Source of the DNA: Oscillospiraceae bacterium
Lineage (GTDB): Bacteria; Bacillota; Clostridia; Oscillospirales; CAG-272
Length of the DNA stretch: 64,000 nucleotides
Assembly: GCA_015063695.1 (NCBI GenBank)
Contig: SVTQ01000006.1
Coordinates: 8,718 to 72,717 of the forward strand
Direction of reading: 5' to 3'
The notes beneath the pieces were generated by a model. That model saw nothing but the letters and a program-made list of their open reading frames with translations. It did not search any database and had not been told where the DNA came from. The position numbers and the translations under genes were made by a program. Of this stretch, positions 1-64,000 are shown piece by piece. Within the stretch, counting starts at the first letter, position 1, and every line of letters begins with the position of its first letter.

Positions 1-194
1 GGAGGAGCGGGAGAATCGCAGGCAACTCTCGCTTTTTTGCCCATAAGCTCGAAAATCCGTTTGAGGGCAAAGGAGGATCCCACTGCATCCCCGTCGGGAT
101 TTCTGTGACATATTATAAGTGCGCTTTCGGCATCGGAGATGGTCTTTGCAACCGCCTGTGCCGTAAGACGGGTAAATGTTGCAGTGTCGCTCAT
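1..194 (-). CDS. nrnA: DHH-family phosphoesterase (NrnA-like oligoribonuclease/pAp phosphatase), N-terminal fragment running off the window
   Basis: Hand translation from ATG 194-192 (ATGA overlap with the rbfA stop): MSDTATFTRLTAQAVAKTISDAESALIICHRNPDGDAVGSSFALKRIFELMGKKARVACDSPAP. HxxPDGDAxGS matches DHH motifs I/II. The rbfA-nrnA order is typical of Firmicutes. Confidence 0.7.
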   Translation of the reverse strand, partial: MSDTATFTRLTAQAVAKTISDAESALIICHRNPDGDAVGSSFALKRIFELMGKKARVACDSPAP

Positions 195-559
195 TCTTCG
201 GATACCTCGTCTTCTTTGTCGGAGAAGGTGAGACCGCTCAGTATCTCCGCGATCTTTATTCCGTGCTCAACGGAGCTGTCGTAAACGAAGCTTATTTCGG
301 GAGTTGCGCGGAGATTAAGTCTCTTTGCAAGCTGACCTCTCACAAAGCCTGCGGCGCGCTTCAGGCCCTTGGCAAGCTCTTTGTCCTCGCCCGTTATGCA
401 GGAATAGTAGATCTTTGCGTACTTTAGGTCGGGGGTCACGTCAGCGGCGGTTATTGTGATCATTGCACCGGATACTGCGTGGTCCTTAACTTCTCTGATT
501 ATCTGAGATATCTCCTTTACAACGGAGTCGTTTATTCTGTCCTGTCTGTATTTTGCCAT
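191..559 (-). CDS. rbfA: ribosome-binding factor A
   Basis: 122 aa, MAKYRQDRINDSVVKEISQIIREVKD...ITITAADVTPDLKYAKIYYS...RATPEISFVYD. Size and motif pattern are typical of RbfA. Confidence 0.9.
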   Translation of the reverse strand: MAKYRQDRINDSVVKEISQIIREVKDHAVSGAMITITAADVTPDLKYAKIYYSCITGEDKELAKGLKRAAGFVRGQLAKRLNLRATPEISFVYDSSVEHGIKIAEILSGLTFSDKEDEVSEE

Positions 560-939
560 TGTGAGTTAACCTTTCGATGTTTTTGTCCTTCGCATTTTTT
601 GATGCGGCGGATCTATGTGTCAGCCTTCCGACTGTTGCTTTTTTCAGTGCGCCGAGGGGCTTGAGATGATTTCAAAACCTGCGGCAAAAGGTAGTTTTTG
701 ATGAGTTTTTATGGAAGACCATACCAACTCATCCTACAGTATAACACAGTTTTTCGAAAAAATAAATACTTAATATAAAAAATAAATTGAACTTTTAATA
801 TTATTGTGTTATACTTATCATGTACAACTGTACCTAAAATCAAAACAGTAAGGCAAAAAAGCATTTTTGAGAGCGAAAAGATCACGAAATGCTGCCTTTT
901 CAGAACATACGAAATATATCGGAACGCAGGTGAAAATAC

Positions 940-2070
940 ATGATAAAAATTCTTCATACAGGGGATATACATCTCGACAGTCCCTTCTCAAGACTTGATA
1001 CGGCGCGCGCAGAGATAAGAAGAAATGAGCTTCGCGCGGCATTTACCTCAATGATGACTTACGTGAGGGTAAACCACATCGATATTCTCCTTATCGCAGG
1101 TGACCTTTTCGACAGCGACTTTGTCACCCGTGAGACAATAGGTATCATCCTTCGTGAGTTCGAAAGATGTCAGGCAGAGGTGTTTATTGCCGCAGGCAAC
1201 CATGACCCCATCACTCCCGACTCGGTCTATGCGAAAGAGGGGATATTCCCCGAAAACGTACATATTTTCAAAAGCGACGAGCTTGAAAAGTTCTCTCTTG
1301 ACGAGCTTGGCGTTGACGTTTACGGATATAGCTTTACCTCCGACAGAATGTACCATACTCCCTTCGAGGGAAAACACGTTGAGGATGAAGACCGTTTTAA
1401 TATTCTTCTTGCTCACGGCGATACAAGAAGTTCCTCTTCCGTATACTGTCCCGTAACGGAGAGCCTTATCTGCGACTTCGGCGCAGATTACACAGCTCTC
1501 GGACATATCCATAATGCCGCTCCCATAAAGGAAAAAGACGGATGCGTGTACGGTTATTGCGGATGCCTTGAGGGCAGGGATTTCGGCGAGACCGGAGTCA
1601 AGGGAGCAGTGCTTATCGAAGCCGATAAAAGCGATGGAAAAACAGGACTCAGCGTAAAGAAGATACGCTTTTCAAGAAGACGTTACGAGTGCGAAAACCT
1701 TGACGTTGAAGGCGCTGAAACTCAGTCTGAGATCGCGGAAAAAATAAGACAGTTCATATCCGACAGAGGATACGGAGAAGAGACGCTTCTCTCTCTTACT
1801 CTGAAGGGCAGAGTTTCCGCATCCCTTGTTATAAACACGGATATTCTCGCATCACAGATCGAAGGACTTTTCTTCTTCGAGCTTTCCGACGGAACGGTGC
1901 CCGGTGAAGACGCGTCGGAGCTTGAAGGGGATATAACCATAAAAGGACAGTTTTACAGAGAGCTTCTTCCCATGCTTGAAAGTGAAAACGAGGAAGAAAA
2001 ACAGATAGCTCAGGCGGCACTGCGTTACGGTCTCTCCGCACTTGACGGAGAAAACGTGGTGGATTTTTAA
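940..2070 (+). CDS. Mre11/SbcD-like metallophosphoesterase DNA repair exonuclease (YhaO-like)
   Basis: N-terminal ILHTGDIHLDSPF, then IAGDLFD, AAGNHD, LLAHGD and GHIH. This is the calcineurin-like phosphoesterase motif set. The gene lies immediately upstream of an SMC/ABC-type ATPase. Confidence 0.8.
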   Translation: MIKILHTGDIHLDSPFSRLDTARAEIRRNELRAAFTSMMTYVRVNHIDILLIAGDLFDSDFVTRETIGIILREFERCQAEVFIAAGNHDPITPDSVYAKEGIFPENVHIFKSDELEKFSLDELGVDVYGYSFTSDRMYHTPFEGKHVEDEDRFNILLAHGDTRSSSSVYCPVTESLICDFGADYTALGHIHNAAPIKEKDGCVYGYCGCLEGRDFGETGVKGAVLIEADKSDGKTGLSVKKIRFSRRRYECENLDVEGAETQSEIAEKIRQFISDRGYGEETLLSLTLKGRVSASLVINTDILASQIEGLFFFELSDGTVPGEDASELEGDITIKGQFYRELLPMLESENEEEKQIAQAALRYGLSALDGENVVDF

Positions 2071-2093
2071 CAGAATGAAGGGAGGATTTAAAG

Positions 2094-4370
2094 TTGATTA
2101 TTGAAAGAATACATATAAAATCTTTTGGCACACTTATAAACCGCACCTTCGAGCCTTCCGGAGGGCTCACCGTTTTCGAAGGAGAAAACGAGAGCGGTAA
2201 AAGTACCGTTGCCATGTTCATAAAATTCATGCTCTACGGACTTTCCGCAAAGGCTCCCGCAGGAAGCGCGGTGTCCGAAAGAGTAAAATATATCTCCTGG
2301 AGCACAGGCGTTGCGGCAGGGGATATGACCTTCGTTTCGGGCGGTGCAAGATACCGTATCGAAAGAACCCTCACTCAGTCTGTCAGCGCATCGGGCAGAG
2401 AGCAGTTCAGCGAGCTTGTTAAGGTTTTTGAAGATGAAAGCGGAGAAGCATTGAAGCTTTCCTCAAATCCCGGAGAGCATTTCTTCGGCGTTTCCGAAAA
2501 GGTGTTCATGCAGAGTGCCTTTGTGAAGGGTGTTGACAGCGCGAAGGTGGATGGCTCCACTCTTAAGGTGGCTCTCGAAAACCTTCTTACGTCGGGTGTC
2601 GGCGAGATAAATACCAAAAAAGCTCTTGAAAAACTGGACAGCGCGAGAAAACTTCTCAAGCATAAAAACGGTCTCGGCGGAAAGATAGTAGAGCTTTCTG
2701 CAGAAAGAAAGGAGCTCACGGAGCTTCTTGAAAAAAGCCGTGACGTTTCAAAGGAGATAGTTGACCTTGAGGGCACTCTTGCGGACGTCAGTGTAAAGGC
2801 GGCAAGACGAGAAGAAGAAGCGGCTGAGCTCTCCGCTCTTTGTAAGGCTTACGAGGCGGTGAGAATAGGCAAGCGTGTCAAGGATATAGAAAGATGCGAG
2901 GATAATATTGCCTTCCTCAAAAAAGAACTTGAAACCCTCGACCCTTCCGTTGACAGAATGCTTCTTGCAAAGGTCGACCTTTGCGAAACAACAGTGCGTG
3001 AAACGGAAAAGGATATAGCAACCCTTAACGAGAAAAAAGGACAGCTGGAGCTTAAGTGCGAAGGGCGTGACCTTACGGAGCCCGAAGACGAGGCAACAGT
3101 GATGAAAAGGGCGAGAAAGCTGAAGGGAAACAGCTTCTTCTGGCTTTCTGCCGCGTGCTCCTTCTTTGCGGTTTCCGTCGTGGTGGGAGCGGCATTCCTT
3201 ATCTTCGGCAGAGTTCTTCTCTCGGTGATGGGTAAATGGTTTGTTCCTGCGGTGGTATTTATGGGTCTTTTCCTTGCTGCGGCAATCGCAGGAGTATTCC
3301 TTTACAGAAGCAAGAACAAAGCTTATAATGATTTCCTTAATGAATGGGAAGCTGACGATATCTACACTCTCGAGAATGCTGTAATCGCAAAAAGAGAGAG
3401 ATTTCGTTATACAAAGAAGCTCCTTGAGGGTATACAGAGAATTGATACCGTCCTTGACGAAGCCGTTGCAAAGCATGACAAGGAAATAGACAACGGTGTG
3501 GCATACGGTGCCATCTTCGGAATAGAGAATAAGGATAATATTTTCGATACCCTCGCCATGGTACGCTCTGCTGCAGAAGACGTGTGCGTAAGACGCGACA
3601 CCATGAGCGCAAAGCTTGAAAGCGAAAAGGGTAAGCTCTCCGCCCTTCTTGAAGAAGTAAGTGAGGAGGAGAGAGCAGGGGCAAAGGACCGTGAAAGAGA
3701 AGCTCTTGAGTCCCTTGACCGCGAAAAGATACTTGAAATGACAAAGGAACAGTATGCCGAAGCTCAGAGAGAGCTGAATTTTGCCGCAAGTCAGGCAAGG
3801 GCTCTCCGAGTAAGAGAAGCGGATGTGGATAAACGTCTTGCGGCACTGCGCGCGGCAGGTGAGTCCCCCGCGGAGCTTGCAGGCAGAGTTTCCTGTATAG
3901 ATGCAAAGATAGCGGAGCTGAATTTCAGATATAAGGCTCTGGTGACCGCATACAATGCCCTTGAAGCGGCAGGAGAAAAAATGAGAGGCGATGTTATTCC
4001 CGAAATTGCGGAGAAGGCATCCCGTATCATGAAGAACGTTACCCTTGGTAAATATGAAGCTCTCACGTCGGGAGAAGATCTTGATCTGTCCTTCAATTCT
4101 TCGGGAGAAAAGAGAACTGTTGAATTTCTCTCCGAAGGAACAAAGGACGCGGCATATATCAGCCTGCGTATCGCCCTTGTGCAGACTATGTTCGGCGATG
4201 ATCTGCCGCCCATGATATTTGACGACTCTTTTGCCCGTCTTGACAAAGCAAGACTTTCGGGCATCATGTCAATTCTTTCTTCCGATAAGGTACCTCAGGC
4301 ACTGGTGTTTACCTGCCGTGACCTTGAGAAGAACGCGGCAGCGGATAAAGCAAAAATTATTGAAATGTAA
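2094..4370 (+). CDS. SbcC/YhaN-like AAA ATPase with coiled-coil and two central transmembrane helices
   Basis: TTG start after GGGAGGA. Walker A is GENESGKST, with a signature-like LSEGTKDAAYISL and Walker B PPMIFDDSFARLD. The middle is long and Glu/Lys/Leu-rich. Two hydrophobic stretches (FFWLSAACSFFAVSVVVGAAFLIF and WFVPAVVFMGLFLAAAIAGVFLY) map to about nt 3130-3295. Confidence 0.75.
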   Translation: MIIERIHIKSFGTLINRTFEPSGGLTVFEGENESGKSTVAMFIKFMLYGLSAKAPAGSAVSERVKYISWSTGVAAGDMTFVSGGARYRIERTLTQSVSASGREQFSELVKVFEDESGEALKLSSNPGEHFFGVSEKVFMQSAFVKGVDSAKVDGSTLKVALENLLTSGVGEINTKKALEKLDSARKLLKHKNGLGGKIVELSAERKELTELLEKSRDVSKEIVDLEGTLADVSVKAARREEEAAELSALCKAYEAVRIGKRVKDIERCEDNIAFLKKELETLDPSVDRMLLAKVDLCETTVRETEKDIATLNEKKGQLELKCEGRDLTEPEDEATVMKRARKLKGNSFFWLSAACSFFAVSVVVGAAFLIFGRVLLSVMGKWFVPAVVFMGLFLAAAIAGVFLYRSKNKAYNDFLNEWEADDIYTLENAVIAKRERFRYTKKLLEGIQRIDTVLDEAVAKHDKEIDNGVAYGAIFGIENKDNIFDTLAMVRSAAEDVCVRRDTMSAKLESEKGKLSALLEEVSEEERAGAKDREREALESLDREKILEMTKEQYAEAQRELNFAASQARALRVREADVDKRLAALRAAGESPAELAGRVSCIDAKIAELNFRYKALVTAYNALEAAGEKMRGDVIPEIAEKASRIMKNVTLGKYEALTSGEDLDLSFNSSGEKRTVEFLSEGTKDAAYISLRIALVQTMFGDDLPPMIFDDSFARLDKARLSGIMSILSSDKVPQALVFTCRDLEKNAAADKAKIIEM

Positions 4371-4509
4371 AGATGTGAATATTTGATGTTTTTCATCGAA
4401 AACACCCGTTAAAGTGAATTGTATTACGGGTGAAAAGAAACGGCTTGTGTGTTTTCACCAAGCGGATGAAAACAATCAAACTAAAGAGAATTACATCGGG
4501 AGTCTAAAA

Positions 4510-5880
4510 ATGTTTGACAGAGAATATTTGAAGAGGGTGGGCTTTGCGGTTGCAGGTGCAATCCTCGGTATAGCCGTCGCCTTTTATATCGGATATCACA
4601 TATGGCATAAGGTAACCTCCTTTGTTGAATTTGAACCTGCAATTCCCCATACCGTAACTGTAACGAGTGAGGGCGAGGGGTACATTTTCAGAGATGAAAC
4701 AGTGCTTTCGACGGAGGAAACGGGAAGCTTTATTCCTACCCTCAGTGATGGTGAGCGAGTCGGCTCTTTCGCTGAAGTTGCGAGAATATATTCGGGCACA
4801 AGCGCGGAAACGGGAACCAGAATAGACGAGATAAACGCTCAGCTTGAAGTGCTTTCCTCGGTCGTTTATGCGGATAATCTTACCACAAAAGACGTGACCA
4901 AGCTTGACGGAGATATATACGCTTTGATGGCTGAGATCAGCAGATGTGTTTCAAACGGAAAGTACGGAGAAGCATCGGCAAGACGCTCGGAGCTTTTAAC
5001 GCTTATCAATAAGCGCACCGCGGCATCGGGTGAGACCCACGATTTCAGAGATCAGATAGATGCACTTCAAAAAGAAAAGGCGGAGCTTTCCGCAAAATTC
5101 GGAACCTTGAAGCAAACGGTGTATGCTCCCGTTTCGGGATGGTATTACAGTAAGGTGGACGGTTGCGAAAACATCTTTACCTCGAAAAATATTGAAACAC
5201 TTACCTACGAAAGCTTCAAGGAATATACTCGTACAGTTCCCGAAGCAGTTACAAACAGCGCAGGTAAGATAGTTACCGATTGCCGTTGGTATTTTGTGTG
5301 TGAAATGACAAAGGACAAGCTGAAGGAAAAAGCGGAGGGTGCTTATTATACTCTCTATTTCCCCTATAACGGCGGAGAAAAGCTGACCATGAAGCTCCAC
5401 AGCGTAAGTCTCGGTGAGGACGGCATGGGAATTGCGGTGTTCACTACCGATAAATGTCCCGTTGGCTTTGATTTTGCAAGAGTTCAGAGCTATGAGATTC
5501 TCGAAGAGGAATACACCGGCTTCAAGGTTCCTCAGAGTGCCGTCAGAATCGTTGACGGACAGATGGGTGTGTACGTGCTGACGGGAGAAATAGTTCATTT
5601 CAGAAGAATTGAAGTTATTCATCAGCACGAGAATTATTACCTCGTTACAATGAGCCATAAGGAGCCCGAACCTGAGGAGACCGAAGCGGAAACTACCGCC
5701 GAAGAAGGAGCCGCAACGGAAGCTCCCGAGGAAACGACGGTCCCCCTTGAAACAGAAACGGATACGTCAGAGGAGACAGCGGAGCCTGAAAAGTATTATT
5801 CCTGGCTTGAGCTCAATGAGAATATCATCACAAGCGGTAAGGGACTTCGCGACGGAAGAATTATTACAAATCTCAACTGA
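4510..5880 (+). CDS. membrane-anchored HlyD/membrane-fusion-like protein with acidic C-terminal tail
   Basis: Start moved to ATG 4510, preceded by GGGAG. N-terminal TM is VGFAVAGAILGIAVAFYIGY. A coiled-coil segment is followed by a beta-rich domain. The tail is Glu/Thr/Pro-rich. Family assignment is by general resemblance only. Confidence 0.45.
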   Translation: MFDREYLKRVGFAVAGAILGIAVAFYIGYHIWHKVTSFVEFEPAIPHTVTVTSEGEGYIFRDETVLSTEETGSFIPTLSDGERVGSFAEVARIYSGTSAETGTRIDEINAQLEVLSSVVYADNLTTKDVTKLDGDIYALMAEISRCVSNGKYGEASARRSELLTLINKRTAASGETHDFRDQIDALQKEKAELSAKFGTLKQTVYAPVSGWYYSKVDGCENIFTSKNIETLTYESFKEYTRTVPEAVTNSAGKIVTDCRWYFVCEMTKDKLKEKAEGAYYTLYFPYNGGEKLTMKLHSVSLGEDGMGIAVFTTDKCPVGFDFARVQSYEILEEEYTGFKVPQSAVRIVDGQMGVYVLTGEIVHFRRIEVIHQHENYYLVTMSHKEPEPEETEAETTAEEGAATEAPEETTVPLETETDTSEETAEPEKYYSWLELNENIITSGKGLRDGRIITNLN

Positions 5881-5921
5881 CGGAAAAATACAACACAGAA
5901 CGAAAGGAAGGACAGAAAACC

Positions 5922-6644
5922 GTGGAACAAGAAAGAGCCTTGCTTATCGAAAACAATATCAAAGAAATCGTGGAGAGAGTTGAGGCGGCAAAGGCGGCAA
6001 GACCCATGGGCGGAGACGTAAAAATACTTCTTGCCACAAAAACGGTTTGCCCCGAGGATATACTCTATGCCGCCGAAAGAACGGGCGGTGTTATCGGGGA
6101 AAACCGCGTGCCCGAGCTCCTTTCAAAATACGAAGAAATAAAGGACGTTGGCGAGGTCCATTTTATAGGACACCTGCAGACCAATAAGGTAAAGAGCGTG
6201 GTGGGTAAAGTAGACCTTATCGAGAGCCTTGACAGCCTTCGTCTTGCGGCAGAGATAGACCGCGTTTCGGGAAATCTCGGAATAGTGTCGGACGTACTTG
6301 TGGAAATAAACATCGGAGAAGAGGAGGCAAAGGGCGGAATTATGCCGTCCGAAGCCGAAGATTTCTTTGAAAAGATCTCGGTGTTTAAAAACATAAGACC
6401 CGTGGGAATAATGACTATGGCACCCAAATGCGAGGAAAAATCAGAGTACAGAAGATATTTTAGGAAAACTTATGAGATATTCCTTGACATTTCAAAAAAA
6501 TATCTTTATAATATAATAGAGCCTGTATTATCAATGGGCATGAGCGACAGTTACGAGGAAGCGATTCTTGAAGGCGCAAATCTCATAAGAGTGGGAAGCG
6601 CGGTTTTCGGACAGCGCACTTACGTAACAAGCGAAAGTAAATAA
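5922..6644 (+). CDS. yggS: YggS/YlmE-family pyridoxal-phosphate homeostasis protein
   Basis: ILLATKTV...GENRVPEL...HFIGHLQTNKVK...MGMSDSYEEAILEGANLIRVGSAVFG. These are typical YggS motifs. The gene lies directly upstream of sepF. Confidence 0.9.
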   Translation: MEQERALLIENNIKEIVERVEAAKAARPMGGDVKILLATKTVCPEDILYAAERTGGVIGENRVPELLSKYEEIKDVGEVHFIGHLQTNKVKSVVGKVDLIESLDSLRLAAEIDRVSGNLGIVSDVLVEINIGEEEAKGGIMPSEAEDFFEKISVFKNIRPVGIMTMAPKCEEKSEYRRYFRKTYEIFLDISKKYLYNIIEPVLSMGMSDSYEEAILEGANLIRVGSAVFGQRTYVTSESK

Positions 6645-6681
6645 TAATAAAATTCTCATAAACAAGCTTGGAGGAATTGAA

Positions 6682-7221
6682 ATGGCAGCACTTGGATTTT
6701 TTGACGGTTTCAAAAAGAAACCCGCAACAGACGAACCCTATAACGACGGATACGACGATTACTACGGCGAATTCGATGCATACGAAGCAGATGCAGCAGA
6801 CGATATGGGCGCATCCGCAGGAGCATCTGCAGGCGCATCCGCAGGTATGGGTGCAATGGGAACAATGGGCGCAGGAATGGGCGGCATCAGCCTTTCCGGT
6901 TCTTCTATCGAAATGAAGGTTCTCAAACCCAAGTCTTTCGAAAACGTTCCCCAGATCGCAGACCATCTTCTCAACAAGAGAACTGTAGTTCTCAACCTTG
7001 AAGATGCAGATCCCGATACATCCCGACGCATCATCGACTTCCTTTTCGGAGTAGCTTACTCCATCAACGGAAGTCTTAAGAAAATAGCTACAAAAGCTTA
7101 TGTAGTAACTCCCAATAACGTGGACGTAGACGAGGCTAAGCTTACTTCCAAGAAGAAGAAACAGCCCGAACCCGAAGAGGAAGAAGAAACAACAACTTCC
7201 GCATTCGACGCTGACCTCTAA
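6682..7221 (+). CDS. sepF: cell division protein SepF
   Basis: MAALGFFDGFKKK N-terminus, a low-complexity GASAGASAG linker, and a C-terminal domain IEMKVLKPKSFENVPQIADHLLNKRTVVLNLEDAD...RIIDFLFGVAYSINGSLKKI. Confidence 0.9.
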   Translation: MAALGFFDGFKKKPATDEPYNDGYDDYYGEFDAYEADAADDMGASAGASAGASAGMGAMGTMGAGMGGISLSGSSIEMKVLKPKSFENVPQIADHLLNKRTVVLNLEDADPDTSRRIIDFLFGVAYSINGSLKKIATKAYVVTPNNVDVDEAKLTSKKKKQPEPEEEEETTTSAFDADL

Positions 7222-7314
7222 AAAACGCAAAGCCGCGAGCTATGCCTTCAGAAAGGGTGTAGCTCCGGCGTTTTTTTGTCGAAATTTGTTTTTACAGTTT
7301 TAAGGAGAAATGAA

Positions 7315-7611
7315 TTGACCTTTTTCATTTACGTTTTTTACCGTTTCTTTACAATAATATTTGAAATAGTAACGATCGCAATGCTCATAAGAGCTATAAC
7401 AAGCTGGTTCCCCGCGGTCAACCGCAATTCAAGATTTATGCAGCTTGTGTACGTTGTCACGGAGTTCTTCATAGCTCCCGTGAGAGCAGTCCTTTGGAAA
7501 ATTCCCTTCGTGAGAAGCTGTCCTCTGGACCTTTCCTTCCTTGCTACCTATATACTCTTGAACATGGCGCAGGGGCTTGTTTATTCCGCATGGATCGCAG
7601 TAGCATATTAA
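7315..7611 (+). CDS. yggT: YggT family membrane protein
   Basis: In-frame TTG at 7315, 6 nt after AAGGAGA. Hydrophobic, about 98 aa, with ...MLIRAITSWFP... typical of YggT. Sits between sepF and ylmH. Confidence 0.75.
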   Translation: MTFFIYVFYRFFTIIFEIVTIAMLIRAITSWFPAVNRNSRFMQLVYVVTEFFIAPVRAVLWKIPFVRSCPLDLSFLATYILLNMAQGLVYSAWIAVAY

Positions 7612-7652
7612 AATCGAAAAAATCTCATACTCTTTTATAAAAGGCAGAATAT

Positions 7653-8507
7653 ATGAGTTCAAAAGATAAATTCACAGTCCGTGACGAAGCGATGTTCAGA
7701 GGACATGTGTCCGACCTTGTGACCGCTTCCGAATACACGGTAAAAACAAGCGGCTTTCTCAGCCCTCTCGAGCAGAGAATAGCCTTTGATACCGCAAAAA
7801 GTCTCGGCGCAGAGCAGAGATGCTTTTTCTGGGGCGGAGCTCCCGAAGCGGAAAGAAGAATTCTTGTGATGATTCCCGATTGGATGACTCCCGAGGAGCC
7901 TGTTTTGTGCGGGTCATTTGATGAAGAAAGAGAGGATATCCTCCGTGATATCATTCTCTCGGGTGCCGACGGCGGTGATATAAGCGGTGCAGTGTGCGCA
8001 GTTGAAATATCCTCCGAGGGCTTTCGTGACCTTGAGCATAAGGACTATATGGGCGCAATTCTCGGTCTCGGTATAAAAAGAGAGCTTCTTGGCGATATCG
8101 TTACTTCCGAGGCGGCTCCTGCCATTGCTTTTCTTCTGAAAAGCGCAGTGCCCTTTGTGGAAGAAAACCTTGAAAAAGCAGGAAGGGAAGGCGTAAAGGT
8201 AGAAATAGCCGAGCTTCCCGAGGGATACAGAATTCCCAGAGAATTTGAAGTGATCAGCGATACGGTCATGTCGCTGAGACTTGACGGACTTGTAAAGTCA
8301 CTTTGCAAAGTATCCAGAGAAGATGCCGCATCCCTTGTGGAAAAGGGCGAGGTAACTCTCAATTATATAGTCGAAACAGAAAAAGACGCACCCGTTTCAA
8401 AGGGTGACGTTATCTCCGTGCGCGGCCACGGAAAGTTTATATACGATGGAGACCGCGGAGTAAATCGCCGCGGAAGAATTCGTTTTGACGCAAGAAAGTA
8501 TATCTGA
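7653..8507 (+). CDS. ylmH: YlmH-like RNA-binding (S4 domain) cell-division-associated protein
   Basis: 284 aa with a C-terminal S4-like segment RLDGLVKSLCKVSREDAASLVEKGEVTLNY. Conserved position between yggT and divIVA. Confidence 0.75.
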   Translation: MSSKDKFTVRDEAMFRGHVSDLVTASEYTVKTSGFLSPLEQRIAFDTAKSLGAEQRCFFWGGAPEAERRILVMIPDWMTPEEPVLCGSFDEEREDILRDIILSGADGGDISGAVCAVEISSEGFRDLEHKDYMGAILGLGIKRELLGDIVTSEAAPAIAFLLKSAVPFVEENLEKAGREGVKVEIAELPEGYRIPREFEVISDTVMSLRLDGLVKSLCKVSREDAASLVEKGEVTLNYIVETEKDAPVSKGDVISVRGHGKFIYDGDRGVNRRGRIRFDARKYI

Positions 8508-8594
8508 GAAAAAATTTCACCGCCTGAGGCAAGGCGGACCCATATAACTGTTTGCACTGCGCTGAGTTTTTCGCGGGCAAACCATGGAGGTATT

Positions 8595-10010
8595 ATGGAC
8601 GATAAAAAATTTGAGCTTGAGGAAAAAAACCTTGTTGAGTTTAAGACAACATTTAAAGGCTACAGTATTCCCGAAGTAAATGAATATATTGCGGCCCAGA
8701 GAGCCGAGCTTGAGGATATCCGTTCCGAAAACGCAGAGCTTTACAGAAAAATAGAGAAGCTTACCCGCCGTCTTGAAAAGCTGAAGACGGAAGAGGCAGA
8801 AAGAAACAAGCAGCTTGACAGCACCAGGGCTGAGGCTGACAGAATAATCAGAGAAGCAAAGAAAAAAGCGGCTCAGGAGCTTCTGCGCGCGGGAAGACAG
8901 CGCTCACGTATGGTTGCCGAAATGACCGAGCAGGTTGACGAGCAGAAACGTCTTTATCAAGCAACGAAGATAGAGGCGGCAAAATTCCGAAGCGCGCTCT
9001 TCGCTCTTTACAGAGACCATATCGAGCTTATCAACGCCATGTCTGAAGCATCGGGAGCTTTTGACGAGGACAGCACGTCGGGTATTACCGAAGAGGACCT
9101 TAAGAATATGGAAAAGCTTCTGGAAACAGAAGTGGAAGAATCTGAATACGAATCGGTGGATCAGTCTGCCTTTGCGCCTTCGGACGGACAGACACTTCTT
9201 GTTGAAGCTTTTTCCGATACCGCTTCCATAACTATCCCTCCGTCTTCAAGAGCAAAAGGCAAGAAGTCGGATAAAAAAGCGAAAAACGCAAAAATCGAGG
9301 AATTCGTAAAGGATTTTGAGAAGGAAGCCCTTGAAGAATCTGTTCCCGTTGAAGATTTTTTTAAGTCCGACCTTGAAAACGTCGAAGCTGAAGAAGCTCC
9401 CTCCGAATTCGCAGAAACTTTTGAAGAAGAGACAGCGGTATCTGAAGCTTTCGACAGTGACGCTGAGGGAGAGCTCTATACGGAAGCAACCTTTGATGAC
9501 GAGGACGAGCTTTTAGAAGAAAGTGCGGATGCGCTAAATGCAGACCCTGCCTTCGTTATCACCGAGGAAGATCTTGACGAGTTTACAAATCCGGACGGCA
9601 GAGAAATGGAATATGACAGTCCCGTGTCCGTTGACAGCGTGTTCAGAAAGAGCGCTTATGATGACAGGGATTTCGAAAAGCTTTACGGCGAGACACCAAC
9701 CGAAGCGGAAGAACCCGAGGTGCCCGCAGAACCGGAAGCTTTCGAAGAAGAAGTAAAGCCCAGAACTAAAAACGGCTACGGATTTAAGGTGAACATGGAA
9801 AAGAGAGTCGATCCCGAGGACGACAGTAACGAATTTTATATGGAAAACGATGCTGAATTTGACCCTGCCGCAACGGACGGAGTACCTACGGGAACGGTAG
9901 GAGCCTTCGGTGTCACTTCCAAAGCGCCTTCAACGGAGCGCCGTTGGAGAGTTAAAAAGAGTAAAAGCCTGACTGACGAATTTGACGTAATAAAGGCTGA
10001 AGAGGAATAA
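8595..10010 (+). CDS. divIVA: DivIVA domain protein with long acidic C-terminal extension
   Basis: N-terminal FKTTFKGYSIPEVNEYI followed by coiled coil (the DivIVA signature). About 300 aa of Glu/Asp-rich tail follows. Confidence 0.8.
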   Translation: MDDKKFELEEKNLVEFKTTFKGYSIPEVNEYIAAQRAELEDIRSENAELYRKIEKLTRRLEKLKTEEAERNKQLDSTRAEADRIIREAKKKAAQELLRAGRQRSRMVAEMTEQVDEQKRLYQATKIEAAKFRSALFALYRDHIELINAMSEASGAFDEDSTSGITEEDLKNMEKLLETEVEESEYESVDQSAFAPSDGQTLLVEAFSDTASITIPPSSRAKGKKSDKKAKNAKIEEFVKDFEKEALEESVPVEDFFKSDLENVEAEEAPSEFAETFEEETAVSEAFDSDAEGELYTEATFDDEDELLEESADALNADPAFVITEEDLDEFTNPDGREMEYDSPVSVDSVFRKSAYDDRDFEKLYGETPTEAEEPEVPAEPEAFEEEVKPRTKNGYGFKVNMEKRVDPEDDSNEFYMENDAEFDPAATDGVPTGTVGAFGVTSKAPSTERRWRVKKSKSLTDEFDVIKAEEE

Positions 10011-10073
10011 TTGATGGCTGAAAAAATAAAAGCGCTGAAGAAAAAACTTCTCGCTAAAACAAAAGTAAAGACC

Positions 10074-10700
10074 ATGACCCTGATTGAGCTGAAGCTTGTC
10101 TATATCATAACTGTTGCCTTTGTATACATAGGTGACCTTATGACAAAAAAGATGGCTGTATATCTCCACGAGACCGGAAAGGACGGCTTTGAGATAATAC
10201 CCGGATTTCTTGAATTTTGCTATTCCGAAAACAGCGGTATGGCTGCGGGAATGTTCAGCGAAAAAAGATTGCTTTTCATCGTTCCGTCGATAACTCTTAT
10301 GTCGCTGATAGTTTTATATCTTATTTTCGACAACGGATGGAATCCCGGGATCGGGATTGCCGCATCCATGGCACTTGGAGGCGGACTTGGAAATATGATG
10401 GAACGTCTTGGGGCTGCCGGATTTGTGGTGGACTCTATCTACGTTGTGCCCTTCAACTTTTTCCCTTTTGACTGTGTTTTCAACATAGCTGACGTATTTA
10501 TATGTATCGCCGGAGGACTTTTCATTTATGAGGTTATTAAAATTACAGTTTACGACGAAAAAAAGAAGCTTTTCGGAGAAGCGGAGAATACCCATGTGGA
10601 TATGCCCCGTTGGATAGAATTTCTTCTTAAGGACAACGATAAAAAGAAAAAAGCCGAAAAGTTTGAAGATAATAATGACAGTGAGGCGGAGCATTTATGA
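10074..10700 (+). CDS. lspA: lipoprotein signal peptidase II
   Basis: SENSGMAAGMF and FNIADVFICIAG motifs, four hydrophobic segments. The start is ambiguous: the ORF opens at 10011/10014, and ATG 10074 gives the usual N-terminus. Confidence 0.8.
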   Translation: MTLIELKLVYIITVAFVYIGDLMTKKMAVYLHETGKDGFEIIPGFLEFCYSENSGMAAGMFSEKRLLFIVPSITLMSLIVLYLIFDNGWNPGIGIAASMALGGGLGNMMERLGAAGFVVDSIYVVPFNFFPFDCVFNIADVFICIAGGLFIYEVIKITVYDEKKKLFGEAENTHVDMPRWIEFLLKDNDKKKKAEKFEDNNDSEAEHL

Positions 10701-11647
10701 TATCCGAAACGTTAATTGTAAAAGCAGAAAGCGAAAACATCGGCACGCGTGCCGATGTTTTCATATCGGAGACGGCCGATATGACAAGAAGCGCCGCGGG
10801 CAAGCTCCTGCAGGACGGTGCAGTTGTCTGCGGAGGAAAGCAGATAGCAAAAAACTATAAAATAAGAAAAGACGACGTTCTTGAGATAACCCTTCCCGAA
10901 CTTCGCGAGTGCGATGCGAAACCAGAGGATATTCCTCTTGACGTAAGGTATGAGGATGAAGATGTGATCGTTGTGAATAAACCTTGCGGAATGGTTGTTC
11001 ATCCCGCCCCGGGTCACGAAAACGGAACCCTTGTTTCCGCCCTTCTTTATCACTGCAAGGACAGTCTTTCCACTGTCGGCGGAGTTTTCAGGCAGGGCAT
11101 CGTCCACCGTATAGACCGCGACACAACGGGACTTATTGCGGCGGCGAAGAACGATAACGCACACCTCTCTTTGTCCGAACAGCTGAAAGACCATACCATG
11201 CACCGCGAATACCTTGCCCTTCTCGTGGGACGGCTTCCCGAGGAAACGGGAACGGTCAATAAGCCAATAGCAAGACACCCAACCGACAGAAAGAAGATGG
11301 CGGTAGGCGTTAAAAACGGAAAAGAAGCGGTGACCCATTGGAGGGTTCTTGGCGAGGCAGGAGGATTTACTCTTGCAAAAATGAAGCTTGAAACGGGGCG
11401 CACCCATCAGATAAGAGTACATATGGCATCCATCGGACATCCCGTTCTGGGAGACCCCGTATACGGCGGCGATAAAACACTTTTCCAAAAACAGCACAAA
11501 GCTATTTTCGAAGGACAGCTTCTTCATGCGGAAACTCTTAAATTCATTCATCCGAGGACAGGAGAACTTACGGCAGTAACCTGTCCGCCTCCCGAGAACT
11601 TTATGAGAGCCCTTGAGCTTCTCGGGCTTGACGAGCTTGTAAAGTAA
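10697..11647 (+). CDS. rluD: RluA/RluD-family 23S rRNA pseudouridine synthase
   Basis: N-terminal S4 domain, catalytic HRIDRDTTGL and GRTHQIRVH. ATGA overlap with lspA. Confidence 0.9.
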   Translation: MISETLIVKAESENIGTRADVFISETADMTRSAAGKLLQDGAVVCGGKQIAKNYKIRKDDVLEITLPELRECDAKPEDIPLDVRYEDEDVIVVNKPCGMVVHPAPGHENGTLVSALLYHCKDSLSTVGGVFRQGIVHRIDRDTTGLIAAAKNDNAHLSLSEQLKDHTMHREYLALLVGRLPEETGTVNKPIARHPTDRKKMAVGVKNGKEAVTHWRVLGEAGGFTLAKMKLETGRTHQIRVHMASIGHPVLGDPVYGGDKTLFQKQHKAIFEGQLLHAETLKFIHPRTGELTAVTCPPPENFMRALELLGLDELVK

Positions 11648-11655
11648 AAATCAAT

Positions 11656-11700
11656 CCTCGGCTTTTTCCGATAACAGGAAAAAGTCGGGGGATTTTTGTT
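11656..11700 (+). terminator. Rho-independent terminator after rluD
   Basis: CCTCGGCTTTTTCC / GGAAAAAGTCGGGG stem followed by ATTTTTGTTTT. Confidence 0.7.
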
Positions 11701-11784
11701 TTATAATGACTGAGAGCAGATCTTTCAGGCAATAATTTTCTTGCGTCAGAAAGAATTATCACATGACGGGAAAGGGAAAATATA

Positions 11785-12069
11785 ATGGTTAAAGGATGTC
11801 AGAGAAAAACCATACACATAAGAGATACGGGAAGCAAATATTATGAAGAGGCATATCTTATATTGCGTCCCGGTGCACTTGAGGGAGAGAGGGAGTCTGT
11901 CGAGATGATAGACGAGGCAATGCGGATAGTCGGGGAAAGCTTTCCTTTTGAAGGGCATGTGAAGGGAAGAGGATGCTCCCTTCGCTCCGTTGCGATCTTT
12001 GCGTCGGGAAGTGCTGTGGGGGCTGTTATTACATGCGCCGCTTGGCTTATTATGAATATCGGCTTCTGA
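11785..12069 (+). CDS. small conserved-looking hypothetical protein with C-terminal hydrophobic segment
   Basis: 94 aa, MVKGCQRKTIHIRDTGSKYYEEAYLILRPG... ending in VAIFASGSAVGAVITCAAWLIMNIGF. SD-like GGGAAAGGGAAAA lies upstream. No function is recognised. Confidence 0.45.
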   Translation: MVKGCQRKTIHIRDTGSKYYEEAYLILRPGALEGERESVEMIDEAMRIVGESFPFEGHVKGRGCSLRSVAIFASGSAVGAVITCAAWLIMNIGF

Positions 12070-12123
12070 ATCGCAAGATCGTTTTGTTTTTGCCGTTTAT
12101 TAAATCAGCTGCTGTCAAAACCC

Positions 12124-12152
12124 TTGACAAGGAAGTCTTTCGGGTTTATAAT
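12124..12152 (+). promoter_or_regulatory. consensus sigma-A promoter of rnj with about 270-nt leader
   Basis: TTGACA (12124-12129), a 17-nt spacer, then TATAAT (12147-12152). Confidence 0.65.
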
Positions 12153-12428
12153 TACAATAGCTACGTATCGGTCATATAATCCTTAGGGGATTATAGAATA
12201 TATTAATCAGCCCGTAAAACTCAAAAACAGAAATAGCACAGGATCTGACTTGACGAAGTCCGCCGCCCTCGGACGCCCCGTTTGCAGTCAGCTCCTTTAT
12301 CTGCATTTTCCCTGAAATAAGGGGGAAGTGTACCTTTTTCTGTTTTCCGTGGGTTTTTATGCGTACATACAATTTGTGTCTCCGTACAGGAGAGCATTGA
12401 AACATTTGCACAGGAAAGGAATACAAAA

Positions 12429-14096
12429 TTGAAAAATAAATCAAAACTTAAAATAATGCTTTTGGGCGGACTTTGCGAGATAGGCAAAAACCTCACCGTT
12501 ATTGAATACGGCGACGATATCCTTGTGATCGACTGCGGTCTTGCTTTCCCCAATGAAGATATGTTGGGAATTGACCTTGTTATCCCCGATATAACCTATC
12601 TTGAAAAAAATCAGGATAAGATAAGAGGTATTCTTTTGACCCACGGCCATGAAGACCATATCGGTGCCATCCCCTACGTACTGCGCACAATAAATCCTCC
12701 TATCTACGGAACAAAGCTTACTCTCGGCATTCTTGAGAATAAGCTTGCCGAGCATAAGCTTGAAAATCATGCAAGACTTGTTAACGTAAGCAACGGAACA
12801 AAGCTGAAGCTCGGCGTTTTCGAAGCGGAGTTCATAAGAGTAAACCACTCTATTGCGGATGCCTGCTGTATCGCAGTGCGTACTCCCGTCGGCGTTGTTC
12901 TCCATACGGGCGACTTCAAGCTTGACGTTTCTCCCATCGGCGGAGAAATGATGGATCTTACCAGAATTGGTGAGTACGGCAGAGAGGGTGTCCTCTGTAT
13001 GCTTTGCGAGTCCACTAACGTTGAGCGTCCGGGCTTTACTCCCTCGGAGCGTAAGGTAGGCTCTTCCCTCGACCAAATATTCCGTTCAAATGCGGATAAG
13101 CGAGTCATAGTTGCCACCTTCTCCTCCAACGTTCACAGAGTTCAGCAGATAATCGACGTCAGTGTCCGTTACGGCAGAAAGGTTGCCATAACGGGACGAA
13201 GCATGATAAACGTTATCGGCGCGGCGGTAAGGCTCGGGTATATGAACGTGCCCTCCGATACGCTTATTGATATTTCAGAAATAAACAGATACCCCGCAAA
13301 CCTTATTACCATTGTTACAACAGGTTCTCAGGGTGAGCCCATGAGTGCACTTTACAGAATGGCGTTTTCCGACCACAGCATGGTTTCCCTTACTTCGAAT
13401 GACCTTGTGGTTCTGTCTTCTCACGCTATCCCCGGAAACGAGGTGCTGGTAGGCAGAATAGTAAACGAGATGTACAAGAGAGGGGTTAACGTGTACCACG
13501 ATGAAGCGGAGGTTCACGTTTCGGGCCACGCATGTCAGGAAGAGCTTAAGCTGATGCACGCTCTTGTAAAGCCTAAGTATTTTATTCCCGTTCACGGCGA
13601 ATACAGACACCTTATGCAGCATAAGGAGCTTGCCGAATTCATGGGAATGAAGGCTTCCGATATTTTCGTTATGAACATCGGCGAGGTGGTTGAATTCGAC
13701 GAGGATCAGACTGCAAAGAGAGCAGGAAACGTTCCCTCGGGCCACGTTCTTATTGACGGATACGGCGTAGGTGACGTCGGAAACATCGTTCTCCGTGACC
13801 GCCGCCATCTGTCCGAGGACGGTATAATCGTTGTGGTTGCAACGGTCGACGAGGTAATGGGCGAGGTAGTATGCGGTCCCGATATCATATCCCGCGGATT
13901 TGTATACGTAAGAGAATCCGAGGAGCTTATGGAAGAGGTAAGGCTTCTTGCCGAGACCGTATTCAGAGAAACCGTTGAGGACGGAGTCTTTGAGTGGAAC
14001 CAGATAAAGAACAACGTGAGAGACACTCTTACAAAGTATATTTACAGCAAGACAAAGAGAAAGCCCATGATACTGCCCGTTATTATGAATGTGTGA
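12429..14096 (+). CDS. rnj: ribonuclease J
   Basis: TTG start. LKIMLLGGLCEIGKNLTVIEY...LLTHGHEDHIGAIPY, a beta-CASP metallo-beta-lactamase pattern. 555 aa. Confidence 0.92.
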   Translation: MKNKSKLKIMLLGGLCEIGKNLTVIEYGDDILVIDCGLAFPNEDMLGIDLVIPDITYLEKNQDKIRGILLTHGHEDHIGAIPYVLRTINPPIYGTKLTLGILENKLAEHKLENHARLVNVSNGTKLKLGVFEAEFIRVNHSIADACCIAVRTPVGVVLHTGDFKLDVSPIGGEMMDLTRIGEYGREGVLCMLCESTNVERPGFTPSERKVGSSLDQIFRSNADKRVIVATFSSNVHRVQQIIDVSVRYGRKVAITGRSMINVIGAAVRLGYMNVPSDTLIDISEINRYPANLITIVTTGSQGEPMSALYRMAFSDHSMVSLTSNDLVVLSSHAIPGNEVLVGRIVNEMYKRGVNVYHDEAEVHVSGHACQEELKLMHALVKPKYFIPVHGEYRHLMQHKELAEFMGMKASDIFVMNIGEVVEFDEDQTAKRAGNVPSGHVLIDGYGVGDVGNIVLRDRRHLSEDGIIVVVATVDEVMGEVVCGPDIISRGFVYVRESEELMEEVRLLAETVFRETVEDGVFEWNQIKNNVRDTLTKYIYSKTKRKPMILPVIMNV

Positions 14097-14104
14097 GGAA
14101 TAAA

Positions 14105-14404
14105 ATGGTAAAGCACGTAATTTTATGGAAGCTTAAAGAAGATATTGAAGACAGTGCAAAGGTGAAGAGCGAGGCTAAGGAAAATCTTGAGGCTCTTGTG
14201 GGTAAGGTGCCCGGGCTTCTTGAGCTTAATCTCATAATCGAAGGTCTTGAAACTTCAAACTGCGATATGATGCTCGATTCCACTCTTGAGAGCTTTGAGG
14301 CTCTGAAGGCTTATGCAGTTCATCCCGACCACGTGGCGGCGGCAGACGGTTACGTCAGACCCTTTACCGCAACCCGTCTCTGCATGGATTACGAGGTAGA
14401 ATGA
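14105..14404 (+). CDS. Dabb (stress-responsive alpha/beta barrel) family protein
   Basis: Start at ATG 14105 (MVKHVILWKLKEDI...). ALKAYAVHPDHVAA is typical of Dabb proteins. About 99 aa. Confidence 0.75.
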   Translation: MVKHVILWKLKEDIEDSAKVKSEAKENLEALVGKVPGLLELNLIIEGLETSNCDMMLDSTLESFEALKAYAVHPDHVAAADGYVRPFTATRLCMDYEVE

Positions 14405-14410
14405 AAAACG

Positions 14411-14445
14411 GAAATTGATCCCTTCGGGGATTAATTTCATTTAAT
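14411..14445 (+). terminator. Rho-independent terminator
   Basis: GAAATTGATCCC-TTCG-GGGATTAATTTC hairpin followed by a T-rich tail. Confidence 0.6.
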
Positions 14446-14484
14446 ACGGAAATAATCAGAAAAAGACAAAAAGAAAGACAAAAA

Positions 14485-15870
14485 ATGCTGAGAGATATTA
14501 TTACAGACAAAAGAGCCCTTTTTCCTGCAGGTTGCCATACGGAGCTTCGCGCGCAGATAAACAGAAGCCGCAGTGTTACAATACTTTCGGGAAATCTTAC
14601 GGGCAATTCAAGAGTTGAGGTTTCGGGTGTTGGCGCCCGTGTGTACAAAAACGGTGTGTGGGGATTTTCCTCTGCGGCTGCTCTTAATGACGAAGCCGCA
14701 CGGGACGTGCTTGCCGCCGCCGCTGACAATGCCTCTTTTATGGACAGCCATATAAAAGCGGGAAAGGGTCCCCTTCCTTTTCCTTCCGAAGGAAATTTGC
14801 CCCTTAACAGAATAATTGAAGAAATTCCTCAGGAGGTGTATATAGAATATCTGCGCCGCCTTGACGAATACGCAGAAAAGAACTGTAAGAGCCTTGTTTC
14901 CCGCTCTGTTTCCGTGCGCGAGGACTCTATGGAAAAAATGCTTCTCGTCAGTGACGGTATGAGCGCTCACACCGCCGCTCCCAGAAGCTACGTTTATATT
15001 TTTATGACCGCGGAAACACCCGACGGAACTCCCGTTGACCTCTTTGCGCCAATCGGCGGAAGCGGTATCTTCACGGAGAATTTCAAGTTCCCCGAAGAGC
15101 TTTTCGGAGAGGTTGATAACCTCTATAAGAAGCTTCTTGAAAAGAGATGCGGAGTGTGGGCAGAAGCAGGTGAAAAGACCGTTATTCTCGGCGCAGAGCT
15201 TGCAGGTATGCTTGCTCACGAAGCGGTGGGACATACGGTTGAAGCCGACCTTGTGGCAGGCGGAAGCGTTGCTTCACACATGCTTGGAAAGAGAGTCGGA
15301 AGTGAGCTTGTAAACCTTACGGACTTTGCTTTCGAAGCCCTCGGCGCACCTGCGCCTCTTCCCGTTTGCGTTGACGATGAGGGAACAAAAGCTGTTGACG
15401 ACGTTATAATCAAGGATGGGATCCTCGTTGGCTATATCAACGACAGAGAGAGTGCCGAAAAGTACGGAATGGAGCCTACGGGTAACGCGAGAGCTTATTC
15501 CTTCTCGGACGAGCCCCTTATAAGAATGAGAAATACTGCAATTCTTCCCGGAGAGTCTTCCCTTGAGGAAATGATCTCCACCGTAAAGGACGGATATTAC
15601 CTTATAGACACCAATAACGGACAGGCGGACACCACGGGCGAGTTCATGTTCGGTATAAGCATGGGCTATGAAATAAAGGACGGAAAGCTTGGGCGCGCTA
15701 TCCTTGACACCACCCTCTCGGGTGTTGCTTTTGAAATGCTGAAGACCGTTGATATGGTATCACGTAACATGCATTGGGCAAGCTCGGGTTTTTGCGGTAA
15801 GAAACAGCCTATGCCCGTGGGAATGGGCGGCCCCGAGATAAGATGCCGCGCCATGATAGGAGGAAGATGA
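14485..15870 (+). CDS. tldD: TldD-family metallopeptidase
   Basis: HEAVGH zinc motif. 461 aa. Paired with a PmbA-like gene 1 nt downstream. Confidence 0.85.
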   Translation: MLRDIITDKRALFPAGCHTELRAQINRSRSVTILSGNLTGNSRVEVSGVGARVYKNGVWGFSSAAALNDEAARDVLAAAADNASFMDSHIKAGKGPLPFPSEGNLPLNRIIEEIPQEVYIEYLRRLDEYAEKNCKSLVSRSVSVREDSMEKMLLVSDGMSAHTAAPRSYVYIFMTAETPDGTPVDLFAPIGGSGIFTENFKFPEELFGEVDNLYKKLLEKRCGVWAEAGEKTVILGAELAGMLAHEAVGHTVEADLVAGGSVASHMLGKRVGSELVNLTDFAFEALGAPAPLPVCVDDEGTKAVDDVIIKDGILVGYINDRESAEKYGMEPTGNARAYSFSDEPLIRMRNTAILPGESSLEEMISTVKDGYYLIDTNNGQADTTGEFMFGISMGYEIKDGKLGRAILDTTLSGVAFEMLKTVDMVSRNMHWASSGFCGKKQPMPVGMGGPEIRCRAMIGGR

Positions 15871-15871
15871 T

Positions 15872-17200
15872 ATGGAAAGCAGAATAAACGAGCTTCTCTC
15901 CGTTACGGAAAAGGGACTTTCGCACCTTAAAGCGCTTGGTGCAGATACGGCAAGAGTTACCGCCTCCCTTTCAGTTACCCATGAATTTAACGTAGATTCG
16001 GGCAAATTCAGCCTTTTCCGCACATTATTTGACCGCTCCCTCGGAATGATGGCAATAAAAGAAGGTAAAAAAGGCGTTTATGCCACAAATAAGACCGATG
16101 ATGCGGATATTGTAAGTGCGGCAGAGCAGTGTATCGCTGTAGCCGAGAGCGCAACTCCCGATGATGCGTGGGCGCTTGCTCCCGACAGCGGTCACATAAA
16201 GTTCCACGAGGAAAATACGGGCGCAGACCTTGACAGACTGTTTGAGCGAAGCGTTGAGCTTGTAGAAACAATAAAGAAAAATCATCCTACGATAATTATT
16301 GAACAGATGATAGTTACCCATGGAGAAAAAGAAGGGGTCTACCGTAACACGATGGGCGCTCTTTATGAAACAAAAGAGGGCTTTTACGGAGTTGACCTTA
16401 TGTTCTCCGCCCACGACGGGGAAAACTGCTCCTCCTTCTTTGGCGTCGGAGTAACTACCGAAGACCTTGATACCCCCTTCTATGAGCTGGGCTCCATAAA
16501 GCGTGACCTTGCAAGCGTGGAAAAGCAGGTGGTGACCCGTCCCGTTGACGGTAAATTTACAGGAACTATTCTTTTGACTCCCGATGCCTTTGCAGGATTT
16601 ATGGGTAGCATTATCGGAAACTTTGCGGGGGACAGAAGCGTGCTCGAAAAAACAAGTATTTGGCTTGATAAGGTGGGGGAAAAGGTTGCAGACGAAAGAC
16701 TTACCGTTTCCTTCCCCGTACAGACGGAGGGAATAGTAGGCAGAGATAACTATACTGCCGAGGGCTTCCTTTGCGAGGATTTCACAATCATTGATAAAGG
16801 GGTTCTCACTGCCTTCCCCCTTTCTCTCTACGTTGCCAATAAAACGGGACGTAGTCCCGTTAAAAACAGCCTTGACTGTATGGTAATAACTCCCGGAGAA
16901 AAGTCCTTCGAGGAGATCGTGAAGGGTATAGATAAGGGTCTTTTTGTCGGTAGATTTTCGGGCGGCGCTCCGGGGGTTTCCGGCGAGTTTTCAGGGGTTG
17001 CCAAGAACAGCTTCCTTATTGAAAACGGAGAAATAACAACTGCCGTCAGCGAAACGATGATATCGGGCAATATGGCGGAAATGATAAATAACCTTGTTGA
17101 GCTTTCCTCTGACGTGATTGCCGACGGAACCTCACTTCTTCCCTATGCCTCCTTTTCGGGCATTACGATTTCAGGAAAAACTTCTGAATTTGAAGAATAA
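15872..17200 (+). CDS. pmbA: PmbA/TldE-family metallopeptidase partner
   Basis: 442 aa with the TldD/PmbA-fold C-terminus (GGAPGVSGEFSGVAKNSFLIENGE). Adjacent to tldD. Confidence 0.8.
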   Translation: MESRINELLSVTEKGLSHLKALGADTARVTASLSVTHEFNVDSGKFSLFRTLFDRSLGMMAIKEGKKGVYATNKTDDADIVSAAEQCIAVAESATPDDAWALAPDSGHIKFHEENTGADLDRLFERSVELVETIKKNHPTIIIEQMIVTHGEKEGVYRNTMGALYETKEGFYGVDLMFSAHDGENCSSFFGVGVTTEDLDTPFYELGSIKRDLASVEKQVVTRPVDGKFTGTILLTPDAFAGFMGSIIGNFAGDRSVLEKTSIWLDKVGEKVADERLTVSFPVQTEGIVGRDNYTAEGFLCEDFTIIDKGVLTAFPLSLYVANKTGRSPVKNSLDCMVITPGEKSFEEIVKGIDKGLFVGRFSGGAPGVSGEFSGVAKNSFLIENGEITTAVSETMISGNMAEMINNLVELSSDVIADGTSLLPYASFSGITISGKTSEFEE

Positions 17201-17216
17201 GAGCCGAATTATTCAA

Positions 17217-17260
17217 AAAGGTGCTGTAAAAAAACTTGTCAGTTTTTTTACAGCACCTTT
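17217..17260. terminator. bidirectional terminator between convergent genes
   Basis: AAAGGTGCTGTAAAAAAACT / AGTTTTTTTACAGCACCTTT, a perfect 20-bp palindrome arm pair. Confidence 0.75.
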
Positions 17261-17270
17261 AGTGTTATAG

Positions 17271-19052
17271 TTATGCTTTAATCTCGTACTTCTTGCTGAA
17301 TTCTTCAAAGGTCTCATCGAATTCTTCGTTGCCGTGCTTGACCTTCTGGAGATACTTGTGAGTATCGAAGGAGTTATGAGCAAGCTCAATAACCGTAACG
17401 GCGATATTGGAGCAGTGGTCTGAAATTCTTTCGCAGTTGTTTATAAGGTCGGAAAGAATGAAGCCCATTTCAATGGTACAGATACCTGCCTGAAGTCTCT
17501 TGATATGACCTGTCTTAACGATAGCAACAAGCTCGTCGATCACCTGCTCGAGAGGTTCAACTCTTGTAGCGAGAGCCACGTCATTGTTCTTGTATGCCAT
17601 GAAGGTGATATCAAGAATCTCATTGAGAGCCTCCATAAGAACTTTAAGCTCTTGTGTTGCGTTTTCGGAGAAGCTCAGCTTTTTGTCGCGAAGCTCTTCT
17701 GCAACCTTGAGAATATTTACTGCGTGGTCGCCGAGACGTTCAAAGTCACCGATAACGTGGAGCATCTTTGAAACTCTGTTGGTGTCCGCATCACTCATAG
17801 AGCGAGAAGAAAGCTGAACGAGGTAAGTTCCGAGGCGGTCCTCATACTTGTCCAGCATATCCTCGAAATCGAGAACGTTCTTTGCTTCCTTGTCGTCGTA
17901 TTTATGTACAAGGTCGAAGGAAAGACCGATGGACTTCTGAGCGATATCAGCCATTTTGTAGGTTATATCGTTTGCTTCCGCAATCGCAACGGAGGGAGTT
18001 GCGAGAAGTCTGTCGTCCAGCATGGAGTGCTCTATGTTTTCTCCGTCCTTTTCCTTCATGATGATGTTGGCAAGCTTTTCAAGGGCTCCTCTGAAGGGGA
18101 AGAGAATAAACGTTGTGAATATATTGAAGATGGTGTGTACAATGGTAATTCCGATAACGGGAATGGGAGTTGCTGCAAAGTTTTCTACGTGGAAAAGTGC
18201 TTCGAACACTCCAAATGCGTTGAGGAGATAGAAGAGTGCAAGACAAAGAATTGTTCCGATAACGTTAAAGGAGATGTGTACGACGGCAACCTTCTTTGCA
18301 TTTTTGTTAACACCGATACTGGAAATAAGGGCCGTAACGCAAGTACCGATATTCTGACCCATGATGATGGGAATAGCCATGCCGTAGGAAACTGCGCCTG
18401 TGCTTGCAAGACCGATAAGAACACCGACGGAAGCTGCGGAACTCTGAATAATTCCCGTGAATGCAGCGCCTACGAGAACTGCAAGGAAGGGATTCTGGAA
18501 CATCAGCATAACGTCAGCAAAGCCTTCCATTTCAGCAAGAGGCTTCATGGAATCACTCATAAGACTCATACCGAGCATAAGTACAGCAAAACCGACAAGT
18601 ATCTTACCGATATCCTTGAATTTTGCCTTTTTGGACATCATGATAAGAACAGCGCCTACAAGAGCAAAAATGAGAGAGAAGTTGTCGGGCTTCATCATCT
18701 TCAGCCATACAACATCGGACTCAATGCCTACAAGGGCAAGAAGCCATGTGGTGAGAGTTGTACCGATGTTGGAGCCCATGATAACGCCGATGGTCTGACC
18801 GAATTTCATAATGCCGGAGTTTACAAGACCTACAAGCATTACGGTCATAGCAGATGAAGACTGAATAGCGATAGTTATACCTGCGCCCAGAGCCATACTT
18901 ACAAGGGGCTTTGACGTTGCCTTCTTGAGCATCTGCTCAAGTTTACCGCCTGCCATTTTTTCAAGGCCGGATGACATAACGGTCATGCCGTAAAGGAAAA
19001 ATGCAAGGCCGCCCATAAGTGTGATTATTGAAAAAATATCAAATGTTGCCAC
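17271..19052 (-). CDS. Na+/phosphate cotransporter family protein with C-terminal PhoU-like domains
   Basis: Two repeats of the GxxxQSSSA motif (TIAIQSSSAMT, GIIQSSAASV) and a C-terminal helical PhoU-like region. Likely GTG start at 19052 after AGGAGG; the ORF opens at 19079. Confidence 0.85.
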   Translation of the reverse strand: MATFDIFSIITLMGGLAFFLYGMTVMSSGLEKMAGGKLEQMLKKATSKPLVSMALGAGITIAIQSSSAMTVMLVGLVNSGIMKFGQTIGVIMGSNIGTTLTTWLLALVGIESDVVWLKMMKPDNFSLIFALVGAVLIMMSKKAKFKDIGKILVGFAVLMLGMSLMSDSMKPLAEMEGFADVMLMFQNPFLAVLVGAAFTGIIQSSAASVGVLIGLASTGAVSYGMAIPIIMGQNIGTCVTALISSIGVNKNAKKVAVVHISFNVIGTILCLALFYLLNAFGVFEALFHVENFAATPIPVIGITIVHTIFNIFTTFILFPFRGALEKLANIIMKEKDGENIEHSMLDDRLLATPSVAIAEANDITYKMADIAQKSIGLSFDLVHKYDDKEAKNVLDFEDMLDKYEDRLGTYLVQLSSRSMSDADTNRVSKMLHVIGDFERLGDHAVNILKVAEELRDKKLSFSENATQELKVLMEALNEILDITFMAYKNNDVALATRVEPLEQVIDELVAIVKTGHIKRLQAGICTIEMGFILSDLINNCERISDHCSNIAVTVIELAHNSFDTHKYLQKVKHGNEEFDETFEEFSKKYEIKA

Positions 19053-19104
19053 GGTTCCTCCTGATCTTTTTGATCGCAAATCGTGTATTTGTTTGGTAAG
19101 TTTG

Positions 19105-19147
19105 TTTTTGAAAAAAGAGTGGCAGAAGCCTTCACTTTTGCCACTCT
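19105..19147 (-). terminator. Rho-independent terminator of the foldase-like gene
   Basis: AGAGTGGCA...GCCACTCT stem with a T-run on the minus strand. Confidence 0.6.
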
Positions 19148-19215
19148 AAAGGGTCACTTTGTTAACGAAGGCTATATTTATAACCGAGTGTTAAATGTCA
19201 AATGACTCAAATTCT

Positions 19216-20784
19216 TTATTTGCTCATTGCAACGGGGATAACCTTGTCAAGGTTCTTTTCGTTTGCATATACCCAGTAAATGCCTGCAAACTCTGTGAAG
19301 TCAGCGGAGTAAGCTTCGTTTCTGAGAGTTGTGTCAGCGGCAGCTTCCCATGCTTCAACGCCGTCGCCTGCGAGGTATACAAGGTATGTGCCCTTGTCGC
19401 TTTCGGAGTAAATCTTCTTAACGCCGCCTACTGCTGCATCTTCAGCATAGAGGCCGTCAGCAAAGGGAACGTCCTTTGTGAGGTTTTCTTCAAGGTGAGC
19501 ATGTCCTGCTTCGGAGTACTTTTCAACCATTTCGAGGAAAGCTTCTTCACCCTTGCCTGCAGCTTCCCATTCAGCTATGATCTCATCAGCTTTAGCTGCG
19601 GAGCCTGCGCCTGCGTTTGCGGAATCTGTGGAGGGATAGGTTGTGTCAGAGAGGAAGAGGTATGCACCGTTCTTTGTAACGTATGTGTCTTTATACTCAG
19701 GAGTAAGGAGCATGTAAACTGTGTATGTGCCTGTTGTGTCACTGGCATCAACGTAAGTTTCGCCTGCTGCAGCGGATGCGGCCCATTTCTTGAGATCGTC
19801 GCCTGTAAGGGAGTTTGTGAGAGCTCCTTCTGTCTTGTATGTGTCAACCTTAGCCTGAATTTCGTCAGCGTTAACTTCTTCGCCTTCCTTCAGCTCAGCC
19901 TTAGCCTCTTCAGTGAGGGCATTTGTGATATAAGCGTTGAAATCTTCAGCGGATGCAACAGCTGCGAGTGTGTCAGCCTTTGTCTTCATTTCGGCTTTGG
20001 ATTCTTCCTTAACCTTGCCGTCATCACCCTTTTCCGCTGTGAATGCATACTTGAGGTAGTCTATCTTGAGGTAATTTTCGGGATGAGCTTCGTAGTCAGC
20101 AGCATAGTCGTCAGCTGTGAATTCGTAGCTTTCGCCGAGCTCTTCGGAGTACTTGGAAGCGAGCTGTGCAAGAACGAGAGCGTCCTTCATGTCGGAAAGC
20201 TTAACAGCTGTGCCGAAGATAAGCTTAACGTAGGAGTTAGCATCGTAGCCGTACTGCTTTGCGCCCTCTTTGTAGTCGTTGATAAGCTCGTCGATTTCAT
20301 GCATATCGTGTTCATCAAGCTCAACGCCGTTTGCCTTTGCAGCTTCTGCAAGGATAAGGTACTGCTGAACCTGGCTTTCTGTCTGTGTCATGAAGTAGTC
20401 ATACCATGATGTCTGACCGTCAATTGAGGTCTGGCTCTTAAGGTCCTTGGAAGTATCAAGACCGAAAGAGGAGAGACTGCTTCCGTACTGACCTGCGAAG
20501 TTCTGGTATACAGAGTTGAAGTAGTATGTCATCATTGCATTGTTTACGCTGAAGTTTTCAGAGGAAACAACTGTTGTGCATCTGTCAATGATACCGCTTG
20601 TGATAACTGTCTTGTAGCCGAAAAGACCAATAGCAACAGCGAACAGAAGAATAACACTTACGAGAATGATAGTGTTACTGAGGTTTGCCTTTTTCTTTGC
20701 TTTAGCGGCAGCGGCTCTTCTTTCTGCCTTCTGAACCTTATGTTCAGCTTTGATTTCGTTTTTGGTTTTTGCATCTTTTGCCAT
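19216..20784 (-). CDS. membrane-anchored SurA/PrsA-like foldase (degenerate parvulin domain)
   Basis: ATG 20784. Lys-rich N-terminus, then TM IILVSVILLFAVAIGLFGY, then a long helical Ala/Glu/Lys region. Resemblance to PrsA-like chaperones is general only. Confidence 0.4.
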   Translation of the reverse strand: MAKDAKTKNEIKAEHKVQKAERRAAAAKAKKKANLSNTIILVSVILLFAVAIGLFGYKTVITSGIIDRCTTVVSSENFSVNNAMMTYYFNSVYQNFAGQYGSSLSSFGLDTSKDLKSQTSIDGQTSWYDYFMTQTESQVQQYLILAEAAKANGVELDEHDMHEIDELINDYKEGAKQYGYDANSYVKLIFGTAVKLSDMKDALVLAQLASKYSEELGESYEFTADDYAADYEAHPENYLKIDYLKYAFTAEKGDDGKVKEESKAEMKTKADTLAAVASAEDFNAYITNALTEEAKAELKEGEEVNADEIQAKVDTYKTEGALTNSLTGDDLKKWAASAAAGETYVDASDTTGTYTVYMLLTPEYKDTYVTKNGAYLFLSDTTYPSTDSANAGAGSAAKADEIIAEWEAAGKGEEAFLEMVEKYSEAGHAHLEENLTKDVPFADGLYAEDAAVGGVKKIYSESDKGTYLVYLAGDGVEAWEAAADTTLRNEAYSADFTEFAGIYWVYANEKNLDKVIPVAMSK

Positions 20785-21004
20785 GATTGCAAATCCGCCT
20801 TTCAAATTTGTGTTCTTAAAATTTTACAAACAATATTGTAAGGGCCGACCGCAAAGCGGTTCGGCAAAAAGGTCAGGGTAGACCTCGACCTTTACATTAT
20901 ATCACAAGGAAGAATAAATTTCTACCCCTATTTCAATATTTTTTATATTTTCTTTATTTTTATTATATTATAAGCATAGTATTATATGTTGAGGTAAAAT
21001 CGTG

Positions 21005-21667
21005 TTAGTCCTGAAGGTTGCGTTTGCACCACTCAAACAGGTCGGAAAAAGCTTTTTCAAAATCATAATCGCTGTTTTCAGAAAGCTCCGTTGCCGTTTC
21101 AAGGATTTTTTTGTCCTCATTTTCCAGATGCTCTGCAATAACGGCTTTTGTGGGATAGAATACACCGTCTTTCAGATAATAAATACTTTGAAGTATAAAG
21201 AAAACGCCTTTATAGGTAAAAGGAAGGGTCTCCACATTGCTTTTTTTGTCGGAGTGAATATAGCGGTGGCAAAGTTCGTGATATATGTTTCCAACGCTCT
21301 GTTTTATAAAGTTTTTTACGTCTTCTTTGGAATATTCGGGAACAAAGTTCGAAAGCTTCCCGAAAAAATCTTTGGTGCCATGAATAAAATTACACATTTC
21401 GAGGGGATTCCAGTTTGCCATATCACTTCTGCCGCAGATAAATCCGCAAGCTTTATCCGAAAAAGGAAGGCGGTTTATAATTGATTTGTAAGTTTCAAGA
21501 TCTTTTACCGTCAGATTATCAAGAATTACGACAACGTCAATGTCGCTCTTTTCCGTAGCTTCTCCTCGCAGATGACTTCCCTGAAGCCCGAGGAATAAAA
21601 ATCTTTCCCCGAATTCTGTTTTCAGAGCTTCTGTTAAATCTTTTATGTAGGTGTCTATTTTGAACAT
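21005..21667 (-). CDS. nucleotidyltransferase-domain protein (KNTase/ANT-like two-domain architecture)
   Basis: LGLQGSHLRGEATEKSDIDVVVIL is the GS-x(n)-DxD minimal nucleotidyltransferase motif. The C-terminal half is helical. Confidence 0.6.
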   Translation of the reverse strand: MFKIDTYIKDLTEALKTEFGERFLFLGLQGSHLRGEATEKSDIDVVVILDNLTVKDLETYKSIINRLPFSDKACGFICGRSDMANWNPLEMCNFIHGTKDFFGKLSNFVPEYSKEDVKNFIKQSVGNIYHELCHRYIHSDKKSNVETLPFTYKGVFFILQSIYYLKDGVFYPTKAVIAEHLENEDKKILETATELSENSDYDFEKAFSDLFEWCKRNLQD

Positions 21668-21691
21668 TTTGTATCTCTCTTGCGGTTTTGA

Positions 21692-22180
21692 TTATTTTTG
21701 ATATTTGTTTTCTAAATCTTCGAAATTGCCTTTAAAATGGAAACAGTCTCCGTCTTTGTTGTGATAAACAAGACCAAGATGCTCAAGGATATTTTGTGAT
21801 TTCAAATTGTTTTTATGGGCGTATGCTTCTACTGTTTTTGTGTTTTCGGGAAGCTTCGGTAAAAGCCACGTGTACAGAAGTCGAAAAACCCCGCTTTGGT
21901 GGTATTTCTTTTCTATTTGAATTTCTTCCATCATAAAGGTTCCGCCTGTAACGTAATACATGAAAAAGCCGATAAGTTCATCTTCATTGAAGATAAGAGC
22001 CATTTGACGTGCATCTTTTGACATTGCGGGATAAACTGCACAGTACCATTCCGAAAAGGCTTCTTCGTATGTTTTGCCGTCGGGAGCAATGGCCTCCATG
22101 TTTGCGCGGAGTATTTTAAAGCAATCGGGAAGATATTCTTCCACTCGGCTTTTGTCGGCGAATTTGAAATGAAAAGTCAT
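21692..22180 (-). CDS. GNAT-family N-acetyltransferase
   Basis: Start set to ATG 22180 after AAAGGAG; the upstream part of the ORF reads through repeat DNA. IQIEKKYHQSGVFRLL resembles motif A. About 162 aa. Confidence 0.55.
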   Translation of the reverse strand: MTFHFKFADKSRVEEYLPDCFKILRANMEAIAPDGKTYEEAFSEWYCAVYPAMSKDARQMALIFNEDELIGFFMYYVTGGTFMMEEIQIEKKYHQSGVFRLLYTWLLPKLPENTKTVEAYAHKNNLKSQNILEHLGLVYHNKDGDCFHFKGNFEDLENKYQK

Positions 22181-22197
22181 GGGGGCTCCTTTCGAAA

Positions 22198-22413
22198 GAG
22201 ATATCGAAATGTTATCTCGAGAGTTATCAACGTCGTAAGACGTGTATATCATCAAGGCGATAGCCTTGCATATCATCAAAGCAATGCTTTGTATATCATC
22301 ACTTGCGAAAGCTTTAGATACACGCCAAGGTGTGATGAGATACAACAGCGGCAATGCCGCTGTTGATGATATGCACGCTGTGCGTGATGATATGCCACCT
22401 GCTTCGCAAGTGG
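22198..22413. repeat. nested palindromic motif/hairpin array A (G[T/C]ATATCATCA x3 direct, TGATGA[T/G]AT[A/G]C x3 inverted)
   Basis: Direct copies lie at 22244-54, 22268-78 and 22291-301. Inverted copies lie at 22333-43, 22364-74 and 22385-95. Unique mini-hairpins sit between copies: AAGGC-GATA-GCCTT, AAAGC-AAT-GCTTT, AACAGCGGC-AAT-GCCGCTGTT and CACGC-TGT-GCGTG. Confidence 0.8.
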
Positions 22414-22449
22414 ATAAAAAATCCCATTCTCTTTCGAGAATGGGATTTT
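22414..22449 (-). terminator. terminator directly after tRNA-Arg
   Basis: AAAAATCCCATTCTC-TTTC-GAGAATGGGATTTTT hairpin followed by a T-run on the minus strand. Confidence 0.8.
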
Positions 22450-22525
22450 TGGCGCGCCCTGCAGGATTCGAACCTGCGGCCTACCGGTTCGTAGCCGGGC
22501 ACTCTATCCACTGAGCTAAGGGCGC
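22450..22525 (-). tRNA. tRNA-Arg (anticodon ACG), CCA encoded
   Basis: The reverse complement GCGCCCTTAGCTCAGTGGATAGAGTGCCCGGCTACGAACCGGTAGGCCGCAGGTTCGAATCCTGCAGGGCGCGCCA folds as a cloverleaf. It has a 7-bp acceptor stem, anticodon loop CTACGAA and T-loop GGTTCGAATCC. Confidence 0.9.
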
Positions 22526-22546
22526 ATTTTCATTTTTAGCTTAGTT

Positions 22547-22575
22547 ATCATATCACAAAAGTTTTGCTTTGTCAA
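22547..22575 (-). promoter_or_regulatory. sigma-A promoter for tRNA-Arg
   Basis: On the minus strand: TTGACA (22575-22570), a 17-nt spacer, then TATGAT (22552-22547). Confidence 0.6.
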
Positions 22576-22691
22576 TAGAAAAAACGATTTTTCTTTTTAT
22601 TTTTTCAGATTGGGAATTGTTTTCTTTGTGACGGATGCCAAAAAAATCAACAGACCGCCGATTTCGGCGGTCTGTTTCATCCTTATATTAT

Positions 22692-23882
22692 TTATACGGT
22701 GTAGTTATCGAAGTAACCCTGAACCCAAACGATGGGAGTACCCTTGTCGCCGCTTCCGCTTGTAAGGTCACAGAGAGAGCCGATAAGGTCTGTAAGACGG
22801 CGGGGAGTTGTACCCTCGGATGCCATGTTGCCTACAAGGTCAGCGTCCTTGGACTTGATGCGCTCGGAAATAGCAGCCTTCAGTTCGTCACCGGAAAGGT
22901 CAGCGAAATCGTTGTCAGCGAGATACTTGAGCTTGAGCTCGTTGGGCTGACCGATAAGTCCGTCCGTGTGAGCAGGAGAAACAACGGGGTCAGCAAGCTC
23001 CCAGATCTTGCCTACGGGGTCCTTGAATGCACCGTCGCCGTAAACCATAACTTCAACCTTTTTGCCTGTTTCTTCGGCGATGATCTTCTGAATTTCGGCA
23101 ACGACTGCATCGCAGTCGCGGGGGAAGAGCTTAACTGTTTCTTCCGTAGCTTTATTTGTACCGTAGAGACCGTATTCCGCATTGTATCCGGAGCCGTCAA
23201 CGCTTTCGGAAAGAATGTTGTCAAGACCGTAAACGATCTCAGCGCCTGCGGCTTTCAGAAGTCTCTTTGTTCTTACTCTTGTATGGATATCGCAAACCAG
23301 AACGTTCTTTGTGAAGTTAAGGATCGCACGGGGGTCATTTGCCAGAACGATCTCGGCCTCGCAGCCGCAATCTTCGATAAGACCCTTGTAGTATTCAATG
23401 TAATCAACACCTGTGAAGCGGTGCTTTACGATGCCGAACAGCTCGCGGAATTTAGCTTCTGTGAGAACGTCTGTCCAGGGGTTAACGCCTGCTTCGTCAA
23501 GTGCATCGAGGTCGATAAGGTGGTTGCCCACTTCGTCAGAGGGGTAGCTGAGCATAAGAACTATCTTCTTCGCGCCCTTTGCAATACCTCTGAGGCATAT
23601 AGCAAAACGGTTACGGCTGAGAATGGGGAAGAGAACACCAACGGTTCCGTCGGGATATTTTGCCTTGATGTCAGCGGCGATCTGATCTACGTTTGCGTAG
23701 TTACCCTGAGCGCGTGCAACAACTGCTTCGGTAACTGCAACGATGTCACGATCTCTGATTTCAAGGTTTTCGCTCTTTGCCGCGTCAAGAACGCTGTGAG
23801 CAACTATTTTGGCAATATCGTCGCCTTCTCTTATGATGGGCGCACGAACACCTCTCGAAACTGTGCCGATAAGTCTTTCCAT
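22692..23882 (-). CDS. CofE-like (F420-0:gamma-glutamyl ligase fold) protein with about 150-aa C-terminal extension
   Basis: The N-terminus RAPIIREGDDIAKIV...RDRDIVAVTEAVVARAQG follows the CofE/PF01996-type pattern. 396 aa. Confidence 0.5.
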   Translation of the reverse strand: MERLIGTVSRGVRAPIIREGDDIAKIVAHSVLDAAKSENLEIRDRDIVAVTEAVVARAQGNYANVDQIAADIKAKYPDGTVGVLFPILSRNRFAICLRGIAKGAKKIVLMLSYPSDEVGNHLIDLDALDEAGVNPWTDVLTEAKFRELFGIVKHRFTGVDYIEYYKGLIEDCGCEAEIVLANDPRAILNFTKNVLVCDIHTRVRTKRLLKAAGAEIVYGLDNILSESVDGSGYNAEYGLYGTNKATEETVKLFPRDCDAVVAEIQKIIAEETGKKVEVMVYGDGAFKDPVGKIWELADPVVSPAHTDGLIGQPNELKLKYLADNDFADLSGDELKAAISERIKSKDADLVGNMASEGTTPRRLTDLIGSLCDLTSGSGDKGTPIVWVQGYFDNYTV

Positions 23883-24070
23883 GTTTTTACCGTCCCTTTT
23901 ATGAATATATATACATTCTTATAAATTTGCAGGAAGCCCTACCTTATTATTATATATCATAGCATACCCTTTAGTCAATGATATATGTTATATATTTTTT
24001 TTAATATGAGAATAAATTTTCTACGATTTAACAAAAAACTGTTCTTTGCGGAGGTAGAATCAATGATGTA

Positions 24071-24117
24071 ATAATGAAAAATGGGATGTAAAAAGATTGT
24101 AATTTTTACATCCCATT
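24071..24117 (-). terminator. Rho-independent terminator
   Basis: AATGGGATGTAAAAA / ATTTTTACATCCCATT stem with a T-run on the minus strand. Confidence 0.65.
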
Positions 24118-24155
24118 TTCGCTCTTTTTAATGTCAGACAGAGCCAAAAACGCAG

Positions 24156-25577
24156 TTAAGATCTAAGTGCTTTCTTCAGCTTCACGCTGTCTTGTGCATT
24201 GATATCGCCGTTACCGTCGATGTCCATGCCCTTCTCGGAAACCTTGTCCGGATCGACAGCGCCTGCCAAATATTTTTTTAATAACGCGGAATCTTTGGCA
24301 GTTAGTTCACCGTCGCTGTTTACGTCTCCGTCTATGCCGCTGAAATAGTTGATTATAATTACAACCGAAGTCTCCGCGGTGTGGAGTGTTCTTGTAACGA
24401 TATAAACGGTTTCGTCGGCATCAGCCTCAATGTCAATACTTGCTATTGACGTAGTAGCACCTTCTGTTGAAGCGATTATTTCGCCTTCGGAGTTTACCGC
24501 CCATGCTTCCAATGTGCTGTCGCCCTCAAGAATTACGGTGTAGATACCGCTTTCCCACGCTGTGAATGAGTAAACGCTCTTGTCTTCCGTGTTTGCTGTG
24601 AGTTCTATAATATCTCTGCCGTTTTCGGTAAAGATCTTCTTGCTGAGGGTCTCAAGCTTTGCAGTGTCTGTCTCGGGCCATTCTTCAACGTCGTCTTCAT
24701 AAACTTCGCCTATGAAGTAGTAACAAGCGAACATCCACGCATCGTCTTTTGTAAAACCGAGCCAGCCTTCTTCGGTGTACCAGCCTTTGTAGGTGCCTAC
24801 TTCTTTGTAAATTTCCATAAGGTCTTCGGTAAGAGGATACAGACCCGTTTTGCTGTCTGCACAGTCAAGGTATTCGGAGAAAGCTTCGCAGTAATCAACG
24901 TAATGGTCGGTTTTGCCTTCGTCGTTGAAAACGGCAATTTTTAGCTGACCGTAGTCAAGTGCTGCCGCAAGGCTCATCTGTTCATCGTTGAGGTCGACGA
25001 AAATGCGGGGACCTGTCGCTTCGTTGAGGCGGTAGAGACCGTCGGGGCCGAGAACGGGAGCATCGACTTTTTCATCCTGCGCGTTTACGTTGACAAGTGC
25101 TGCCGCATCTTCTTCAAATACAAACGCTTCGGGAGTTGTCGTGTTTTCGTATACGATGACGGGGATTGTTATGATCTCAATAGGTTCATATTCAACAGTG
25201 ATCGTGGCAGCTTGCCCCTGTGTGAGTACGGCAACCCAGATCCTCTGACCTACGGATTTGCACTCCCATGTAACTGAAGTTTCGGTAACTGTTGTTTCGG
25301 ATGGGGGAGTGGTTATCCACATGCCGTTGTTGCTGACGATACCAAGAAGCTTATCTGAAGAAATAGTATATTTGCCTGTTTCTGCGGGGCTAAAGGTATA
25401 AACTGTATAGTCGTATGCACATGCTTCGTATTCTGCTGTGCAGATAAGTCCTTCAACGTCAGCCTGAAGGGCAGCGCCTTTTGCGTAATTAACGTCTGCC
25501 GCAAAAACGGACACGGGAAGAAGGAGCATCACCACCGCTATCAGAATAGCAAGGGCTTTGAGGGTCAAATTTTTCAT
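24156..25577 (-). CDS. secreted dockerin-containing protein (cellulosome component, unknown N-terminal module)
   Basis: Signal peptide MKNLTLKALAILIAVVMLLLPVSVFA. The C-terminal duplicated Ca-binding segments DVNSDGELTAKD and DIDGNGDINAQD form a type I dockerin. Confidence 0.8.
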   Translation of the reverse strand: MKNLTLKALAILIAVVMLLLPVSVFAADVNYAKGAALQADVEGLICTAEYEACAYDYTVYTFSPAETGKYTISSDKLLGIVSNNGMWITTPPSETTVTETSVTWECKSVGQRIWVAVLTQGQAATITVEYEPIEIITIPVIVYENTTTPEAFVFEEDAAALVNVNAQDEKVDAPVLGPDGLYRLNEATGPRIFVDLNDEQMSLAAALDYGQLKIAVFNDEGKTDHYVDYCEAFSEYLDCADSKTGLYPLTEDLMEIYKEVGTYKGWYTEEGWLGFTKDDAWMFACYYFIGEVYEDDVEEWPETDTAKLETLSKKIFTENGRDIIELTANTEDKSVYSFTAWESGIYTVILEGDSTLEAWAVNSEGEIIASTEGATTSIASIDIEADADETVYIVTRTLHTAETSVVIIINYFSGIDGDVNSDGELTAKDSALLKKYLAGAVDPDKVSEKGMDIDGNGDINAQDSVKLKKALRS

Positions 25578-25698
25578 GTTTACCTCCGTTTTTATAGTTT
25601 TATTTTCTGGTCACAAAAAACTTCATATTTATAATGTTTATAATGGTTTGTTGGAAGAACAAAAGACGAAATCGGTATTCGGTACCGTTTGGCCCGTC

Positions 25699-26406
25699 TT
25701 ACAGCTTTGAAATGACATCAAAAAGCTCTTTCCAACCGCCGTGAGGGAATTCGTTTATATCTCGTCCGGTTCTGTTTACGAGACAGTTCGTCAGAAGAAA
25801 ATACTTCATGCCGAGAGCTTTCGAGGGCAGCATATCGTCAAGGGTGTCGTTGCCGATCATCATGCACTCTGAGGGGCAAATAATGCATTTTTTAAATATT
25901 TCGCGGTAATAACCCGGCTCCGGTTTACAGAAAGAGGAGTTTTCCCAGGCGGTAATATGTTCGAAATCCTCGGGGACGAGTCCTGCCCAGCGTATTCTGT
26001 CATAGGTTGCGACAGACGGAAAAGCGGGATTTGTTGCAAGGATAAGCCTCAGCCCTTTTTCTTTTGCAAGTTCTATTGCCTTTTTTGCTTCGGGGGCATA
26101 TCCGCAAACTTTTTTGAGCTTTTCAAAATCGTTTTTGTAAAAAGCTTCGAATAGGCTCTCGGGAGCTTCGTCTTTCCCCGGTTTTTCTTTATAAAGCATC
26201 GCGAAAAGTTCCTCGTTTGTACAACTGCCGTCGTTTTTCATCATGCCGAAGACAGCTTGCTTTACGGCATTAATGTATTTATCGGCATCGGGTTTTCTTT
26301 TCGTGAGATATTCTGCAATGAGTCTGAAATATTCAATTATAAATTCATCCTGATCAAGAGGAAGAAGTGTTCCGTCAAGATCAAAAAGCAGAGTTGTTGT
26401 TTTCAT
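25699..26406 (-). CDS. HAD-superfamily hydrolase
   Basis: LLFDLDGTLL motif I and GNDTLDD motif IV. Confidence 0.8.
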   Translation of the reverse strand: MKTTTLLFDLDGTLLPLDQDEFIIEYFRLIAEYLTKRKPDADKYINAVKQAVFGMMKNDGSCTNEELFAMLYKEKPGKDEAPESLFEAFYKNDFEKLKKVCGYAPEAKKAIELAKEKGLRLILATNPAFPSVATYDRIRWAGLVPEDFEHITAWENSSFCKPEPGYYREIFKKCIICPSECMMIGNDTLDDMLPSKALGMKYFLLTNCLVNRTGRDINEFPHGGWKELFDVISKL

Positions 26407-26505
26407 GTTTTTAATTTAGGGTATACAACTTTAGTTTAAATTGTAAACTATTATCATAAGATTAAGTTTAAATTACAGTTATTTTTATATAAAAACCGTT
26501 TCATG

Positions 26506-27615
26506 TTATTCGAAGTAGTCGGACACTTCTTTGAGAAGTTTCATTACGGGAAGATTTTGGGGACACATTTCTTCGCACTTTCCGCATTCGAGACAGTCGG
26601 AAATCTTTCCGTGAATTTTTGAGAGGTTGTGATAGTATCCTTCCTGAGCGGTGAATTTCTTGTCCTCAAGCTCTTGTTTATCTGCATTATAAAGCGAGAA
26701 GTAGGAAGGGATAGGAATATCGGCGAGGCATGTGGCGATGCAGTATTCACATCCTGTGCAGGGAATTGCAATGTCGGAATTGATTATTCTGACTGCCTTT
26801 TCGATAATACTCAGTTCATTTTCATTTAAAGGCTCAAAGTCTTCCATGTAACCCATATTGTCCTGAAGCTGAGTCATGTTGCTCATGCCCGAGAGGACAC
26901 ATTCAACGTTTTCAAGACTTGCCGCAAAACGGATAGCCCAAGAGGAAACGGAAGCATCAGGGTTGTATCCCTTGAAAGCTCTTTTTACGCCTTCGGGAAC
27001 CTTTGCGAGAGTTCCGCCTTTGACGGGCTCCATAACGACAACGGGAATGTTGTGCTTAAGTGCCACCTCGTAGCATTTACGGGACTGAATTCCGTCGCTT
27101 TCCCAGTCAAGGTAGTTTATCTGCAGTTGAACGAAATCGAAGAAGGGGTTTTCTGTCAGCACTTTATCGAGGAAATCCGCGGTATCGTGGAAGGAAAAGC
27201 CTATCTTTTTGGCAAGCCCTTTTTCCTTTAAATTCTGTATCCAATTGAAGCAGTCGTATTTTTTGAATATTTCGTAGCCCGCAACACCGATATCGTGGAG
27301 AAGATAGCGGTCGAAATAAGTAACACCTGTTTTTTCAAGCTGTTCATTAAAAATTCTCTCAACGTCTCCCTCGGATTTAAGGTATCCGTGGTGGAGCTTG
27401 GTTGCAAGAATATACGTATCTCTGTCATGGCGGGAGGTGAGGAATTCCTTTACTGCGCCTTCGCACTTATATCCGCAGTACATCCATGCAGTGTCAAAAT
27501 AGGTGAAGCCTCTTGCGATAAAGGCATCTACCATTTTTTTGCATTCTTCAATATCGATTTCCTTGGTTTCGGGAATATCGGGGAGGCGCATAAGACCGAA
27601 GCCCAGCTTTTTCAT
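26506..27615 (-). CDS. aldo/keto reductase with C-terminal 4Fe-4S ferredoxin-like domain
   Basis: Start set at ATG 27615 (MKKLGFGLMRLP). AKR core (FDTAWMY...). C-terminal CTGCEYCIATC and CLECGKCEEMCP cysteine clusters. Confidence 0.8.
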   Translation of the reverse strand: MKKLGFGLMRLPDIPETKEIDIEECKKMVDAFIARGFTYFDTAWMYCGYKCEGAVKEFLTSRHDRDTYILATKLHHGYLKSEGDVERIFNEQLEKTGVTYFDRYLLHDIGVAGYEIFKKYDCFNWIQNLKEKGLAKKIGFSFHDTADFLDKVLTENPFFDFVQLQINYLDWESDGIQSRKCYEVALKHNIPVVVMEPVKGGTLAKVPEGVKRAFKGYNPDASVSSWAIRFAASLENVECVLSGMSNMTQLQDNMGYMEDFEPLNENELSIIEKAVRIINSDIAIPCTGCEYCIATCLADIPIPSYFSLYNADKQELEDKKFTAQEGYYHNLSKIHGKISDCLECGKCEEMCPQNLPVMKLLKEVSDYFE

Positions 27616-27782
27616 TAGTTTAGTCACCGACTTTCTTTTGGCACACTTTACAACTACCGTGCCATCATATGATCTTGTAATATAATATATTGTACAATTA
27701 TTTTTGCTCTTTGTCAATATTTTTGACAATATCGCTTTAATGTGTTAAAATGTTAAAAAGCGTTTTTGAAGGAGATATGTTA

Positions 27783-28190
27783 ATGATAGCGGTAGTATGT
27801 GTTGACGATAAGATGGGAATGACCTTTCTGGGTCGTCGTCTCAGTAGGGACAGTATGCTTCGTGCGCGCCTTATAGAGCTCTGCGGCGGTGCTTGTCTCC
27901 GCATGAATTCTTACAGTAAAGGTCAGTTTGAGGAAGAATATTCGATTTTCGTATCGGAAAGCTTTCTTGAGGAAGCAGAAACCGGTGATTTCTGTTTTGT
28001 GGAAAATTGCGACATTACTCCCTTTGAAGAAAAGATTGAAAAAGTACTTCTTTATAAGTGGAACAGACACTATCCCTCTGATGTAAAATTTACTTTTCCT
28101 CTTGAAGAAAAGGGTTTTGTTCTTAAAAACGTTTACGAATTCGAGGGCTCCTCTCACGAGAAGATAACAGAAGAAATATGGGAGCGTTGA
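27783..28190 (+). CDS. hypothetical protein (possibly DHFR-like fold)
   Basis: ATG 27783 lies 8 nt after GGAG. MIAVVCVDDKMGMTFLGRRLSRD loosely resembles the N-terminus of DHFR/RibD-C-type proteins. The assignment is weak. Confidence 0.3.
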   Translation: MIAVVCVDDKMGMTFLGRRLSRDSMLRARLIELCGGACLRMNSYSKGQFEEEYSIFVSESFLEEAETGDFCFVENCDITPFEEKIEKVLLYKWNRHYPSDVKFTFPLEEKGFVLKNVYEFEGSSHEKITEEIWER

Positions 28191-28193
28191 TAT

Positions 28194-28229
28194 AAAAAGG
28201 AGTTTCGCGTTTTCGCGAAACTCCTTTTT
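28194..28229. terminator. bidirectional terminator
   Basis: AAAAAGGAGTTTCGCG-TTTT-CGCGAAACTCCTTTTT. Confidence 0.75.
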
Positions 28230-28247
28230 ATATAGTTTTAACTTTTG

Positions 28248-29654
28248 TTATTTTACAATTTGTCTTTTTCTTTTGTGTACTATCGCAGTTGCTCCGAGGA
28301 CAGAAGCAGCAAGGAGAATAACAAAGAGTGTTATGCTGTCTCCCGTCTGATAATTCTTGTTTTCTGTTTTGTTTTCTGTCTGATACGAAGCTTCGTTTTT
28401 GTCTGGTTTCAGCTCTTCTTTTTCAACTGCATTTTCAGTCGATTCTTCTTTTATTGTTGGAACGCCGGGAGCCGCGCCGTAAGAAAGATCTATGTCAACG
28501 AAAGAGTCGCTCTGGCCATAGTTTCCAGGAGGGGGTGATGCTGGAGGGGGGGATACGGGAGGCGGTGATAAGGGTGCACCGTTTTCGCTTTCGTTCAGCT
28601 TAGGAATATCGCGAAATTCTTCGTAATTACACTTTATACAATAAGTTCTTTCCTTTCCGTTGTCGGAATATGTGGGTTCAAGGACAGTCTCTTTTTTGAG
28701 CTCGTGACCTTCGGCGGGAATACCGTCTTCCTTGATTCTCGAAAAATCGCATCTTGAACATTTCGTGATCGAGTCGCCGTCTTCCGTGCAGGTAGGCTCT
28801 TTATAGACTTCTGTTTTGAATTTATGTCCGAGAGCGGATATTTTGTTTCCTGTGGATACTTCGCCGCAAACCTTACAGGTGTACGTGGTGAATCCGGAGG
28901 CGGTGCACGTAGGTTCTGTTACAACTTCCTCATTGTCGTGTCCGAGGGCGGGAACTATTTCTCTCTTGTATGTTTTGTCACAAACGGAGCAGTAATACTG
29001 TGTGTAGCCTTCATTTACGCAGTCAGGGGAAATAAGGTCTCTCTTTTCAAGTTCATGGAAGCATCCGACAACAGTAAGTTTGCCTTGGATAATTTCAAAG
29101 GGGACGTCTTCAAAGTCTATGTTGCAAAGGTTGCTTTTTTTCATGTAGAAAGCAATGTCATAAACACCTTCAGACAAAGCAGAAGTATTAAGGCTGAAGG
29201 AGACGACAATTCCGTTGTTTGTGTTATTTTCCGTAGTGCTGCTGTTTTCAGCATATACTGTAGTCGCCAGCATGCCTTTCGTGGAGGCATCCCATTCTTT
29301 GAATGCCGATGAAACGACAGAGCTGTTTGAAGCTGGTTTGTCGCGTTGACCGGGATCGTCCAAAGGATTTCCAAGCGCAAATTCGCTTTCGGTGAAGACT
29401 GTTCCGAAATCAAATGCCGCAAGAGACATATCATCATCGTATGCGATGAAGGCCACAATTGCATAGATGCCCGGATTGTTTTCAATGGAAAGGGTGAAGT
29501 CCGCCTTTTCCGCACCTTCGAAGACGGTAGCATCGGAAACCCTAAAGATCATTATGTCCGACGGGGAAGCATCTGCGGCAAAAACCGTTGTGGTGAAGAT
29601 CATACTTGTGAGTATGACCGCTGCAAGGATCAGTACCAAAGTTTTGCTTTTCAT
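28248..29654 (-). CDS. cell-surface cohesin-like protein with four Cys/His repeats, Pro-rich linker and C-terminal sorting-signal-like anchor
   Basis: Signal peptide, then a cohesin-like module (TLSIENNPGIYAIVAFIAYDDD...GVYDIAFYM). Four roughly 38-aa repeats end in ALGH. SPPPVSPPPASPPP linker. The tail is NYQTGD + hydrophobic helix + HKRKRQ. Confidence 0.65.
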   Translation of the reverse strand: MKSKTLVLILAAVILTSMIFTTTVFAADASPSDIMIFRVSDATVFEGAEKADFTLSIENNPGIYAIVAFIAYDDDMSLAAFDFGTVFTESEFALGNPLDDPGQRDKPASNSSVVSSAFKEWDASTKGMLATTVYAENSSTTENNTNNGIVVSFSLNTSALSEGVYDIAFYMKKSNLCNIDFEDVPFEIIQGKLTVVGCFHELEKRDLISPDCVNEGYTQYYCSVCDKTYKREIVPALGHDNEEVVTEPTCTASGFTTYTCKVCGEVSTGNKISALGHKFKTEVYKEPTCTEDGDSITKCSRCDFSRIKEDGIPAEGHELKKETVLEPTYSDNGKERTYCIKCNYEEFRDIPKLNESENGAPLSPPPVSPPPASPPPGNYGQSDSFVDIDLSYGAAPGVPTIKEESTENAVEKEELKPDKNEASYQTENKTENKNYQTGDSITLFVILLAASVLGATAIVHKRKRQIVK

Positions 29655-29880
29655 ATCTGTCTCTCCTTATTATGATAAAATTAGTATTGCTTTTGGATAA
29701 TTGGAGCGTGTCGATTAGATTTGAGATTTGGCAATGGTTTTCTTCATTTATATTCTATCACAATAAAACAAAAATTTCAATCAATCCGGCCAAAATTTGT
29801 GCAATACCTCAAATGATTTTCGAAATTAATGTTTTTCTTCCGTTTGAGTGTGCGCGAGCATATTTTCTTTCGGTGGCGGC

Positions 29881-29896
29881 ATACTATATTTTGTGT
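29881..29896. promoter_or_regulatory. NrdR-box-like site (distal)
   Basis: ATACTATATTTTGTGT matches 14 of 16 positions of the published NrdR box consensus acaCwAtATaTwGtgt, as I recall it. It abuts a TTGTCA-17-TAAATA promoter-like site at 29897-29925. Confidence 0.4.
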
Positions 29897-30102
29897 TTGT
29901 CAAAAATAATCCTTTTATGTAAATATACATTTTTTATTTAGTCAAAAGAGCTTGCTGCGAATATAGTTTGTGCTTAAAAATTGTTTGGAAAACCCTTCAA
30001 ACCATTGATTTCAAAGGAGTTTCGAGGAAGTTTTGAGTATGCTTTCAAAGGGAATTTAATGAAAAAACATGCATCAAGATATAGGAAGGTTCAAAAAATA
30101 AT

Positions 30103-30118
30103 CACCTATATGTTGTGG
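30103..30118. promoter_or_regulatory. NrdR-box-like site (upstream of proximal -35)
   Basis: CACCTATATGTTGTGG matches about 11 of 16 positions of the consensus. Confidence 0.3.
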
Positions 30119-30136
30119 TTTTTGTTAAATTCCCCC

Positions 30137-30165
30137 TTGACAGAACGGAAAGTGCATGATATAAT
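30137..30165 (+). promoter_or_regulatory. consensus sigma-A promoter of nrdD
   Basis: TTGACA (30137-42), a 17-nt spacer, then TATAAT (30160-65). The leader is about 140 nt. Confidence 0.65.
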
Positions 30166-30284
30166 CAGTGTACACTCCGCAAATGCGCGGCAAAATACCG
30201 GCGGTGTTTTCGAGGTATTTTCGGAAAAGTATCAAAAAGCTTATTTTAAAAGCGGAAAACGCCCATTCGGACAGAAAAGCAAAA

Positions 30285-30300
30285 ACACAATATATAGATA
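30285..30300. promoter_or_regulatory. NrdR-box-like site next to the nrdD SD
   Basis: ACACAATATATAGATA matches 13 of 16 positions of the consensus. It ends 1 nt before GGGAGA, the SD. Confidence 0.4.
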
Positions 30301-30312
30301 GGGAGAAAAATT

Positions 30313-32694
30313 ATGTACCAGGTAAAAAAGAGAGACGGTCAGGTAGTAGAATTTGACCTCAAAAAGATATCCGATGCAATAACCCTTGCTTTCGATGCTC
30401 AGGAAAAGCAGGTTCATCCCCAGATCATTGATTTTCTTGCCCTCAAGGTAACAGCTGACTTTGAAGCAAAGATCAAGGAAGGCCTCATCGCAGTTGAAGA
30501 TATTCAGGACAGCGTTGAAGCCGTTCTCGTTCAGGCAGGCTATGCCGACGTTGCAAAAGCTTACATTCTTTACAGAAGACAGAGAGAAAAGCTCCGTAAC
30601 GTTAAGTCCACCATCGTTGACTACAAGGAGATCGTTGATAATTATGTAAAGATCAACGACTGGAGAGTTAAGGAAAACTCCACGGTTACATATTCCGTAG
30701 GCGGTCTTATCCTTTCCAACTCCGGTGCTATCACAGCTAACTACTGGCTTTCCGAAATTTATGATGATGAAATTTCCAATGCCCACAGAAATGCTGACAT
30801 CCACCTTCACGACCTTTCCATGCTCACAGGCTACTGTGCAGGTTGGTCCCTCAAGCAGCTTATCACAGAAGGCCTCGGCGGCGTAACAGGTAAGATCACA
30901 TCTGCTCCCGCAAAGCATCTCGCGACCCTCTGCAACCAGATGGTAAACTTCCTCGGTATCATGCAGAATGAATGGGCAGGAGCTCAGGCGTTCTCCTCCT
31001 TCGACACATACCTCGCTCCCTTCGTTAAGTACGACAACCTTGACTACGAGCAGGTTAAGAAGTGCATCGAGTCCTTCGTATACGGTGTAAACACACCCTC
31101 CAGATGGGGTACACAGGCTCCCTTCTCCAACATCACTCTTGACTGGACGGTTCCTGCTGACCTTGCAGATGCTCCTGCAATCATCGGCGGCAAGGAAATG
31201 GACTTCACATACGGTGACTGTAAGAAGGAAATGGATATGGTAAACAAGGCGTTTATCGAGATCATGATCGAGGGTGACGCCAACGGCCGCGGCTTCCAGT
31301 ATCCTATTCCCACATATTCCATCACACGCGACTTTGACTGGTCCGAAACAGAGAACAACAAGCTTCTCTTCGAAATGACCTCCAAGTACGGCACACCTTA
31401 CTTCTCCAACTACGTGAACTCCGACATGGAGCCCAGCGATGTTCGTTCCATGTGCTGCAGACTCCGTCTTGACCTTCGTGAGCTCAGAAAGAAGTCCGGC
31501 GGCTTCTTCGGTTCCGGTGAGTCCACAGGTTCCGTTGGCGTTGTAACCATCAACATGCCCAGAATTGCATACCTTGCAGAGGACGAAAAGGACTTCTATG
31601 AACGTCTTGACAGACTTATGGACCTCTCCGCTCGCTCCCTCAAGATAAAGAGAACAGTTATCACAAAGCTTCTTGACGAAGGTCTCTATCCTTATACAAA
31701 GAGATACCTCGGCACATTCAATAACCACTTCTCAACTATCGGTCTTATCGGTATGAATGAAGTAGGTCTCAACGCTAAGTGGCTGCGTGCTGACATGACA
31801 GACAAGGCAACTCAGAAGTTCACACAGGATGTTCTCAATCACATGAGAGAACGCCTTTCCGACTATCAGGAAATGTACGGCGACCTCTACAACCTCGAAG
31901 CAACACCTGCTGAAAGTACAACATACCGTCTTGCAAAGCACGACGTTAAGAGATTCCCCGATATCATCACAGCTTCCGGCGATGAGGGTACACCTTATTA
32001 CACCAATTCCTCTCACCTTCCCGTTGGCTTCACGGAAGATATCTTTGCGGCTCTCGATATCCAGGATGAGCTTCAGACACTCTATACATCCGGTACAGTA
32101 TTCCACGCATTCCTCGGTGAAAAGCTTCCCGACTGGAAGGCAGCTGCAAACCTTGTACGTACCATCGCTGAAAACTACAGACTTCCTTATTACACCATGT
32201 CTCCCACATATTCCGTATGTAAGAACCACGGATATATTGCAGGCGAACAGTACACATGTGATAAGTGCGGTTCCAACACAGAAGTCTACAGCCGTATTAC
32301 AGGTTACTACCGTCCCGTTCAGAACTGGAACGACGGTAAGCTCCAGGAATTCGCTGACAGACGTGAATACAACCTTGCAAACTCCACTCTCACTCACGAA
32401 GGTGTAAAGCCCATCGAAGAAGCAGAAGAAGCATGTGCATGCGCTGAGAACGCAGTTGAAGCTGTTATCCTTTTTGCAACAAAGACTTGTCCCAAGTGCA
32501 AAGTAGCTGCAGCCCTTCTCGAAAAGGCAGGCATCTCCTACGAAAAGCTCTACGTTGAAGATAACGAAGACCTTGCTCGCTTCTATGACCTTAAGCAGGC
32601 TCCCACAGTTGTTGTAATAACAGGCGGTGACGCAGTATCTTACTCAGGTCTCGAAGGCGTAAAAGAATATCTTTCCGTTTCCGTGAGAGACTAA
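30313..32694 (+). CDS. nrdD: anaerobic (class III) ribonucleoside-triphosphate reductase with fused C-terminal glutaredoxin/NrdH-like domain
   Basis: N-terminal ATP-cone (VKKRDGQVVEFDLKKISDAI). Finger-loop-like SMCCRLRLD. Zn-ribbon CKNHGY...CDKCGS. Glycyl-radical motif RITGYYRPVQNWNDGK (Gly codon at 32302-04). About 78 extra residues (nt 32458-32691) carry VILFATKTCPKCK, a CxxC motif. Confidence 0.9.
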   Translation: MYQVKKRDGQVVEFDLKKISDAITLAFDAQEKQVHPQIIDFLALKVTADFEAKIKEGLIAVEDIQDSVEAVLVQAGYADVAKAYILYRRQREKLRNVKSTIVDYKEIVDNYVKINDWRVKENSTVTYSVGGLILSNSGAITANYWLSEIYDDEISNAHRNADIHLHDLSMLTGYCAGWSLKQLITEGLGGVTGKITSAPAKHLATLCNQMVNFLGIMQNEWAGAQAFSSFDTYLAPFVKYDNLDYEQVKKCIESFVYGVNTPSRWGTQAPFSNITLDWTVPADLADAPAIIGGKEMDFTYGDCKKEMDMVNKAFIEIMIEGDANGRGFQYPIPTYSITRDFDWSETENNKLLFEMTSKYGTPYFSNYVNSDMEPSDVRSMCCRLRLDLRELRKKSGGFFGSGESTGSVGVVTINMPRIAYLAEDEKDFYERLDRLMDLSARSLKIKRTVITKLLDEGLYPYTKRYLGTFNNHFSTIGLIGMNEVGLNAKWLRADMTDKATQKFTQDVLNHMRERLSDYQEMYGDLYNLEATPAESTTYRLAKHDVKRFPDIITASGDEGTPYYTNSSHLPVGFTEDIFAALDIQDELQTLYTSGTVFHAFLGEKLPDWKAAANLVRTIAENYRLPYYTMSPTYSVCKNHGYIAGEQYTCDKCGSNTEVYSRITGYYRPVQNWNDGKLQEFADRREYNLANSTLTHEGVKPIEEAEEACACAENAVEAVILFATKTCPKCKVAAALLEKAGISYEKLYVEDNEDLARFYDLKQAPTVVVITGGDAVSYSGLEGVKEYLSVSVRD

Positions 32695-32726
32695 TTACAC
32701 ATATACCGCAGAAATGTGCTTTCTTT

Positions 32727-32768
32727 CCCCGAGGCCTCCCGAGAGGGAAGTCTCGGGGAGCTCTTTTG
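32727..32768 (+). terminator. terminator-like hairpin after nrdD
   Basis: CCCCGAG...CTCGGGG stem enclosing a second small stem, then CTCTTTTG. A TTGAGC-16-TATAAT promoter-like site for trxB overlaps at 32766-32793. Confidence 0.5.
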
Positions 32769-32873
32769 AGCGGCCGATGTAATTCACTATAATTTTATAG
32801 TTCGCTCCGCCATCGTTTTTTGGTGAAAAGTATTTTTGTTTTTGTATATTTCTTTATCAATAAGGAGAAAAAC

Positions 32874-33773
32874 ATGTTCTATGATATTATTGTTGTAGGC
32901 GCAGGTCCTGCAGGACTTACAGCCGCTCTTTACGCTCTTCGCGCCGATAAAAAAGTGCTTGTGATCGAAAAAAGCACTCCCGGCGGTCAGATAACTTATT
33001 CCCCCAAGGTTGAAAACTATCCCGGTTTTATGGAAATGAGCGGCAACGAATTTGCCGATCTTCTTCTTGACCAGATAATGGCGCAGGGAGCTGACTTTGA
33101 GCTTGGAAAGGTAATCGAAATCAAGAACGGTGACGTTAAGACAGTCGTTACCGAGGACGGAGAATTCACCGCAAAGGCAGTTATCATCGCAACAGGTGTA
33201 AAGCACAGAATGCTTGGCCTCGAGGGCGAAAACGAGCTTGTGGGCCGCGGTATTTCCTTCTGCGCAGTTTGCGACGGCGCTTTCTACAAGGACAAGACCG
33301 TTGCTGTTATCGGCGGCGGAAACTCCGCTCTTCAGGAGGCGATACTCCTTTCCGACACCGCGAAAAAGGTCTACGTAGTTCAGAACCTTGAAAAGCTGAC
33401 GGGTGAAGCAAAGCTTCAGTCAATTATTGAAAAGAAAGAAAACATTGAGGTTATCCTCGGAACAGTTGTAAATTCCCTTGAAACAGAAAATGGTGAGCTT
33501 GTTGCTATTGAACTTCTCGGCGGCGGAAAACGTTCACGCCTTGAAACAGACGGAATGTTCATTGCGATCGGTCTTATCCCCGAAAACAAGCCCTTTGAGT
33601 CTCTTGCAAAGCTCAACGACTATGGTTATTTTGACTCCGACGAGTCCTGCACCACCGCAACGGAAGGTATATTCGTTGCAGGTGACTGCCGCTCAAAGCG
33701 TATCCGTCAGATAACAACTGCAACGGCTGACGGCGCAGTTGCCGCCCTCGCCGCTTGCGAATGGCTTGATTAG
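32874..33773 (+). CDS. trxB: thioredoxin-disulfide reductase
   Basis: ATG 32874 after AAGGAG. FAD site VVGAGPAGLTAA, redox CAVCDG, NADPH site GGGNSALQEA. Confidence 0.9.
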   Translation: MFYDIIVVGAGPAGLTAALYALRADKKVLVIEKSTPGGQITYSPKVENYPGFMEMSGNEFADLLLDQIMAQGADFELGKVIEIKNGDVKTVVTEDGEFTAKAVIIATGVKHRMLGLEGENELVGRGISFCAVCDGAFYKDKTVAVIGGGNSALQEAILLSDTAKKVYVVQNLEKLTGEAKLQSIIEKKENIEVILGTVVNSLETENGELVAIELLGGGKRSRLETDGMFIAIGLIPENKPFESLAKLNDYGYFDSDESCTTATEGIFVAGDCRSKRIRQITTATADGAVAALAACEWLD

Positions 33774-33795
33774 TTAGATTTGCGTTAGGATCTGC

Positions 33796-33836
33796 GGGGG
33801 AACTTTGGAAAGTTCCCCCACACCTCTTCAAACTTT
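33796..33836. repeat. REP-like palindromic element, copy 1 (inverted orientation)
   Basis: GGGGGAACTTTGGAAAGTTCCCCCACACCTCTTCAAACTTTT. Its reverse complement matches the copies at 34098 and 60287. Confidence 0.75.
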
Positions 33837-33955
33837 TGAACGGGGCGTAGATTATGAAAACCAGTTTGTACGTTGCAAGGCGAAAACTCAATACTTGCTT
33901 GAAAAGAAACTGAAATATTTTTTTAGGTTTCAATGTGTTTCTTCCAAATTAAAAA

Positions 33956-33999
33956 GGCACTGTGTCGGCAGAGAGATCTGTCGGCGCAGTGTCTTTTTT
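33956..33999 (+). terminator. strong terminator downstream of trxB
   Basis: A 16-bp stem GGCACTGTGTCGGCAG / CTGTCGGCGCAGTGTC (with G-U pairs) followed by TTTTTT. Confidence 0.7.
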
Positions 34000-34097
34000 G
34001 TGTATAAAAAATAGGCTCATACGGTACAACAAAGTTTTGTTATACGAGCGGGGAGCCGTAAAGTTAACTTAATAAAAACGGTAAATAGACTTTTTTT

Positions 34098-34144
34098 AAA
34101 AAGTCTTTGAGGGGTGTGGGGAACTTTCTTCAGAAAGTCCCCCA
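34098..34144. repeat. REP-like palindromic element, copy 2
   Basis: AAAAAGTCTTTGAGGGGTGTGGGGAACTTTCTTCAGAAAGTCCCCCAC. Confidence 0.75.
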
Positions 34145-34153
34145 CGGTTTTAC

Positions 34154-37039
34154 TTAAAGAACTATTCTTACCTCGTGAGCGGTTCCGTCAGCGGGGTCGG
34201 GGATGATGTGTCCGCATTCAGCGCCGTCAAAATAGTACTTTGTTGTGTCACCAACGCGGCAGAAGCCTTCGGGCTTTGTAACGCTTACGTTGAAGGTCGT
34301 ACCGTTTCTCTTGATGCGGAACTTGATGTCCGTCATGCTTTCAGGAAGAATGGGACTGAATGTGAGGCCGCCGTCTGCGTAGCCGATTCCGAGGAATTCA
34401 AATACGGAGAGGGAGAGCCAGCTTGCAGTACCGGAGAGCATGGGGCCGATGCCTTCGAGAGTTTCGCTGTTGTTGTACTGAGTACAGAAACGGGGATTGC
34501 CCTTGAAGATGTAGGGATTATCCATAGTCTTGAAGGGGAACACACGGTCGAGCATCCAGAAAGCGAGGGAAGCCAGCTCGGAAGCAAGCTTTTCGTCCTT
34601 TACCTTTTTGGCAGCCTTAAACATAGCCGCCGTGGACATCATGGTTGCGTGCTTGAACACAGCGCCGTTTTCACGGTCGCCGTGGAAGTAGTGGTCGGAT
34701 GCGGTTGTAGAGGATATCTTGCCGAGATCACAGGGAGAAGAGAGCATAAGACCTGCTTCCGTCTTAACGTGAGCCTTGAGGGGGATCATCATAGCGGCGA
34801 TCTGTTCCTCCGTTGCACTGTCAGCAAGGATAGACCAGCTGAAGGAGTTGAGGAAGTATGTGCCGTCTGCATTTTCGTCAAGGGAGAGACCGTCGCCCTT
34901 GGCACCTACGTATGTATAAGGTATTGCAGGGTTGTTGATGAGACAACGTGCGAAGAAATCTTCCTTCCAAGCGTGAGCCTGGATGTTTGCCTGAAGTTTT
35001 TCGGACATTTCGCGGAGAGCCTTTGCCGCTTCGTGCTTGCCTGCCATGTCAGCCATTTCGGCAAGATTATCTTCAGCAACTTTGAGAAGGAATGCGTTCA
35101 TTACGGATTCGCAGAAGTGGTTTTCGAAGGGTACGCCCCATTCCTGTCCCTTTTCTTCAAGCTGCTTTTTGTAGAGCTCGAACTTTTCGGGAGCGCTGAT
35201 GCTGTCCTCGTCAAGCTTGAGACAGTCGTTCCAGTCTGCGTGGTCGAGAACGGGAAGTCCGTGCTTACCAACGGAGATCTTTGCGCTGTATTCGATAGCC
35301 GCCATCATCGTTTCAAAAACAGTACGTGTCTTGTCGCTGCCTGCGATGGGGTATTCTTCGTCAAGGAAAGCGATATCGCCTGTGTGGCAAACGTATCTGT
35401 AAACTGCCTGCATGAGCCAGAGCTGGTCGTCGGAGCAGTCGCCTGCGCCGTTACCCCACCAATAGAAGTTGTGGTTTGCAAAGCCGTATTCGTAAACGTT
35501 CTTTACCCATTCGCTTATCATGGTCTTTGCAAGATCAGCATTGCCCATAGCGGACAGATAGTAGAGAGAGGGATACATGTCCTGGATCTCACGGAAGCCT
35601 ATCTGTCTGAAGGACTTCTGTGTCCATGCGAAGGAACGTGAAAGGAAGGACTGATAGAATACCTGGAAGGGGAGGTTGTTGTTTACGTATGCGTTGAGGT
35701 CGCCATCAGCAGTTTCGATCTGAAGGTAAGAAGAGTAGTCCTTGTAGAACTTTTTAACGTCTTCAAGAGCCGCTTCTGTTGCTGCGTGATCGGAGAACTT
35801 GTCGAAGAGAACCTTAACGTTTCCGTCAAGCTTGCCCTCGGAGTCTTCTCCGTCGTGGGTGTAGCCTGCGAAGCTGTCAACTACTGCGCTCTCGCCTGCT
35901 TCGATATGAAGTGTCTTTGCCATAGCGAAGAAGGGAGCGGATTTTCTCTGAGGATGTGAAGAAAGTCTTGCAACGTTCTGAGGCTTTTCGAGGGTGCCGT
36001 TGCCTATGAATTCGGAGTAGCTTACGCAGTATTCGTCCATGGGCTCGCCGCCTGCGATAACAGCGGCAAATCTTCTGTGGCGTCTGCCGTATGCGGGGTG
36101 CATGGAGGGAGAAACTGCAAGAACGCGGTCTCCGTCGCGAACTGCGGAGGACTCGTGGATAACGTTTACGTAAACGATGTCGTTTGCGAGAGCCTGAGCA
36201 TCCATGATGCCGAACATACCGGTGAGAACTATTCTGATGTCACGCGCTCTGTCCGTGAGGTTTTCGATCTTTACTGTCTGAGCTTCAACAGCATCAGCCA
36301 TGCCCTCGTACTGGGGAAGGATGAAGATGGTGCGTGTTATCTTAAGACCGCACTCTGTTTCGTATTCGATAACGGAGTGGTTGGGCTTGTGCGTACAAAC
36401 AGCGCTCTTAACGTTTGTCTTTACGTCAGCAGAATAGAATATCTGTTCGTTGTTTTCTGTGATGTAGAACTGACGGTTTACGGGTTCGCCCGCTTCGTCT
36501 GCGTTCATAACTGTTCTGGAGGCGAGGACCTGAGTGTCAGCGCCCGCTCTGAAAGCACCTCTGCCGAAAGCGTCAAGGGCAGCCTTGGGAGTTGTGAGCA
36601 TGGGAGTTTCAAAGCCTATTCTGCAGCCGAGAAGAAGGTTAACGGCAAAGTGTGTGCCGACAACGTCGCCCTTAAGGTCGATAATATGTTCGCCCTTTTC
36701 GTTGAGTGTGCCCACGCCGTTTACTGCGGCATTTACCGCTGCTTTGATAACGGCATCAACGTCTGCGGGAACAGCTATGCCGCCCTCACAAACGGTTTCT
36801 CCGTAAACGAAGTGTACGTCGCTGTTTTTGCTGTCAACATAGTCAAGGAAAGTCTTGTTACCCATGAGTGCATGGCAGATGGGAACGTAGATGGGAAGGC
36901 TCGAAATGCCTACAACGCGGCTTCTGTCCGCAAGAAGATACTCTGCGTCAACGTTTCCCTTTGTATCAGGGAAAAGCTCGCAAAGTCTTTCGGTGGCGGA
37001 GACATATGCGTCTCTGGATTTTTCATTCTGGAAATACAT
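34154..37039 (-). CDS. cdp: GH94 glycoside phosphorylase, cellodextrin-phosphorylase-like
   Basis: 961 aa. Long stretches match my recollection of Clostridium thermocellum cellodextrin phosphorylase: NRQFY...IFYSA, ITRTIFILP, FYWWG, HGLPVLDHADWNDCLKLD, GDRENGAVFKHATMM, AGNPR-like FKGNPRFCTQY and SGTASWL. Confidence 0.8.
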   Translation of the reverse strand: MYFQNEKSRDAYVSATERLCELFPDTKGNVDAEYLLADRSRVVGISSLPIYVPICHALMGNKTFLDYVDSKNSDVHFVYGETVCEGGIAVPADVDAVIKAAVNAAVNGVGTLNEKGEHIIDLKGDVVGTHFAVNLLLGCRIGFETPMLTTPKAALDAFGRGAFRAGADTQVLASRTVMNADEAGEPVNRQFYITENNEQIFYSADVKTNVKSAVCTHKPNHSVIEYETECGLKITRTIFILPQYEGMADAVEAQTVKIENLTDRARDIRIVLTGMFGIMDAQALANDIVYVNVIHESSAVRDGDRVLAVSPSMHPAYGRRHRRFAAVIAGGEPMDEYCVSYSEFIGNGTLEKPQNVARLSSHPQRKSAPFFAMAKTLHIEAGESAVVDSFAGYTHDGEDSEGKLDGNVKVLFDKFSDHAATEAALEDVKKFYKDYSSYLQIETADGDLNAYVNNNLPFQVFYQSFLSRSFAWTQKSFRQIGFREIQDMYPSLYYLSAMGNADLAKTMISEWVKNVYEYGFANHNFYWWGNGAGDCSDDQLWLMQAVYRYVCHTGDIAFLDEEYPIAGSDKTRTVFETMMAAIEYSAKISVGKHGLPVLDHADWNDCLKLDEDSISAPEKFELYKKQLEEKGQEWGVPFENHFCESVMNAFLLKVAEDNLAEMADMAGKHEAAKALREMSEKLQANIQAHAWKEDFFARCLINNPAIPYTYVGAKGDGLSLDENADGTYFLNSFSWSILADSATEEQIAAMMIPLKAHVKTEAGLMLSSPCDLGKISSTTASDHYFHGDRENGAVFKHATMMSTAAMFKAAKKVKDEKLASELASLAFWMLDRVFPFKTMDNPYIFKGNPRFCTQYNNSETLEGIGPMLSGTASWLSLSVFEFLGIGYADGGLTFSPILPESMTDIKFRIKRNGTTFNVSVTKPEGFCRVGDTTKYYFDGAECGHIIPDPADGTAHEVRIVL

Positions 37040-37162
37040 AGCAGTAATCCTTTCGCTGTTATATATTTAATTTTTAATAAACAAAGCTATCTTTTAAAGT
37101 ATAACACACGGAAACGGAAAGTACAATAGAAACAGAGGAGAAAAGAAAAAATATCTCATGTT

Positions 37163-37615
37163 TTATTCTCTGCCGTTTATTCTTTTGGAAATGGAGCTGT
37201 TTTTGTAATAAACGTCCTCCGTGACGTCTTTACCGAACCATGAAGGCGGCTCGAAGGAAAGGGCTTCTTCGACCGTCGGAAATTCAATTTCCAGGGCGAA
37301 AAGTCCTTCGTTTTCTCCCGTGTAAACGTCGTATTCGGCGGTGTAGTCTCCTAAAGGAATTCTGTACCGCGTTTTCTCAACGGGCTTTTCGGTGCATCCT
37401 TCAAGAAGGCGTTTCGCCTCTTCTTTCGCAAGCTCTCTTTCTTTTTCCTCGCGAGAGATACCTGATCCCGATTTTTCGGTGAGAAAATAAGTCCCGTCAA
37501 TGAGCCGTACCCTTCTTTCGGGCTTGTAAGACAGATACCACTGACGGATCTCAGCACCGTGAAGACCTGAAACGTCGGGCTTTTTTGCCACAAGGAATTT
37601 TCTTTCGATTTCCAT
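37163..37615 (-). CDS. CYTH-domain protein (triphosphatase/CyaB-like)
   Basis: ATG 37615 after GGGAGG. MEIERKFLV carries the ExExK motif. About 150 aa. Confidence 0.75.
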   Translation of the reverse strand: MEIERKFLVAKKPDVSGLHGAEIRQWYLSYKPERRVRLIDGTYFLTEKSGSGISREEKERELAKEEAKRLLEGCTEKPVEKTRYRIPLGDYTAEYDVYTGENEGLFALEIEFPTVEEALSFEPPSWFGKDVTEDVYYKNSSISKRINGRE

Positions 37616-37721
37616 AATAACCTCCCGTCTGTGTGGTTTACAGTATGATTTTAGCATAACAAACGCCCGTATTCAAGGATTTTCGGAAAACGGCATAAAA
37701 TATTATAAAATTGGTTTGTCC

Positions 37722-37750
37722 TTGACGAAAGAGGAAAAATGTAGTATAAT
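37722..37750 (+). promoter_or_regulatory. sigma-A promoter
   Basis: TTGACG (37722-27), a 17-nt spacer, then TATAAT (37745-50). Confidence 0.6.
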
Positions 37751-37818
37751 TTATAAAAATACCGGACGTAAAAAATAATGTTGTTTTACTTTCTAACTTA
37801 ATTTTTGAGAGGTATATA

Positions 37819-38964
37819 ATGAAAAACAACTGCAAGCTGCAGGAATGTCCCATCGAAGAAACCCTTCAGAGCATCTGCACTATTTTCGGTGTGCCCGGAA
37901 CCTTCGAAAAATACGAAGTTATCATAATGGGTAACATCAACAACACTTATAAGGTCACCTACCGCCATCCCGACGGATTTCTTAAGTCCTACGTGGTACA
38001 GAAGGTAAACATGTACGTGTTCAAAAAGCCCAGGCAGATAATGAACAACATCGACCTTATCACTACTCATATAAAGAATAAGAATTTTGCATGCGGAATA
38101 ACGGACACGCGCCGTTTTATGCATTTTTATCACACTCATAACGGAAAGCGTAAGAATTATTATCTTGATAATAATCACGGTTTCTGGAGAGTCAGCAAAT
38201 ATATTGAAAATTCCGAGACTTATAATGTTTGCGACGACCTTTTTGTTCTTGAAGAAGCGGGTCGCGCCTTCGGTAAGTTCCAGAATGCTCTCTCCGATTT
38301 CGATGCCCAGAAGCTTTACGAGACAATTCCCGATTTCCATAACACGAAAAAGAGAATGAATGATTTCCTTGTTCACGTAAATGAGGATAGCTGTGACAGA
38401 GTGGAATCCGTATACGAAGAAATTGACTATATCAAGGGGCTTCGAGACAGAGTTTGCGTGCTCACGGAAATGCTCGAGAGAAAAGAGCTTCCCCTCAGAG
38501 TAACTCATAATGACACAAAGATAAACAACGTTCTCTTTGACGGAGAGACCAAGCAGGCTCTCGTGGTTATCGACCTTGATACGGTAATGCCCGGTCTTGT
38601 TGCCCATGACTTCGGTGATGCTGTAAGATTTGCAGCTAACACTGCGGCAGAGGATGAAATGGACCTCTCAAAGGTAGCCTTTGACCTTGAGAAATACGAG
38701 GCTTTTGCAAGAGGCTTTATTCCCGAAGTGAAGGATGCCCTTACGGAAAACGAGGTAAAGACCCTTGCTCTCGGCGCTCTCACTATGACAGTCGAGCTTG
38801 CGGAGAGATTTCTTGACGACTATATCACGGGAGATAACTATTTTAAGATCAAGTATCCCGGCCACAATATCGTCAGAACAAGATGTCAGATCGCTCTCGC
38901 CAAGGATATGGAGAGAAAGTTTGACGAGATGCAAAGCATCGTAGAAAGAATTTACAAAGAATAA
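37819..38964 (+). CDS. APH-fold phosphotransferase, N-acetylhexosamine-1-kinase (NahK)-like sugar kinase
   Basis: GNINNTYKV nucleotide loop, catalytic HNDTKINNVLF and VIDLDT. About 381 aa. Substrate unknown. Confidence 0.55.
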   Translation: MKNNCKLQECPIEETLQSICTIFGVPGTFEKYEVIIMGNINNTYKVTYRHPDGFLKSYVVQKVNMYVFKKPRQIMNNIDLITTHIKNKNFACGITDTRRFMHFYHTHNGKRKNYYLDNNHGFWRVSKYIENSETYNVCDDLFVLEEAGRAFGKFQNALSDFDAQKLYETIPDFHNTKKRMNDFLVHVNEDSCDRVESVYEEIDYIKGLRDRVCVLTEMLERKELPLRVTHNDTKINNVLFDGETKQALVVIDLDTVMPGLVAHDFGDAVRFAANTAAEDEMDLSKVAFDLEKYEAFARGFIPEVKDALTENEVKTLALGALTMTVELAERFLDDYITGDNYFKIKYPGHNIVRTRCQIALAKDMERKFDEMQSIVERIYKE

Positions 38965-39023
38965 AGAATAACGTAGGTGCCGCCGCAGATGCGGCGGCAT
39001 TTAAACTGTTTCGGAGGAATAAA

Positions 39024-40235
39024 ATGAAACTTATGTTTCCCGCCGTGGAGTACGGCAGAGTGTCAAAGCTCAGAAAATCCTGGTTCAATTACCATGGATG
39101 GCCCTCAGTGTGCCGTGACGACAGAGGAGTGCTTTATGCAACCGCCTCCGCCTTCCGCCTCTCCCACGTTTGTCCCGCAGGTAAAAACTGTATGTACATG
39201 AGCCTTGACGAGGGCAAGACCTGGTCTTCTCCCATAGTTGTCAATGACTCCTTTGCCGATGACCGCGATACGGGAATATTGTATCTCGGTGACGGCAAAA
39301 TGCTTATGAGCTGGTTCTCCATCGGCTCCGAGGACTATTATGAGCATATCCAGAATTACGACTGGTTCGGCGCAGATGCCAAAAAGCTTGTTAAAGGCTT
39401 CGGCGAAGCGATAAAGATCATGTCCGAGGAAGAGTTCAGAAAAGTTTGCGGTTCCTTCGTAATGCTTTCCGACGATTACGGAATGACATGGGGAGAGCCC
39501 ATAAGAGTTCCCGTAACAGCTCCCCACGGTCCCTGCGTATGCAAGGACGGAACTATCGTTTATATCGGTAACCGTATGGACAGACCGGAGACAGACGAGA
39601 ACGGCGAGTGGGTGCATCCTCCCATTGCCGCCTGCGTCAGCCGCGACGGCGGTAAGACCTGGACTATTGCAGGCGAAATTCCCGACGGCGATATTATTAC
39701 AAGTCTTAATACCTATGAGCCTCACGTGGTAGAGCTTCCGAGCGGCAGACTTCTCGGTGCCATCCGCGTTCACTGTAATGACCTTGACCCCTTCTTTACG
39801 GTGTTTACAACATACTCCGACGATAAGGGCGAAACATGGTCAAAACCCGAGTGCATAGGAGTTGACGGAAGCCCGCCTCATCTTATGGTACATTCAAGCG
39901 GAGCGGTTATCTGTTCTTATTCAAGAAGAACAAACGGTATCCGTTCCGAAAGAGCGGTTGTCAGCTACGACGGCGGCGAGACCTGGACTGAGGATTACAC
40001 TATTGACGACAGACTTGACTATGTCTGTGATATGGGATACCCTGCCTCCGTTGAGCTTTCCGACGGAAGAATTCTCACCGTTTACTATCAGAGATGGCCC
40101 GGCGAAAATCCGCCTAACGTCCTTTGCTCAACGTGGAAGCTGGGCGATAATTCGGGCGGAGACGAAGCTCTTGAAGCATTTTTGAAGCTTGATGCGGAAA
40201 TGAAGGAGCGCCGCCGCCTTGAAGAACAGGGCTGA
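39024..40235 (+). CDS. BNR/Asp-box repeat protein (sialidase-like beta-propeller), no signal peptide
   Basis: Five SxDxGxTW boxes: SLDEGKTWS, SDDYGMTWG, SRDGGKTWT, SDDKGETWS and SYDGGETWT. Confidence 0.7.
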   Translation: MKLMFPAVEYGRVSKLRKSWFNYHGWPSVCRDDRGVLYATASAFRLSHVCPAGKNCMYMSLDEGKTWSSPIVVNDSFADDRDTGILYLGDGKMLMSWFSIGSEDYYEHIQNYDWFGADAKKLVKGFGEAIKIMSEEEFRKVCGSFVMLSDDYGMTWGEPIRVPVTAPHGPCVCKDGTIVYIGNRMDRPETDENGEWVHPPIAACVSRDGGKTWTIAGEIPDGDIITSLNTYEPHVVELPSGRLLGAIRVHCNDLDPFFTVFTTYSDDKGETWSKPECIGVDGSPPHLMVHSSGAVICSYSRRTNGIRSERAVVSYDGGETWTEDYTIDDRLDYVCDMGYPASVELSDGRILTVYYQRWPGENPPNVLCSTWKLGDNSGGDEALEAFLKLDAEMKERRRLEEQG

Positions 40236-40298
40236 GCTTTTTCGGACGAAAAAGAAAAAGATAAGTAAAACTATGATTTCAAAAACTGAGGATAAAAT

Positions 40299-41711
40299 AT
40301 GAGAAAAACCAAGATAATCTGTACTCTCGGTCCCGGCTGTGCAAATAAAGAGACACTTAAGGAAATGTGTCTCGCGGGCATGAACGTTGCGAGAATAAAC
40401 TTTTCCCACGGCGACCACTCACAGCATAAAAAGATGATAGACCTTATTAAAGAGGTGCGCGAAGAGCTGGGTCTCCCCATTGCTATCATGCTTGATACCA
40501 AGGGTCCCGAGTACCGTATCAGATCCTTTAAAGACGGAAAGATCACACTTAATGACGGCGACACGTTCACCTTTACTACCGATGAGATCGAAGGGGATGA
40601 AGCTGCTGTTTCCGTAAACTACAAGGGACTCATCGATGACCTTGAAGTGGGAGACACTATCCTTGTAAACAACGGTCTCGTAGTGTTTATCGTAACCGAG
40701 CTTACAGGCAGCAGAGCTGTATGTAAGGTTGTAACGGGCGGTGTTCTTTCCAATCAGAAGAGTATGAGCTTCCCCGGAAAGGTGCTCAGACAGACCTTCC
40801 TCAGCGAGCAGGATAAGAGTGACCTTCTTTTCGGCATTGAAAACGATATCGACTACGTTGCCGCATCCTTTGTTTCCAGCAAGCAGGACGTTCTTGATAT
40901 GAAGGAATTTATCTGCAGAAACGGCGGTGATGAAATAGGTATCGTTGCGAAGATAGAAAACAGCACAGGCGTTGAGAATATCGTTGAGATTTGTTCCGAG
41001 TGCGAAGGTGTCATGGTCGCAAGAGGCGACCTCGGCGTTGAGATCCCCTTTAAAGAGCTTCCCGCCGTGCAGAAAAGACTCATCACCGCCTGCCGTATGC
41101 TTGGTAAGAGAGTTATCACAGCGACTGAAATGCTTGAGTCCATGATAAACAATCCCCGCCCCACAAGAGCAGAGATCTCCGACGTTGCCAATGCTGTTTA
41201 CGACGGTACAAGTGCAGTTATGCTCTCTGCTGAAACCGCAGTAGGTAAATATCCCGTAAAGACCATTAAGATCATGAGTGATATCTGCGAAGAATCAGAA
41301 AAGAATATCGACTATAACAAGAAGTTCCACGATGCGGACTTTAAAATCAGAAACAATATCGACGCTGTTTCCTATGCGGCGTGCAGTATGGCTATCGGTG
41401 TGGGAGCAAAGGCTATTGCCGTTTGCTCACTTTCAGGCTCTACTGTTCGAATGGTATCCCGTTTCCGTCCCGTTGAGCCGATCGTTGGTCTTACCATAAA
41501 TGAAAAAGCTTGGAGAAAGCTGTCTCTTTCGTGGGGTGTTGTGCCCATCCTCTTCGAAGAATATCCTTCTTCCGAGGTAATGTTCTACACAGCTTCTAAG
41601 CTGACTCAGAAAAAACTGGGTCTCCGGAAGGGCGATAATATCATCGTTGTGGGCGGTACCACCAGCGGACGCTCGGGATACACCAATACCATAAGACTTG
41701 AAATGGTCTGA
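40299..41711 (+). CDS. pyk: pyruvate kinase
   Basis: MRKTKIICTLGP...MNVARINFSHG...MLDTKGPEYR...MVARGDLGVEIP. 470 aa. Confidence 0.95.
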   Translation: MRKTKIICTLGPGCANKETLKEMCLAGMNVARINFSHGDHSQHKKMIDLIKEVREELGLPIAIMLDTKGPEYRIRSFKDGKITLNDGDTFTFTTDEIEGDEAAVSVNYKGLIDDLEVGDTILVNNGLVVFIVTELTGSRAVCKVVTGGVLSNQKSMSFPGKVLRQTFLSEQDKSDLLFGIENDIDYVAASFVSSKQDVLDMKEFICRNGGDEIGIVAKIENSTGVENIVEICSECEGVMVARGDLGVEIPFKELPAVQKRLITACRMLGKRVITATEMLESMINNPRPTRAEISDVANAVYDGTSAVMLSAETAVGKYPVKTIKIMSDICEESEKNIDYNKKFHDADFKIRNNIDAVSYAACSMAIGVGAKAIAVCSLSGSTVRMVSRFRPVEPIVGLTINEKAWRKLSLSWGVVPILFEEYPSSEVMFYTASKLTQKKLGLRKGDNIIVVGGTTSGRSGYTNTIRLEMV

Positions 41712-41806
41712 GAGACTTCCGGCAATAAAGGGTTTGGCAAAAAAGACAAATTATCACATGAATCGCTCGCCTACCCAATGAGCCCAGCTGATTAACAAAC
41801 GAAAAA

Positions 41807-41843
41807 ATACTGGCCATCAAAACGGTGGTCAGTATTTTTGTTT
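41807..41843. terminator. terminator after pyk
   Basis: ATACTGGCCAT / GTGGTCAGTAT imperfect stem followed by TTTTGTTT. Confidence 0.55.
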
Positions 41844-41883
41844 GAATGTAATATGAATTTGTCTTGGATGGTTTTCATACCTG

Positions 41884-42537
41884 TTATATGAAAATTACTT
41901 CGTACCCGTCGAAACATCTCAGAAAGTTAGTGATTAATTCTTGAACATATTTTTCACCGTTTTTATAGATGCCGTTGTCTTCGGCATCTTTGAGTCCGAG
42001 GGCTTCCATTTCTGTTACAAGCTGTTTGTATTGACTAAAATCTATGGGATTTAAAATATTATTGTCTTCAATACATTCGACGGTTTCCCATATAATATAG
42101 TTATCATTCACGGCTATTTCCGGCAGAGCAATGTAAATCTTGCAACTATCGTTATCAACAACCGGATTGATTTCAGAAAGATCATATCCAACCTTAACAA
42201 TACCTTTACACTTGAGTGTTGTGTTGTTAGTTGTTCCGGGAACGGGGATATCATCAAGAAAATATCTGGTGTAGTCAGCACTCTTTGTCACTTCATACTC
42301 TGATGCATATGTAGAAAGTTCACTGATTTTAACAAGTTCACTGTTAATCTCTTCAATCGTAATTACCCTTTTTTCTTGTTCACCGGGGAGTTTTAGGTTA
42401 TCGCTATTTGATGTATTGTCTACGATTTCGGCATCGGGCAACTGATTAATGCCTGCAAAATATCCACCTACAAAGGTTAGACCGATTACTAGGATTGATG
42501 ATATGATAACGGTTAATGGTTTTCTGATTTCTTTCAT
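41884..42537 (-). CDS. DUF4230-like membrane-anchored protein
   Basis: N-terminal TM LTVIISSILVIGLTFVGGYFA. The pattern ELSTYASEYEVT...KGIVKVGYDLSEI...IYIALPEIAVND matches what I recall of DUF4230. SD is TAGGAGGGA. Confidence 0.55.
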   Translation of the reverse strand: MKEIRKPLTVIISSILVIGLTFVGGYFAGINQLPDAEIVDNTSNSDNLKLPGEQEKRVITIEEINSELVKISELSTYASEYEVTKSADYTRYFLDDIPVPGTTNNTTLKCKGIVKVGYDLSEINPVVDNDSCKIYIALPEIAVNDNYIIWETVECIEDNNILNPIDFSQYKQLVTEMEALGLKDAEDNGIYKNGEKYVQELITNFLRCFDGYEVIFI

Positions 42538-42550
42538 TTTATCCCTCCTA

Positions 42551-42649
42551 TTAGAACCATGCGGTAATCAACACAACAAGGTAAAAGACTGCCACAAGGC
42601 TTCCAATACCTCCAATGATACCCAACAATGTACTTCCTGCTTTTTTCAT
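42551..42649 (-). CDS. 32-aa hydrophobic micro-protein (MKKAGSTLLGIIGGIGSLVAVFYLVVLITAWF)
   Basis: Not in the ORF track because it is too short. ATG 42649 lies 7 nt after AAAGGAGAA. The stop is 13 nt before the DUF4230 start. It contains a single predicted TM helix. Confidence 0.4.
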   Translation of the reverse strand: MKKAGSTLLGIIGGIGSLVAVFYLVVLITAWF

Positions 42650-42776
42650 AACATTTTCTCCTTTGAATTTTTTCGTAAACATCTTTTGTTTACACTTATA
42701 TTGTAATTCTTTTGTCGAACTTAATAAATCATTGTATCAGCAAAATAAGATTATGTATTTCATCTGTTTTTTCAAA

Positions 42777-42992
42777 TTAAGCGACATACGAGAGAACCGA
42801 ATCAAGCATACAAGTAACCAACTCTTTTTCGAGGTCAACCTTTTTAATCGTTAACTGAACTCGGTCACCTTTCTTACCGCACCCATAATAGAAAACAACT
42901 TTATCGGTTTCATCATCCAGAACATAACAACCATGACGATTACAGCCGATAACTTCGCCAACTAAAGTGTTGAATTTCTCGAACATATCCAT
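42777..42992 (-). CDS. 71-aa hypothetical protein, possible S1/OB-fold
   Basis: ATG 42992 lies 8 nt after AAAGGAG. VGEVIGCNRHGCYVLDDETDKVVFYYGCGKKGDRVQLTIKKVD loosely follows the S1-domain pattern. Confidence 0.4.
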   Translation of the reverse strand: MDMFEKFNTLVGEVIGCNRHGCYVLDDETDKVVFYYGCGKKGDRVQLTIKKVDLEKELVTCMLDSVLSYVA

Positions 42993-43005
42993 TTTGTATA
43001 CTCCT

Positions 43006-43131
43006 TTAAGCTTTTTCATTCTTTGTTTTATCGATTATTTTAACTTCAATCCCAACTTGTTTAGCAATTTCAGGATTTTTCTTTTGCTTTTCAAGCAATC
43101 GCAAAGCCAGGATTCTTTCCCTTACATTCAA
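43006..43131 (-). CDS. 41-aa basic micro-protein (MNVRERILALRLLEKQKKNPEIAKQVGIEVKIIDKTKNEKA)
   Basis: Not in the ORF track. TTG 43131 lies 7 nt after GGAGG. The stop is 13 nt before the start of the next gene. Confidence 0.3.
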   Translation of the reverse strand: MNVRERILALRLLEKQKKNPEIAKQVGIEVKIIDKTKNEKA

Positions 43132-43252
43132 AAGAACCACCTCCGGTTTATTTTTCTGCAATTCCTGATTGCATAATTATCATACCACACGTGCAATTAA
43201 AGAAAAATCATCGTATCGGCAAATTAAACGGCATTATTTGTGTTGCATGAGC

Positions 43253-43295
43253 AAATTAAAAACGGCGTTTAGGATTTTGAATCTTAAACGCTGTT
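43253..43295 (-). terminator. terminator after the XRE-like gene
   Basis: AACGGCGTTTAG / CTTAAACGCTGTT stem flanked by A- and T-runs. Confidence 0.55.
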
Positions 43296-43308
43296 TTTTG
43301 GTATGTAT

Positions 43309-43818
43309 TTAGTTGTTTTCGCTGCCAAGACGTTTTGCTTTTTCACACCATAGTTGGATCGCTTCAACCGTCATTGATATTTTTTCAAGCTCTTCAAGAA
43401 TTTTATCGAGGTCGGGTATTTCCGTGTCATCCACTCGACCATCTGCAAGAATTTCCATCAATCGCGTTTTCTTGGCATTGACGGACTCCAAAGATATAGC
43501 CATATTTACAAGAATTTCGTGAACGTTGTCTTTATAGATTACTTCCGGTGCATCTATTGCGCCAATATCACATTGATGGCAACAATAGTAATTTCTAAGC
43601 TCGGGTTTATTGTACACTTTGGAAAGAGCAACAATATCTTCTGGTTGAATTTTAATAGACTCATCTTCGATTTTAACAAGTTTGTATTTGTCTACATAAC
43701 CATATCTGCCGTTTTCGATTTTTAAGATTTCGTCTGCAGCCTTTTCTCGACTCCATCCGAGTGCATCACGAGCTTCTTGATATACGTTTTTGTTTTCCTT
43801 TGTTGATTTTCTTCCCAT
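43309..43818 (-). CDS. XRE-like HTH transcriptional regulator with Cys-containing central region
   Basis: KENKNVYQEARDALGWSREKAADEI is HTH-like. NYYCCHQCDIG... is followed by a C-terminal helical region. It resembles a roughly 170-aa Clostridia XRE family from memory. Confidence 0.5.
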   Translation of the reverse strand: MGRKSTKENKNVYQEARDALGWSREKAADEILKIENGRYGYVDKYKLVKIEDESIKIQPEDIVALSKVYNKPELRNYYCCHQCDIGAIDAPEVIYKDNVHEILVNMAISLESVNAKKTRLMEILADGRVDDTEIPDLDKILEELEKISMTVEAIQLWCEKAKRLGSENN

Positions 43819-43837
43819 AATCCATAAACTCCCTACA

Positions 43838-44959
43838 TTATTTTTTGGGTTTGTTCTTTTTAAGTGTGTGATACTTTATGACAACTTCATCATCCTGTCT
43901 ATAATCTTTGCCTTTATAAAATTCGTCTTCGTCATTGATCGTTATGCTTTCAATTTCGCCATCAGAGGCAAACCAGCCAAGTACAACATCATATATTGGC
44001 TCTAACGATATGTTAACAAAACCTGCTTCTTGAAACTGATTTTGAACTTCAAGGTAATTTCGTTTATCAATTTCATCAGAAGAAAAAGGAGACGATACAG
44101 GTGCGATTGAATGATATCGTACTATTATTTTCGTATCATAAGGGGATTTTTTATCCTTGGTAAAATCGTTGTCATCTTTTATCTTAACTTCAAACACAAC
44201 ATTTTCTAACTCGGCTTGTTCAAGTGTTAAATCCTCAGCCGCCGCAGTTAAAACATTAGTAAATCCTGCATTTTTGAGCTTATCTTCAACCACTTCAAAT
44301 GATAAGCCAACAAGCATCTCGTCATTGTATCCTATCGGAATTAACTTGCTGTATTGATAATATCCTATAAGTGTTAGAATTCCAAGAAGCACTATACAAA
44401 CAAATACGGCAATACCCTTCCTGTGTTTTTTGCAAAACTGTTTTCTTTTTTTCTGTTTTGTAAGCTTTTTTTGATTTTTGTATTGCCTTTTTTGCTGTTC
44501 TTCTTTTTGTCTTTCTTTTTCAATTCGTTTATTTTCTTTGATTGTATCTATATGAGGTTCTAGTTTTTCATAGATTAAATGGTTTAGTTTTTGAGGGATA
44601 TCAGAATCATAATTCTCACTTTTCAGATAGTATTTCCCGGTTAATTTTCCATAATCATTGAAGTCTAGAATAAAGTCCCATAATGAAAGACCGCTTACAG
44701 ATGAAACTGTTACATATATTGCCAAACCATCAATTTCTACGTTTTCGATTCTTTTTATTTTTCTTGTACAGGAAAACACAATTTCATCAAATTCTTCTTT
44801 GCTTAATCCTTCGTCAAAGTTATATACACACGATTTTCGTTTGTTTTCTTTTTGAATTTTTATTTCTTCTTCTTGTCTTGCTTTCTCATTGGATTCTTTG
44901 ATTTTATGTATTCCGTAGAGAGACAGTCCGCCTAAGAACAAATAACTAAAAAAGCCCAT
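43838..44959 (-). CDS. two-TM membrane protein with Lys-rich coiled coil and two PASTA-like C-terminal modules
   Basis: ATG 44959 preferred over GTG 44971, which abuts the SD. TMs are FFSYLFLGGLSLYG and IAVFVCIVLLGILTLIGYY. Repeats LVGLSFEVVEDKLKNAGFTNV and YLEVQNQFQEAGFVNISL are present. Confidence 0.45.
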   Translation of the reverse strand: MGFFSYLFLGGLSLYGIHKIKESNEKARQEEEIKIQKENKRKSCVYNFDEGLSKEEFDEIVFSCTRKIKRIENVEIDGLAIYVTVSSVSGLSLWDFILDFNDYGKLTGKYYLKSENYDSDIPQKLNHLIYEKLEPHIDTIKENKRIEKERQKEEQQKRQYKNQKKLTKQKKRKQFCKKHRKGIAVFVCIVLLGILTLIGYYQYSKLIPIGYNDEMLVGLSFEVVEDKLKNAGFTNVLTAAAEDLTLEQAELENVVFEVKIKDDNDFTKDKKSPYDTKIIVRYHSIAPVSSPFSSDEIDKRNYLEVQNQFQEAGFVNISLEPIYDVVLGWFASDGEIESITINDEDEFYKGKDYRQDDEVVIKYHTLKKNKPKK

Positions 44960-44996
44960 GCAACAGTTCACCTCCTCTACCTTTGTAATCTTTTTA

Positions 44997-45025
44997 ATTA
45001 TATCATATTTCTAAAAATATGACAA
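44997..45025 (-). promoter_or_regulatory. near-consensus sigma-A promoter for the membrane-protein/XRE operon
   Basis: On the minus strand: TTGTCA (45025-20), a 17-nt spacer, then TATAAT (45002-44997). Confidence 0.6.
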
Positions 45026-45114
45026 GATATAACAATGATTGAAAGAAGAAAAGCCTCTCTGCATATCAAACACAAGGAAGCTTTTCGATTAATTTAGACA
45101 TAAAATTCTCCTCG

Positions 45115-45411
45115 TTATTTACCTTCTTTGATAATCCGCCATATTGATCTTTCGGAATAATTGTATTTTTGCGCGAGTTGGGGCACATTTTTACCGTTAT
45201 ATTCCTTAAGAATAGCTTTGTGGGTATATTCTTTTGAGAAAAGTCTGTTTGGAAATGATACTTGTGTGCCGTGAAATAAGTTGAATATTGCAATAGTTTT
45301 TTCAATGCCAATCTCATCTGCAATTTCACGATACACTTCATTAAGTCCGTTAAAATCATCTCCCAAAAGTTCCACATCCCATTTTTTCATTAATATTTCT
45401 TTTATCGACAT
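45115..45411 (-). CDS. Mor-family / CD3324-like small HTH transcription activator
   Basis: ATG 45411 after AGGAG. FHGTQVSFPNRLF...ILKEYNGKNVPQLAQKYNYSERSIWRII matches the Mor C-terminal HTH pattern. Confidence 0.55.
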   Translation of the reverse strand: MSIKEILMKKWDVELLGDDFNGLNEVYREIADEIGIEKTIAIFNLFHGTQVSFPNRLFSKEYTHKAILKEYNGKNVPQLAQKYNYSERSIWRIIKEGK

Positions 45412-45493
45412 AATACCACTCCTGTAACGACATAACAAATGACATTGTCTTTGCATTTGGCAGTATTATTTAGAAAAGTTGATTTTTTGCTCA

Positions 45494-45540
45494 TAAAAAA
45501 GCTCCTTTCCGAACAGAAAGCATTTGTTCGGAAAAGAGCT
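45494..45540 (-). terminator. terminator after tcdA
   Basis: AGCTCCTTTCCGAACA / TGTTCGGAAAAGAGCT stem with a T-run on the minus strand. Confidence 0.7.
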
Positions 45541-45615
45541 TGGAATTTTCGCGAATGATAAAAAGTATATTCGAAAGTAAAAACGGCATACGATATTTAA
45601 AATACATGTTTACAA

Positions 45616-46332
45616 TTATTTCTTGCAAAGATCCTTTATTATTTCTCCGCCTATCATAAGACCTGCAACGGAGGGAACAAAGGAAATACTTGCAGGAGTT
45701 GCCCGTCTTCCGGGCGTGTTTTCGCACTCTCCCGTACTTATGGGGGTGATGGGCTCTTCCTTGGAGTAAAGTACCTTCAGCTTGTATATACCTCTCGCCT
45801 TCAGCTCCCGTCTCATGACACGGGCAAGAGGGCAAACGGAGGTCTTTGAAATATCTGTGATCTCAAACATTTCGGGATGCAGCTTGTTTCCCGTACCCAT
45901 AGAAGAAATAATGGGAACACCTGCATCGTGACAGGTCTTTATAAGAAGAAGCTTGCTTGTGACGGAGTCAATGGCATCGCAAACGTAGTCGAACTGTGTA
46001 AGGTCGATCTTATCCGCGGTTTCAGCTCCGTAAAACATAACCATTGACTCGGCAGTGCAGTTTGGATTGATGTCAAGAATTCTTTCCTTCTGAACTTCTG
46101 CTTTAGGTCTTCCTACAGTGGATGAGGTCGCGATTATCTGTCTGTTTATGTTGGAAACGGAAACCTCGTCTGCATCAATAACAGTTATTTTCCCGACTCC
46201 CGCACGGGCAAGAGCCTCAATTGTGTAGGAACCGACACCGCCGCAGCCGAAAACCGCAACGGAAGAGCTTTTCAGCTTTTCAACCGCCTCGTCTCCTATA
46301 AGCATCCGTGTCCTTGTGTAAATATCTTCCAT
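45616..46332 (-). CDS. tcdA: tRNA threonylcarbamoyladenosine dehydratase (ThiF/E1-like)
   Basis: VAVFGCGGVGSYTIEALARAGVGKITVIDADEVSVSNINRQI. 238 aa. Confidence 0.8.
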   Translation of the reverse strand: MEDIYTRTRMLIGDEAVEKLKSSSVAVFGCGGVGSYTIEALARAGVGKITVIDADEVSVSNINRQIIATSSTVGRPKAEVQKERILDINPNCTAESMVMFYGAETADKIDLTQFDYVCDAIDSVTSKLLLIKTCHDAGVPIISSMGTGNKLHPEMFEITDISKTSVCPLARVMRRELKARGIYKLKVLYSKEEPITPISTGECENTPGRRATPASISFVPSVAGLMIGGEIIKDLCKK

Positions 46333-46345
46333 AAATCTTTCCTCG

Positions 46346-47383
46346 TTACACTATTTCTCCGCCCGCAACAACTGTGTCTCCGTCGTATATAACAAGAGAC
46401 TGACCGGGAGCGGGAGCCGAAACGGCTTCTCTGAAAATTGCAGTTATTTCGTCCTCGCCGCTTCTGAATATCTCGGCGGCGGAGGGTCTTGCGGAGTAGC
46501 GAATTTTCGCCTCAAGCACCTGAGGAGAAGAAAGATCGTCGCCCGCAAGGAAGTTTATGCTTCTCGCCTTTACCGTTCTTTTCATAACGTCGCATTTGTC
46601 GCCTAAAACAACCGTGTTGTTTTCTGCATTTTTTGATATGACGTACATCTTTTTTCCAAGGGCAATTCCAAGTCCCCTTGACTGACCGGGAGTGTAGCAG
46701 ATGTGCCCCGAGTGTGTGCCGAGAAGATTTCCCTCGGCATCTGTATAGCTGCCTTTTTTAAATTCTTTAACACCGAGATGGCGCATCATAAATCCCACGT
46801 AATCGCCGTCGGGAATAAAGCATATATCCTGACTGTCCTTTTTGGAAGCAACGGAAATTCCCGCAGCAGCCGCCGTTTCTCTCACTTCGTCCTTTGTCAT
46901 GCCCCCGAGAGGGAAAACAAGACGGGAGAGATATTTTTCGGGAAGCGCCCAGAGCATGTAGCTTTGGTCTTTTTTTGCATCAACACCTTTTTTCAGAAGA
47001 AAACGGTCACCCGCTTTTTCAATTACTGCATAATGTCCCGTAGCGACAAGTCCGTTTTCACCCGCTTCTGAAAAAAGATAGGGGAATTTAACCGTTTTGT
47101 TGCACATAACGCAGGGATTGGGTGTAATTCCCTGCATATAGGAGCTTACAAAATATTCAATGACTTGGTTTTTGAATTCGTCCCTCAGATCAAGGGTAAT
47201 GTGGGGAAGCCCCATGGCATCGCACAACTCTTTTGCCCTTTTTGCCTCGGCAAGGCCGCCGTCGGTTACCGCGTGGGTGACCCCCGTCACGTCGTAACCT
47301 TCTTTTACAGCAAGAAAAGCGGCAGTCGCGCTGTCAACGCCGCCGCTTATTCCCAGTATCAGTTTTTTTACGTTATTATTCAC
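46346..47383 (-). CDS. mnmA: tRNA 2-thiouridine(34) synthase
   Basis: PP-loop LGISGGVDSATAA, NPCVMCN and ATGHYA motifs. 345 aa. Confidence 0.9.
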   Translation of the reverse strand: MNNNVKKLILGISGGVDSATAAFLAVKEGYDVTGVTHAVTDGGLAEAKRAKELCDAMGLPHITLDLRDEFKNQVIEYFVSSYMQGITPNPCVMCNKTVKFPYLFSEAGENGLVATGHYAVIEKAGDRFLLKKGVDAKKDQSYMLWALPEKYLSRLVFPLGGMTKDEVRETAAAAGISVASKKDSQDICFIPDGDYVGFMMRHLGVKEFKKGSYTDAEGNLLGTHSGHICYTPGQSRGLGIALGKKMYVISKNAENNTVVLGDKCDVMKRTVKARSINFLAGDDLSSPQVLEAKIRYSARPSAAEIFRSGEDEITAIFREAVSAPAPGQSLVIYDGDTVVAGGEIV

Positions 47384-47406
47384 TGTTTGTAATCTTCCTT
47401 AAAGAC

Positions 47407-48135
47407 TTAAAAATTAACAAGCCCGTAAAGCTTTTCTATGTAGTCGAGGAAATCGTCGCCGGTAAGATTGTAGGCGAGAGGAATTGTCAGCTCTCGGTTT
47501 ACCGCAAGCAGACATACACCGCAGTTGACGGTGATGTTTTTTCCCGTACCTATTCTTCCTCTTGTGATACGCATAAACAGCGCGTTTGCAACGCCGCCGT
47601 GAGTTACCACGAGAACCTGTCTGTTGCCCGGGTGACATACTCTGGCAAGGCCTTTTTTCATTCTTTCTGCTGTTGCGGGAACAGACTCGACGTTCTTTGC
47701 CTGTCTTTCACCTTTGGGAAAGTTTATTTTTCTTTCTTCAAGAGTGAGCCCCGAAAGCTCACCGTAGTTTCTTTCGGTGAAAATTCCGAGAGGCTTTGCC
47801 TTCACACCCTCAAGCTTGTCCGCGATTATCTCTGCAGTACGGAAGGCCCTTGACAGAGGGGAGGAGTAGATAGAGGAGAGTGATATACCGTAGCGGTCTT
47901 TTGCCGTTTTGAAAAGCTCTGCGCATTCCTCTGACTGGCGGATGCCTTCGTCGTTCATGGGAACGTCCTCTCTGCCCTGGAGACGGAGCTCGCGGTTCCA
48001 ATCCGTCTGTCCGTGTCTTACGAGAAATACAAGAGAGCGGCCCTCGTTCAGAAGAGCAGAGGCCCCTTCGGGTGAACAGAGCATTATAGGGTCTTTATTC
48101 AGATTTCCGCTTATGGTGTGTGCTTCGTATACCAT
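47407..48135 (-). CDS. histidine phosphatase (phosphoglycerate mutase) family protein
   Basis: LVRHGQTDWN catalytic motif, with VVTHGG near the C-terminus. Confidence 0.8.
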   Translation of the reverse strand: MVYEAHTISGNLNKDPIMLCSPEGASALLNEGRSLVFLVRHGQTDWNRELRLQGREDVPMNDEGIRQSEECAELFKTAKDRYGISLSSIYSSPLSRAFRTAEIIADKLEGVKAKPLGIFTERNYGELSGLTLEERKINFPKGERQAKNVESVPATAERMKKGLARVCHPGNRQVLVVTHGGVANALFMRITRGRIGTGKNITVNCGVCLLAVNRELTIPLAYNLTGDDFLDYIEKLYGLVNF

Positions 48136-48174
48136 GCCCGATTTGCCTCCTGCTTCGTTGATTTTTGTGTTTTT

Positions 48175-48993
48175 TTATTTTTGTTCAAATTGTTTTTTGT
48201 ATTCCGTGGGGCTTTTCCCCATGTTCTTCTTGAATAATTTTGAAAAATAGTAAACGTCGCTGACTCCTACAAGGGAAGCGATCTCCGTTACCGTATGCCT
48301 GTCCTCCTTCAGAAGGTCAAGGGCTTTTTCAACTCTGTATTTTGTAATGTACTGCTCGGGGGAAACTCCTGTTTTTGCTTTGAAAATACGGAAAAAGTGA
48401 GTTCTGTCGATGCTGAGCTGAAGAGCAACGTCCCCTGCGGATATTCCGCGCATATAATTGTATTCGATAAACTCAAGGGCTCTTTCTACCTGACTTGAAG
48501 GCTCAAGTCTGACAGCGGAGCCTTTCCGGGCGGAGAGTGAATCGAAGGCTTCCATCAGAAATGAAGTGAATTTTGCCTGAGAGGGAGTGTCGGCGGCATT
48601 TCCGTAGTAGTCAATACAGTTTTTCACTGCCGCAAGGAATACTTTGGCGTTGGCTTTTTTTACCACGGTATCTTCTCCTATGCCCGCTTCCTTCATATAG
48701 TACTTGCAGTCGGTGCCACGAAAACCCACCCATGCAAATGACCATGTGTCCTCTGACGAAGAAGTGTAAGAAACGGGAACATTCGGTCTTATGACAAATA
48801 TTTCACCCTTCTTTACAAGGTGGGTAGCACCGTCTACGGTAACAGTTCCGCGCCCTTTGGTAACGCAGTGAATGAGGTAGTGGTCCCTCACGTGTTCGGG
48901 TTCGGAAAAGCCGGGAGAGCAGTCCTCAAAGCCGCAGCTTACAAGGGAAATCCCGACATTTTCAAAAACGTTGTTTGTTATTTCCCTTCGCAA
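48175..48993 (-). CDS. AraC-family transcriptional regulator (cupin + HTH)
   Basis: TTG start 9 nt after GGAG. C-terminal ...TVTEIASLVGVSDVYYFSKLFKKNMGKSPTEYKK. Confidence 0.85.
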   Translation of the reverse strand: MRREITNNVFENVGISLVSCGFEDCSPGFSEPEHVRDHYLIHCVTKGRGTVTVDGATHLVKKGEIFVIRPNVPVSYTSSSEDTWSFAWVGFRGTDCKYYMKEAGIGEDTVVKKANAKVFLAAVKNCIDYYGNAADTPSQAKFTSFLMEAFDSLSARKGSAVRLEPSSQVERALEFIEYNYMRGISAGDVALQLSIDRTHFFRIFKAKTGVSPEQYITKYRVEKALDLLKEDRHTVTEIASLVGVSDVYYFSKLFKKNMGKSPTEYKKQFEQK

Positions 48994-49191
48994 CCGAGAC
49001 CACTCCTTTCTGCACCGTTACACTTAAATATTAATTACCACATGTGATAATACTTATTCTATTATAGATTATACAACCAATTATACTAAATTGCAACAAA
49101 TAATCATCAATTTTACAACAAAATACTATGGAAAAACAAGATTTTTTATGTTACAATAATTATGTATAAATATTATAAGGGGGAATATGCC

Positions 49192-50421
49192 GTGAAAAAG
49201 CATGAAACGGTACGGAACAAACTGTTTTCATCGCAGTCATTTCTGAAAATGACTGCGCTTTTGTGCGCTCTTCTTATCCTCTCCTCCTGCTATGTTTTCC
49301 CTCGTGCCGCAGATCACGGCGCAGCGGAAGAAGCCGTTTCCCTTGAAAAATTCTGCATGGGCGACAACGGTATTTATTATTCCCTTGATAACGGAAATAA
49401 TACAGCTTCCGTTCTTATGGCTAAAGAGGGTGCACCCTCGGTCACCATCCCGGGGACAGTGGCCGCAAACGGAAAGACCTATACGGTAACCTCCGTTTCT
49501 TCAGGTGCTTTTTCGGAAAACGTTTCGCTTTGTGAAGTAATTCTTCCAGAGACAGTCACCCATATTGACAGCTTTGCATTTTTCGGATGCGTTTCCCTTG
49601 AAAATATTACCGCGGCAGGGCTTGCCTCGTCAGGTGTTGACGTTTTTGCAGGAACTCCCTTTATTACGTCCGAAGAATTCGTTGTCCTCGGTGACGTGCT
49701 TTTCAGATATAACGGAGGAAGTCCCCTTGTCAAGGATATTCCCGAAGTTTCTTTCGTGTCGGATGCCTTTGCATGGAATTCAAACGTCAAAACGGTAATT
49801 CTTCCCGAAGGGGTCAAGGCAGTCGGCGACGGAGCGTTTGCTTTTGCTGAAAACCTCAGAACGGTAAATCTTCCTTTTTCTCTTGAAAAAATTGGAAACG
49901 AAGCATTTTTCGGATGTGTTTCTCTTGATGAGATAAGTCTTGCGGTAAACGTCCTGGAAATCGGTGAAAATGCTTTTTCAGGCACACCCTATCTCTCCCG
50001 TCTTCTTGATGCACCGGAAGATATGATAATTCTCGGCGGCGGTGTCCTTCTCAGATATAAAGGGGACGATTCCTTTGTCTCCGTTCCGTCCTGCGTTGTA
50101 AGCATCTCCGATGCTTTTACGGCAGCTCCCGTTTCCGTAGTTGAAATTCCCGAAAACTGCGTTATCGGACAGGGGGCTTTCAGAAACGCCTATAACCTTA
50201 CGAGAGTATGCGTTAAAGGTGATTGTGCAGGGATCGAGGCTTTTGCCTTTGACGGCTGCGAAAAGCTTTCAGTTCTTACCTTTGAAGGAAGCTTTACGGG
50301 AGAGCTTGACAGCGCAGCTTTCCTCGGAACTTCGAAAAGCTTCACCGTATACGTAAAAAGCGGTGCCGCGGGCTTTGAAGAGTGGAGGAACACGGTATCT
50401 GCCGATAAGCTTTCAAAATAA
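49192..50421 (+). CDS. secreted leucine-rich-repeat (BspA-like) surface protein
   Basis: GTG 49192 lies 6 nt after AAGGGGGA. Signal-like LKMTALLCALLILSSC. Repeated units of the form IPxxVxxIGxxAFxxCxxL. Confidence 0.7.
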   Translation: MKKHETVRNKLFSSQSFLKMTALLCALLILSSCYVFPRAADHGAAEEAVSLEKFCMGDNGIYYSLDNGNNTASVLMAKEGAPSVTIPGTVAANGKTYTVTSVSSGAFSENVSLCEVILPETVTHIDSFAFFGCVSLENITAAGLASSGVDVFAGTPFITSEEFVVLGDVLFRYNGGSPLVKDIPEVSFVSDAFAWNSNVKTVILPEGVKAVGDGAFAFAENLRTVNLPFSLEKIGNEAFFGCVSLDEISLAVNVLEIGENAFSGTPYLSRLLDAPEDMIILGGGVLLRYKGDDSFVSVPSCVVSISDAFTAAPVSVVEIPENCVIGQGAFRNAYNLTRVCVKGDCAGIEAFAFDGCEKLSVLTFEGSFTGELDSAAFLGTSKSFTVYVKSGAAGFEEWRNTVSADKLSK

Positions 50422-50494
50422 TAGGGAATATTTAAGCGGACTTTCCGCTGTTATAGTAAAATATTAAAAATTCACATAAAGAGAGGTATTCTAA

Positions 50495-51361
50495 ATGAAA
50501 TTCGGAACACTTTACGCTTATTGGACAAGCGAATGGAAGGCGGATTATTTCCACATCGCTGACAAGTGCAAAAAAGCAGGCTTTGACGTAATGGAGATGG
50601 GCGCAGGCCATCTTCTTGACATGAGCGACACAGAAATTTCCAAGCTCAGAGATTACTGCAAGGAGCTCGGCCTTACAATTTCCTGTAACCTCGGCCCTCC
50701 CAAGGATAAGAATATTGCGTCCAAGGATGCTGACATCAGAGCAGCAGGTATAAAGTTCCTTATCGATATTCTCCGTCAGATGGATAAGCTCGGTTCAAAG
50801 GTTCTTATCGGTGCTCTTTACAACTCCTGGCCCGGCGAATTTGACGACGTAGACAAGGAAGTAAGATGGAACCATTCCGTAAACTCCATGAAGGAAGTTG
50901 CGGCAGTTGCAGACGAGCTGGGCATCGACCTTTGCCTTGAAGTCCTCAACCGTTTTGAGTCTCCCCTCGTAAACGACTGTGACGAAGGTATTAAGTACTG
51001 CAACGAAGTAGGCCATAAGAGCTGTAAGCTCCTTCTTGACACGTTCCACATGAACATTGAAGAAGACAACCTTCCCGACGCATTCCGCAAGGCAGGCAGT
51101 CTCCTCGGTCACGTTCACGTTGGAGAAGGCAACAGAAAGCTCCCCGGTATGGGTCATCTTCCCTGGGCGGAAATGGGCGAAGCTCTCCGTGAGATCGGCT
51201 TTGAAGGCTGCGTAGTTATGGAACCCTTCCTTAAGCCCGGCGGTGCAGTTGCGGCTGACATCAAGGTTTTCCGCGATCTTTCCGATAATGCAGACGAGGA
51301 AGCAATGGACAAGATGATCGCAGACAGCCTTGTATTCCTCAAGAAGAATTTTGTAGGCTGA
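50495..51361 (+). CDS. ketose 3-epimerase (D-psicose/D-tagatose 3-epimerase-like)
   Basis: MKFGTLYAYWTSEWKADY..., LEVLNRFE, LLDTFHMNIEED, GHVHVGEGNRKLPG and VVMEPF. These match the metal-ligand motifs and overall sequence I recall for the Clostridium cellulolyticum D-psicose 3-epimerase. Confidence 0.75.
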   Translation: MKFGTLYAYWTSEWKADYFHIADKCKKAGFDVMEMGAGHLLDMSDTEISKLRDYCKELGLTISCNLGPPKDKNIASKDADIRAAGIKFLIDILRQMDKLGSKVLIGALYNSWPGEFDDVDKEVRWNHSVNSMKEVAAVADELGIDLCLEVLNRFESPLVNDCDEGIKYCNEVGHKSCKLLLDTFHMNIEEDNLPDAFRKAGSLLGHVHVGEGNRKLPGMGHLPWAEMGEALREIGFEGCVVMEPFLKPGGAVAADIKVFRDLSDNADEEAMDKMIADSLVFLKKNFVG

Positions 51362-51451
51362 TATTCTGATTTTTAAGGCGGCGGGGCTTTCGGTTTTGCC
51401 GAGAGCCGCATCCCCTTCCCCTATTACAATTTTACATAAGAGGTAATAAAA

Positions 51452-52399
51452 ATGGCTGATATTATTACAATGGGCGAAATTATCGTCGAGATAATGAGAG
51501 CAAACGTTGACGAGCCTCTGGACAAAGCAGGAACCTTCAAGGGTCCTTACCCCAGCGGTGCGCCTGCAATTTTCATTGATACTGCCGCTCGTCTCGGTCA
51601 CAGCGCAAAGATCATCGGCGGCGTTGGCGACGATGATTTCGGTAAGTGTCTTCTTGACAGACTTTCGGGTGACGGCGTTGACGTTTCCGACATTATAAAG
51701 AATGACCGTGTCTCCACGGGATGTGCATTTGTTACATACTTTGAAGACGGCTCCAGAAAGTTCATTTTCCATATAGGCAATACTCCCGCAGTTCTTGCTC
51801 CTTCTCCTGCTCCCGAAAAGCTTGAAGGCGCAAAGTTCTTCCATATCATGGGCTGTTCCATGATGGCTGACCTTTCCTTCGGACGCCGCATCGTCGACAC
51901 AATGAAGGCGGCAAACGATATGGGTGCAAAGGTATCCTTTGACCCCAATATCCGTCCCGAGCTTCTCAAGGATCCCGAAGCTATGGACCTTGTTGCAGAG
52001 GTTATGGAACGCACAAACGTATATATGCCCGGTGTCGGAGAGCTTCTCCAGTTCAGCGGCAAGGACACTGTTGAAGAAGCAGTTGCCCACTACTTTGAAA
52101 ATCCGAGACTCGAGCTTATCGTTCTGAAGGACGGCTCCCGCGGATGCCATATCTACAACCGCGAAGGCAAGGCGTTCAGCTTCGGCGTATACAAGGCAAA
52201 GCCCGTTGACGCAACAGGTGCCGGCGACAGCTTTGACGCAGCATTTATCTGCGGTCTTATCGAAGGCAAATCCATCGAAGACGCAACAAAGCTCGCAACT
52301 GCAGCCGCAACACTCAATATTGCGGCATTCGGACCAATGGAAGGCAAGATCAACCGTGAAAACGTTGAAGCTATCATCAAGGAAAACAATATTCAGTAA
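51452..52399 (+). CDS. PfkB-family sugar kinase
   Basis: MGEIIVEIM N-terminus and DATGAGDSFDAAFICG anion-hole/catalytic motif. Confidence 0.8.
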   Translation: MADIITMGEIIVEIMRANVDEPLDKAGTFKGPYPSGAPAIFIDTAARLGHSAKIIGGVGDDDFGKCLLDRLSGDGVDVSDIIKNDRVSTGCAFVTYFEDGSRKFIFHIGNTPAVLAPSPAPEKLEGAKFFHIMGCSMMADLSFGRRIVDTMKAANDMGAKVSFDPNIRPELLKDPEAMDLVAEVMERTNVYMPGVGELLQFSGKDTVEEAVAHYFENPRLELIVLKDGSRGCHIYNREGKAFSFGVYKAKPVDATGAGDSFDAAFICGLIEGKSIEDATKLATAAATLNIAAFGPMEGKINRENVEAIIKENNIQ

Positions 52400-52423
52400 C
52401 ACCCCGAAACAAGGAGAAATACA

Positions 52424-53266
52424 ATGTACACAACAAGTAAGGAAATGATCCTGAAGGCAAGAGAGGGACACTACGCTATCCCTGCCTTCAATGCAGAAAA
52501 CATGGAAATGGTTCAGGCTATCGTTGAAGCGGCTGAAGAAATGAAGAGCCCCGTTATGATACAGACCACTCCCACAACAGTAAACTACATAGGGCGTGAA
52601 ATGGCATACGCTATGGTAAAGGCAGTTGCTGATAAGGCAACGGTTCCCGTATCCCTTCACCTTGACCACTGCGAAAATTATGACGATGTTGTAGCAGCTA
52701 TGGAAGCAGGCTACTCTTCCGTTATGATCGATGCATCCAAGCTTCCCTACGAAGAAAACGTTGCAGTTACACAGAAGGTAGTTGAAGCTGCAAAGAAGTA
52801 CGGTGCAACGGTTGAGTCCGAACTCGGCACAGTAGGCGGTAAGGAAGACGGTCTCAAGGCTGACGGCGTTATCTATACAGACCCCGATGAAGCTCTCGAT
52901 TTCGCATCAAGAACGGGAATTGACATTTTTGCAGTTGCTATCGGTACAGCACACGGCTTCTATAAGGGTGAGCCCAAGCTCAACTTCGAGCTTCTTGCAA
53001 AGCTTCGCGATATGATCGACGTACCTCTCGTGCTCCACGGCGGTTCCGGTATTCCCGATGAAATGATAAAGAAGACCATCGAGCTTGGTATCTCCAAGGT
53101 CAACTTTGCAACAGAACTCCGCGCAGCTCTTACAAAGGCTGTACGCGAGGCTCTTGAAAACGACAGCGTTATCGACCCCAAGAAGTTCATGGGTAAGGGC
53201 AGAGAAGCTGTTAAGGAGCTTTGCATCCACAAGATCAAGCTCTGCGGTTCTGACGGAAAGGCGTAA
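52424..53266 (+). CDS. class II ketose-bisphosphate aldolase (FbaA/GatY/KbaY family)
   Basis: AIPAFNAENMEMVQAI, SLHLDHC, VMIDAS and LVLHGGSG. 280 aa. Confidence 0.85.
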   Translation: MYTTSKEMILKAREGHYAIPAFNAENMEMVQAIVEAAEEMKSPVMIQTTPTTVNYIGREMAYAMVKAVADKATVPVSLHLDHCENYDDVVAAMEAGYSSVMIDASKLPYEENVAVTQKVVEAAKKYGATVESELGTVGGKEDGLKADGVIYTDPDEALDFASRTGIDIFAVAIGTAHGFYKGEPKLNFELLAKLRDMIDVPLVLHGGSGIPDEMIKKTIELGISKVNFATELRAALTKAVREALENDSVIDPKKFMGKGREAVKELCIHKIKLCGSDGKA

Positions 53267-53293
53267 GACAAATTCTTTCGCAGGGTGTGAATT

Positions 53294-54088
53294 TTGAAAA
53301 TAATTGATACTCACGCTCATATTTTTCCCGAAAAAATAGCAAGCGCTGCTGTTTCCAACGTGGGCGGATTTTATTCGATCGATCCCATGGCTCACAAAGG
53401 CACCTCCGAGGACCTTCTTGAAGCAGGCGGCAGAATAGGTACGTCGAAGTATCTGGTATTCTCAACGGCGACAACACCGAAGCAGGTGGAGAGCATTCAT
53501 AATTTTATAATGAGCGAGTGCGAAAAGCATCCCGAATTTGTGGGTGCGGGAACGATGCACAAGGATTATGAAAACTTTGAAGCCGAGATAAACCGCATAA
53601 AAGCTGCGGGAATGAAGGGTATAAAGCTTCATCCCGACCTTCAGAAGTTCGCCATTGACGATGAAAAGATGATGCCCGTATACGAGGTTCTTGAAAGCCT
53701 TGGTATGTTCGTCATAACTCATGCGGGCGACCCGAGATATAATTATTCCCATCCGTCTCAGGTGGCAAGAGTTGCATCGGCTTTTCCGAAAATGCCTATC
53801 ATAGCCGCTCACATGGGAGGCTGGGGAATGTGGGATGATGCAAGAGAGCGCCTTCCCCGCTTTGAAAACGTTTTCGTTGATACCTGCAGTACCTATAGCT
53901 TCGCAGAGGCGGAAACTCTTAGGAAGAGTATAAATGCCTTTGACAGCGAAAAGATATTCTTCGCGACGGACTATCCCATGTGGGACCCCGAAAGCGAGCT
54001 TGAAAAGATCCTTTCGCTTGGTCTTCCCGAAGCACTTCTTGAAAAAATACTCAGCAAAAACTTTGAAAGGTTTTATGCTTCAATTTAA
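53294..54088 (+). CDS. amidohydrolase-superfamily (TIM-barrel metal hydrolase) protein
   Basis: TTG start. IIDTHAHIFP, ITHAGDP and FATDYP motifs. Confidence 0.7.
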   Translation: MKIIDTHAHIFPEKIASAAVSNVGGFYSIDPMAHKGTSEDLLEAGGRIGTSKYLVFSTATTPKQVESIHNFIMSECEKHPEFVGAGTMHKDYENFEAEINRIKAAGMKGIKLHPDLQKFAIDDEKMMPVYEVLESLGMFVITHAGDPRYNYSHPSQVARVASAFPKMPIIAAHMGGWGMWDDARERLPRFENVFVDTCSTYSFAEAETLRKSINAFDSEKIFFATDYPMWDPESELEKILSLGLPEALLEKILSKNFERFYASI

Positions 54089-54124
54089 AGAAAACACCAA
54101 CTGCCGCGGCAGTTGGTGTTTTCT

Positions 54125-56665
54125 TTAGTCTTTTACTTCGACTATAATTTTTTTGCTCATATCTTCATTCTTGATAAAGACAACGGGAATGTTCATGAGA
54201 GAGTCAAATTCTTCGGTGTAGTTTGCGGTGCCGCTTATCTTGATCTCGCGGTTACCAAGTCCCGCATTTTCATATTTCACGGTAAGGTCACAGCCCTTTA
54301 CCTTGAGGTTTATCTCACCCTTTTCAGCAGGGAAGTAAGCAGGAAGCTGAAGTCTCAGACCCTTGAGAGTGGGATATACGCCGAATGCGTAGCGGATAGT
54401 CTCTTTAATAAGAACTGCGCCCGAGCCCGTGTGCCAGTCGCCCATGGACTCGCCGTCCATATTGTATTCGGGGTTTTCGCAGTAAGAGTTGGGCATGATG
54501 AAGCTTGTCATAGTGCAGTTATCGTGGGTGATAACGATGGACTTTTCAATTTCTTCAAAAGCTCTCTTGCTTTCGCCTATCTCAAACATCGCCATAGTGC
54601 CGAAAAGACTTCCGTGCGCGTAAGCGCAAGCATTTTCGTAAGTGCCGGGAACGATGTTGGCAATTCTGCCCACACCTTCAAGACCGAAGGGGAACGCCTT
54701 GTCAAAGGTCTTAAGGCCGTATTTTGAAGACACCGCGTCCATACATGCCATAATGGATGCCTTGAGGGAGGGGTCTCTCTTAATGAAGCCCGTAATTGCC
54801 CAGAAGGAGTTGGGGGTAAGACTGTATCTTGCCTCTCCGTCGGGGTCGCTGAAGGAGCCTACTTTGTAGCCTACTTTGTCGCCCCAGCCGTGAACTATTC
54901 TGCGCTCGCCCTTTTCGTTTGTGTCGATAGCGAACTTTTCAAGACCCTCTTCAATACCTGCTTTCACGGCATTGTATTTTTCGATAAGGTCGTCGTGACC
55001 GCCCACAAGAGAGAGGATCTCTGCCATTTCGATAAGGTTCTGTCTGAACTGAAGGGTTGCCATAACGGTAACCCCCGTGCCGAATTCCTTGCCCTCGTCC
55101 TTGGTGTCGCCGAGACCGTCAACAGCATCGTTCCAGTCGCCGAAGAGAACCTTGATGCACTTGGTGTATTCGGTGTCAACGTTGGAGATAAGATAGTCTG
55201 CAATTCTGATGAGGTGGCAGAGAACGCTGTCCTTTTCATCTGTTCTGTGAGCGTTACACCAGGGCTCGTCGGGAGCGTCTATGTAATAACATTCTTCGTC
55301 AAGGATAGAGAAGTCGCCTGTATAAGCAAGGTATGTATAAATGGTGGAAATTACCCATACGCCCTGGTCGATGTACTTTTCAAGGCAAACGGGAATGGGA
55401 GCGGCTTCATCCTTCTGTACCGAGAACATTCTGGGGGGGCGGCCCGTTGTGAGAATGTTGTTCATGGCAACGAGAATTTTTTCGCGGCTTAGCTCAGGCT
55501 GCCAAATAAGAGCTCCTTCAAGCTGCTGGAAAACGTCGCGGATGCCGAGATACTGGCCTGCATAGTTCTTGCCGTGAGCACAAACGCTTGTCTGCTTCTG
55601 AACACTGCGAAGGAACTTGTTGAATGTGTCACTCTTTACCTTTCCGCTCTTCCAACCGTCGAAACGGATCTTAATGGAGTCAAAAGCATCCTTTTCGGCA
55701 TTTTCAAGGGTCTCAAGAGCCATATCAGTCTTCTTTTCGTCGATGCCTTCTGCGATAAAGCTGTCGGCAATTTCCATTTCGTTGCAAACGAGAGCTTCAT
55801 ATTTGAGGGAAACGCACTCGCCGCCCGCCGCTTCAAAGTGAATGATGTCGGAGGCAATGGGAAGGTCGGTGGTGTTTACGGAGTAAACGTCGCGTCTGAA
55901 CTTTCCTTCAACAAGGGAGAGGGCGTTTGCAACTGCAAGACCGCGGCTGCCGATAAATACGCTTCTGCCCGTTGTAGCATGTTCTTCCGTAGCCTTGCCC
56001 TCTGTTATCTTCTTTTTGATAACGAGCATATCGGGCTTTCCGTTTTTACTTGTGAGAATAAAGCTTCCGTCATCGCGGCGAAGCCCGTACTTTGACATTC
56101 TTGCCCAGAAGGTCTCGTTTTCCATGTGGCGGAGCATTGCTTCCATGAAGGATGCAAGGTAAAATTCCTTTGTTTCGCTTGTTTTGTTTACAGCGGTAAG
56201 GTCAAAGTGGATGTGCTTGTCAGAGTCAACGTGAAGTCTGAGGGCGAAAACGGTGTCCTTTGTGTCTGCAATGCAGTAAGCGCACTTGAGTGAGTAGATA
56301 ATGTATCTTGAAACGTCCTTTTCAACTGCCTGTCTGCCTGCGCCCGTAATGGAAACGGGAGTGTAGGTGCCGTCGCCGTTGTTTACGCCGCCGAAGAAGG
56401 CAACTGCGGATTCTTCGCCGTAGTTTGCAGTTTTGAAAATGGTGAAGGTGCTCTCGCAGGCATCGATGAAGCCCGTGGTGCGGAGCCATACCATAAGTCC
56501 GTCGTGGCTGTAAGGATATCTGCTCTCACCCACTTCTCTGTGACAGCAGAGAACCTTGTCGTAGTCAAGGTAGTAGGAGTTGCGGGGAAGAGCCGCTGCG
56601 TTTTCGGGGTTCTTTTCTATCTCTTTGATCTGTGATAAAAGGTCAAGTAAAAATTCTTTCTTCAT
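54125..56665 (-). CDS. GH94-like glycoside phosphorylase, specificity unknown
   Basis: 846 aa. LFGDWNDAVDGLG corresponds to the catalytic RADWNDCL region of GH94. C-terminal (alpha/alpha)6-type features are GDWHTGSGAVL. Much more divergent from cellodextrin/cellobiose phosphorylase than the gene at 34154. Confidence 0.55.
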   Translation of the reverse strand: MKKEFLLDLLSQIKEIEKNPENAAALPRNSYYLDYDKVLCCHREVGESRYPYSHDGLMVWLRTTGFIDACESTFTIFKTANYGEESAVAFFGGVNNGDGTYTPVSITGAGRQAVEKDVSRYIIYSLKCAYCIADTKDTVFALRLHVDSDKHIHFDLTAVNKTSETKEFYLASFMEAMLRHMENETFWARMSKYGLRRDDGSFILTSKNGKPDMLVIKKKITEGKATEEHATTGRSVFIGSRGLAVANALSLVEGKFRRDVYSVNTTDLPIASDIIHFEAAGGECVSLKYEALVCNEMEIADSFIAEGIDEKKTDMALETLENAEKDAFDSIKIRFDGWKSGKVKSDTFNKFLRSVQKQTSVCAHGKNYAGQYLGIRDVFQQLEGALIWQPELSREKILVAMNNILTTGRPPRMFSVQKDEAAPIPVCLEKYIDQGVWVISTIYTYLAYTGDFSILDEECYYIDAPDEPWCNAHRTDEKDSVLCHLIRIADYLISNVDTEYTKCIKVLFGDWNDAVDGLGDTKDEGKEFGTGVTVMATLQFRQNLIEMAEILSLVGGHDDLIEKYNAVKAGIEEGLEKFAIDTNEKGERRIVHGWGDKVGYKVGSFSDPDGEARYSLTPNSFWAITGFIKRDPSLKASIMACMDAVSSKYGLKTFDKAFPFGLEGVGRIANIVPGTYENACAYAHGSLFGTMAMFEIGESKRAFEEIEKSIVITHDNCTMTSFIMPNSYCENPEYNMDGESMGDWHTGSGAVLIKETIRYAFGVYPTLKGLRLQLPAYFPAEKGEINLKVKGCDLTVKYENAGLGNREIKISGTANYTEEFDSLMNIPVVFIKNEDMSKKIIVEVKD

Positions 56666-56698
56666 TTTTGTTCTCCGATTTGTATTTTTTAGCTGTTA

Positions 56699-58138
56699 TC
56701 AATCAATGTCCAGCCAGTTTTCAAGCCATTTTTCGCTTCCCGGGGCGTATTTGAAGGCTTCTTCAAGATTGGCGGTGAAATGTGTATTGCCTTGAAGAAT
56801 AATGTTTTCTTTGCCGTTTACTTCGCAGTAAAGCTGAGCTTTTTCGCAAAGATACTTATATGTGCGCGCAAGGCGTTCTCCCTTGGTGTCTCCGCTTATA
56901 AGTATCTCGAAGAGCGGCTCGTCGCATTCTTCTCCTTCTTCGTGACTGTGTCCTTTTGTGAGAAGCTGAAGTCTCTGTGCAAGGAAAAGATATTTTTCCA
57001 TGGGCTCAAGTCCCACGGGGATTGAATTAATTATTTCGTCTGTGTAGGTATCGTACTCTTTTACTGCATCTTTGATATCATCGGGAACGGGGGTTTTATA
57101 GGGTGCCCACTTGACGTAGAATTCGGTGGTGATAATGCCGCCTTTTTCTTTGTATCTCACAAAGTTGTGCATTACGGGATGGTCACTGAGGAGCGCTGTA
57201 AGAACTGCCTCTGTGTTTGTATCGGTGTACTCTGCCGCTTTGAACTCCATGATGTCGCTGTATATAGTTCCGTAAAGCTCGCGGTCTGCATCCGAAAGGC
57301 TCTCATATCCCGTTGCAACGTAGGTAAAGACTTCGTTGGTGTGCTCCATCTTGACGTAGGTTTCGTCACCTTGAACGTAGCTTTCTCCGTCATGAATGAT
57401 CTCCGCGTAAGTTTCCGTAAGGGGAGTATAGAAAACTCTGCTGCCGTCGGCGTTTACCGCCGCTGAGGCTACAACCGTCTCGCCCTCGTAAACATAGTAT
57501 TTTCTGCAGATAGCACTGTCAATGAGCTCCCATGCGGTGAACTCTGCTTTCAGTTCATTATTGCCGAAAAATCCCCTCATATAAGCGTTTGCAACTTCAA
57601 GATGAGGATCGTCCTCGATATGCTCGTGGGTAAACTCTCCGTTTTCGTAGTAATATTCAACAGTTACGGTCTCGCCGTTGTGAACTTCAGTGCTGAGAAC
57701 ACAGTTTTCGCCGAGAGTAGGGTTGCCTATATTGAGGAAATCAAGCTCCAGAACGAAAGATTTTCCTTCTTCATCCCAGACGTAGCCGTAATAATATGAA
57801 ATTCCGTCAACGTCTCTCTGAGGAAAATAGAAATCCTTAAAGCCGTCAAAGGTGAAGTCTTCAAATTTTATGCCGTTCTTTGATGTTTCAAGATCGGCAA
57901 CACCGGAATGAAGAAAAGTCTGAAAGACCGTGTCATAGGAGCCGTCCTCGTATATGGTGACGCGGTCCTCCGCGATATCTATGCGGAAGGTCATTCCTCC
58001 GTCAAAAAGGCTGAAGGGGCCCGCAAGACTTTCGGGGTCAACGGGCGGGACTTTAACTCCGTCGTTTTTCTCGCATCCGCAGAGAAAAGTAAGGGCGGCG
58101 AGAATAACCGCAATAAATATTAAGCTGATTTTTTTCAT
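56699..58138 (-). CDS. lipoprotein of unknown function
   Basis: Lipobox LTFLCGC. 479 aa. No recognised domain. Confidence 0.6.
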   Translation of the reverse strand: MKKISLIFIAVILAALTFLCGCEKNDGVKVPPVDPESLAGPFSLFDGGMTFRIDIAEDRVTIYEDGSYDTVFQTFLHSGVADLETSKNGIKFEDFTFDGFKDFYFPQRDVDGISYYYGYVWDEEGKSFVLELDFLNIGNPTLGENCVLSTEVHNGETVTVEYYYENGEFTHEHIEDDPHLEVANAYMRGFFGNNELKAEFTAWELIDSAICRKYYVYEGETVVASAAVNADGSRVFYTPLTETYAEIIHDGESYVQGDETYVKMEHTNEVFTYVATGYESLSDADRELYGTIYSDIMEFKAAEYTDTNTEAVLTALLSDHPVMHNFVRYKEKGGIITTEFYVKWAPYKTPVPDDIKDAVKEYDTYTDEIINSIPVGLEPMEKYLFLAQRLQLLTKGHSHEEGEECDEPLFEILISGDTKGERLARTYKYLCEKAQLYCEVNGKENIILQGNTHFTANLEEAFKYAPGSEKWLENWLDID

Positions 58139-58147
58139 AATGTAGTT

Positions 58148-58453
58148 CTAAAAAATTCCTTTGTTGTATTTTAGTTGAACTATTACAATGCAGACGATCG
58201 CGAAAAGCATCCCTGCCGAAAGAATGGTAACTGATAAGATCATCCTGTTCAAAAGCGACAGGATACCGCTTAAAACAGCCGTTGGAACGAAAAGGGAAAG
58301 AGCCTTGCCGAAAGCCCTGCCGTAAGCGGCCTTGTCCGTAACCTTTTCCTGATGATAAGAGTGGATAAGCTCGGTCTTACCTCTGTAAATTGCTATGCTT
58401 ACGATAAGAAAGAGCAAAGCGGCGGAAAACATGATAACAGAATAGATGATCAT
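58148..58453 (-). CDS. small three-TM membrane protein (DUF3784-like)
   Basis: 101 aa with hydrophobic segments. YRGKTELIHSYHQEKV resembles DUF3784 proteins. Confidence 0.4.
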   Translation of the reverse strand: MIIYSVIMFSAALLFLIVSIAIYRGKTELIHSYHQEKVTDKAAYGRAFGKALSLFVPTAVLSGILSLLNRMILSVTILSAGMLFAIVCIVIVQLKYNKGIF

Positions 58454-58485
58454 TGTCTTTTACAGGATTAGTTCTTGTGACATTT

Positions 58486-58845
58486 TTATGATTGTACCGC
58501 TTTTTTCTTCGCGGTGGTAACTGATGCAATCAATTTTCTTCTTATTGTACCGCATTTATTGATCAGGTTTTTATATGTATAATCATTGATTTTCTCTTTG
58601 CGTAACAACAATTCCAACCAATACTCTGTTTCAAAGCTTTCTTTTAATGCAATTTCTAATTTGTTTATAAAATCTGCGGTGCTTTGAGCATACTTTGCTT
58701 CGTGGAGATTTGCTCCAATAGAGGAAGAACATCTTAGTAGTTGATTTACATAAACGGAACAACCCTTGATATTATCGCAAATATCAGAAACTTCTATAGC
58801 AAAGTTTATTGTTTGTTCTCTCAATGTGTTTTTGTAATTTTCCAT
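58486..58845 (-). CDS. four-helix-bundle protein (23S rRNA intervening-sequence protein family)
   Basis: ATG 58845 after AGGAGA. QLLRCSSSIGANLHEAKYAQSTADFINKLEIALKESFETEYWLELL is the family signature. Confidence 0.8.
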   Translation of the reverse strand: MENYKNTLREQTINFAIEVSDICDNIKGCSVYVNQLLRCSSSIGANLHEAKYAQSTADFINKLEIALKESFETEYWLELLLRKEKINDYTYKNLINKCGTIRRKLIASVTTAKKKAVQS

Positions 58846-58861
58846 AATGTAATCTCCTATG

Positions 58862-59037
58862 TCGATATACACGCTACGCGTGTTCGATATATTTTGCTTC
58901 GCAAAATTCGATATAAACTCACTCTGTTCGTTTTCGATATGATATAAATCTCGTTTCCGAAGGAAACATATCGAGTGCTTTGGCACATATCGAATCCGTC
59001 AGGATATATCGAAAATCTCGCAAGAGATTTATATCGA
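58862..59037. repeat. nested palindromic motif/hairpin array B (TTCGATAT x4 direct, ATATCGAA x4 inverted)
   Basis: Direct copies lie at 58862-69, 58883-92, 58907-16 and 58933-41. Inverted copies lie at 58967-74, 58987-95, 59004-13 and 59030-37. The central hairpin is GTTTCC-GAA-GGAAAC (58953-67). Unique mini-hairpins sit between copies: CACGC-TAC-GCGTG, TTTTGC-TTC-GCAAAA, GTGC-TTTG-GCAC, ATCC-GTCA-GGAT and AAATCTC-GCAA-GAGATTT. Confidence 0.85.
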
Positions 59038-60183
59038 TGAGTGGTCGATGCGACATAGTCGCACGACACACTCTATATGGTTTGTGTGAGGGAACATGTC
59101 AAAGGGATGAATTGCCTTCACTTTATAAACCTTTTTGAGAAAATCAAGGTCCCTTGCAAGAGTGTCGGGATTGCAGGACACGTAAACTATTTTGCGAGGC
59201 GCAAGGGAAATAAGCTTAGAGAGAAAGTTCTTGTCACAGCCTGCACGGGGCGGGTCAACGAAAACAGTGTCGTACTTTTCGCCCTTTGCGGCGGCATTGT
59301 TTATGAATTTGGTGGTATCCGCGGTGAAAAAGCGAATATTGGAAACTCCCGAAAGACGGGCGTTTTCTTTGGCATCGGCAGTTGAAGATTTGTTTACCTC
59401 AACGGCATCCACCGTCTTTGCATTTTTGGCGGCAATTATTCCGATAGTGCCGATTCCCGAGTAAGCATCAAGAATTCTTTCTTTTCCTGAAAGACCCGCA
59501 AGCTTAATGGCACAGCTGTAAAGACGTTCTGTCTGAACGGGATTTATCTGATAGAAGGAGCGGGCAGAAATTCTGAAGGTGCAACCGCAAAGAACGTCGG
59601 TTATATATCCTTCTCCGTAAAGAACTCTTTCCTTGTCTGTAAGCCAAAGCGGAGTGTCCGTGTCGTTTACGTTGTGAATGACGGTGGTTATGGAAGGAAA
59701 ACGCTCTGTAAGCAGAGAAACGAACTGCCTTTCTTTTGGAAACGCGGCGGAACTGCTGACGATAACGACCATGACCTCGCCCGTGGCAAAGCCTTCTCTC
59801 ACAAGAATGTGGCGGAGAAATCCCTTGCCCGTCGCGGCATTGAAGGGCTGAATTTTCAGCTCGTTTGCGATGTTTATAACAACGCGGATTATCTCGCTTG
59901 CCGTCTTTGTTTCTATGGCGCAAAAATCGCACTTGACCGCAGTTCCGCTTGAGGATTTGTAAATGCCCGAAACTGCTTTTCCGCCTTGAGGGAAAACGAT
60001 TGCCTGAGCCTTGTTTCTGTAGCCCTCGGTGTTTTCCATGGGGACGATTTCGTGGACGTGGCAAAAACGTCCCAGTGTCTTGATTATTCGGCTCATTTTA
60101 TAGGAGAGCTGCTCTTTGTATGACAAGTTGCGAAGCTGACATGCTCCGCATTTTTTAAAGTATTTGCATCCGCCCTTTTCCAT
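59029..60183 (-). CDS. rlmD: RumA/RlmD-type 23S rRNA (uracil-5)-methyltransferase
   Basis: N-terminal Fe-S cysteines CKYFKKCGACQLRNLSY, SAM site LDAYSGIGTIG, VDPPRAG and catalytic YVSCNP. Confidence 0.85.
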   Translation of the reverse strand: MEKGGCKYFKKCGACQLRNLSYKEQLSYKMSRIIKTLGRFCHVHEIVPMENTEGYRNKAQAIVFPQGGKAVSGIYKSSSGTAVKCDFCAIETKTASEIIRVVINIANELKIQPFNAATGKGFLRHILVREGFATGEVMVVIVSSSAAFPKERQFVSLLTERFPSITTVIHNVNDTDTPLWLTDKERVLYGEGYITDVLCGCTFRISARSFYQINPVQTERLYSCAIKLAGLSGKERILDAYSGIGTIGIIAAKNAKTVDAVEVNKSSTADAKENARLSGVSNIRFFTADTTKFINNAAAKGEKYDTVFVDPPRAGCDKNFLSKLISLAPRKIVYVSCNPDTLARDLDFLKKVYKVKAIHPFDMFPHTNHIECVVRLCRIDHSSI

Positions 60184-60286
60184 ACGCCGCCTCCTTTGAG
60201 CACAGATAATAATTTCCTATATTATATATTATCATAAATATATAAAAAAGCAAGGGGAGATAAAAAAACATTTCTTGCAATTATTT

Positions 60287-60334
60287 AAAAGTCTTTGAAG
60301 GGGTTTGGGGGAACTTTCTGAAGAAAGTTCCCCC
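60287..60334. repeat. REP-like palindromic element, copy 3
   Basis: AAAAGTCTTTGAAGGGGTTTGGGGGAACTTTCTGAAGAAAGTTCCCCC. Confidence 0.75.
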
Positions 60335-60352
60335 AAATAATTTGTCATTAAG

Positions 60353-61426
60353 TTACTTTACAGGTTCAACAGTAACCGCCTGCTTGTAGAGACCCTCGTA
60401 AGCGGCTTCGGTGTCAGCTTTGGTGTAAGCAACCTTCTTGCCTGCAACGGGGTCGTTGAAATAGTAGTATTCATCGTCGAAGCCCACAAGGAGCAAGCAG
60501 TGCATGGGAGCGACCCAGGTGAAGGTCTCTCCGTCCTCGGCACCGTCTATCTGCCACGTCCAGTCCATAAGATAAGGCTCCTTCATGTACATGGTGCCCC
60601 AGAAGATAATAGGTATGTTTTTAGTGATGTAGTCGCGGCAAAGGTCTTCGAGGGGAACGTTGTAGTGCTCCGTGACCTTGTATTCTTCGGGGTCAATAAA
60701 CTTTTCAAGCGCGTTTCCGATAACGGGAGCGTAACAGCAGAGACCCGTTGAAAGACGGGGGTCTCCGAGGAAATATTCCCAAGGGCTTGCGCCCACGTAC
60801 TTGCCCTTGTCGTTAACGTAGGGAAGTCTGCTCATATCTAGATAATTTTCAATAAATTCTTCGGTGGTGATGTCAATTCCCACGTGATTGAGCGCCATGA
60901 CCGTGCTACAGCTCTCGCATCCGTTGGGAAAGTCTCTCAGCTGATTGATGTAAGGTGCCTCAAGGATGGCAGGAGGCATTTCACCGACCTTGATCACTGT
61001 GGATCTTGATATTTTTCTGTTGTATGATTCTGCTATAATGATGCTCTCGCCCTTTGAAAGCGCTGTTATCACTCCGTCCTGACTTACCGTTGCAACTGCA
61101 GGGTTAATGCTTCTCCAGTAGAGCATTTCGTTGGAGTTTTCGGGGGTCAGAGAAAACTCTATACGATAAGTTCCTCCGGGAACCGTTCTTACGTAGCGGA
61201 CGTTGTCAAAGCTGATGCCCGTGGCGGGAATGAAACAGCCGTCGCTTTTGGAAACGGCTTCTTCTTTAACCGTTCCGACGGGAAGCGAGGGGGCAGAGGG
61301 CGCCGTAATGCGAGGAAGAGTTCCGCTCTCGCAAAAAAGGATTAGAGAAATTATAAAGAGTATTATTGCCGCCGAAGCGTATGCTACGGAAAATGCAGTG
61401 TTTTCCATAAGTTTTTTTATTGACAT
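60353..61426 (-). CDS. membrane-anchored Big_2 + C39-like (papain-fold) peptidase domain protein
   Basis: Start set at ATG 61426 (MSIKKLMEN). TM FSVAYASAAIILFIISLILF. Big_2-like NPAVATVSQDGVITALSKGESIIIAE. C39-like QLRDFPNGCESCSTVMAL. Confidence 0.6.
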   Translation of the reverse strand: MSIKKLMENTAFSVAYASAAIILFIISLILFCESGTLPRITAPSAPSLPVGTVKEEAVSKSDGCFIPATGISFDNVRYVRTVPGGTYRIEFSLTPENSNEMLYWRSINPAVATVSQDGVITALSKGESIIIAESYNRKISRSTVIKVGEMPPAILEAPYINQLRDFPNGCESCSTVMALNHVGIDITTEEFIENYLDMSRLPYVNDKGKYVGASPWEYFLGDPRLSTGLCCYAPVIGNALEKFIDPEEYKVTEHYNVPLEDLCRDYITKNIPIIFWGTMYMKEPYLMDWTWQIDGAEDGETFTWVAPMHCLLLVGFDDEYYYFNDPVAGKKVAYTKADTEAAYEGLYKQAVTVEPVK

Positions 61427-61611
61427 AGGAAAAGTCCCTTCAAAACCAAAAGTAAACACGTTTATTGTATAGCAAAATACTTTCTTTTTCCATAGCTTTC
61501 TGAAATTATTTACATTTTTTAATACTATTTTTACCCCCTTGAAGGAAAAGAGAAACTGTGATAAAATTGTTATAGTTTGATTTTTTAATGCGGAAAGGGG
61601 TGCTTCGGAAT

Positions 61612-62490
61612 ATGGAAAAATGCGAGCTTTGTCCCCGTAGGTGCAAAGCAGACAGAGTTGAAAAACTCGGCGTATGTGGCGCAGCCGACGAAATGATGGT
61701 AGCAAAAATAATGCTCCACCACTGGGAGGAGCCTTGTATCAGCGGCGGAGAAAACGGACACGGAAGCGGAGCCGTGTTCTTTTCGGGATGTTCCCTTAAG
61801 TGTGTCTACTGTCAGAATAAAACCATAAGCCGAGGAGCTGTCGGTTCAGAGTATTCGCCCGAGAAGCTGGCGGAGGAAATCCTGTCGCTTCAGAAAGAAG
61901 GCGCATATAATATAAACTTCGTAACGCCTACCCACTACACCCATAAAATAAAGGAGACCCTTGAAATTCTGAAGGGGAAATTAAAAATTCCTGTAGTATG
62001 GAATACTTCGGGTTATGAAAATAAAGAAGTTATCGAAAGTTTAACTTCTTACGTTGATATTTTTCTCACGGATTTCAAATATTTCTCAGAGAAACTCTCC
62101 GCTGAGTATTCAAACGCTCCCGATTATAAGGAGCGCGCTCTTGAAGCGCTTGTTGCCATGGTGAAGATAACGGGAAGCCCTGTGATCGATGCGGAGACGG
62201 GGCTTATGAGACGCGGAACGATAGTCCGCCACCTTGTTCTTCCCGGCGGAAGAAAGGATTCCGTTGAAGTTCTCCGTCTTGTTTCGGGGGCGGTCGGCGC
62301 AAAAAACGTTATCCTCAGTCTCATGGCTCAGTACACGCCCGAGTTCCTTGACGAAGGCTATTCCGAAATAAACAGAAGAATAACTACTTTTGAATATAAT
62401 AAGGTTCTTGACGAGGCATTAAATCTTGGCTTTGACGGCTATTTTCAGAATAGAGATTCCGCAACGTCAAAGTACACGCCCGATTTTTGA
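61612..62490 (+). CDS. PflX-type radical SAM protein (pyruvate formate-lyase activase homolog, COG1313-like)
   Basis: ATG 61612 after GAAAGGGG. MEKCELCPRRC N-terminal Cys motif and radical SAM GCSLKCVYCQN. Confidence 0.75.
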   Translation: MEKCELCPRRCKADRVEKLGVCGAADEMMVAKIMLHHWEEPCISGGENGHGSGAVFFSGCSLKCVYCQNKTISRGAVGSEYSPEKLAEEILSLQKEGAYNINFVTPTHYTHKIKETLEILKGKLKIPVVWNTSGYENKEVIESLTSYVDIFLTDFKYFSEKLSAEYSNAPDYKERALEALVAMVKITGSPVIDAETGLMRRGTIVRHLVLPGGRKDSVEVLRLVSGAVGAKNVILSLMAQYTPEFLDEGYSEINRRITTFEYNKVLDEALNLGFDGYFQNRDSATSKYTPDF

Positions 62491-62508
62491 TACGAGCAAC
62501 GGATAATT

Positions 62509-62587
62509 CGTAGGGGAGGATTCCATATCCTCCCTTATTGTTGTTGCGTATATAGCGGGCGGATATAGAATCCGCCCCTACACAAAA
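62509..62587. repeat. two GTAGGGG-hairpin units
   Basis: CGTAGGGGAGGAT-TCCAT-ATCCTCCC (62509-34) and GGGCGGAT-ATAGA-ATCCGCCCCTACACAAAA (62555-87). Confidence 0.7.
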
Positions 62588-62684
62588 GGGCCAATGCATA
62601 TAAATGACCGATGAATAAATCTCCCGTTGATCCGTGGGGACAGGCATCTCCCCTTCTGCATTTTCCGCGTCGCGGAAAATATAT

Positions 62685-63068
62685 CACGTTCCCCTTTTCG
62701 GTTACTTCACTTCACTGTCATCCTGAGCGTAGTCGAAGGATCTTGATATGAACGTTTTGTGTTGTAATATCGTCACGGGTATTTTACGTGCGAGGATTCT
62801 TCGATTTCGCGCCTTGGGCGCTTCACTCAGAATGACATAACGGGTGTGATCGCGCGCCTGTTGTTCACGTTCCCTTTTTCGGTTACTTCACTTCACTGTC
62901 ATCCTGAGCGTAGTCGAAGGATCTTGGTATGAACGTTTTGTGTTGTAATATCGTCACGGGTGTTTTACGTGCGAGGATTCTTCGATTTCGCGCCTTGGGC
63001 GCTTCACTCAGAATGACATAACGGGTGTGATCGCACGCCTGTTGTTCGCGTTCCCCTTTTTCGGTTAC
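62685..63068. repeat. 181-bp tandem direct repeat, 2.1 copies
   Basis: Unit starts are at 62685, 62866 and 63047. Copies 1 and 2 differ at only a handful of positions by eye. The third copy is truncated after CGGTTAC. Confidence 0.9.
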
Positions 63069-63257
63069 CGTAGGGCGACCATTGGTCGTCCGATTTACAC
63101 AAAAAACGCACTCTACTGCGAATGAGAAATGCAATGGACAGTCGAGGACACCTGTCCCTACAAATAATCAGCGAAATTTCCCGATGTGAACTTGTTTCAC
63201 ACGAAAACGACGATATCAATCGTAGGGGCGACCATTGGTCGTCCGTCGAATACAAAA
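63069..63257. repeat. three more GTAGGG-hairpin-CTACA/ATACA units
   Basis: CGTAGGGCGACCATTGGTCGTCCGATTTACACAAAAAA (63069-106), GGACAG...CTGTCCCTACAAA (63136-64) and CGTAGGGGCGACCATTGGTCGTCCGTCGAATACAAAAA (63221-57). Confidence 0.75.
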
Positions 63258-63288
63258 AGGTGCTCTCCGAGGAGAGCACCTTGATTTT
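63253..63288 (-). terminator. terminator of the dockerin gene (bidirectional hairpin)
   Basis: AAGGTGCTCTC-CGAG-GAGAGCACCTT flanked by A- and T-runs. Confidence 0.75.
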
Positions 63289-63313
63289 TGCTGTTTAGCT
63301 GTTTTAGGAATTA

Positions 63314-64000
63314 TTAACCGAGAATGATTTCCTTAATAGCTCTGGAGTCCTTAGCGTTGAGCACGCCGTCGCCGTTAGCGTCTGCATTGAGAGCGTTTAC
63401 GTCTTCAAGAGCGATAGCACCAACGAGGAGCTTCTTGATGAGCATGGAGTCCTTAGCGGTTACTTCGCCGTCACCGTCGAGGTCGCCGGGAGTTACGATG
63501 ATCTCTTCGTTTTCGGGAGTTCTGTAGTTGATCCATTCAAAGTCAAGGTCGCCGATAACGTAGTTATCGAAGCTGATGTCAGCACCGAAGATACGGAAGA
63601 GAACGGGAGCTGTAGCTCTGGATGCATCGTAAGGAAGTTCGTAAGAAGCGTCGATATCATCAAAGATGATAACCTGTTCGCCGTTGATGTACATAGCACA
63701 CCATGCTTCGAACGTATCTGTGTTGGAGTAGTACTTGAATGTGAGGTTGTACCACTTGCCTGCTTCGATTTCATAAGAAGCTGTAATAGGCATGTAAGGC
63801 ATGCCGTTGCTTCCCTTAACGAAGAATTCCTGATTTTCGAAGTCGTAACCTGCCATGTTGTTGATGATGGAAGAACCACCGAACCAGAAGTGCATGTTGT
63901 GACCGTAGCTATCGGAGTCGTTTGTTTCCATGAGTTCATTGAAACGGAAGTCGTAGGAAACTGTGAAGCCTGTTGTGTCGATTTCGTTGAAGAACTGGTG
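63314..64000 (-). CDS. dockerin-containing secreted protein with LamG/ConA-like module, C-terminal part (ORF open to window edge)
   Basis: C-terminal dockerin GDLDGDGEVTAKD...ADANGDGVLNAKD. The frame stays open upstream of Met 63931 to nt 64000 (...HQFFNEIDTTGFTVSYDFRFNEL). Confidence 0.75.
   Translation of the reverse strand, partial: HQFFNEIDTTGFTVSYDFRFNELMETNDSDSYGHNMHFWFGGSSIINNMAGYDFENQEFFVKGSNGMPYMPITASYEIEAGKWYNLTFKYYSNTDTFEAWCAMYINGEQVIIFDDIDASYELPYDASRATAPVLFRIFGADISFDNYVIGDLDFEWINYRTPENEEIIVTPGDLDGDGEVTAKDSMLIKKLLVGAIALEDVNALNADANGDGVLNAKDSRAIKEIILG

Follow-up and report, generated by a model that had tools for sequence, protein, structure and literature searches.

A large undescribed family of modular hairpin arrays docking behind tRNA genes at the head of lineage-specific cassettes in Clostridia

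The 193-nt element that lies between a tRNA-Arg gene and an acetyltransferase gene in the Oscillospiraceae genome analyzed here, designated comb A, belongs, on well-supported grounds, to a large and undescribed family of modular hairpin arrays whose docking sites lie behind tRNA genes and whose members stand at the front of lineage-specific cassettes. The window, a 64,000-nt stretch of contig SVTQ01000006.1, carries this copy on its minus strand (22224–22416; covariance model R1, 163.8 bits, E = 1.5e-39), which corresponds to G000:C40:30941-31133 in the contig coordinates of its own genome (G000). This genome contains around ten copies, and other Clostridia metagenome-assembled genomes (MAGs) more than 100, bearing out the suggestion of a first-pass annotation that the element represents a family of structured elements and not a product of chance. 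The family, of which comb A is one member, is multi-copy, modular and horizontally spread, and a literature search found no description of it.

Comb A and its locus

The docking point of comb A is a tRNA-Arg(ACG) gene with an encoded CCA (22450–22525, minus strand; ARAGORN; Rfam tRNA, 66.6 bits), preceded by a promoter that scored as strong in a promoter scan (TTGACA-17-TATGAT; 22575–22547, minus strand). A bidirectional intrinsic-terminator hairpin, made up of an A-run, a 10-bp G+C core and a T-run, occupies positions 22417–22450; its 15-nt arms (22417–22431 and 22436–22450) are 100% complementary, and the G+C-rich hairpin and T-run directly after the tRNA have the form of an intrinsic terminator. 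In an Rfam scan of the locus only the tRNA passed the gathering score, and the sub-threshold matches to Gut-1, to C/D-box snoRNAs (through UGAUGA) and to miRNAs were set aside as chance or merely architectural likenesses.

Read on the minus strand, the 5′ half of comb A comprises TATCC, hp0, C-ATATCATCA, hp1, ATATCATCA, hp2, ATCTCATCA, hp3, TGTAT and segment x, after which the 3′ half continues with TGATGATAT, hp4, TGATGATAT, hp5, TGATGATAT, hp6 and TTGATA. The three linker copies of the 5′ half (22385–22393, 22364–22372 and 22333–22341; span 22333–22393) end in a conserved ATCTCATCA variant at 22333–22341, and the three inverted copies of the 3′ half lie at 22293–22301, 22270–22278 and 22246–22254 (span 22230–22301). 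All six copies of the G[T/C]ATATCATCA motif recorded in the first-pass annotation are present, the direct ones at 22244, 22268 and 22291, and the inverted ones at 22333 (with one mismatch, TGATGAGATAC), 22364 and 22385. Hairpins hp1 (22374–22386) and hp2 (22343–22365) lie between the 5′-half linkers, and hp4 (22278–22290), hp5 (22254–22267) and hp6 (22230–22243) in the 3′ half, all on the minus strand; these spacers are the perfect mini-hairpins that had been described, albeit with stems of 4–9 bp instead of 5–9 bp. On the plus strand, the loops of the 3′ half read AAT, GATA and GTAA, and are hence of the G..A type on the strand that carries ATATCATCA. The first hairpin, hp0 (22395–22413, minus strand), has a 5′ arm and loop that are also complementary to segment x at the center of the element (22300–22309, minus strand), and the proposed match between CACTTGCGAA (22300–22309) and TTCGCAAGTG (22403–22412) was recovered exactly; segment x either makes the 5′ half a closed domain or competes with hp0. 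The element ends in a terminal half-linker, TTGATA (22225–22230, minus strand), for which the family consensus is TTGATT.

Between comb A and the ribosome-binding site of the first cargo gene there is a leader hairpin (GAGATA..TATCTC; 22199–22219, minus strand) that is absent from the family consensus. The GATATCGAA sequence noted at the left edge of the element, and likened there to the motif of a second comb in the window (element B), does occur at 22199–22207, but it falls within this leader hairpin and outside the conserved element. Cargo gene 1 encodes a GNAT acetyltransferase of 162 aa (21692–22180, minus strand; Pfam PF00583, 21 bits against a cut-off of 20.7), with a GGAG ribosome-binding site followed by an ATG start codon at 22180, and cargo gene 2 a nucleotidyltransferase of 220 aa (21005–21667, minus strand; Pfam PF01909, 30 bits). 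The 220-aa, TTG-start open reading frame at 21692–22354 is, as had been surmised, the GNAT gene extended artefactually through the repeat. The promoter scan detected no promoter in the interval between comb A and GNAT, where TTGATA is not followed by a −10 box, so that the comb may here sit in an mRNA leader and GNAT may be expressed by read-through. One sequencing run of unspecified kind provided coverage of GNAT only.

Comb A is not a chance arrangement. Motif density and folding energy both lie far beyond shuffled controls: the window contains 40 occurrences of ATATCATCA with at most one mismatch against 12.6 expected, six of them within 150 nt, and the z-scores of the fold energy are −6.7 (minus strand) and −5.8 (plus strand).

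Copies, docking sites and cargo

A k-mer screen of the whole 1.85-Mb assembly (91% complete) located the comb A arrangement at seven sites, and at about ten under looser criteria. The covariance model R1, built from seven own copies, recovers all own copies at 147–200 bits, and identified 59 copies in the first 80 public loci and 45 more in further loci. A pattern scan of public sequences yielded at least 119 stretches with the comb A pattern, and nearly all of the pattern matches listed come from Acutalibacteraceae, Oscillospiraceae, 'Eubacteriales' or Clostridia MAGs of ruminant and other guts. The distribution is patchy: 9 of the 41 relatives carry comb A, whereas just 2 of the 8 congeners do, and in a class-wide sample it was found in 12 of 401 genomes, spread over at least eight families. 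The nearest match of each own copy is located behind a different tRNA in another genome (82–90% identity), the own copies being only 79–83% identical to one another, a within-genome identity that argues against a recent burst. A specific pattern, able to recognize 34 of 106 bacterial copies, detected no comb A in IMG/VR, nor did blastn against plasmid and phage collections, and the loose-pattern IMG/VR matches that had suggested carriage by phages all proved false when checked with the covariance model. The number of units varies, a point that the first-pass annotation had put forward for checking; the 3+3 layout is seen in 62 of 106 copies, alongside 3+4, 4+3 and others. Half-combs ending after segment x (G000:C39:84387-84508 and C3:31749-31963) and an array of nine units in a single orientation also exist. 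Copies of comb A were observed to break assemblies at contig ends.

Among 99 distinct copies, 56 lie 31–42 nt behind a same-strand tRNA, with 26 anticodon types represented, and most of the remainder follow a tmRNA or a short fragment ending in NCCA. CCA and an A-run just upstream of the terminator were seen in 83 of 101 copies, comb orientation relative to the tRNA is fixed, and the terminator layout of comb A recurs in nearly all copies. These terminators belong to a few sequence classes, each encountered after more than one tRNA and in more than one genome, and congener G006 carries a quite different terminator behind an identical tRNA-Arg; the terminator therefore travels with the comb and not with the tRNA. 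The association with tRNA genes, proposed earlier as a check, was confirmed by scoring the 26 scorable tRNA 3′ flanks of the genome for a 7-mer with at least two direct and two inverted copies: 14 of 26 were positive, against 85 of 5,000 random windows. Six of the positive flanks correspond to comb A; among the others are combs with the linkers AGCTAAA, GTGAAGT and TTATTCA, and two of the 14 are probably terminators only. Such sibling combs with other linkers also uphold the earlier view that combs with different motifs exist.

A global alignment with G006 delimits a lineage-specific segment of 1,472 bp (20974–22445, minus strand) that contains the terminator, comb A and two genes. It is bounded by two blocks common to both genomes, one at 22592–22446 (93% identity), which corresponds to the tRNA-Arg and its promoter and ends 4 nt after the CCA, and the other from 20973 downward (84–87%), which corresponds to the promoter and gene of a 529-aa downstream protein. 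Between the common blocks G006 has 222 bp, consisting of another terminator and a small comb with ACTTCA/ATCGTT linkers. At the icd-tRNA-Trp locus, G000 carries comb A and a four-helix-bundle gene, G006 no comb, and congener G005 a comb with a TGAAAT linker. Together, these two sites point to the tRNA 3′ flank as a hot spot of comb and cargo gain, loss and replacement between congeners. The start of the variable segment at the CCA could simply mark the end of tRNA conservation. Synteny was also sought through the upstream cofE-like gene, but no relative has a tRNA there, indicating that this flank has been rearranged. Metagenome depth was too low to reveal strain variation; a single contig of run X1 putatively joins positions 20958 and 22587 with 7 extra letters, which would skip both tRNA and cassette.

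The cargo itself is diverse. The commonest cargo, in 10 of about 50 cases, is a 115-aa four-helix-bundle protein of the Pfam family 23S_rRNA_IVP, a family to which the DGR Avd proteins also belong, and its gene starts 42–46 nt after the comb. Most comb A copies are followed by something other than a four-helix-bundle gene, including GNATs, XRE regulators, a UDG-family protein and membrane proteins, or by no cargo at all, as in the copies of contigs C14 and C3. Four-helix-bundle genes are present in 25 of 41 relatives, including 9 of 9 genomes with comb A against 16 of 32 others, and almost without exception a terminator, a comb and a promoter precede them, in most cases behind a tRNA. The linkers of these combs differ with the four-helix-bundle subfamily (AATGATGTT, GTGATGTT, GTGAAGT, GTTATATT, ATGAAAT, ATGAATT, GTTATGA and others), and comb A is hence one type within a comb superfamily, of which element B of the window, with its TTCGATAT linker, is also a member. 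Comb–cargo units can also follow one another in tandem, 0.8–1.6 kb apart (loci L021, L066, L071, L061 and L010), in which case a cassette tail such as ..GCTGTAAACACA stands in place of the tRNA end. In 32–41 of 102 copies, the TTGATT end is followed 16–18 nt later by TATAAT, often as TGnTATAAT (pattern scored: TTGAYN-N15-18-TANNNT or TATAAT). In about a third of copies the terminal half-linker is the −35 box of the cargo promoter, and the comb there lies between the terminator and this promoter.

Hairpin covariation and competing explanations

Across 86 distinct copies, 39 of the 43 pairs in the seven local hairpins change on both sides, and 97–99% of cells are paired. The complementarity between hp0 and segment x is maintained by covariation in at least six sequence classes, its uninterrupted matches averaging 8.5 nt compared with 4.7 nt for mismatched controls, and complementarity of the same type is seen in sibling comb families. 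The nested palindrome of the first-pass annotation is thus upheld for the local hairpins and for hp0:x, but not for the long-range pairing of motifs, which lacks covariation. The three long-range motif helices comprise 26 pairs, which show no or one two-sided change in the same 86 copies, and these helices were discarded, their only variable positions being statistically independent and presenting 17–24% mismatches. The outer pair is a C:A mismatch in 34 of 74 copies, the inner pair features a conserved C-T mismatch, and contingency tables for 74 copies reveal no association in any register. Similarly, the 'private GC end' attributed to the middle pair does not hold as a general feature, being an adjacent variable base that does not covary with its supposed partner (74–86 copies). 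A nested arrangement can thus be inferred only from the inverted orientation of the linkers.

The hairpins present a distinctive signature. Of some 1,700 stem pairs from distinct hairpins, 99.2% are Watson-Crick, 0.5% G-T and 0.3% A-C, and the closing pair of the loop is almost always C-G. On the tRNA-sense strand the 5′-half loops are GNA or GNNA and the 3′-half loops their exact complements (TNC, TNNC), placing G..A loops on the strand of the ATATCATCA linker, where C(GNA)G and C(GNNA)G predominate among the loops at all seven hairpin positions. With this mirrored signature, both DNA strands are under the same single-strand constraint, which one transcript cannot explain. At the sequence level, the hairpins match C-G-closed GNA/GNNA mini-hairpin DNA, and literal mini-hairpins (CCGAAGG, GCGAAGC and GCGTTAGC) recur in comb A. 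GCGNAGC/GCGNNAGC mini-hairpin DNA is extraordinarily stable as DNA, binds SSB poorly, and is known from single-strand initiation sites such as those of G4/St-1 and RSF1010 ssiA (PMC13037366). Furthermore, 17 hairpin modules are found at more than one position in the comb, and this shuffling of modules, together with the varying number of units, fits crossovers at the repeated linker.

The explanation preferred here, tentatively and at somewhat less than an even chance, is that comb A is a folded-DNA attachment/exchange or insulator module of tRNA-flank cassettes. Members dock directly after the CCA of tRNA or tmRNA genes, always in one orientation, each with its own bidirectional terminator and heading a variable cassette. 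In the proposed model the comb most likely works as DNA, with mini-hairpin arrays on each strand and invariant 9–12-nt linkers between them. The array would fold when the DNA becomes single-stranded or is extruded, providing a structured site at which a trans-acting enzyme could insert, exchange or shuffle cassettes, while the flanking terminator would shield the cargo from tRNA transcription and the last half-linker, TTGATT, would provide the −35 box of the cargo promoter. We infer that the active form is single-stranded DNA and that the comb is a recombination site acted on by an enzyme. Any mobilizing enzyme must act in trans. Clustering of the open reading frames within 4 kb of 119 loci revealed no recombinase or transposase, the recurrent 'proteins' there being in-frame translations of the comb or the tRNA, XRE regulators and an ABC-F ATPase, and the sole tyrosine recombinase of the genome (PF00589; C34:25808-26335) is not near any comb. 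Four Y1/RAYT genes (PF01797) were considered as partners and rejected, as their own hairpins are unrelated and their flanks are devoid of comb motifs. Neither a circular intermediate nor a clean empty site between two conserved flanks was detected, the cassettes have no recognizable end structure on their right-hand side, and the only candidates for target-site duplications at comb copies are the T-runs of the terminator and of the TTGATTT end.

A rather unlikely explanation, which nonetheless carries appreciable weight, is that the comb is a structured RNA, produced by tRNA read-through or as a cargo leader, and acts as a processing, insulating or switch element, for instance as an RNase III substrate or by switching between hp0 and x conformations, with the Avd-like four-helix-bundle protein as a possible binding partner. 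The strong fold energy noted above and the covariation of both the local hairpins and the alternative hp0:x pairing would agree with such a role, as would the window copy, where no promoter separates comb and GNAT, the cUUCGg loops seen on the tRNA-sense strand of some sibling combs, and the proposal of the sibling Gut-1 motif as a non-coding RNA (PMC2864571). Gut metatranscriptome contigs also carry comb modules at depths comparable with the neighboring tRNA, so that the comb is probably transcribed, at least by read-through, and the comb-to-four-helix-bundle depth ratio is 39–115 in RNA runs against 10–14 in DNA runs; these depths are, however, summed over many organisms and the contigs are strandless, with DNA carry-over possible. 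The near absence of G-U among the stem pairs, the mirroring of the 3′-half loop signature onto the opposite strand, the strong terminator before the comb, the location of the cargo promoter downstream of it in about a third of copies and the lack of covariation in the long-range helices all run counter to an RNA role.

It is improbable that the comb is a selfish, MITE-like repeat that accumulates behind tRNA terminators and whose differences in cargo reflect unrelated rearrangements, its two paired ends, with three binding sites each, deriving from a transposon that has been lost or acts in trans. The multiple copies and patchy phyletic spread, the pseudo-symmetric ends (ATCCAAG.. / ..CTTGAT), the 3+3 inverted 12-nt sites, reminiscent of the left and right ends of Tn7 or Mu, the existence of cargo-less copies and the breakage of assemblies at contig ends are all features expected of such an element. 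They are countered by the lack of both a target-site duplication and an autonomous partner among the sequences searched, by the modest within-genome identity, by variable, covarying palindromic spacers that double-stranded transposase binding sites do not explain, and by the fixed orientation to the tRNA and constant 42–46-nt spacing to the four-helix-bundle gene. Least probable, and quite doubtful, is a double-stranded DNA operator, iteron or centromere-like array with incidental palindromic spacers, in which a protein, possibly the four-helix-bundle protein, binds the six linkers and controls the adjacent cargo promoter, for although the invariant linkers lie 23–31 bp apart, first direct and then inverted, upstream of and overlapping the −35 box, and although each four-helix-bundle subfamily has its own linker sequence and all genomes with comb A encode such a protein, double-stranded binding has no need for spacers that are always perfect, covarying palindromes with selected loop types, the cargo after comb A is mostly of another kind, and half-combs and the nine-unit single-orientation array exist.

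Related systems and implications

Among known systems, integron attC cassettes and CALIN clusters come closest to the comb family, which is itself undescribed. The active form of attC sites is folded single-stranded DNA, the sites are located 3′ of the gene, and integron cassettes rarely carry promoters. Like combs, attC sites, including those of CALIN clusters (PMC4889954), are imperfect palindromes of diverse sequence and conserved structure that accompany small, variable and often unrelated genes, arrays of which may have a counterpart in the tandem comb–cargo units, and they too combine short conserved boxes with variable paired parts; CALIN clusters, moreover, resemble combs in having no neighboring integrase. 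The comb differs from attC in lying 5′ of the cargo, to which it supplies promoter and terminator, and in possessing 6–8 mini-hairpins with repeated linkers instead of the R''-L''/L'-R' boxes that define attC. It also departs from the integron in docking at many tRNA 3′ ends per genome and not at one attI, and in having no IntI and attI next to the array, with no recombinase within 4 kb of the 119 comb loci. Complete integrons are absent from Firmicutes (PMC4889954).

The Gut-1 RNA (RF01706), known only from gut metagenomes and described as an orphan non-coding RNA, shares with comb A an architecture of hairpins separated by a short conserved linker, UGAAAU in Gut-1 (PMC2864571). The TGAAAT comb at the same tRNA-Trp site in G005, and another before a four-helix-bundle gene in locus L216, indicate that the orphan Gut-1 motif probably belongs to the comb superfamily. 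Its description, unlike that of combs, comprises no genomic context, tRNA link or cassette, and comb A itself is of a different type, with a ATATCATCA/TGATGATAT linker in place of UGAAAU and a score of only 15.1 bits against the Gut-1 model (gathering score 50; E = 1.7–3.1), where two hairpins alone are aligned.

Several other repeats bear a more distant resemblance. REP/BIME, BOX and Correia elements are interspersed extragenic palindromes found near terminators; BOX is modular, with variable unit numbers, Correia elements can carry outward promoters, and REP/RAYT systems act or move via single-stranded-DNA hairpins. In all of these, however, the palindromes are conserved and the linkers vary, whereas in comb A the linkers are invariant and the palindromes vary. 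The strict orientation and placement after the tRNA CCA and the association with cassettes are features of combs and not of REP, BOX or Correia elements, and comb A lacks the 5′ GTAG that, with a cognate Y1 enzyme, characterizes REP/BIME with RAYT. Measured against MITEs, comb ends are pseudo-symmetric, with no target-site duplication beyond T-runs and no autonomous partner detected. The mini-hairpin DNA of the G4/St-1 origins and of RSF1010 ssiA/ssiB resembles the comb in its C-G-closed GNA/GNNA loops and, in ssiA/ssiB, in the presence of signals on both strands as an inverted pair (PMC13037366). Initiation-site mini-hairpins are nevertheless single or paired and lie at phage and plasmid origins, whereas combs feature three to four per strand in the chromosome behind tRNA genes, with no replication genes near the comb arrays.

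Roughly half of the tRNA 3′ flanks of this genome carry some type of comb, and the comb-bearing flanks are hot spots of gene content, so that combs mark a major and hitherto unannotated path by which uncultured gut and rumen Clostridia turn over accessory genes. The comb family provides a genomic context for the orphan Gut-1 motif and for the widespread 23S_rRNA_IVP (Avd-like) proteins, constitutes a natural case of "mini-hairpin DNA" arrays, and explains many MAG assembly breaks and spurious long open reading frames beside tRNA genes. It is possible, if on balance unlikely, that integron-less gut and rumen Clostridia own a gene-cassette system of their own, which would use the CCA of tRNA and tmRNA genes for docking, the comb for exchange, an enzyme acting in trans and an Avd-like partner. 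Exchange would in that case proceed via mirrored single-stranded-DNA mini-hairpin arrays with many linker types, that of Gut-1 among them, and the Avd-like four-helix-bundle protein (23S_rRNA_IVP) would usually assist as a partner that binds nucleic acids. If this cassette reading is true, combs would represent an integron-like system in a phylum in which none was believed to exist.

Cargo and its absence at the tRNA-Arg locus

The cargo of comb A, the hairpin array with invariant linkers that lies behind tRNA-Arg(ACG), is a pair of genes encoding a GNAT acetyltransferase and an NTP_transf_2 nucleotidyltransferase (window 21005-22180), and this pair has the look of putative small-molecule-modifying (e.g. 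antibiotic-modifying) or toxin-antitoxin-like accessory genes. In the congener G006, the position orthologous to window 20974-22445 is occupied by a 222-bp segment behind an identical tRNA-Arg (L197:3761-3982, on contig C56), which carries no cargo gene. The segment has a terminator different from that of the window locus and harbors a small comb with six hairpins and the linkers AACTTCATT/AATGAAGTT and AACATCGTT/AACGATGTT. A single low-depth contig from the metagenome run X1 joins window 20958 to 22587, with 7 extra letters between them. Taken at face value, this junction would lack the tRNA-Arg, the comb and both cargo genes, but the contig may be a chimera, since its flanks are A+T-rich.

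tRNA genes, comb ends and assembly breaks

Only 32 tRNA/tmRNA genes were recovered across the whole source genome of the window (G000), seven of them no more than about 120 nt from the end of a contig, and contigs C14, C34/C16, C5 and C4 terminate in combs; comb repeats thus evidently break metagenome-assembled genomes beside tRNA genes. Comb ends of the GTGATT type are frequently followed by a conserved non-coding module (G000:C39:83994-84605 and C3:31963-32061, and also the contig ends of C14 and C34), located ahead of the next comb or half-comb. In order, the module comprises a hairpin whose loop, (R)GAGTTCGAA(Y), is similar to a tRNA T-loop, the sequence ..ATATCTTTTTTGTAGCCCATAGACA, and an A-run with a terminator; it may represent the tail of a cassette or the 3' half of a tRNA that has decayed. 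At the comb-free site of G006, the terminator after tRNA-Trp lies within a long palindrome, GCCCCTGCCA...TGGCAGGGGC (L367:285-345, on contig C30), which also takes in the final 10 nt of this tRNA.

Variants of the comb layout

Element B, another comb in the window, carries TTCGATAT linkers and sits immediately upstream of another 23S_rRNA_IVP four-helix-bundle gene (element and gene, window 58528-59037, equivalent to G000:C40:67245-67755), which is 48% identical to its comb-A-linked counterpart; the upstream neighbor of this comb is a protein-coding gene, not a tRNA. On C44, two more four-helix-bundle genes are located behind tRNA genes (G000:C44:20899-21400 and C44:29388-30067), both preceded by TTATTCA/TGAATAA-type motifs in direct and inverted repeats, with few hairpins or none; the arrangement resembles a version of the comb layout that is poor in hairpins. 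Outside the window, the region G000:C34:48827-49029, flanked by a divergent gene start and by another ORF, contains nine copies of the TGTATATCATCA linker, all in a single orientation. After each copy comes a hairpin of one of four types, and the order of the types repeats. This array shows that the linker-plus-hairpin unit is capable of tandem expansion without an inverted half.

Follow-up and report, generated by a model that had tools for sequence, protein, structure and literature searches.

A 176-bp comb of linker-joined hairpins, apparently of Gut-1-like design and part of an inserted PF05635 gene cassette, in an Oscillospiraceae genome

The window analysed here is a single stretch of 64,000 nucleotides from an Oscillospiraceae bacterium (contig SVTQ01000006.1). 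The feature under study, comb B, occupies 176 bp of it (58862-59037), between the stop of a gene for a RumA-like RNA methyltransferase and the start of a gene for a four-helix-bundle (4HB) protein. The gene-sized features at the locus are as follows.

59029 to 60183, minus strand: gene for a RumA-like (uracil-5) RNA methyltransferase (Pfam PF05958, E = 4.9e-29).
58454 to 59062, minus strand: apparent inserted cassette relative to the closest relative, delimited by global alignment and BLASTN against locus L469, and made up of a new rumA-like C-terminal tail, module L, module R, the 4HB gene and a 32-nt spacer.
58843 to 58858, minus strand: RBS AGGAG (58854-58) and ATG (58843-45) of the 4HB gene, read from the sequence, 16 nt after the last linker of the comb.
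58486 to 58845, minus strand: 4HB gene, 119 aa, PF05635 "23S rRNA intervening sequence protein" (Pfam E = 3e-20).

According to frame analysis, the rumA-like frame runs through 395 open codons and ends at the first linker of the comb, its last codons being TCG ATA and its stop codon TAA (59029-59031) falling inside that linker. The 4HB translation begins MENYK. More than 6000 relatives of this protein exist, the closest solved structure is the uncharacterised protein PDB 2RLD (E = 5e-22), and a look-up of the exact sequence of the window's 4HB protein returned no record. We take the protein to be related to Avd, the accessory protein of DGRs, and to the "23S rRNA IVS protein". Downstream of comb B, the next gene continues on the same strand.

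The heptamer TCGATAT stands on the plus strand at 58862, 58884, 58908 and 58934 and inverted at 58968, 58987, 59006 and 59031, which bears out the four direct and four inverted motifs reported in the preliminary description of this DNA. The whole window holds 20 copies against 7.45 expected, and eight of these are in comb B. The central hairpin GTTTCC-GAA-GGAAAC is likewise where that description had it, at 58953-58967, and no two spacer hairpins have a sequence in common. Its statement that almost every spacer is a hairpin is correct for six of the seven, in which 4-7 bp pair perfectly from the spacer ends inwards around a loop of 3-4 nt; the exception is the third one on the left (58915-58933), which has no more than a weak 4-bp stem and an 11-nt loop. 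In 20,000 shufflings of the spacers the mean number of hairpin spacers was 0.29, and none reached the observed six. The proposed comparison of folding energies with shuffled controls gave the same picture, since both strands fold better than their controls (minus strand, z = -3.5; plus strand, z = -5.35) and none of 200 dinucleotide shuffles was as good. The copy-specific flanking bases said to be shared by paired motif copies do exist; they carry little weight, because each flank (A/G or T/C) is merely the first or last base of a hairpin.

The comb was also said to be neither a terminator nor a simple inverted repeat, and we agree on both counts, from a terminator scan and from its composition of two separable modules (see below). 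A loose scan for intrinsic terminators flags the central hairpin only, whose tail AGAUUUAUAU is not a U tract, and a promoter scan found no convincing sigma-70 promoter inside comb B. A CRISPR array or the repeats of a type III antitoxin, which would have identical direct repeats of more than 20 nt with non-palindromic spacers or identical tandem units of about 36 nt, were considered and rejected: the repeat here has 7 nt, the spacers are palindromes of 10-19 nt and the right half is inverted.

Read along the minus strand, on which both neighbouring genes lie, the comb and its edges have the following parts.

59050 to 59062, minus strand: possible extra hairpin h0, GCGAC-TAT-GTCGC, inside the rumA tail and just 5' of the first linker, read from the sequence.
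58941 to 59039, minus strand: module L, a covariance-model match of 118 bits.
59031-37, 59006-12, 58987-93 and 58968-74, minus strand: the four linkers UCGAUAU of module L.
59013-30 (h1), 58994-59005 (h2), 58975-86 (h3) and 58953-67 (h4), minus strand: hairpins of module L, which covary in 27 homologues.
59024 to 59035, minus strand: 5' strand of the closing stem P0, GAUAUAAAUCUC, which includes the UAA stop, overlaps the 5' arm of h1 and is complementary to 58941-52 at 12 of 12 positions.
58941 to 58952, minus strand: 3' strand of P0, GAGAUUUAUAUC, a second copy of the 3' arm of h1.
58862 to 58940, minus strand: module R, an inverted array running up to the RBS of the 4HB gene.
58934-40, 58908-14, 58884-90 and 58862-68, minus strand: the four linkers AUAUCGA of module R.
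58891-58907 and 58869-58883, minus strand: hairpins of module R, read from the sequence and by the shuffle test.
58915-33, minus strand: weakly structured spacer of module R, about 17-19 nt.

The first linker of module L stands in the context (C-A)-K-C-G-A-U-A-U-R-A and is followed by h1, a 7-bp stem of x and x'. A second copy of x' together with AUAUC comes after the fourth hairpin, and module L ends with this 3' strand of P0. The first linker and x can thus pair either locally, as h1, or distally, as P0 (10-12 bp). In the window, the partner segment is the 12 nt beside the central hairpin (58941-52), which complement the first linker and the 5' arm of h1 perfectly; this second element of the spacer ahead of the centre is missing from the preliminary description. 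For the window's module L, the P0 state is computed at -30.1 kcal/mol against -18.3 kcal/mol for an open string of hairpins, so P0 is the favoured state. A hairpin at the position equivalent to h0, before the first linker, was seen in seven other loci (L345, L183, L201, L036, L237, L136 and L144).

To collect homologues, metagenomes were scanned for the pattern, which gave the first one, L189. Scans of metagenome and viral collections with the linker list mostly satellites such as L179; these matches were filtered by hairpin content, and counts from them are counts among the matches listed. Further copies came from contigs encoding close relatives of the 4HB protein, from rumA loci and from viral contigs. 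Because MAFFT alignments of the modules mis-register the hairpins, a covariance model was built from three sequences of equal length (A3 to R1), and the rest were aligned to it by Infernal. The model finds at least 27 homologues of module L at E < 1e-6, with 42-127 bits, in metagenomic and phage contigs. Right halves match it at 20-38 bits, exclusively on the opposite strand; in the window itself, the module R region was matched on the plus strand only, in one match of 34.8 bits spanning 58882-59035.

Among the 27 homologues, 98.3% of 526 paired cells are complementary, compared with 71% in shuffles and 22-56% with slid partners, the first percentage being somewhat inflated since the alignment was fitted to the model. 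Double-sided changes occur in 20 of the 21 stem pairs, and compensatory cells number 143, against 35 in shuffles. Across the family, 73 of 87 distinct spacers have a stem of at least 4 bp, where 3.7 were expected. In 19 of 26 modules, at least 10 of the 12 positions of P0 are complementary, and the stem covaries with x; its variants include AAAUCAU/GUGAUUU, AAAUCCC/GGGAUUU, ACAUUCC/GGAAUG and UCGCCUG/CAGGCGA, and there are others. In L183, a compensated change falls inside the linker itself, with GAGAU paired with AUCUC. The search of relatives and the covariance model suggested in the preliminary description have thus turned up 27 L modules with covarying stems.

It is also evident that sequence and structure are conserved in different parts of the comb. 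In L189, the neighbouring 4HB protein is only 65% identical to that of the window, and all eight linkers are unchanged, while every hairpin is different yet pairs. The earlier proposal of selection on structure and not on sequence therefore describes the hairpins, to which the pairing and the double-sided changes above belong, and fails for the strictly conserved linkers; eight identical linkers beside a protein so diverged indicate selection on sequence as well. Linker invariance is partly a sampling effect, because some of the loci were collected by means of the linker itself, and it is confirmed independently by five loci found through their proteins (L201, L205, L334, L341 and L345). The proposed rod of four nested linker-to-linker helices fares less well. 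It has no covariation behind it, and the covarying P0 closes the left half on itself, which is incompatible with the full rod. Since the linkers never vary, linker-to-linker pairing is beyond the reach of a covariation test, and the rod is at most a possible fold. Growth by accretion, with each hairpin a separate insertion that duplicates the linker, or by a CRISPR-like mechanism, was rejected, as unit number, order and size and also P0 are conserved across diverged copies.

The preliminary description could assign the comb to no named repeat or RNA family. A relation was found to Gut-1 (RF01706), a candidate RNA supported by covariation and known solely from human-gut reads (Weinberg et al. 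2010, PMC2864571). At Rfam gathering thresholds, the window holds only a tRNA. The Gut-1 model scores 17.8 bits in the window (plus strand, module R) and 29-34 bits in related L combs (maximum 33.7), and its gathering score of 50 bits is reached by none of the combs scored. In the cmscan alignment, every UCGAUAU nevertheless lines up with a GUGAAAU linker of the model, and the hairpins with its three hairpins. Five Gut-1 seed rows were examined, and two carry a P0 pair and an inverted R array in their flanks; in seed members with GUGAUAU linkers, the unmodelled flanks hold the P0 partner and an inverted AUAUCAC array. Both families have at least three short covarying hairpins closed by C-G and a conserved 7-nt linker containing GA(U/A)AU, and both come from gut or rumen metagenomes of Firmicutes type. 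They differ in the linker, which is UCGAUAU or GCGAUAU in the combs and GUGAAAU or GUGAUAU in Gut-1. The published description of Gut-1 holds neither the inverted partner module, the P0 closure and the stop in the first linker nor the PF05635 link, the presence in phages and the filled/empty polymorphism. In the literature searched for the linker sequences, for PF05635 and for clostridial REPs, Weinberg et al. (2010) was the one relevant paper. Given the different linker and the sub-threshold scores, we regard the comb as a new linker variant of the Gut-1 design, a design that appears to be larger than the published motif.

A k-mer scan revealed a second comb in the window, so that the 64 kb hold two.

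22225 to 22412 (about), strand not assigned: comb A, flanked by a tRNA gene and its terminator on one side and by a GNAT gene on the other.

Its linkers read GAUGAUAU(G/A)C, that is, TGATGATAT(G/A)C and the complement, and its spacers are again hairpins. Its halves are ordered R then L, with a closing pair of 10 bp (22300-09 with 22403-12), and the Gut-1 model gives it 15.1 bits. The same linker occurs five times, once more with hairpin spacers, in a rumen phage contig (L386), so that the design is general and the linker defines a subfamily. One Gut-1 seed member follows a tRNA and terminator, as comb A does. An AGTGAAG array at 62.7-63.0 kb was considered as a third comb and proved to be a tandem repeat of about 181 bp.

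Comparison with syntenic loci, chosen as the best relatives of the window's methyltransferase, indicates how comb B came to its position. L469 has a rumA-like protein of 95% identity and flanks of 91.5% identity, and it has neither the comb nor the 4HB gene. The two loci have the same gene order (radical-SAM, C39 peptidase, rumA, DUF3784, a 479-aa gene and GH94), and in L469 the ATG of DUF3784 follows the rumA stop by 4 nt. Global alignment and BLASTN place 609 bp of the window (59062..58454) where L469 has 29 bp; the segment is likewise absent from L471 (74% identical). By these alignments, the comb and the PF05635 4HB gene evidently form an inserted cassette of about 610 bp between the rumA-like and DUF3784 genes. 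The exact left boundary within rumA is blurred, because the native and the cassette-encoded tails resemble each other. Neither a target-site duplication nor a mobility enzyme was found at the filled/empty junctions and the loci examined.

Moreover, near-identical cassettes lie beside distant host genes. The methyltransferases next to them in L334, L341, L345 and L201 are TRAM-containing paralogues only 31-39% identical to that of the window, whereas the 4HB proteins at these loci are 83-87% identical and the comb DNA is 84-85% identical between the window and L334, L341 and L345. Cassettes were also found behind the genes of a large serine recombinase (L335) and of an aminotransferase (L205). 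This pattern is typical of a unit that spreads horizontally and prefers the 3' ends of U5-methyltransferase genes. L022 shows this hotspot in a different form: on both sides of a 198-aa reading frame it has a copy of the rumA 3' end together with a comb whose linker is UGAAUUG. Most of the 80 rumA loci scanned have no comb, so the comb is not a conserved 3' element of rumA. An impression that many contigs break right after rumA was dropped, as several of the reading frames simply run off the contig.

The two halves of the comb are not bound to one arrangement. The order L-R-4HB is found in the window, L334, L341, L183 and L189, L-4HB in L201, R-4HB-L in L011 and L072, an L stub followed by R-4HB-L in the L205 group, L-R-4HB-L in L345/346 and L-R-4HB-DUF6994-L in L335. 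L-R or R-L without a 4HB gene occurs in L234, L237/L320, L226, L136, L118, L144 and L168; these combs sit in phage structural operons and in chromosomal intergenic regions, and modules in phage contigs are found at terminase/portal and scaffold/capsid gene junctions. Solo L or solo R modules are common. As the halves stand alone, in reversed order and on either side of a gene, they are separable modules and not one obligate palindrome, and the modules without any 4HB gene make the comb independent of that gene. The comb thus evidently consists of two modules of one Gut-1-like design, an invariant 7-nt linker (YCGAUAU) in alternation with short C-G-closed hairpins of free sequence. The stub in L205 is the window's module L minus the segment between the two x' copies. 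Comparison of close relatives shows entire hairpin units exchanged or doubled between unchanged linkers (window versus L334; an extra unit in L335). L118 carries at least eight modules in 11.6 kb of ordinary metabolic genes, and near-identical duplicates occur in L168 and L022. A MITE or other transposon with terminal inverted repeats was rejected, given the freedom of the halves to stand singly, in either order and before or after a gene, and given that the filled/empty junctions show no target-site duplication.

The first linker often coincides with the stop codon of an upstream gene. In 10-11 of 29 modules, a long upstream frame ends exactly where the final base of the first linker and the AA or GA after it make a stop codon. 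These frames have 116 to more than 470 codons, or from 75 if L168 is counted, and belong to at least seven unrelated gene families (rumA-like, serine recombinase, DUF6994, PFL-activating enzyme, MFS transporter, acyltransferase and a phage gene). In the same 29 modules, no long upstream frame enters the linker through the second frame, and about five enter through the third, several of them doubtful, without stopping at the linker. Host genes that have kept their own stop usually end 0-6 nt ahead of the linker (L205, L226, L072 and L341). With these phased stops, the element supplies the upstream gene with its last two or three codons (Ala/Ser-Ile) and its stop. As that stop is part of P0 and also sits at the base of h1, both helices would be opened by a ribosome terminating there, and we see in this the best argument for a role at the RNA level tied to translation termination.

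Other signatures are those of DNA. The 74 distinct stems comprise 408 Watson-Crick pairs, two G-T and two A-C; with two against two, the comparison of G-U with A-C gave no signal for assigning a strand. In the model alignment, G-U takes up 6 of 526 cells. On the linker-sense strand, the loops are closed by C-G and have T first in 55 of 66 and C last in 40 of 66; on the complement they read cGAAg, cGTCAg, cGCAg and similar (cGNAg). The cGNAg loop is the classic extra-stable DNA mini-hairpin, and Hirao and Yoshizawa reportedly found cGNAg and cGNNAg loops to be the most stable of DNA mini-hairpins. The loop bias goes with linker orientation, so that L and R show it as mirror images and it is not uniform on the transcribed strand. 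The near absence of G-U and the mirrored bias would fit a unit at the DNA level as well as an RNA, and appear to favour a unit also read as DNA, single-stranded or cruciform. The comb of L189 lies between two divergent sigma-70-like promoters (read by eye) and may therefore not be transcribed, which weakens a purely RNA role. For these reasons, the comb should not be filed simply as an sRNA.

As judged from sequence comparison, then, the comb has a conserved modular structure, insertion polymorphism, horizontal spread, stop donation and a competing helix pair. Its function would be that of an RNA insulator, a recombination site or both. With slightly better than even confidence, we propose that the comb is the structured non-coding arm, and the DNA/RNA junction element, of a mobile cassette made of comb and 4HB gene. 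At the DNA level, the repeated linker-hairpin units would be the substrate for cassette exchange, with L copies flanking R-4HB as direct repeats and hairpin units swapped or duplicated at the linkers; circular intermediates are suggested by the direct L repeats around R-4HB and by the circularly permuted orders. At the RNA level, read-through from the host operon would transcribe the comb, which would end the upstream frame and fold into a compact multi-hairpin body. This body may protect or define mRNA ends and keep the upstream stop near the start of the inserted gene. The cassette would thus be tolerated in an operon with little polar damage, between genes formerly coupled in translation (4 nt apart in L469). 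The attC cassettes of integrons and the T4-type PeSL mobile cassettes are comparable as small promoterless gene units with sites conserved in structure and variable in sequence, expressed by read-through from the host and, in permuted arrangements, suggestive of circular intermediates. The comb differs from them in having no integrase and no attC R/L boxes, in being bounded by an array of mini-hairpins and in replacing the last codons of the host gene.

A stand-alone non-coding RNA of the Gut-1 class, acting in trans or as a cis switch (h1 versus P0) on the 4HB gene and mobile only incidentally, seems unlikely to us. Gut-1 was itself classed as an RNA by covariation (Weinberg et al. 2010), the covariation here is strong, two mutually exclusive pairings engage one segment, and module L mostly stands in sense orientation directly after a reading frame with the stop inside P0. 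Such an RNA would be harder to reconcile with the scarcity of G-U and the mirrored loop bias described above, with unrelated flanking genes (phage capsid, transporters, tRNA, methyltransferase), with the divergent promoters around the L189 comb and with comb B having no promoter or terminator of its own that could be found.

The combs could instead be selfish palindromes of the REP/BIME kind, mobilised as single-stranded DNA by a RAYT or an IS200-type HUH enzyme encoded elsewhere, with the 4HB gene as passenger. REPs too are short palindromic units in direct and inverted clusters, intergenic or intercistronic near stop codons, lineage-specific, with many copies per genome, and able to act as DNA and as RNA; Liang and co-authors are said to have placed the REPs of E. 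coli outside genes and near stop codons in 2015. The combs match this with many copies per contig near gene ends (at least eight in L118, two in the window, stop overlap), near-identical duplicates, cGNAg and cGNNAg loops, modules outside genes and copies without the 4HB gene. They depart from it in what is conserved. REPs keep the palindrome and a GTAG foot, whereas the combs fix only the linker and leave the hairpins free, the 74 distinct ones having just the closing C-G pair and the loop bias in common. Furthermore, a comb module has a set architecture of four units and a closing stem, not an accreted one, and no RAYT (Y1 HUH) or TnpA gene was seen among the Pfam-scanned neighbours of the loci collected. 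We consider this origin improbable.

The strictly conserved heptamer, set in direct and inverted copies beside the 4HB start and, in L189, upstream of a promoter, might also suggest an operator or a centromere-like array of double-stranded DNA, its eight heptamers bound by a protein that is possibly the 4HB protein itself. A spacing of 17 to 27 bp gives no helical phasing, the selected hairpins would be useless on duplex DNA, combs occur without the 4HB gene, and we know of no sequence-specific DNA binding by PF05635 proteins; an operator is thus quite improbable.

A processing site for RNase III of the type of intervening sequences (IVS), at which L and R would pair in the transcript and be cut so that the 4HB message is excised or separated, has the name of PF05635 in its favour, and 23S rRNA intervening sequences with a PF05635 frame exist in Leptospira, Coxiella and others. 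The bracketing of the gene by complementary arrays in R-4HB-L (L205, L011 and L072) and the insertion into a conserved host gene region are further likenesses, and minimum-energy folds pair some L linkers with R linkers. The comb cassette is, however, located in a protein-coding operon and not in rRNA, both arrays of the window lie upstream of the gene, and linker-hairpin arrays take the place of one long simple stem. L:R pairing shows no covariation, solo L or R modules are common, and RNase III acts poorly on helices as short as 7-10 bp that are broken up by side hairpins. Processing of this kind is therefore very improbable. A chance cluster or an assembly artefact is refuted by the shuffle tests, by homologues in independent assemblies and by covariation.

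A further reading may be considered tentatively, which we regard as doubtful: that the comb and the PF05635 gene are an autonomous mobile element not yet described, with the arrays as recombination ends and the 4HB protein as sole dedicated factor, which inserts at the very 3' ends of conserved genes with a donated stop and could explain how PF05635 IVS elements entered 23S rRNA.

For annotation, the C-terminal residues of many genes in comb-bearing genomes are derived from the element, and gene calling takes frames of 157-188 aa that extend through combs for long 4HB forms. The host range of the cassette takes in Oscillospiraceae-type Clostridia of rumen and gut together with their phages. 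Gut-1, an orphan motif without context since 2010, gains an anatomy, with two modules in inverted orientation and a closing stem that covaries and is in competition with the first hairpin; its design also gains a behaviour (filled and empty sites, horizontal spread and phase-locking of stops) and a recurrent partner in PF05635. If the combs are indeed junction elements of a gene cassette, small genes could be slipped into operons by them without polar effects, and the origin and mobility of 23S rRNA intervening sequences would become testable.

The DUF3784 gene, which adjoins the insertion of the cassette formed by the comb and the 4HB (PF05635 four-helix-bundle) gene, is far more diverged between the window and L469, the syntenic relative without the cassette, than are the flanks on both sides (79% versus 91.5% nucleotide identity).
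58148-58453 in the window, 3651-3956 in L469: DUF3784 gene.

In a relative, the locus L201 (3001-3788), the 4HB gene and a 144-aa HNH endonuclease gene share a 4-nt overlap, and upstream of the 4HB gene there is only module L, the left half of a comb; the HNH gene is possibly a mobility gene linked to the cassette. In two further loci, L335 (3-2820) and L345 (467-2503), module L copies lie as direct repeats on either side of R-4HB (also R-4HB-DUF6994), R being the inverted right half, and the same MFS_2 transporter gene comes after both loci. The stop codon of a large serine recombinase gene in L335 falls inside the first linker.

In the protein database, many entries for the 4HB subfamily have a length of 157-188 aa, since the start of the frame is placed within the comb by gene callers; the GTG frame 58486..58986 of the window is one such case. 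Most subfamily copies come from contigs 0.5-2 kb in length, which fits the expectation for a repeat that interrupts assembly.

The window also bears a second comb and a tandem repeat.
22225-22412: comb A, with a GNAT gene on one side and, on the other, a tRNA gene and its terminator (22417-22525).
62701-63062, minus strand: a ~181-bp unit, present twice in tandem.
The linker of comb A is TGATGATAT(G/A)C, its halves are ordered R, then L, and its closing pair joins 22300-09 with 22403-12; the same linker array is found in a phage contig (L386, 8647-8740). The ~181-bp unit, which includes GTCATTCTGAGTGAAGCG...CGAAGAATC, lies in the spacer that separates a radical-SAM gene from a dockerin gene, close to GGGCGACCATTGGTCGTCC-type hairpins at ~63070-63092 and ~63222-63245, and belongs to a repeat family distinct from the combs. 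Separately, the G+C content of 42001-46000 is 35% versus 46% for the window, and this block may be acquired DNA.

The contig L118 (11.6 kb) has at least eight linker-hairpin modules, with linkers GCGATAT and TCGATAT, in intergenic regions among ordinary metabolic genes. One gene pair there is convergent; both of its members end in a sense-oriented module L of their own, and the two modules jointly look like an L-R comb. In L022 (5078-6420), a 198-aa reading frame to which no family was assigned is bracketed by two copies of a stretch made up of the 3' end of rumA, a comb whose linker is TGAATTG, and ~90 nt of downstream sequence. The rumA segment coding DMFPHTGHVE is present a third time, as a partial copy; a glyoxalase/bleomycin-resistance gene lies downstream of the duplication. 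These duplications look like repeated insertion at one hotspot.
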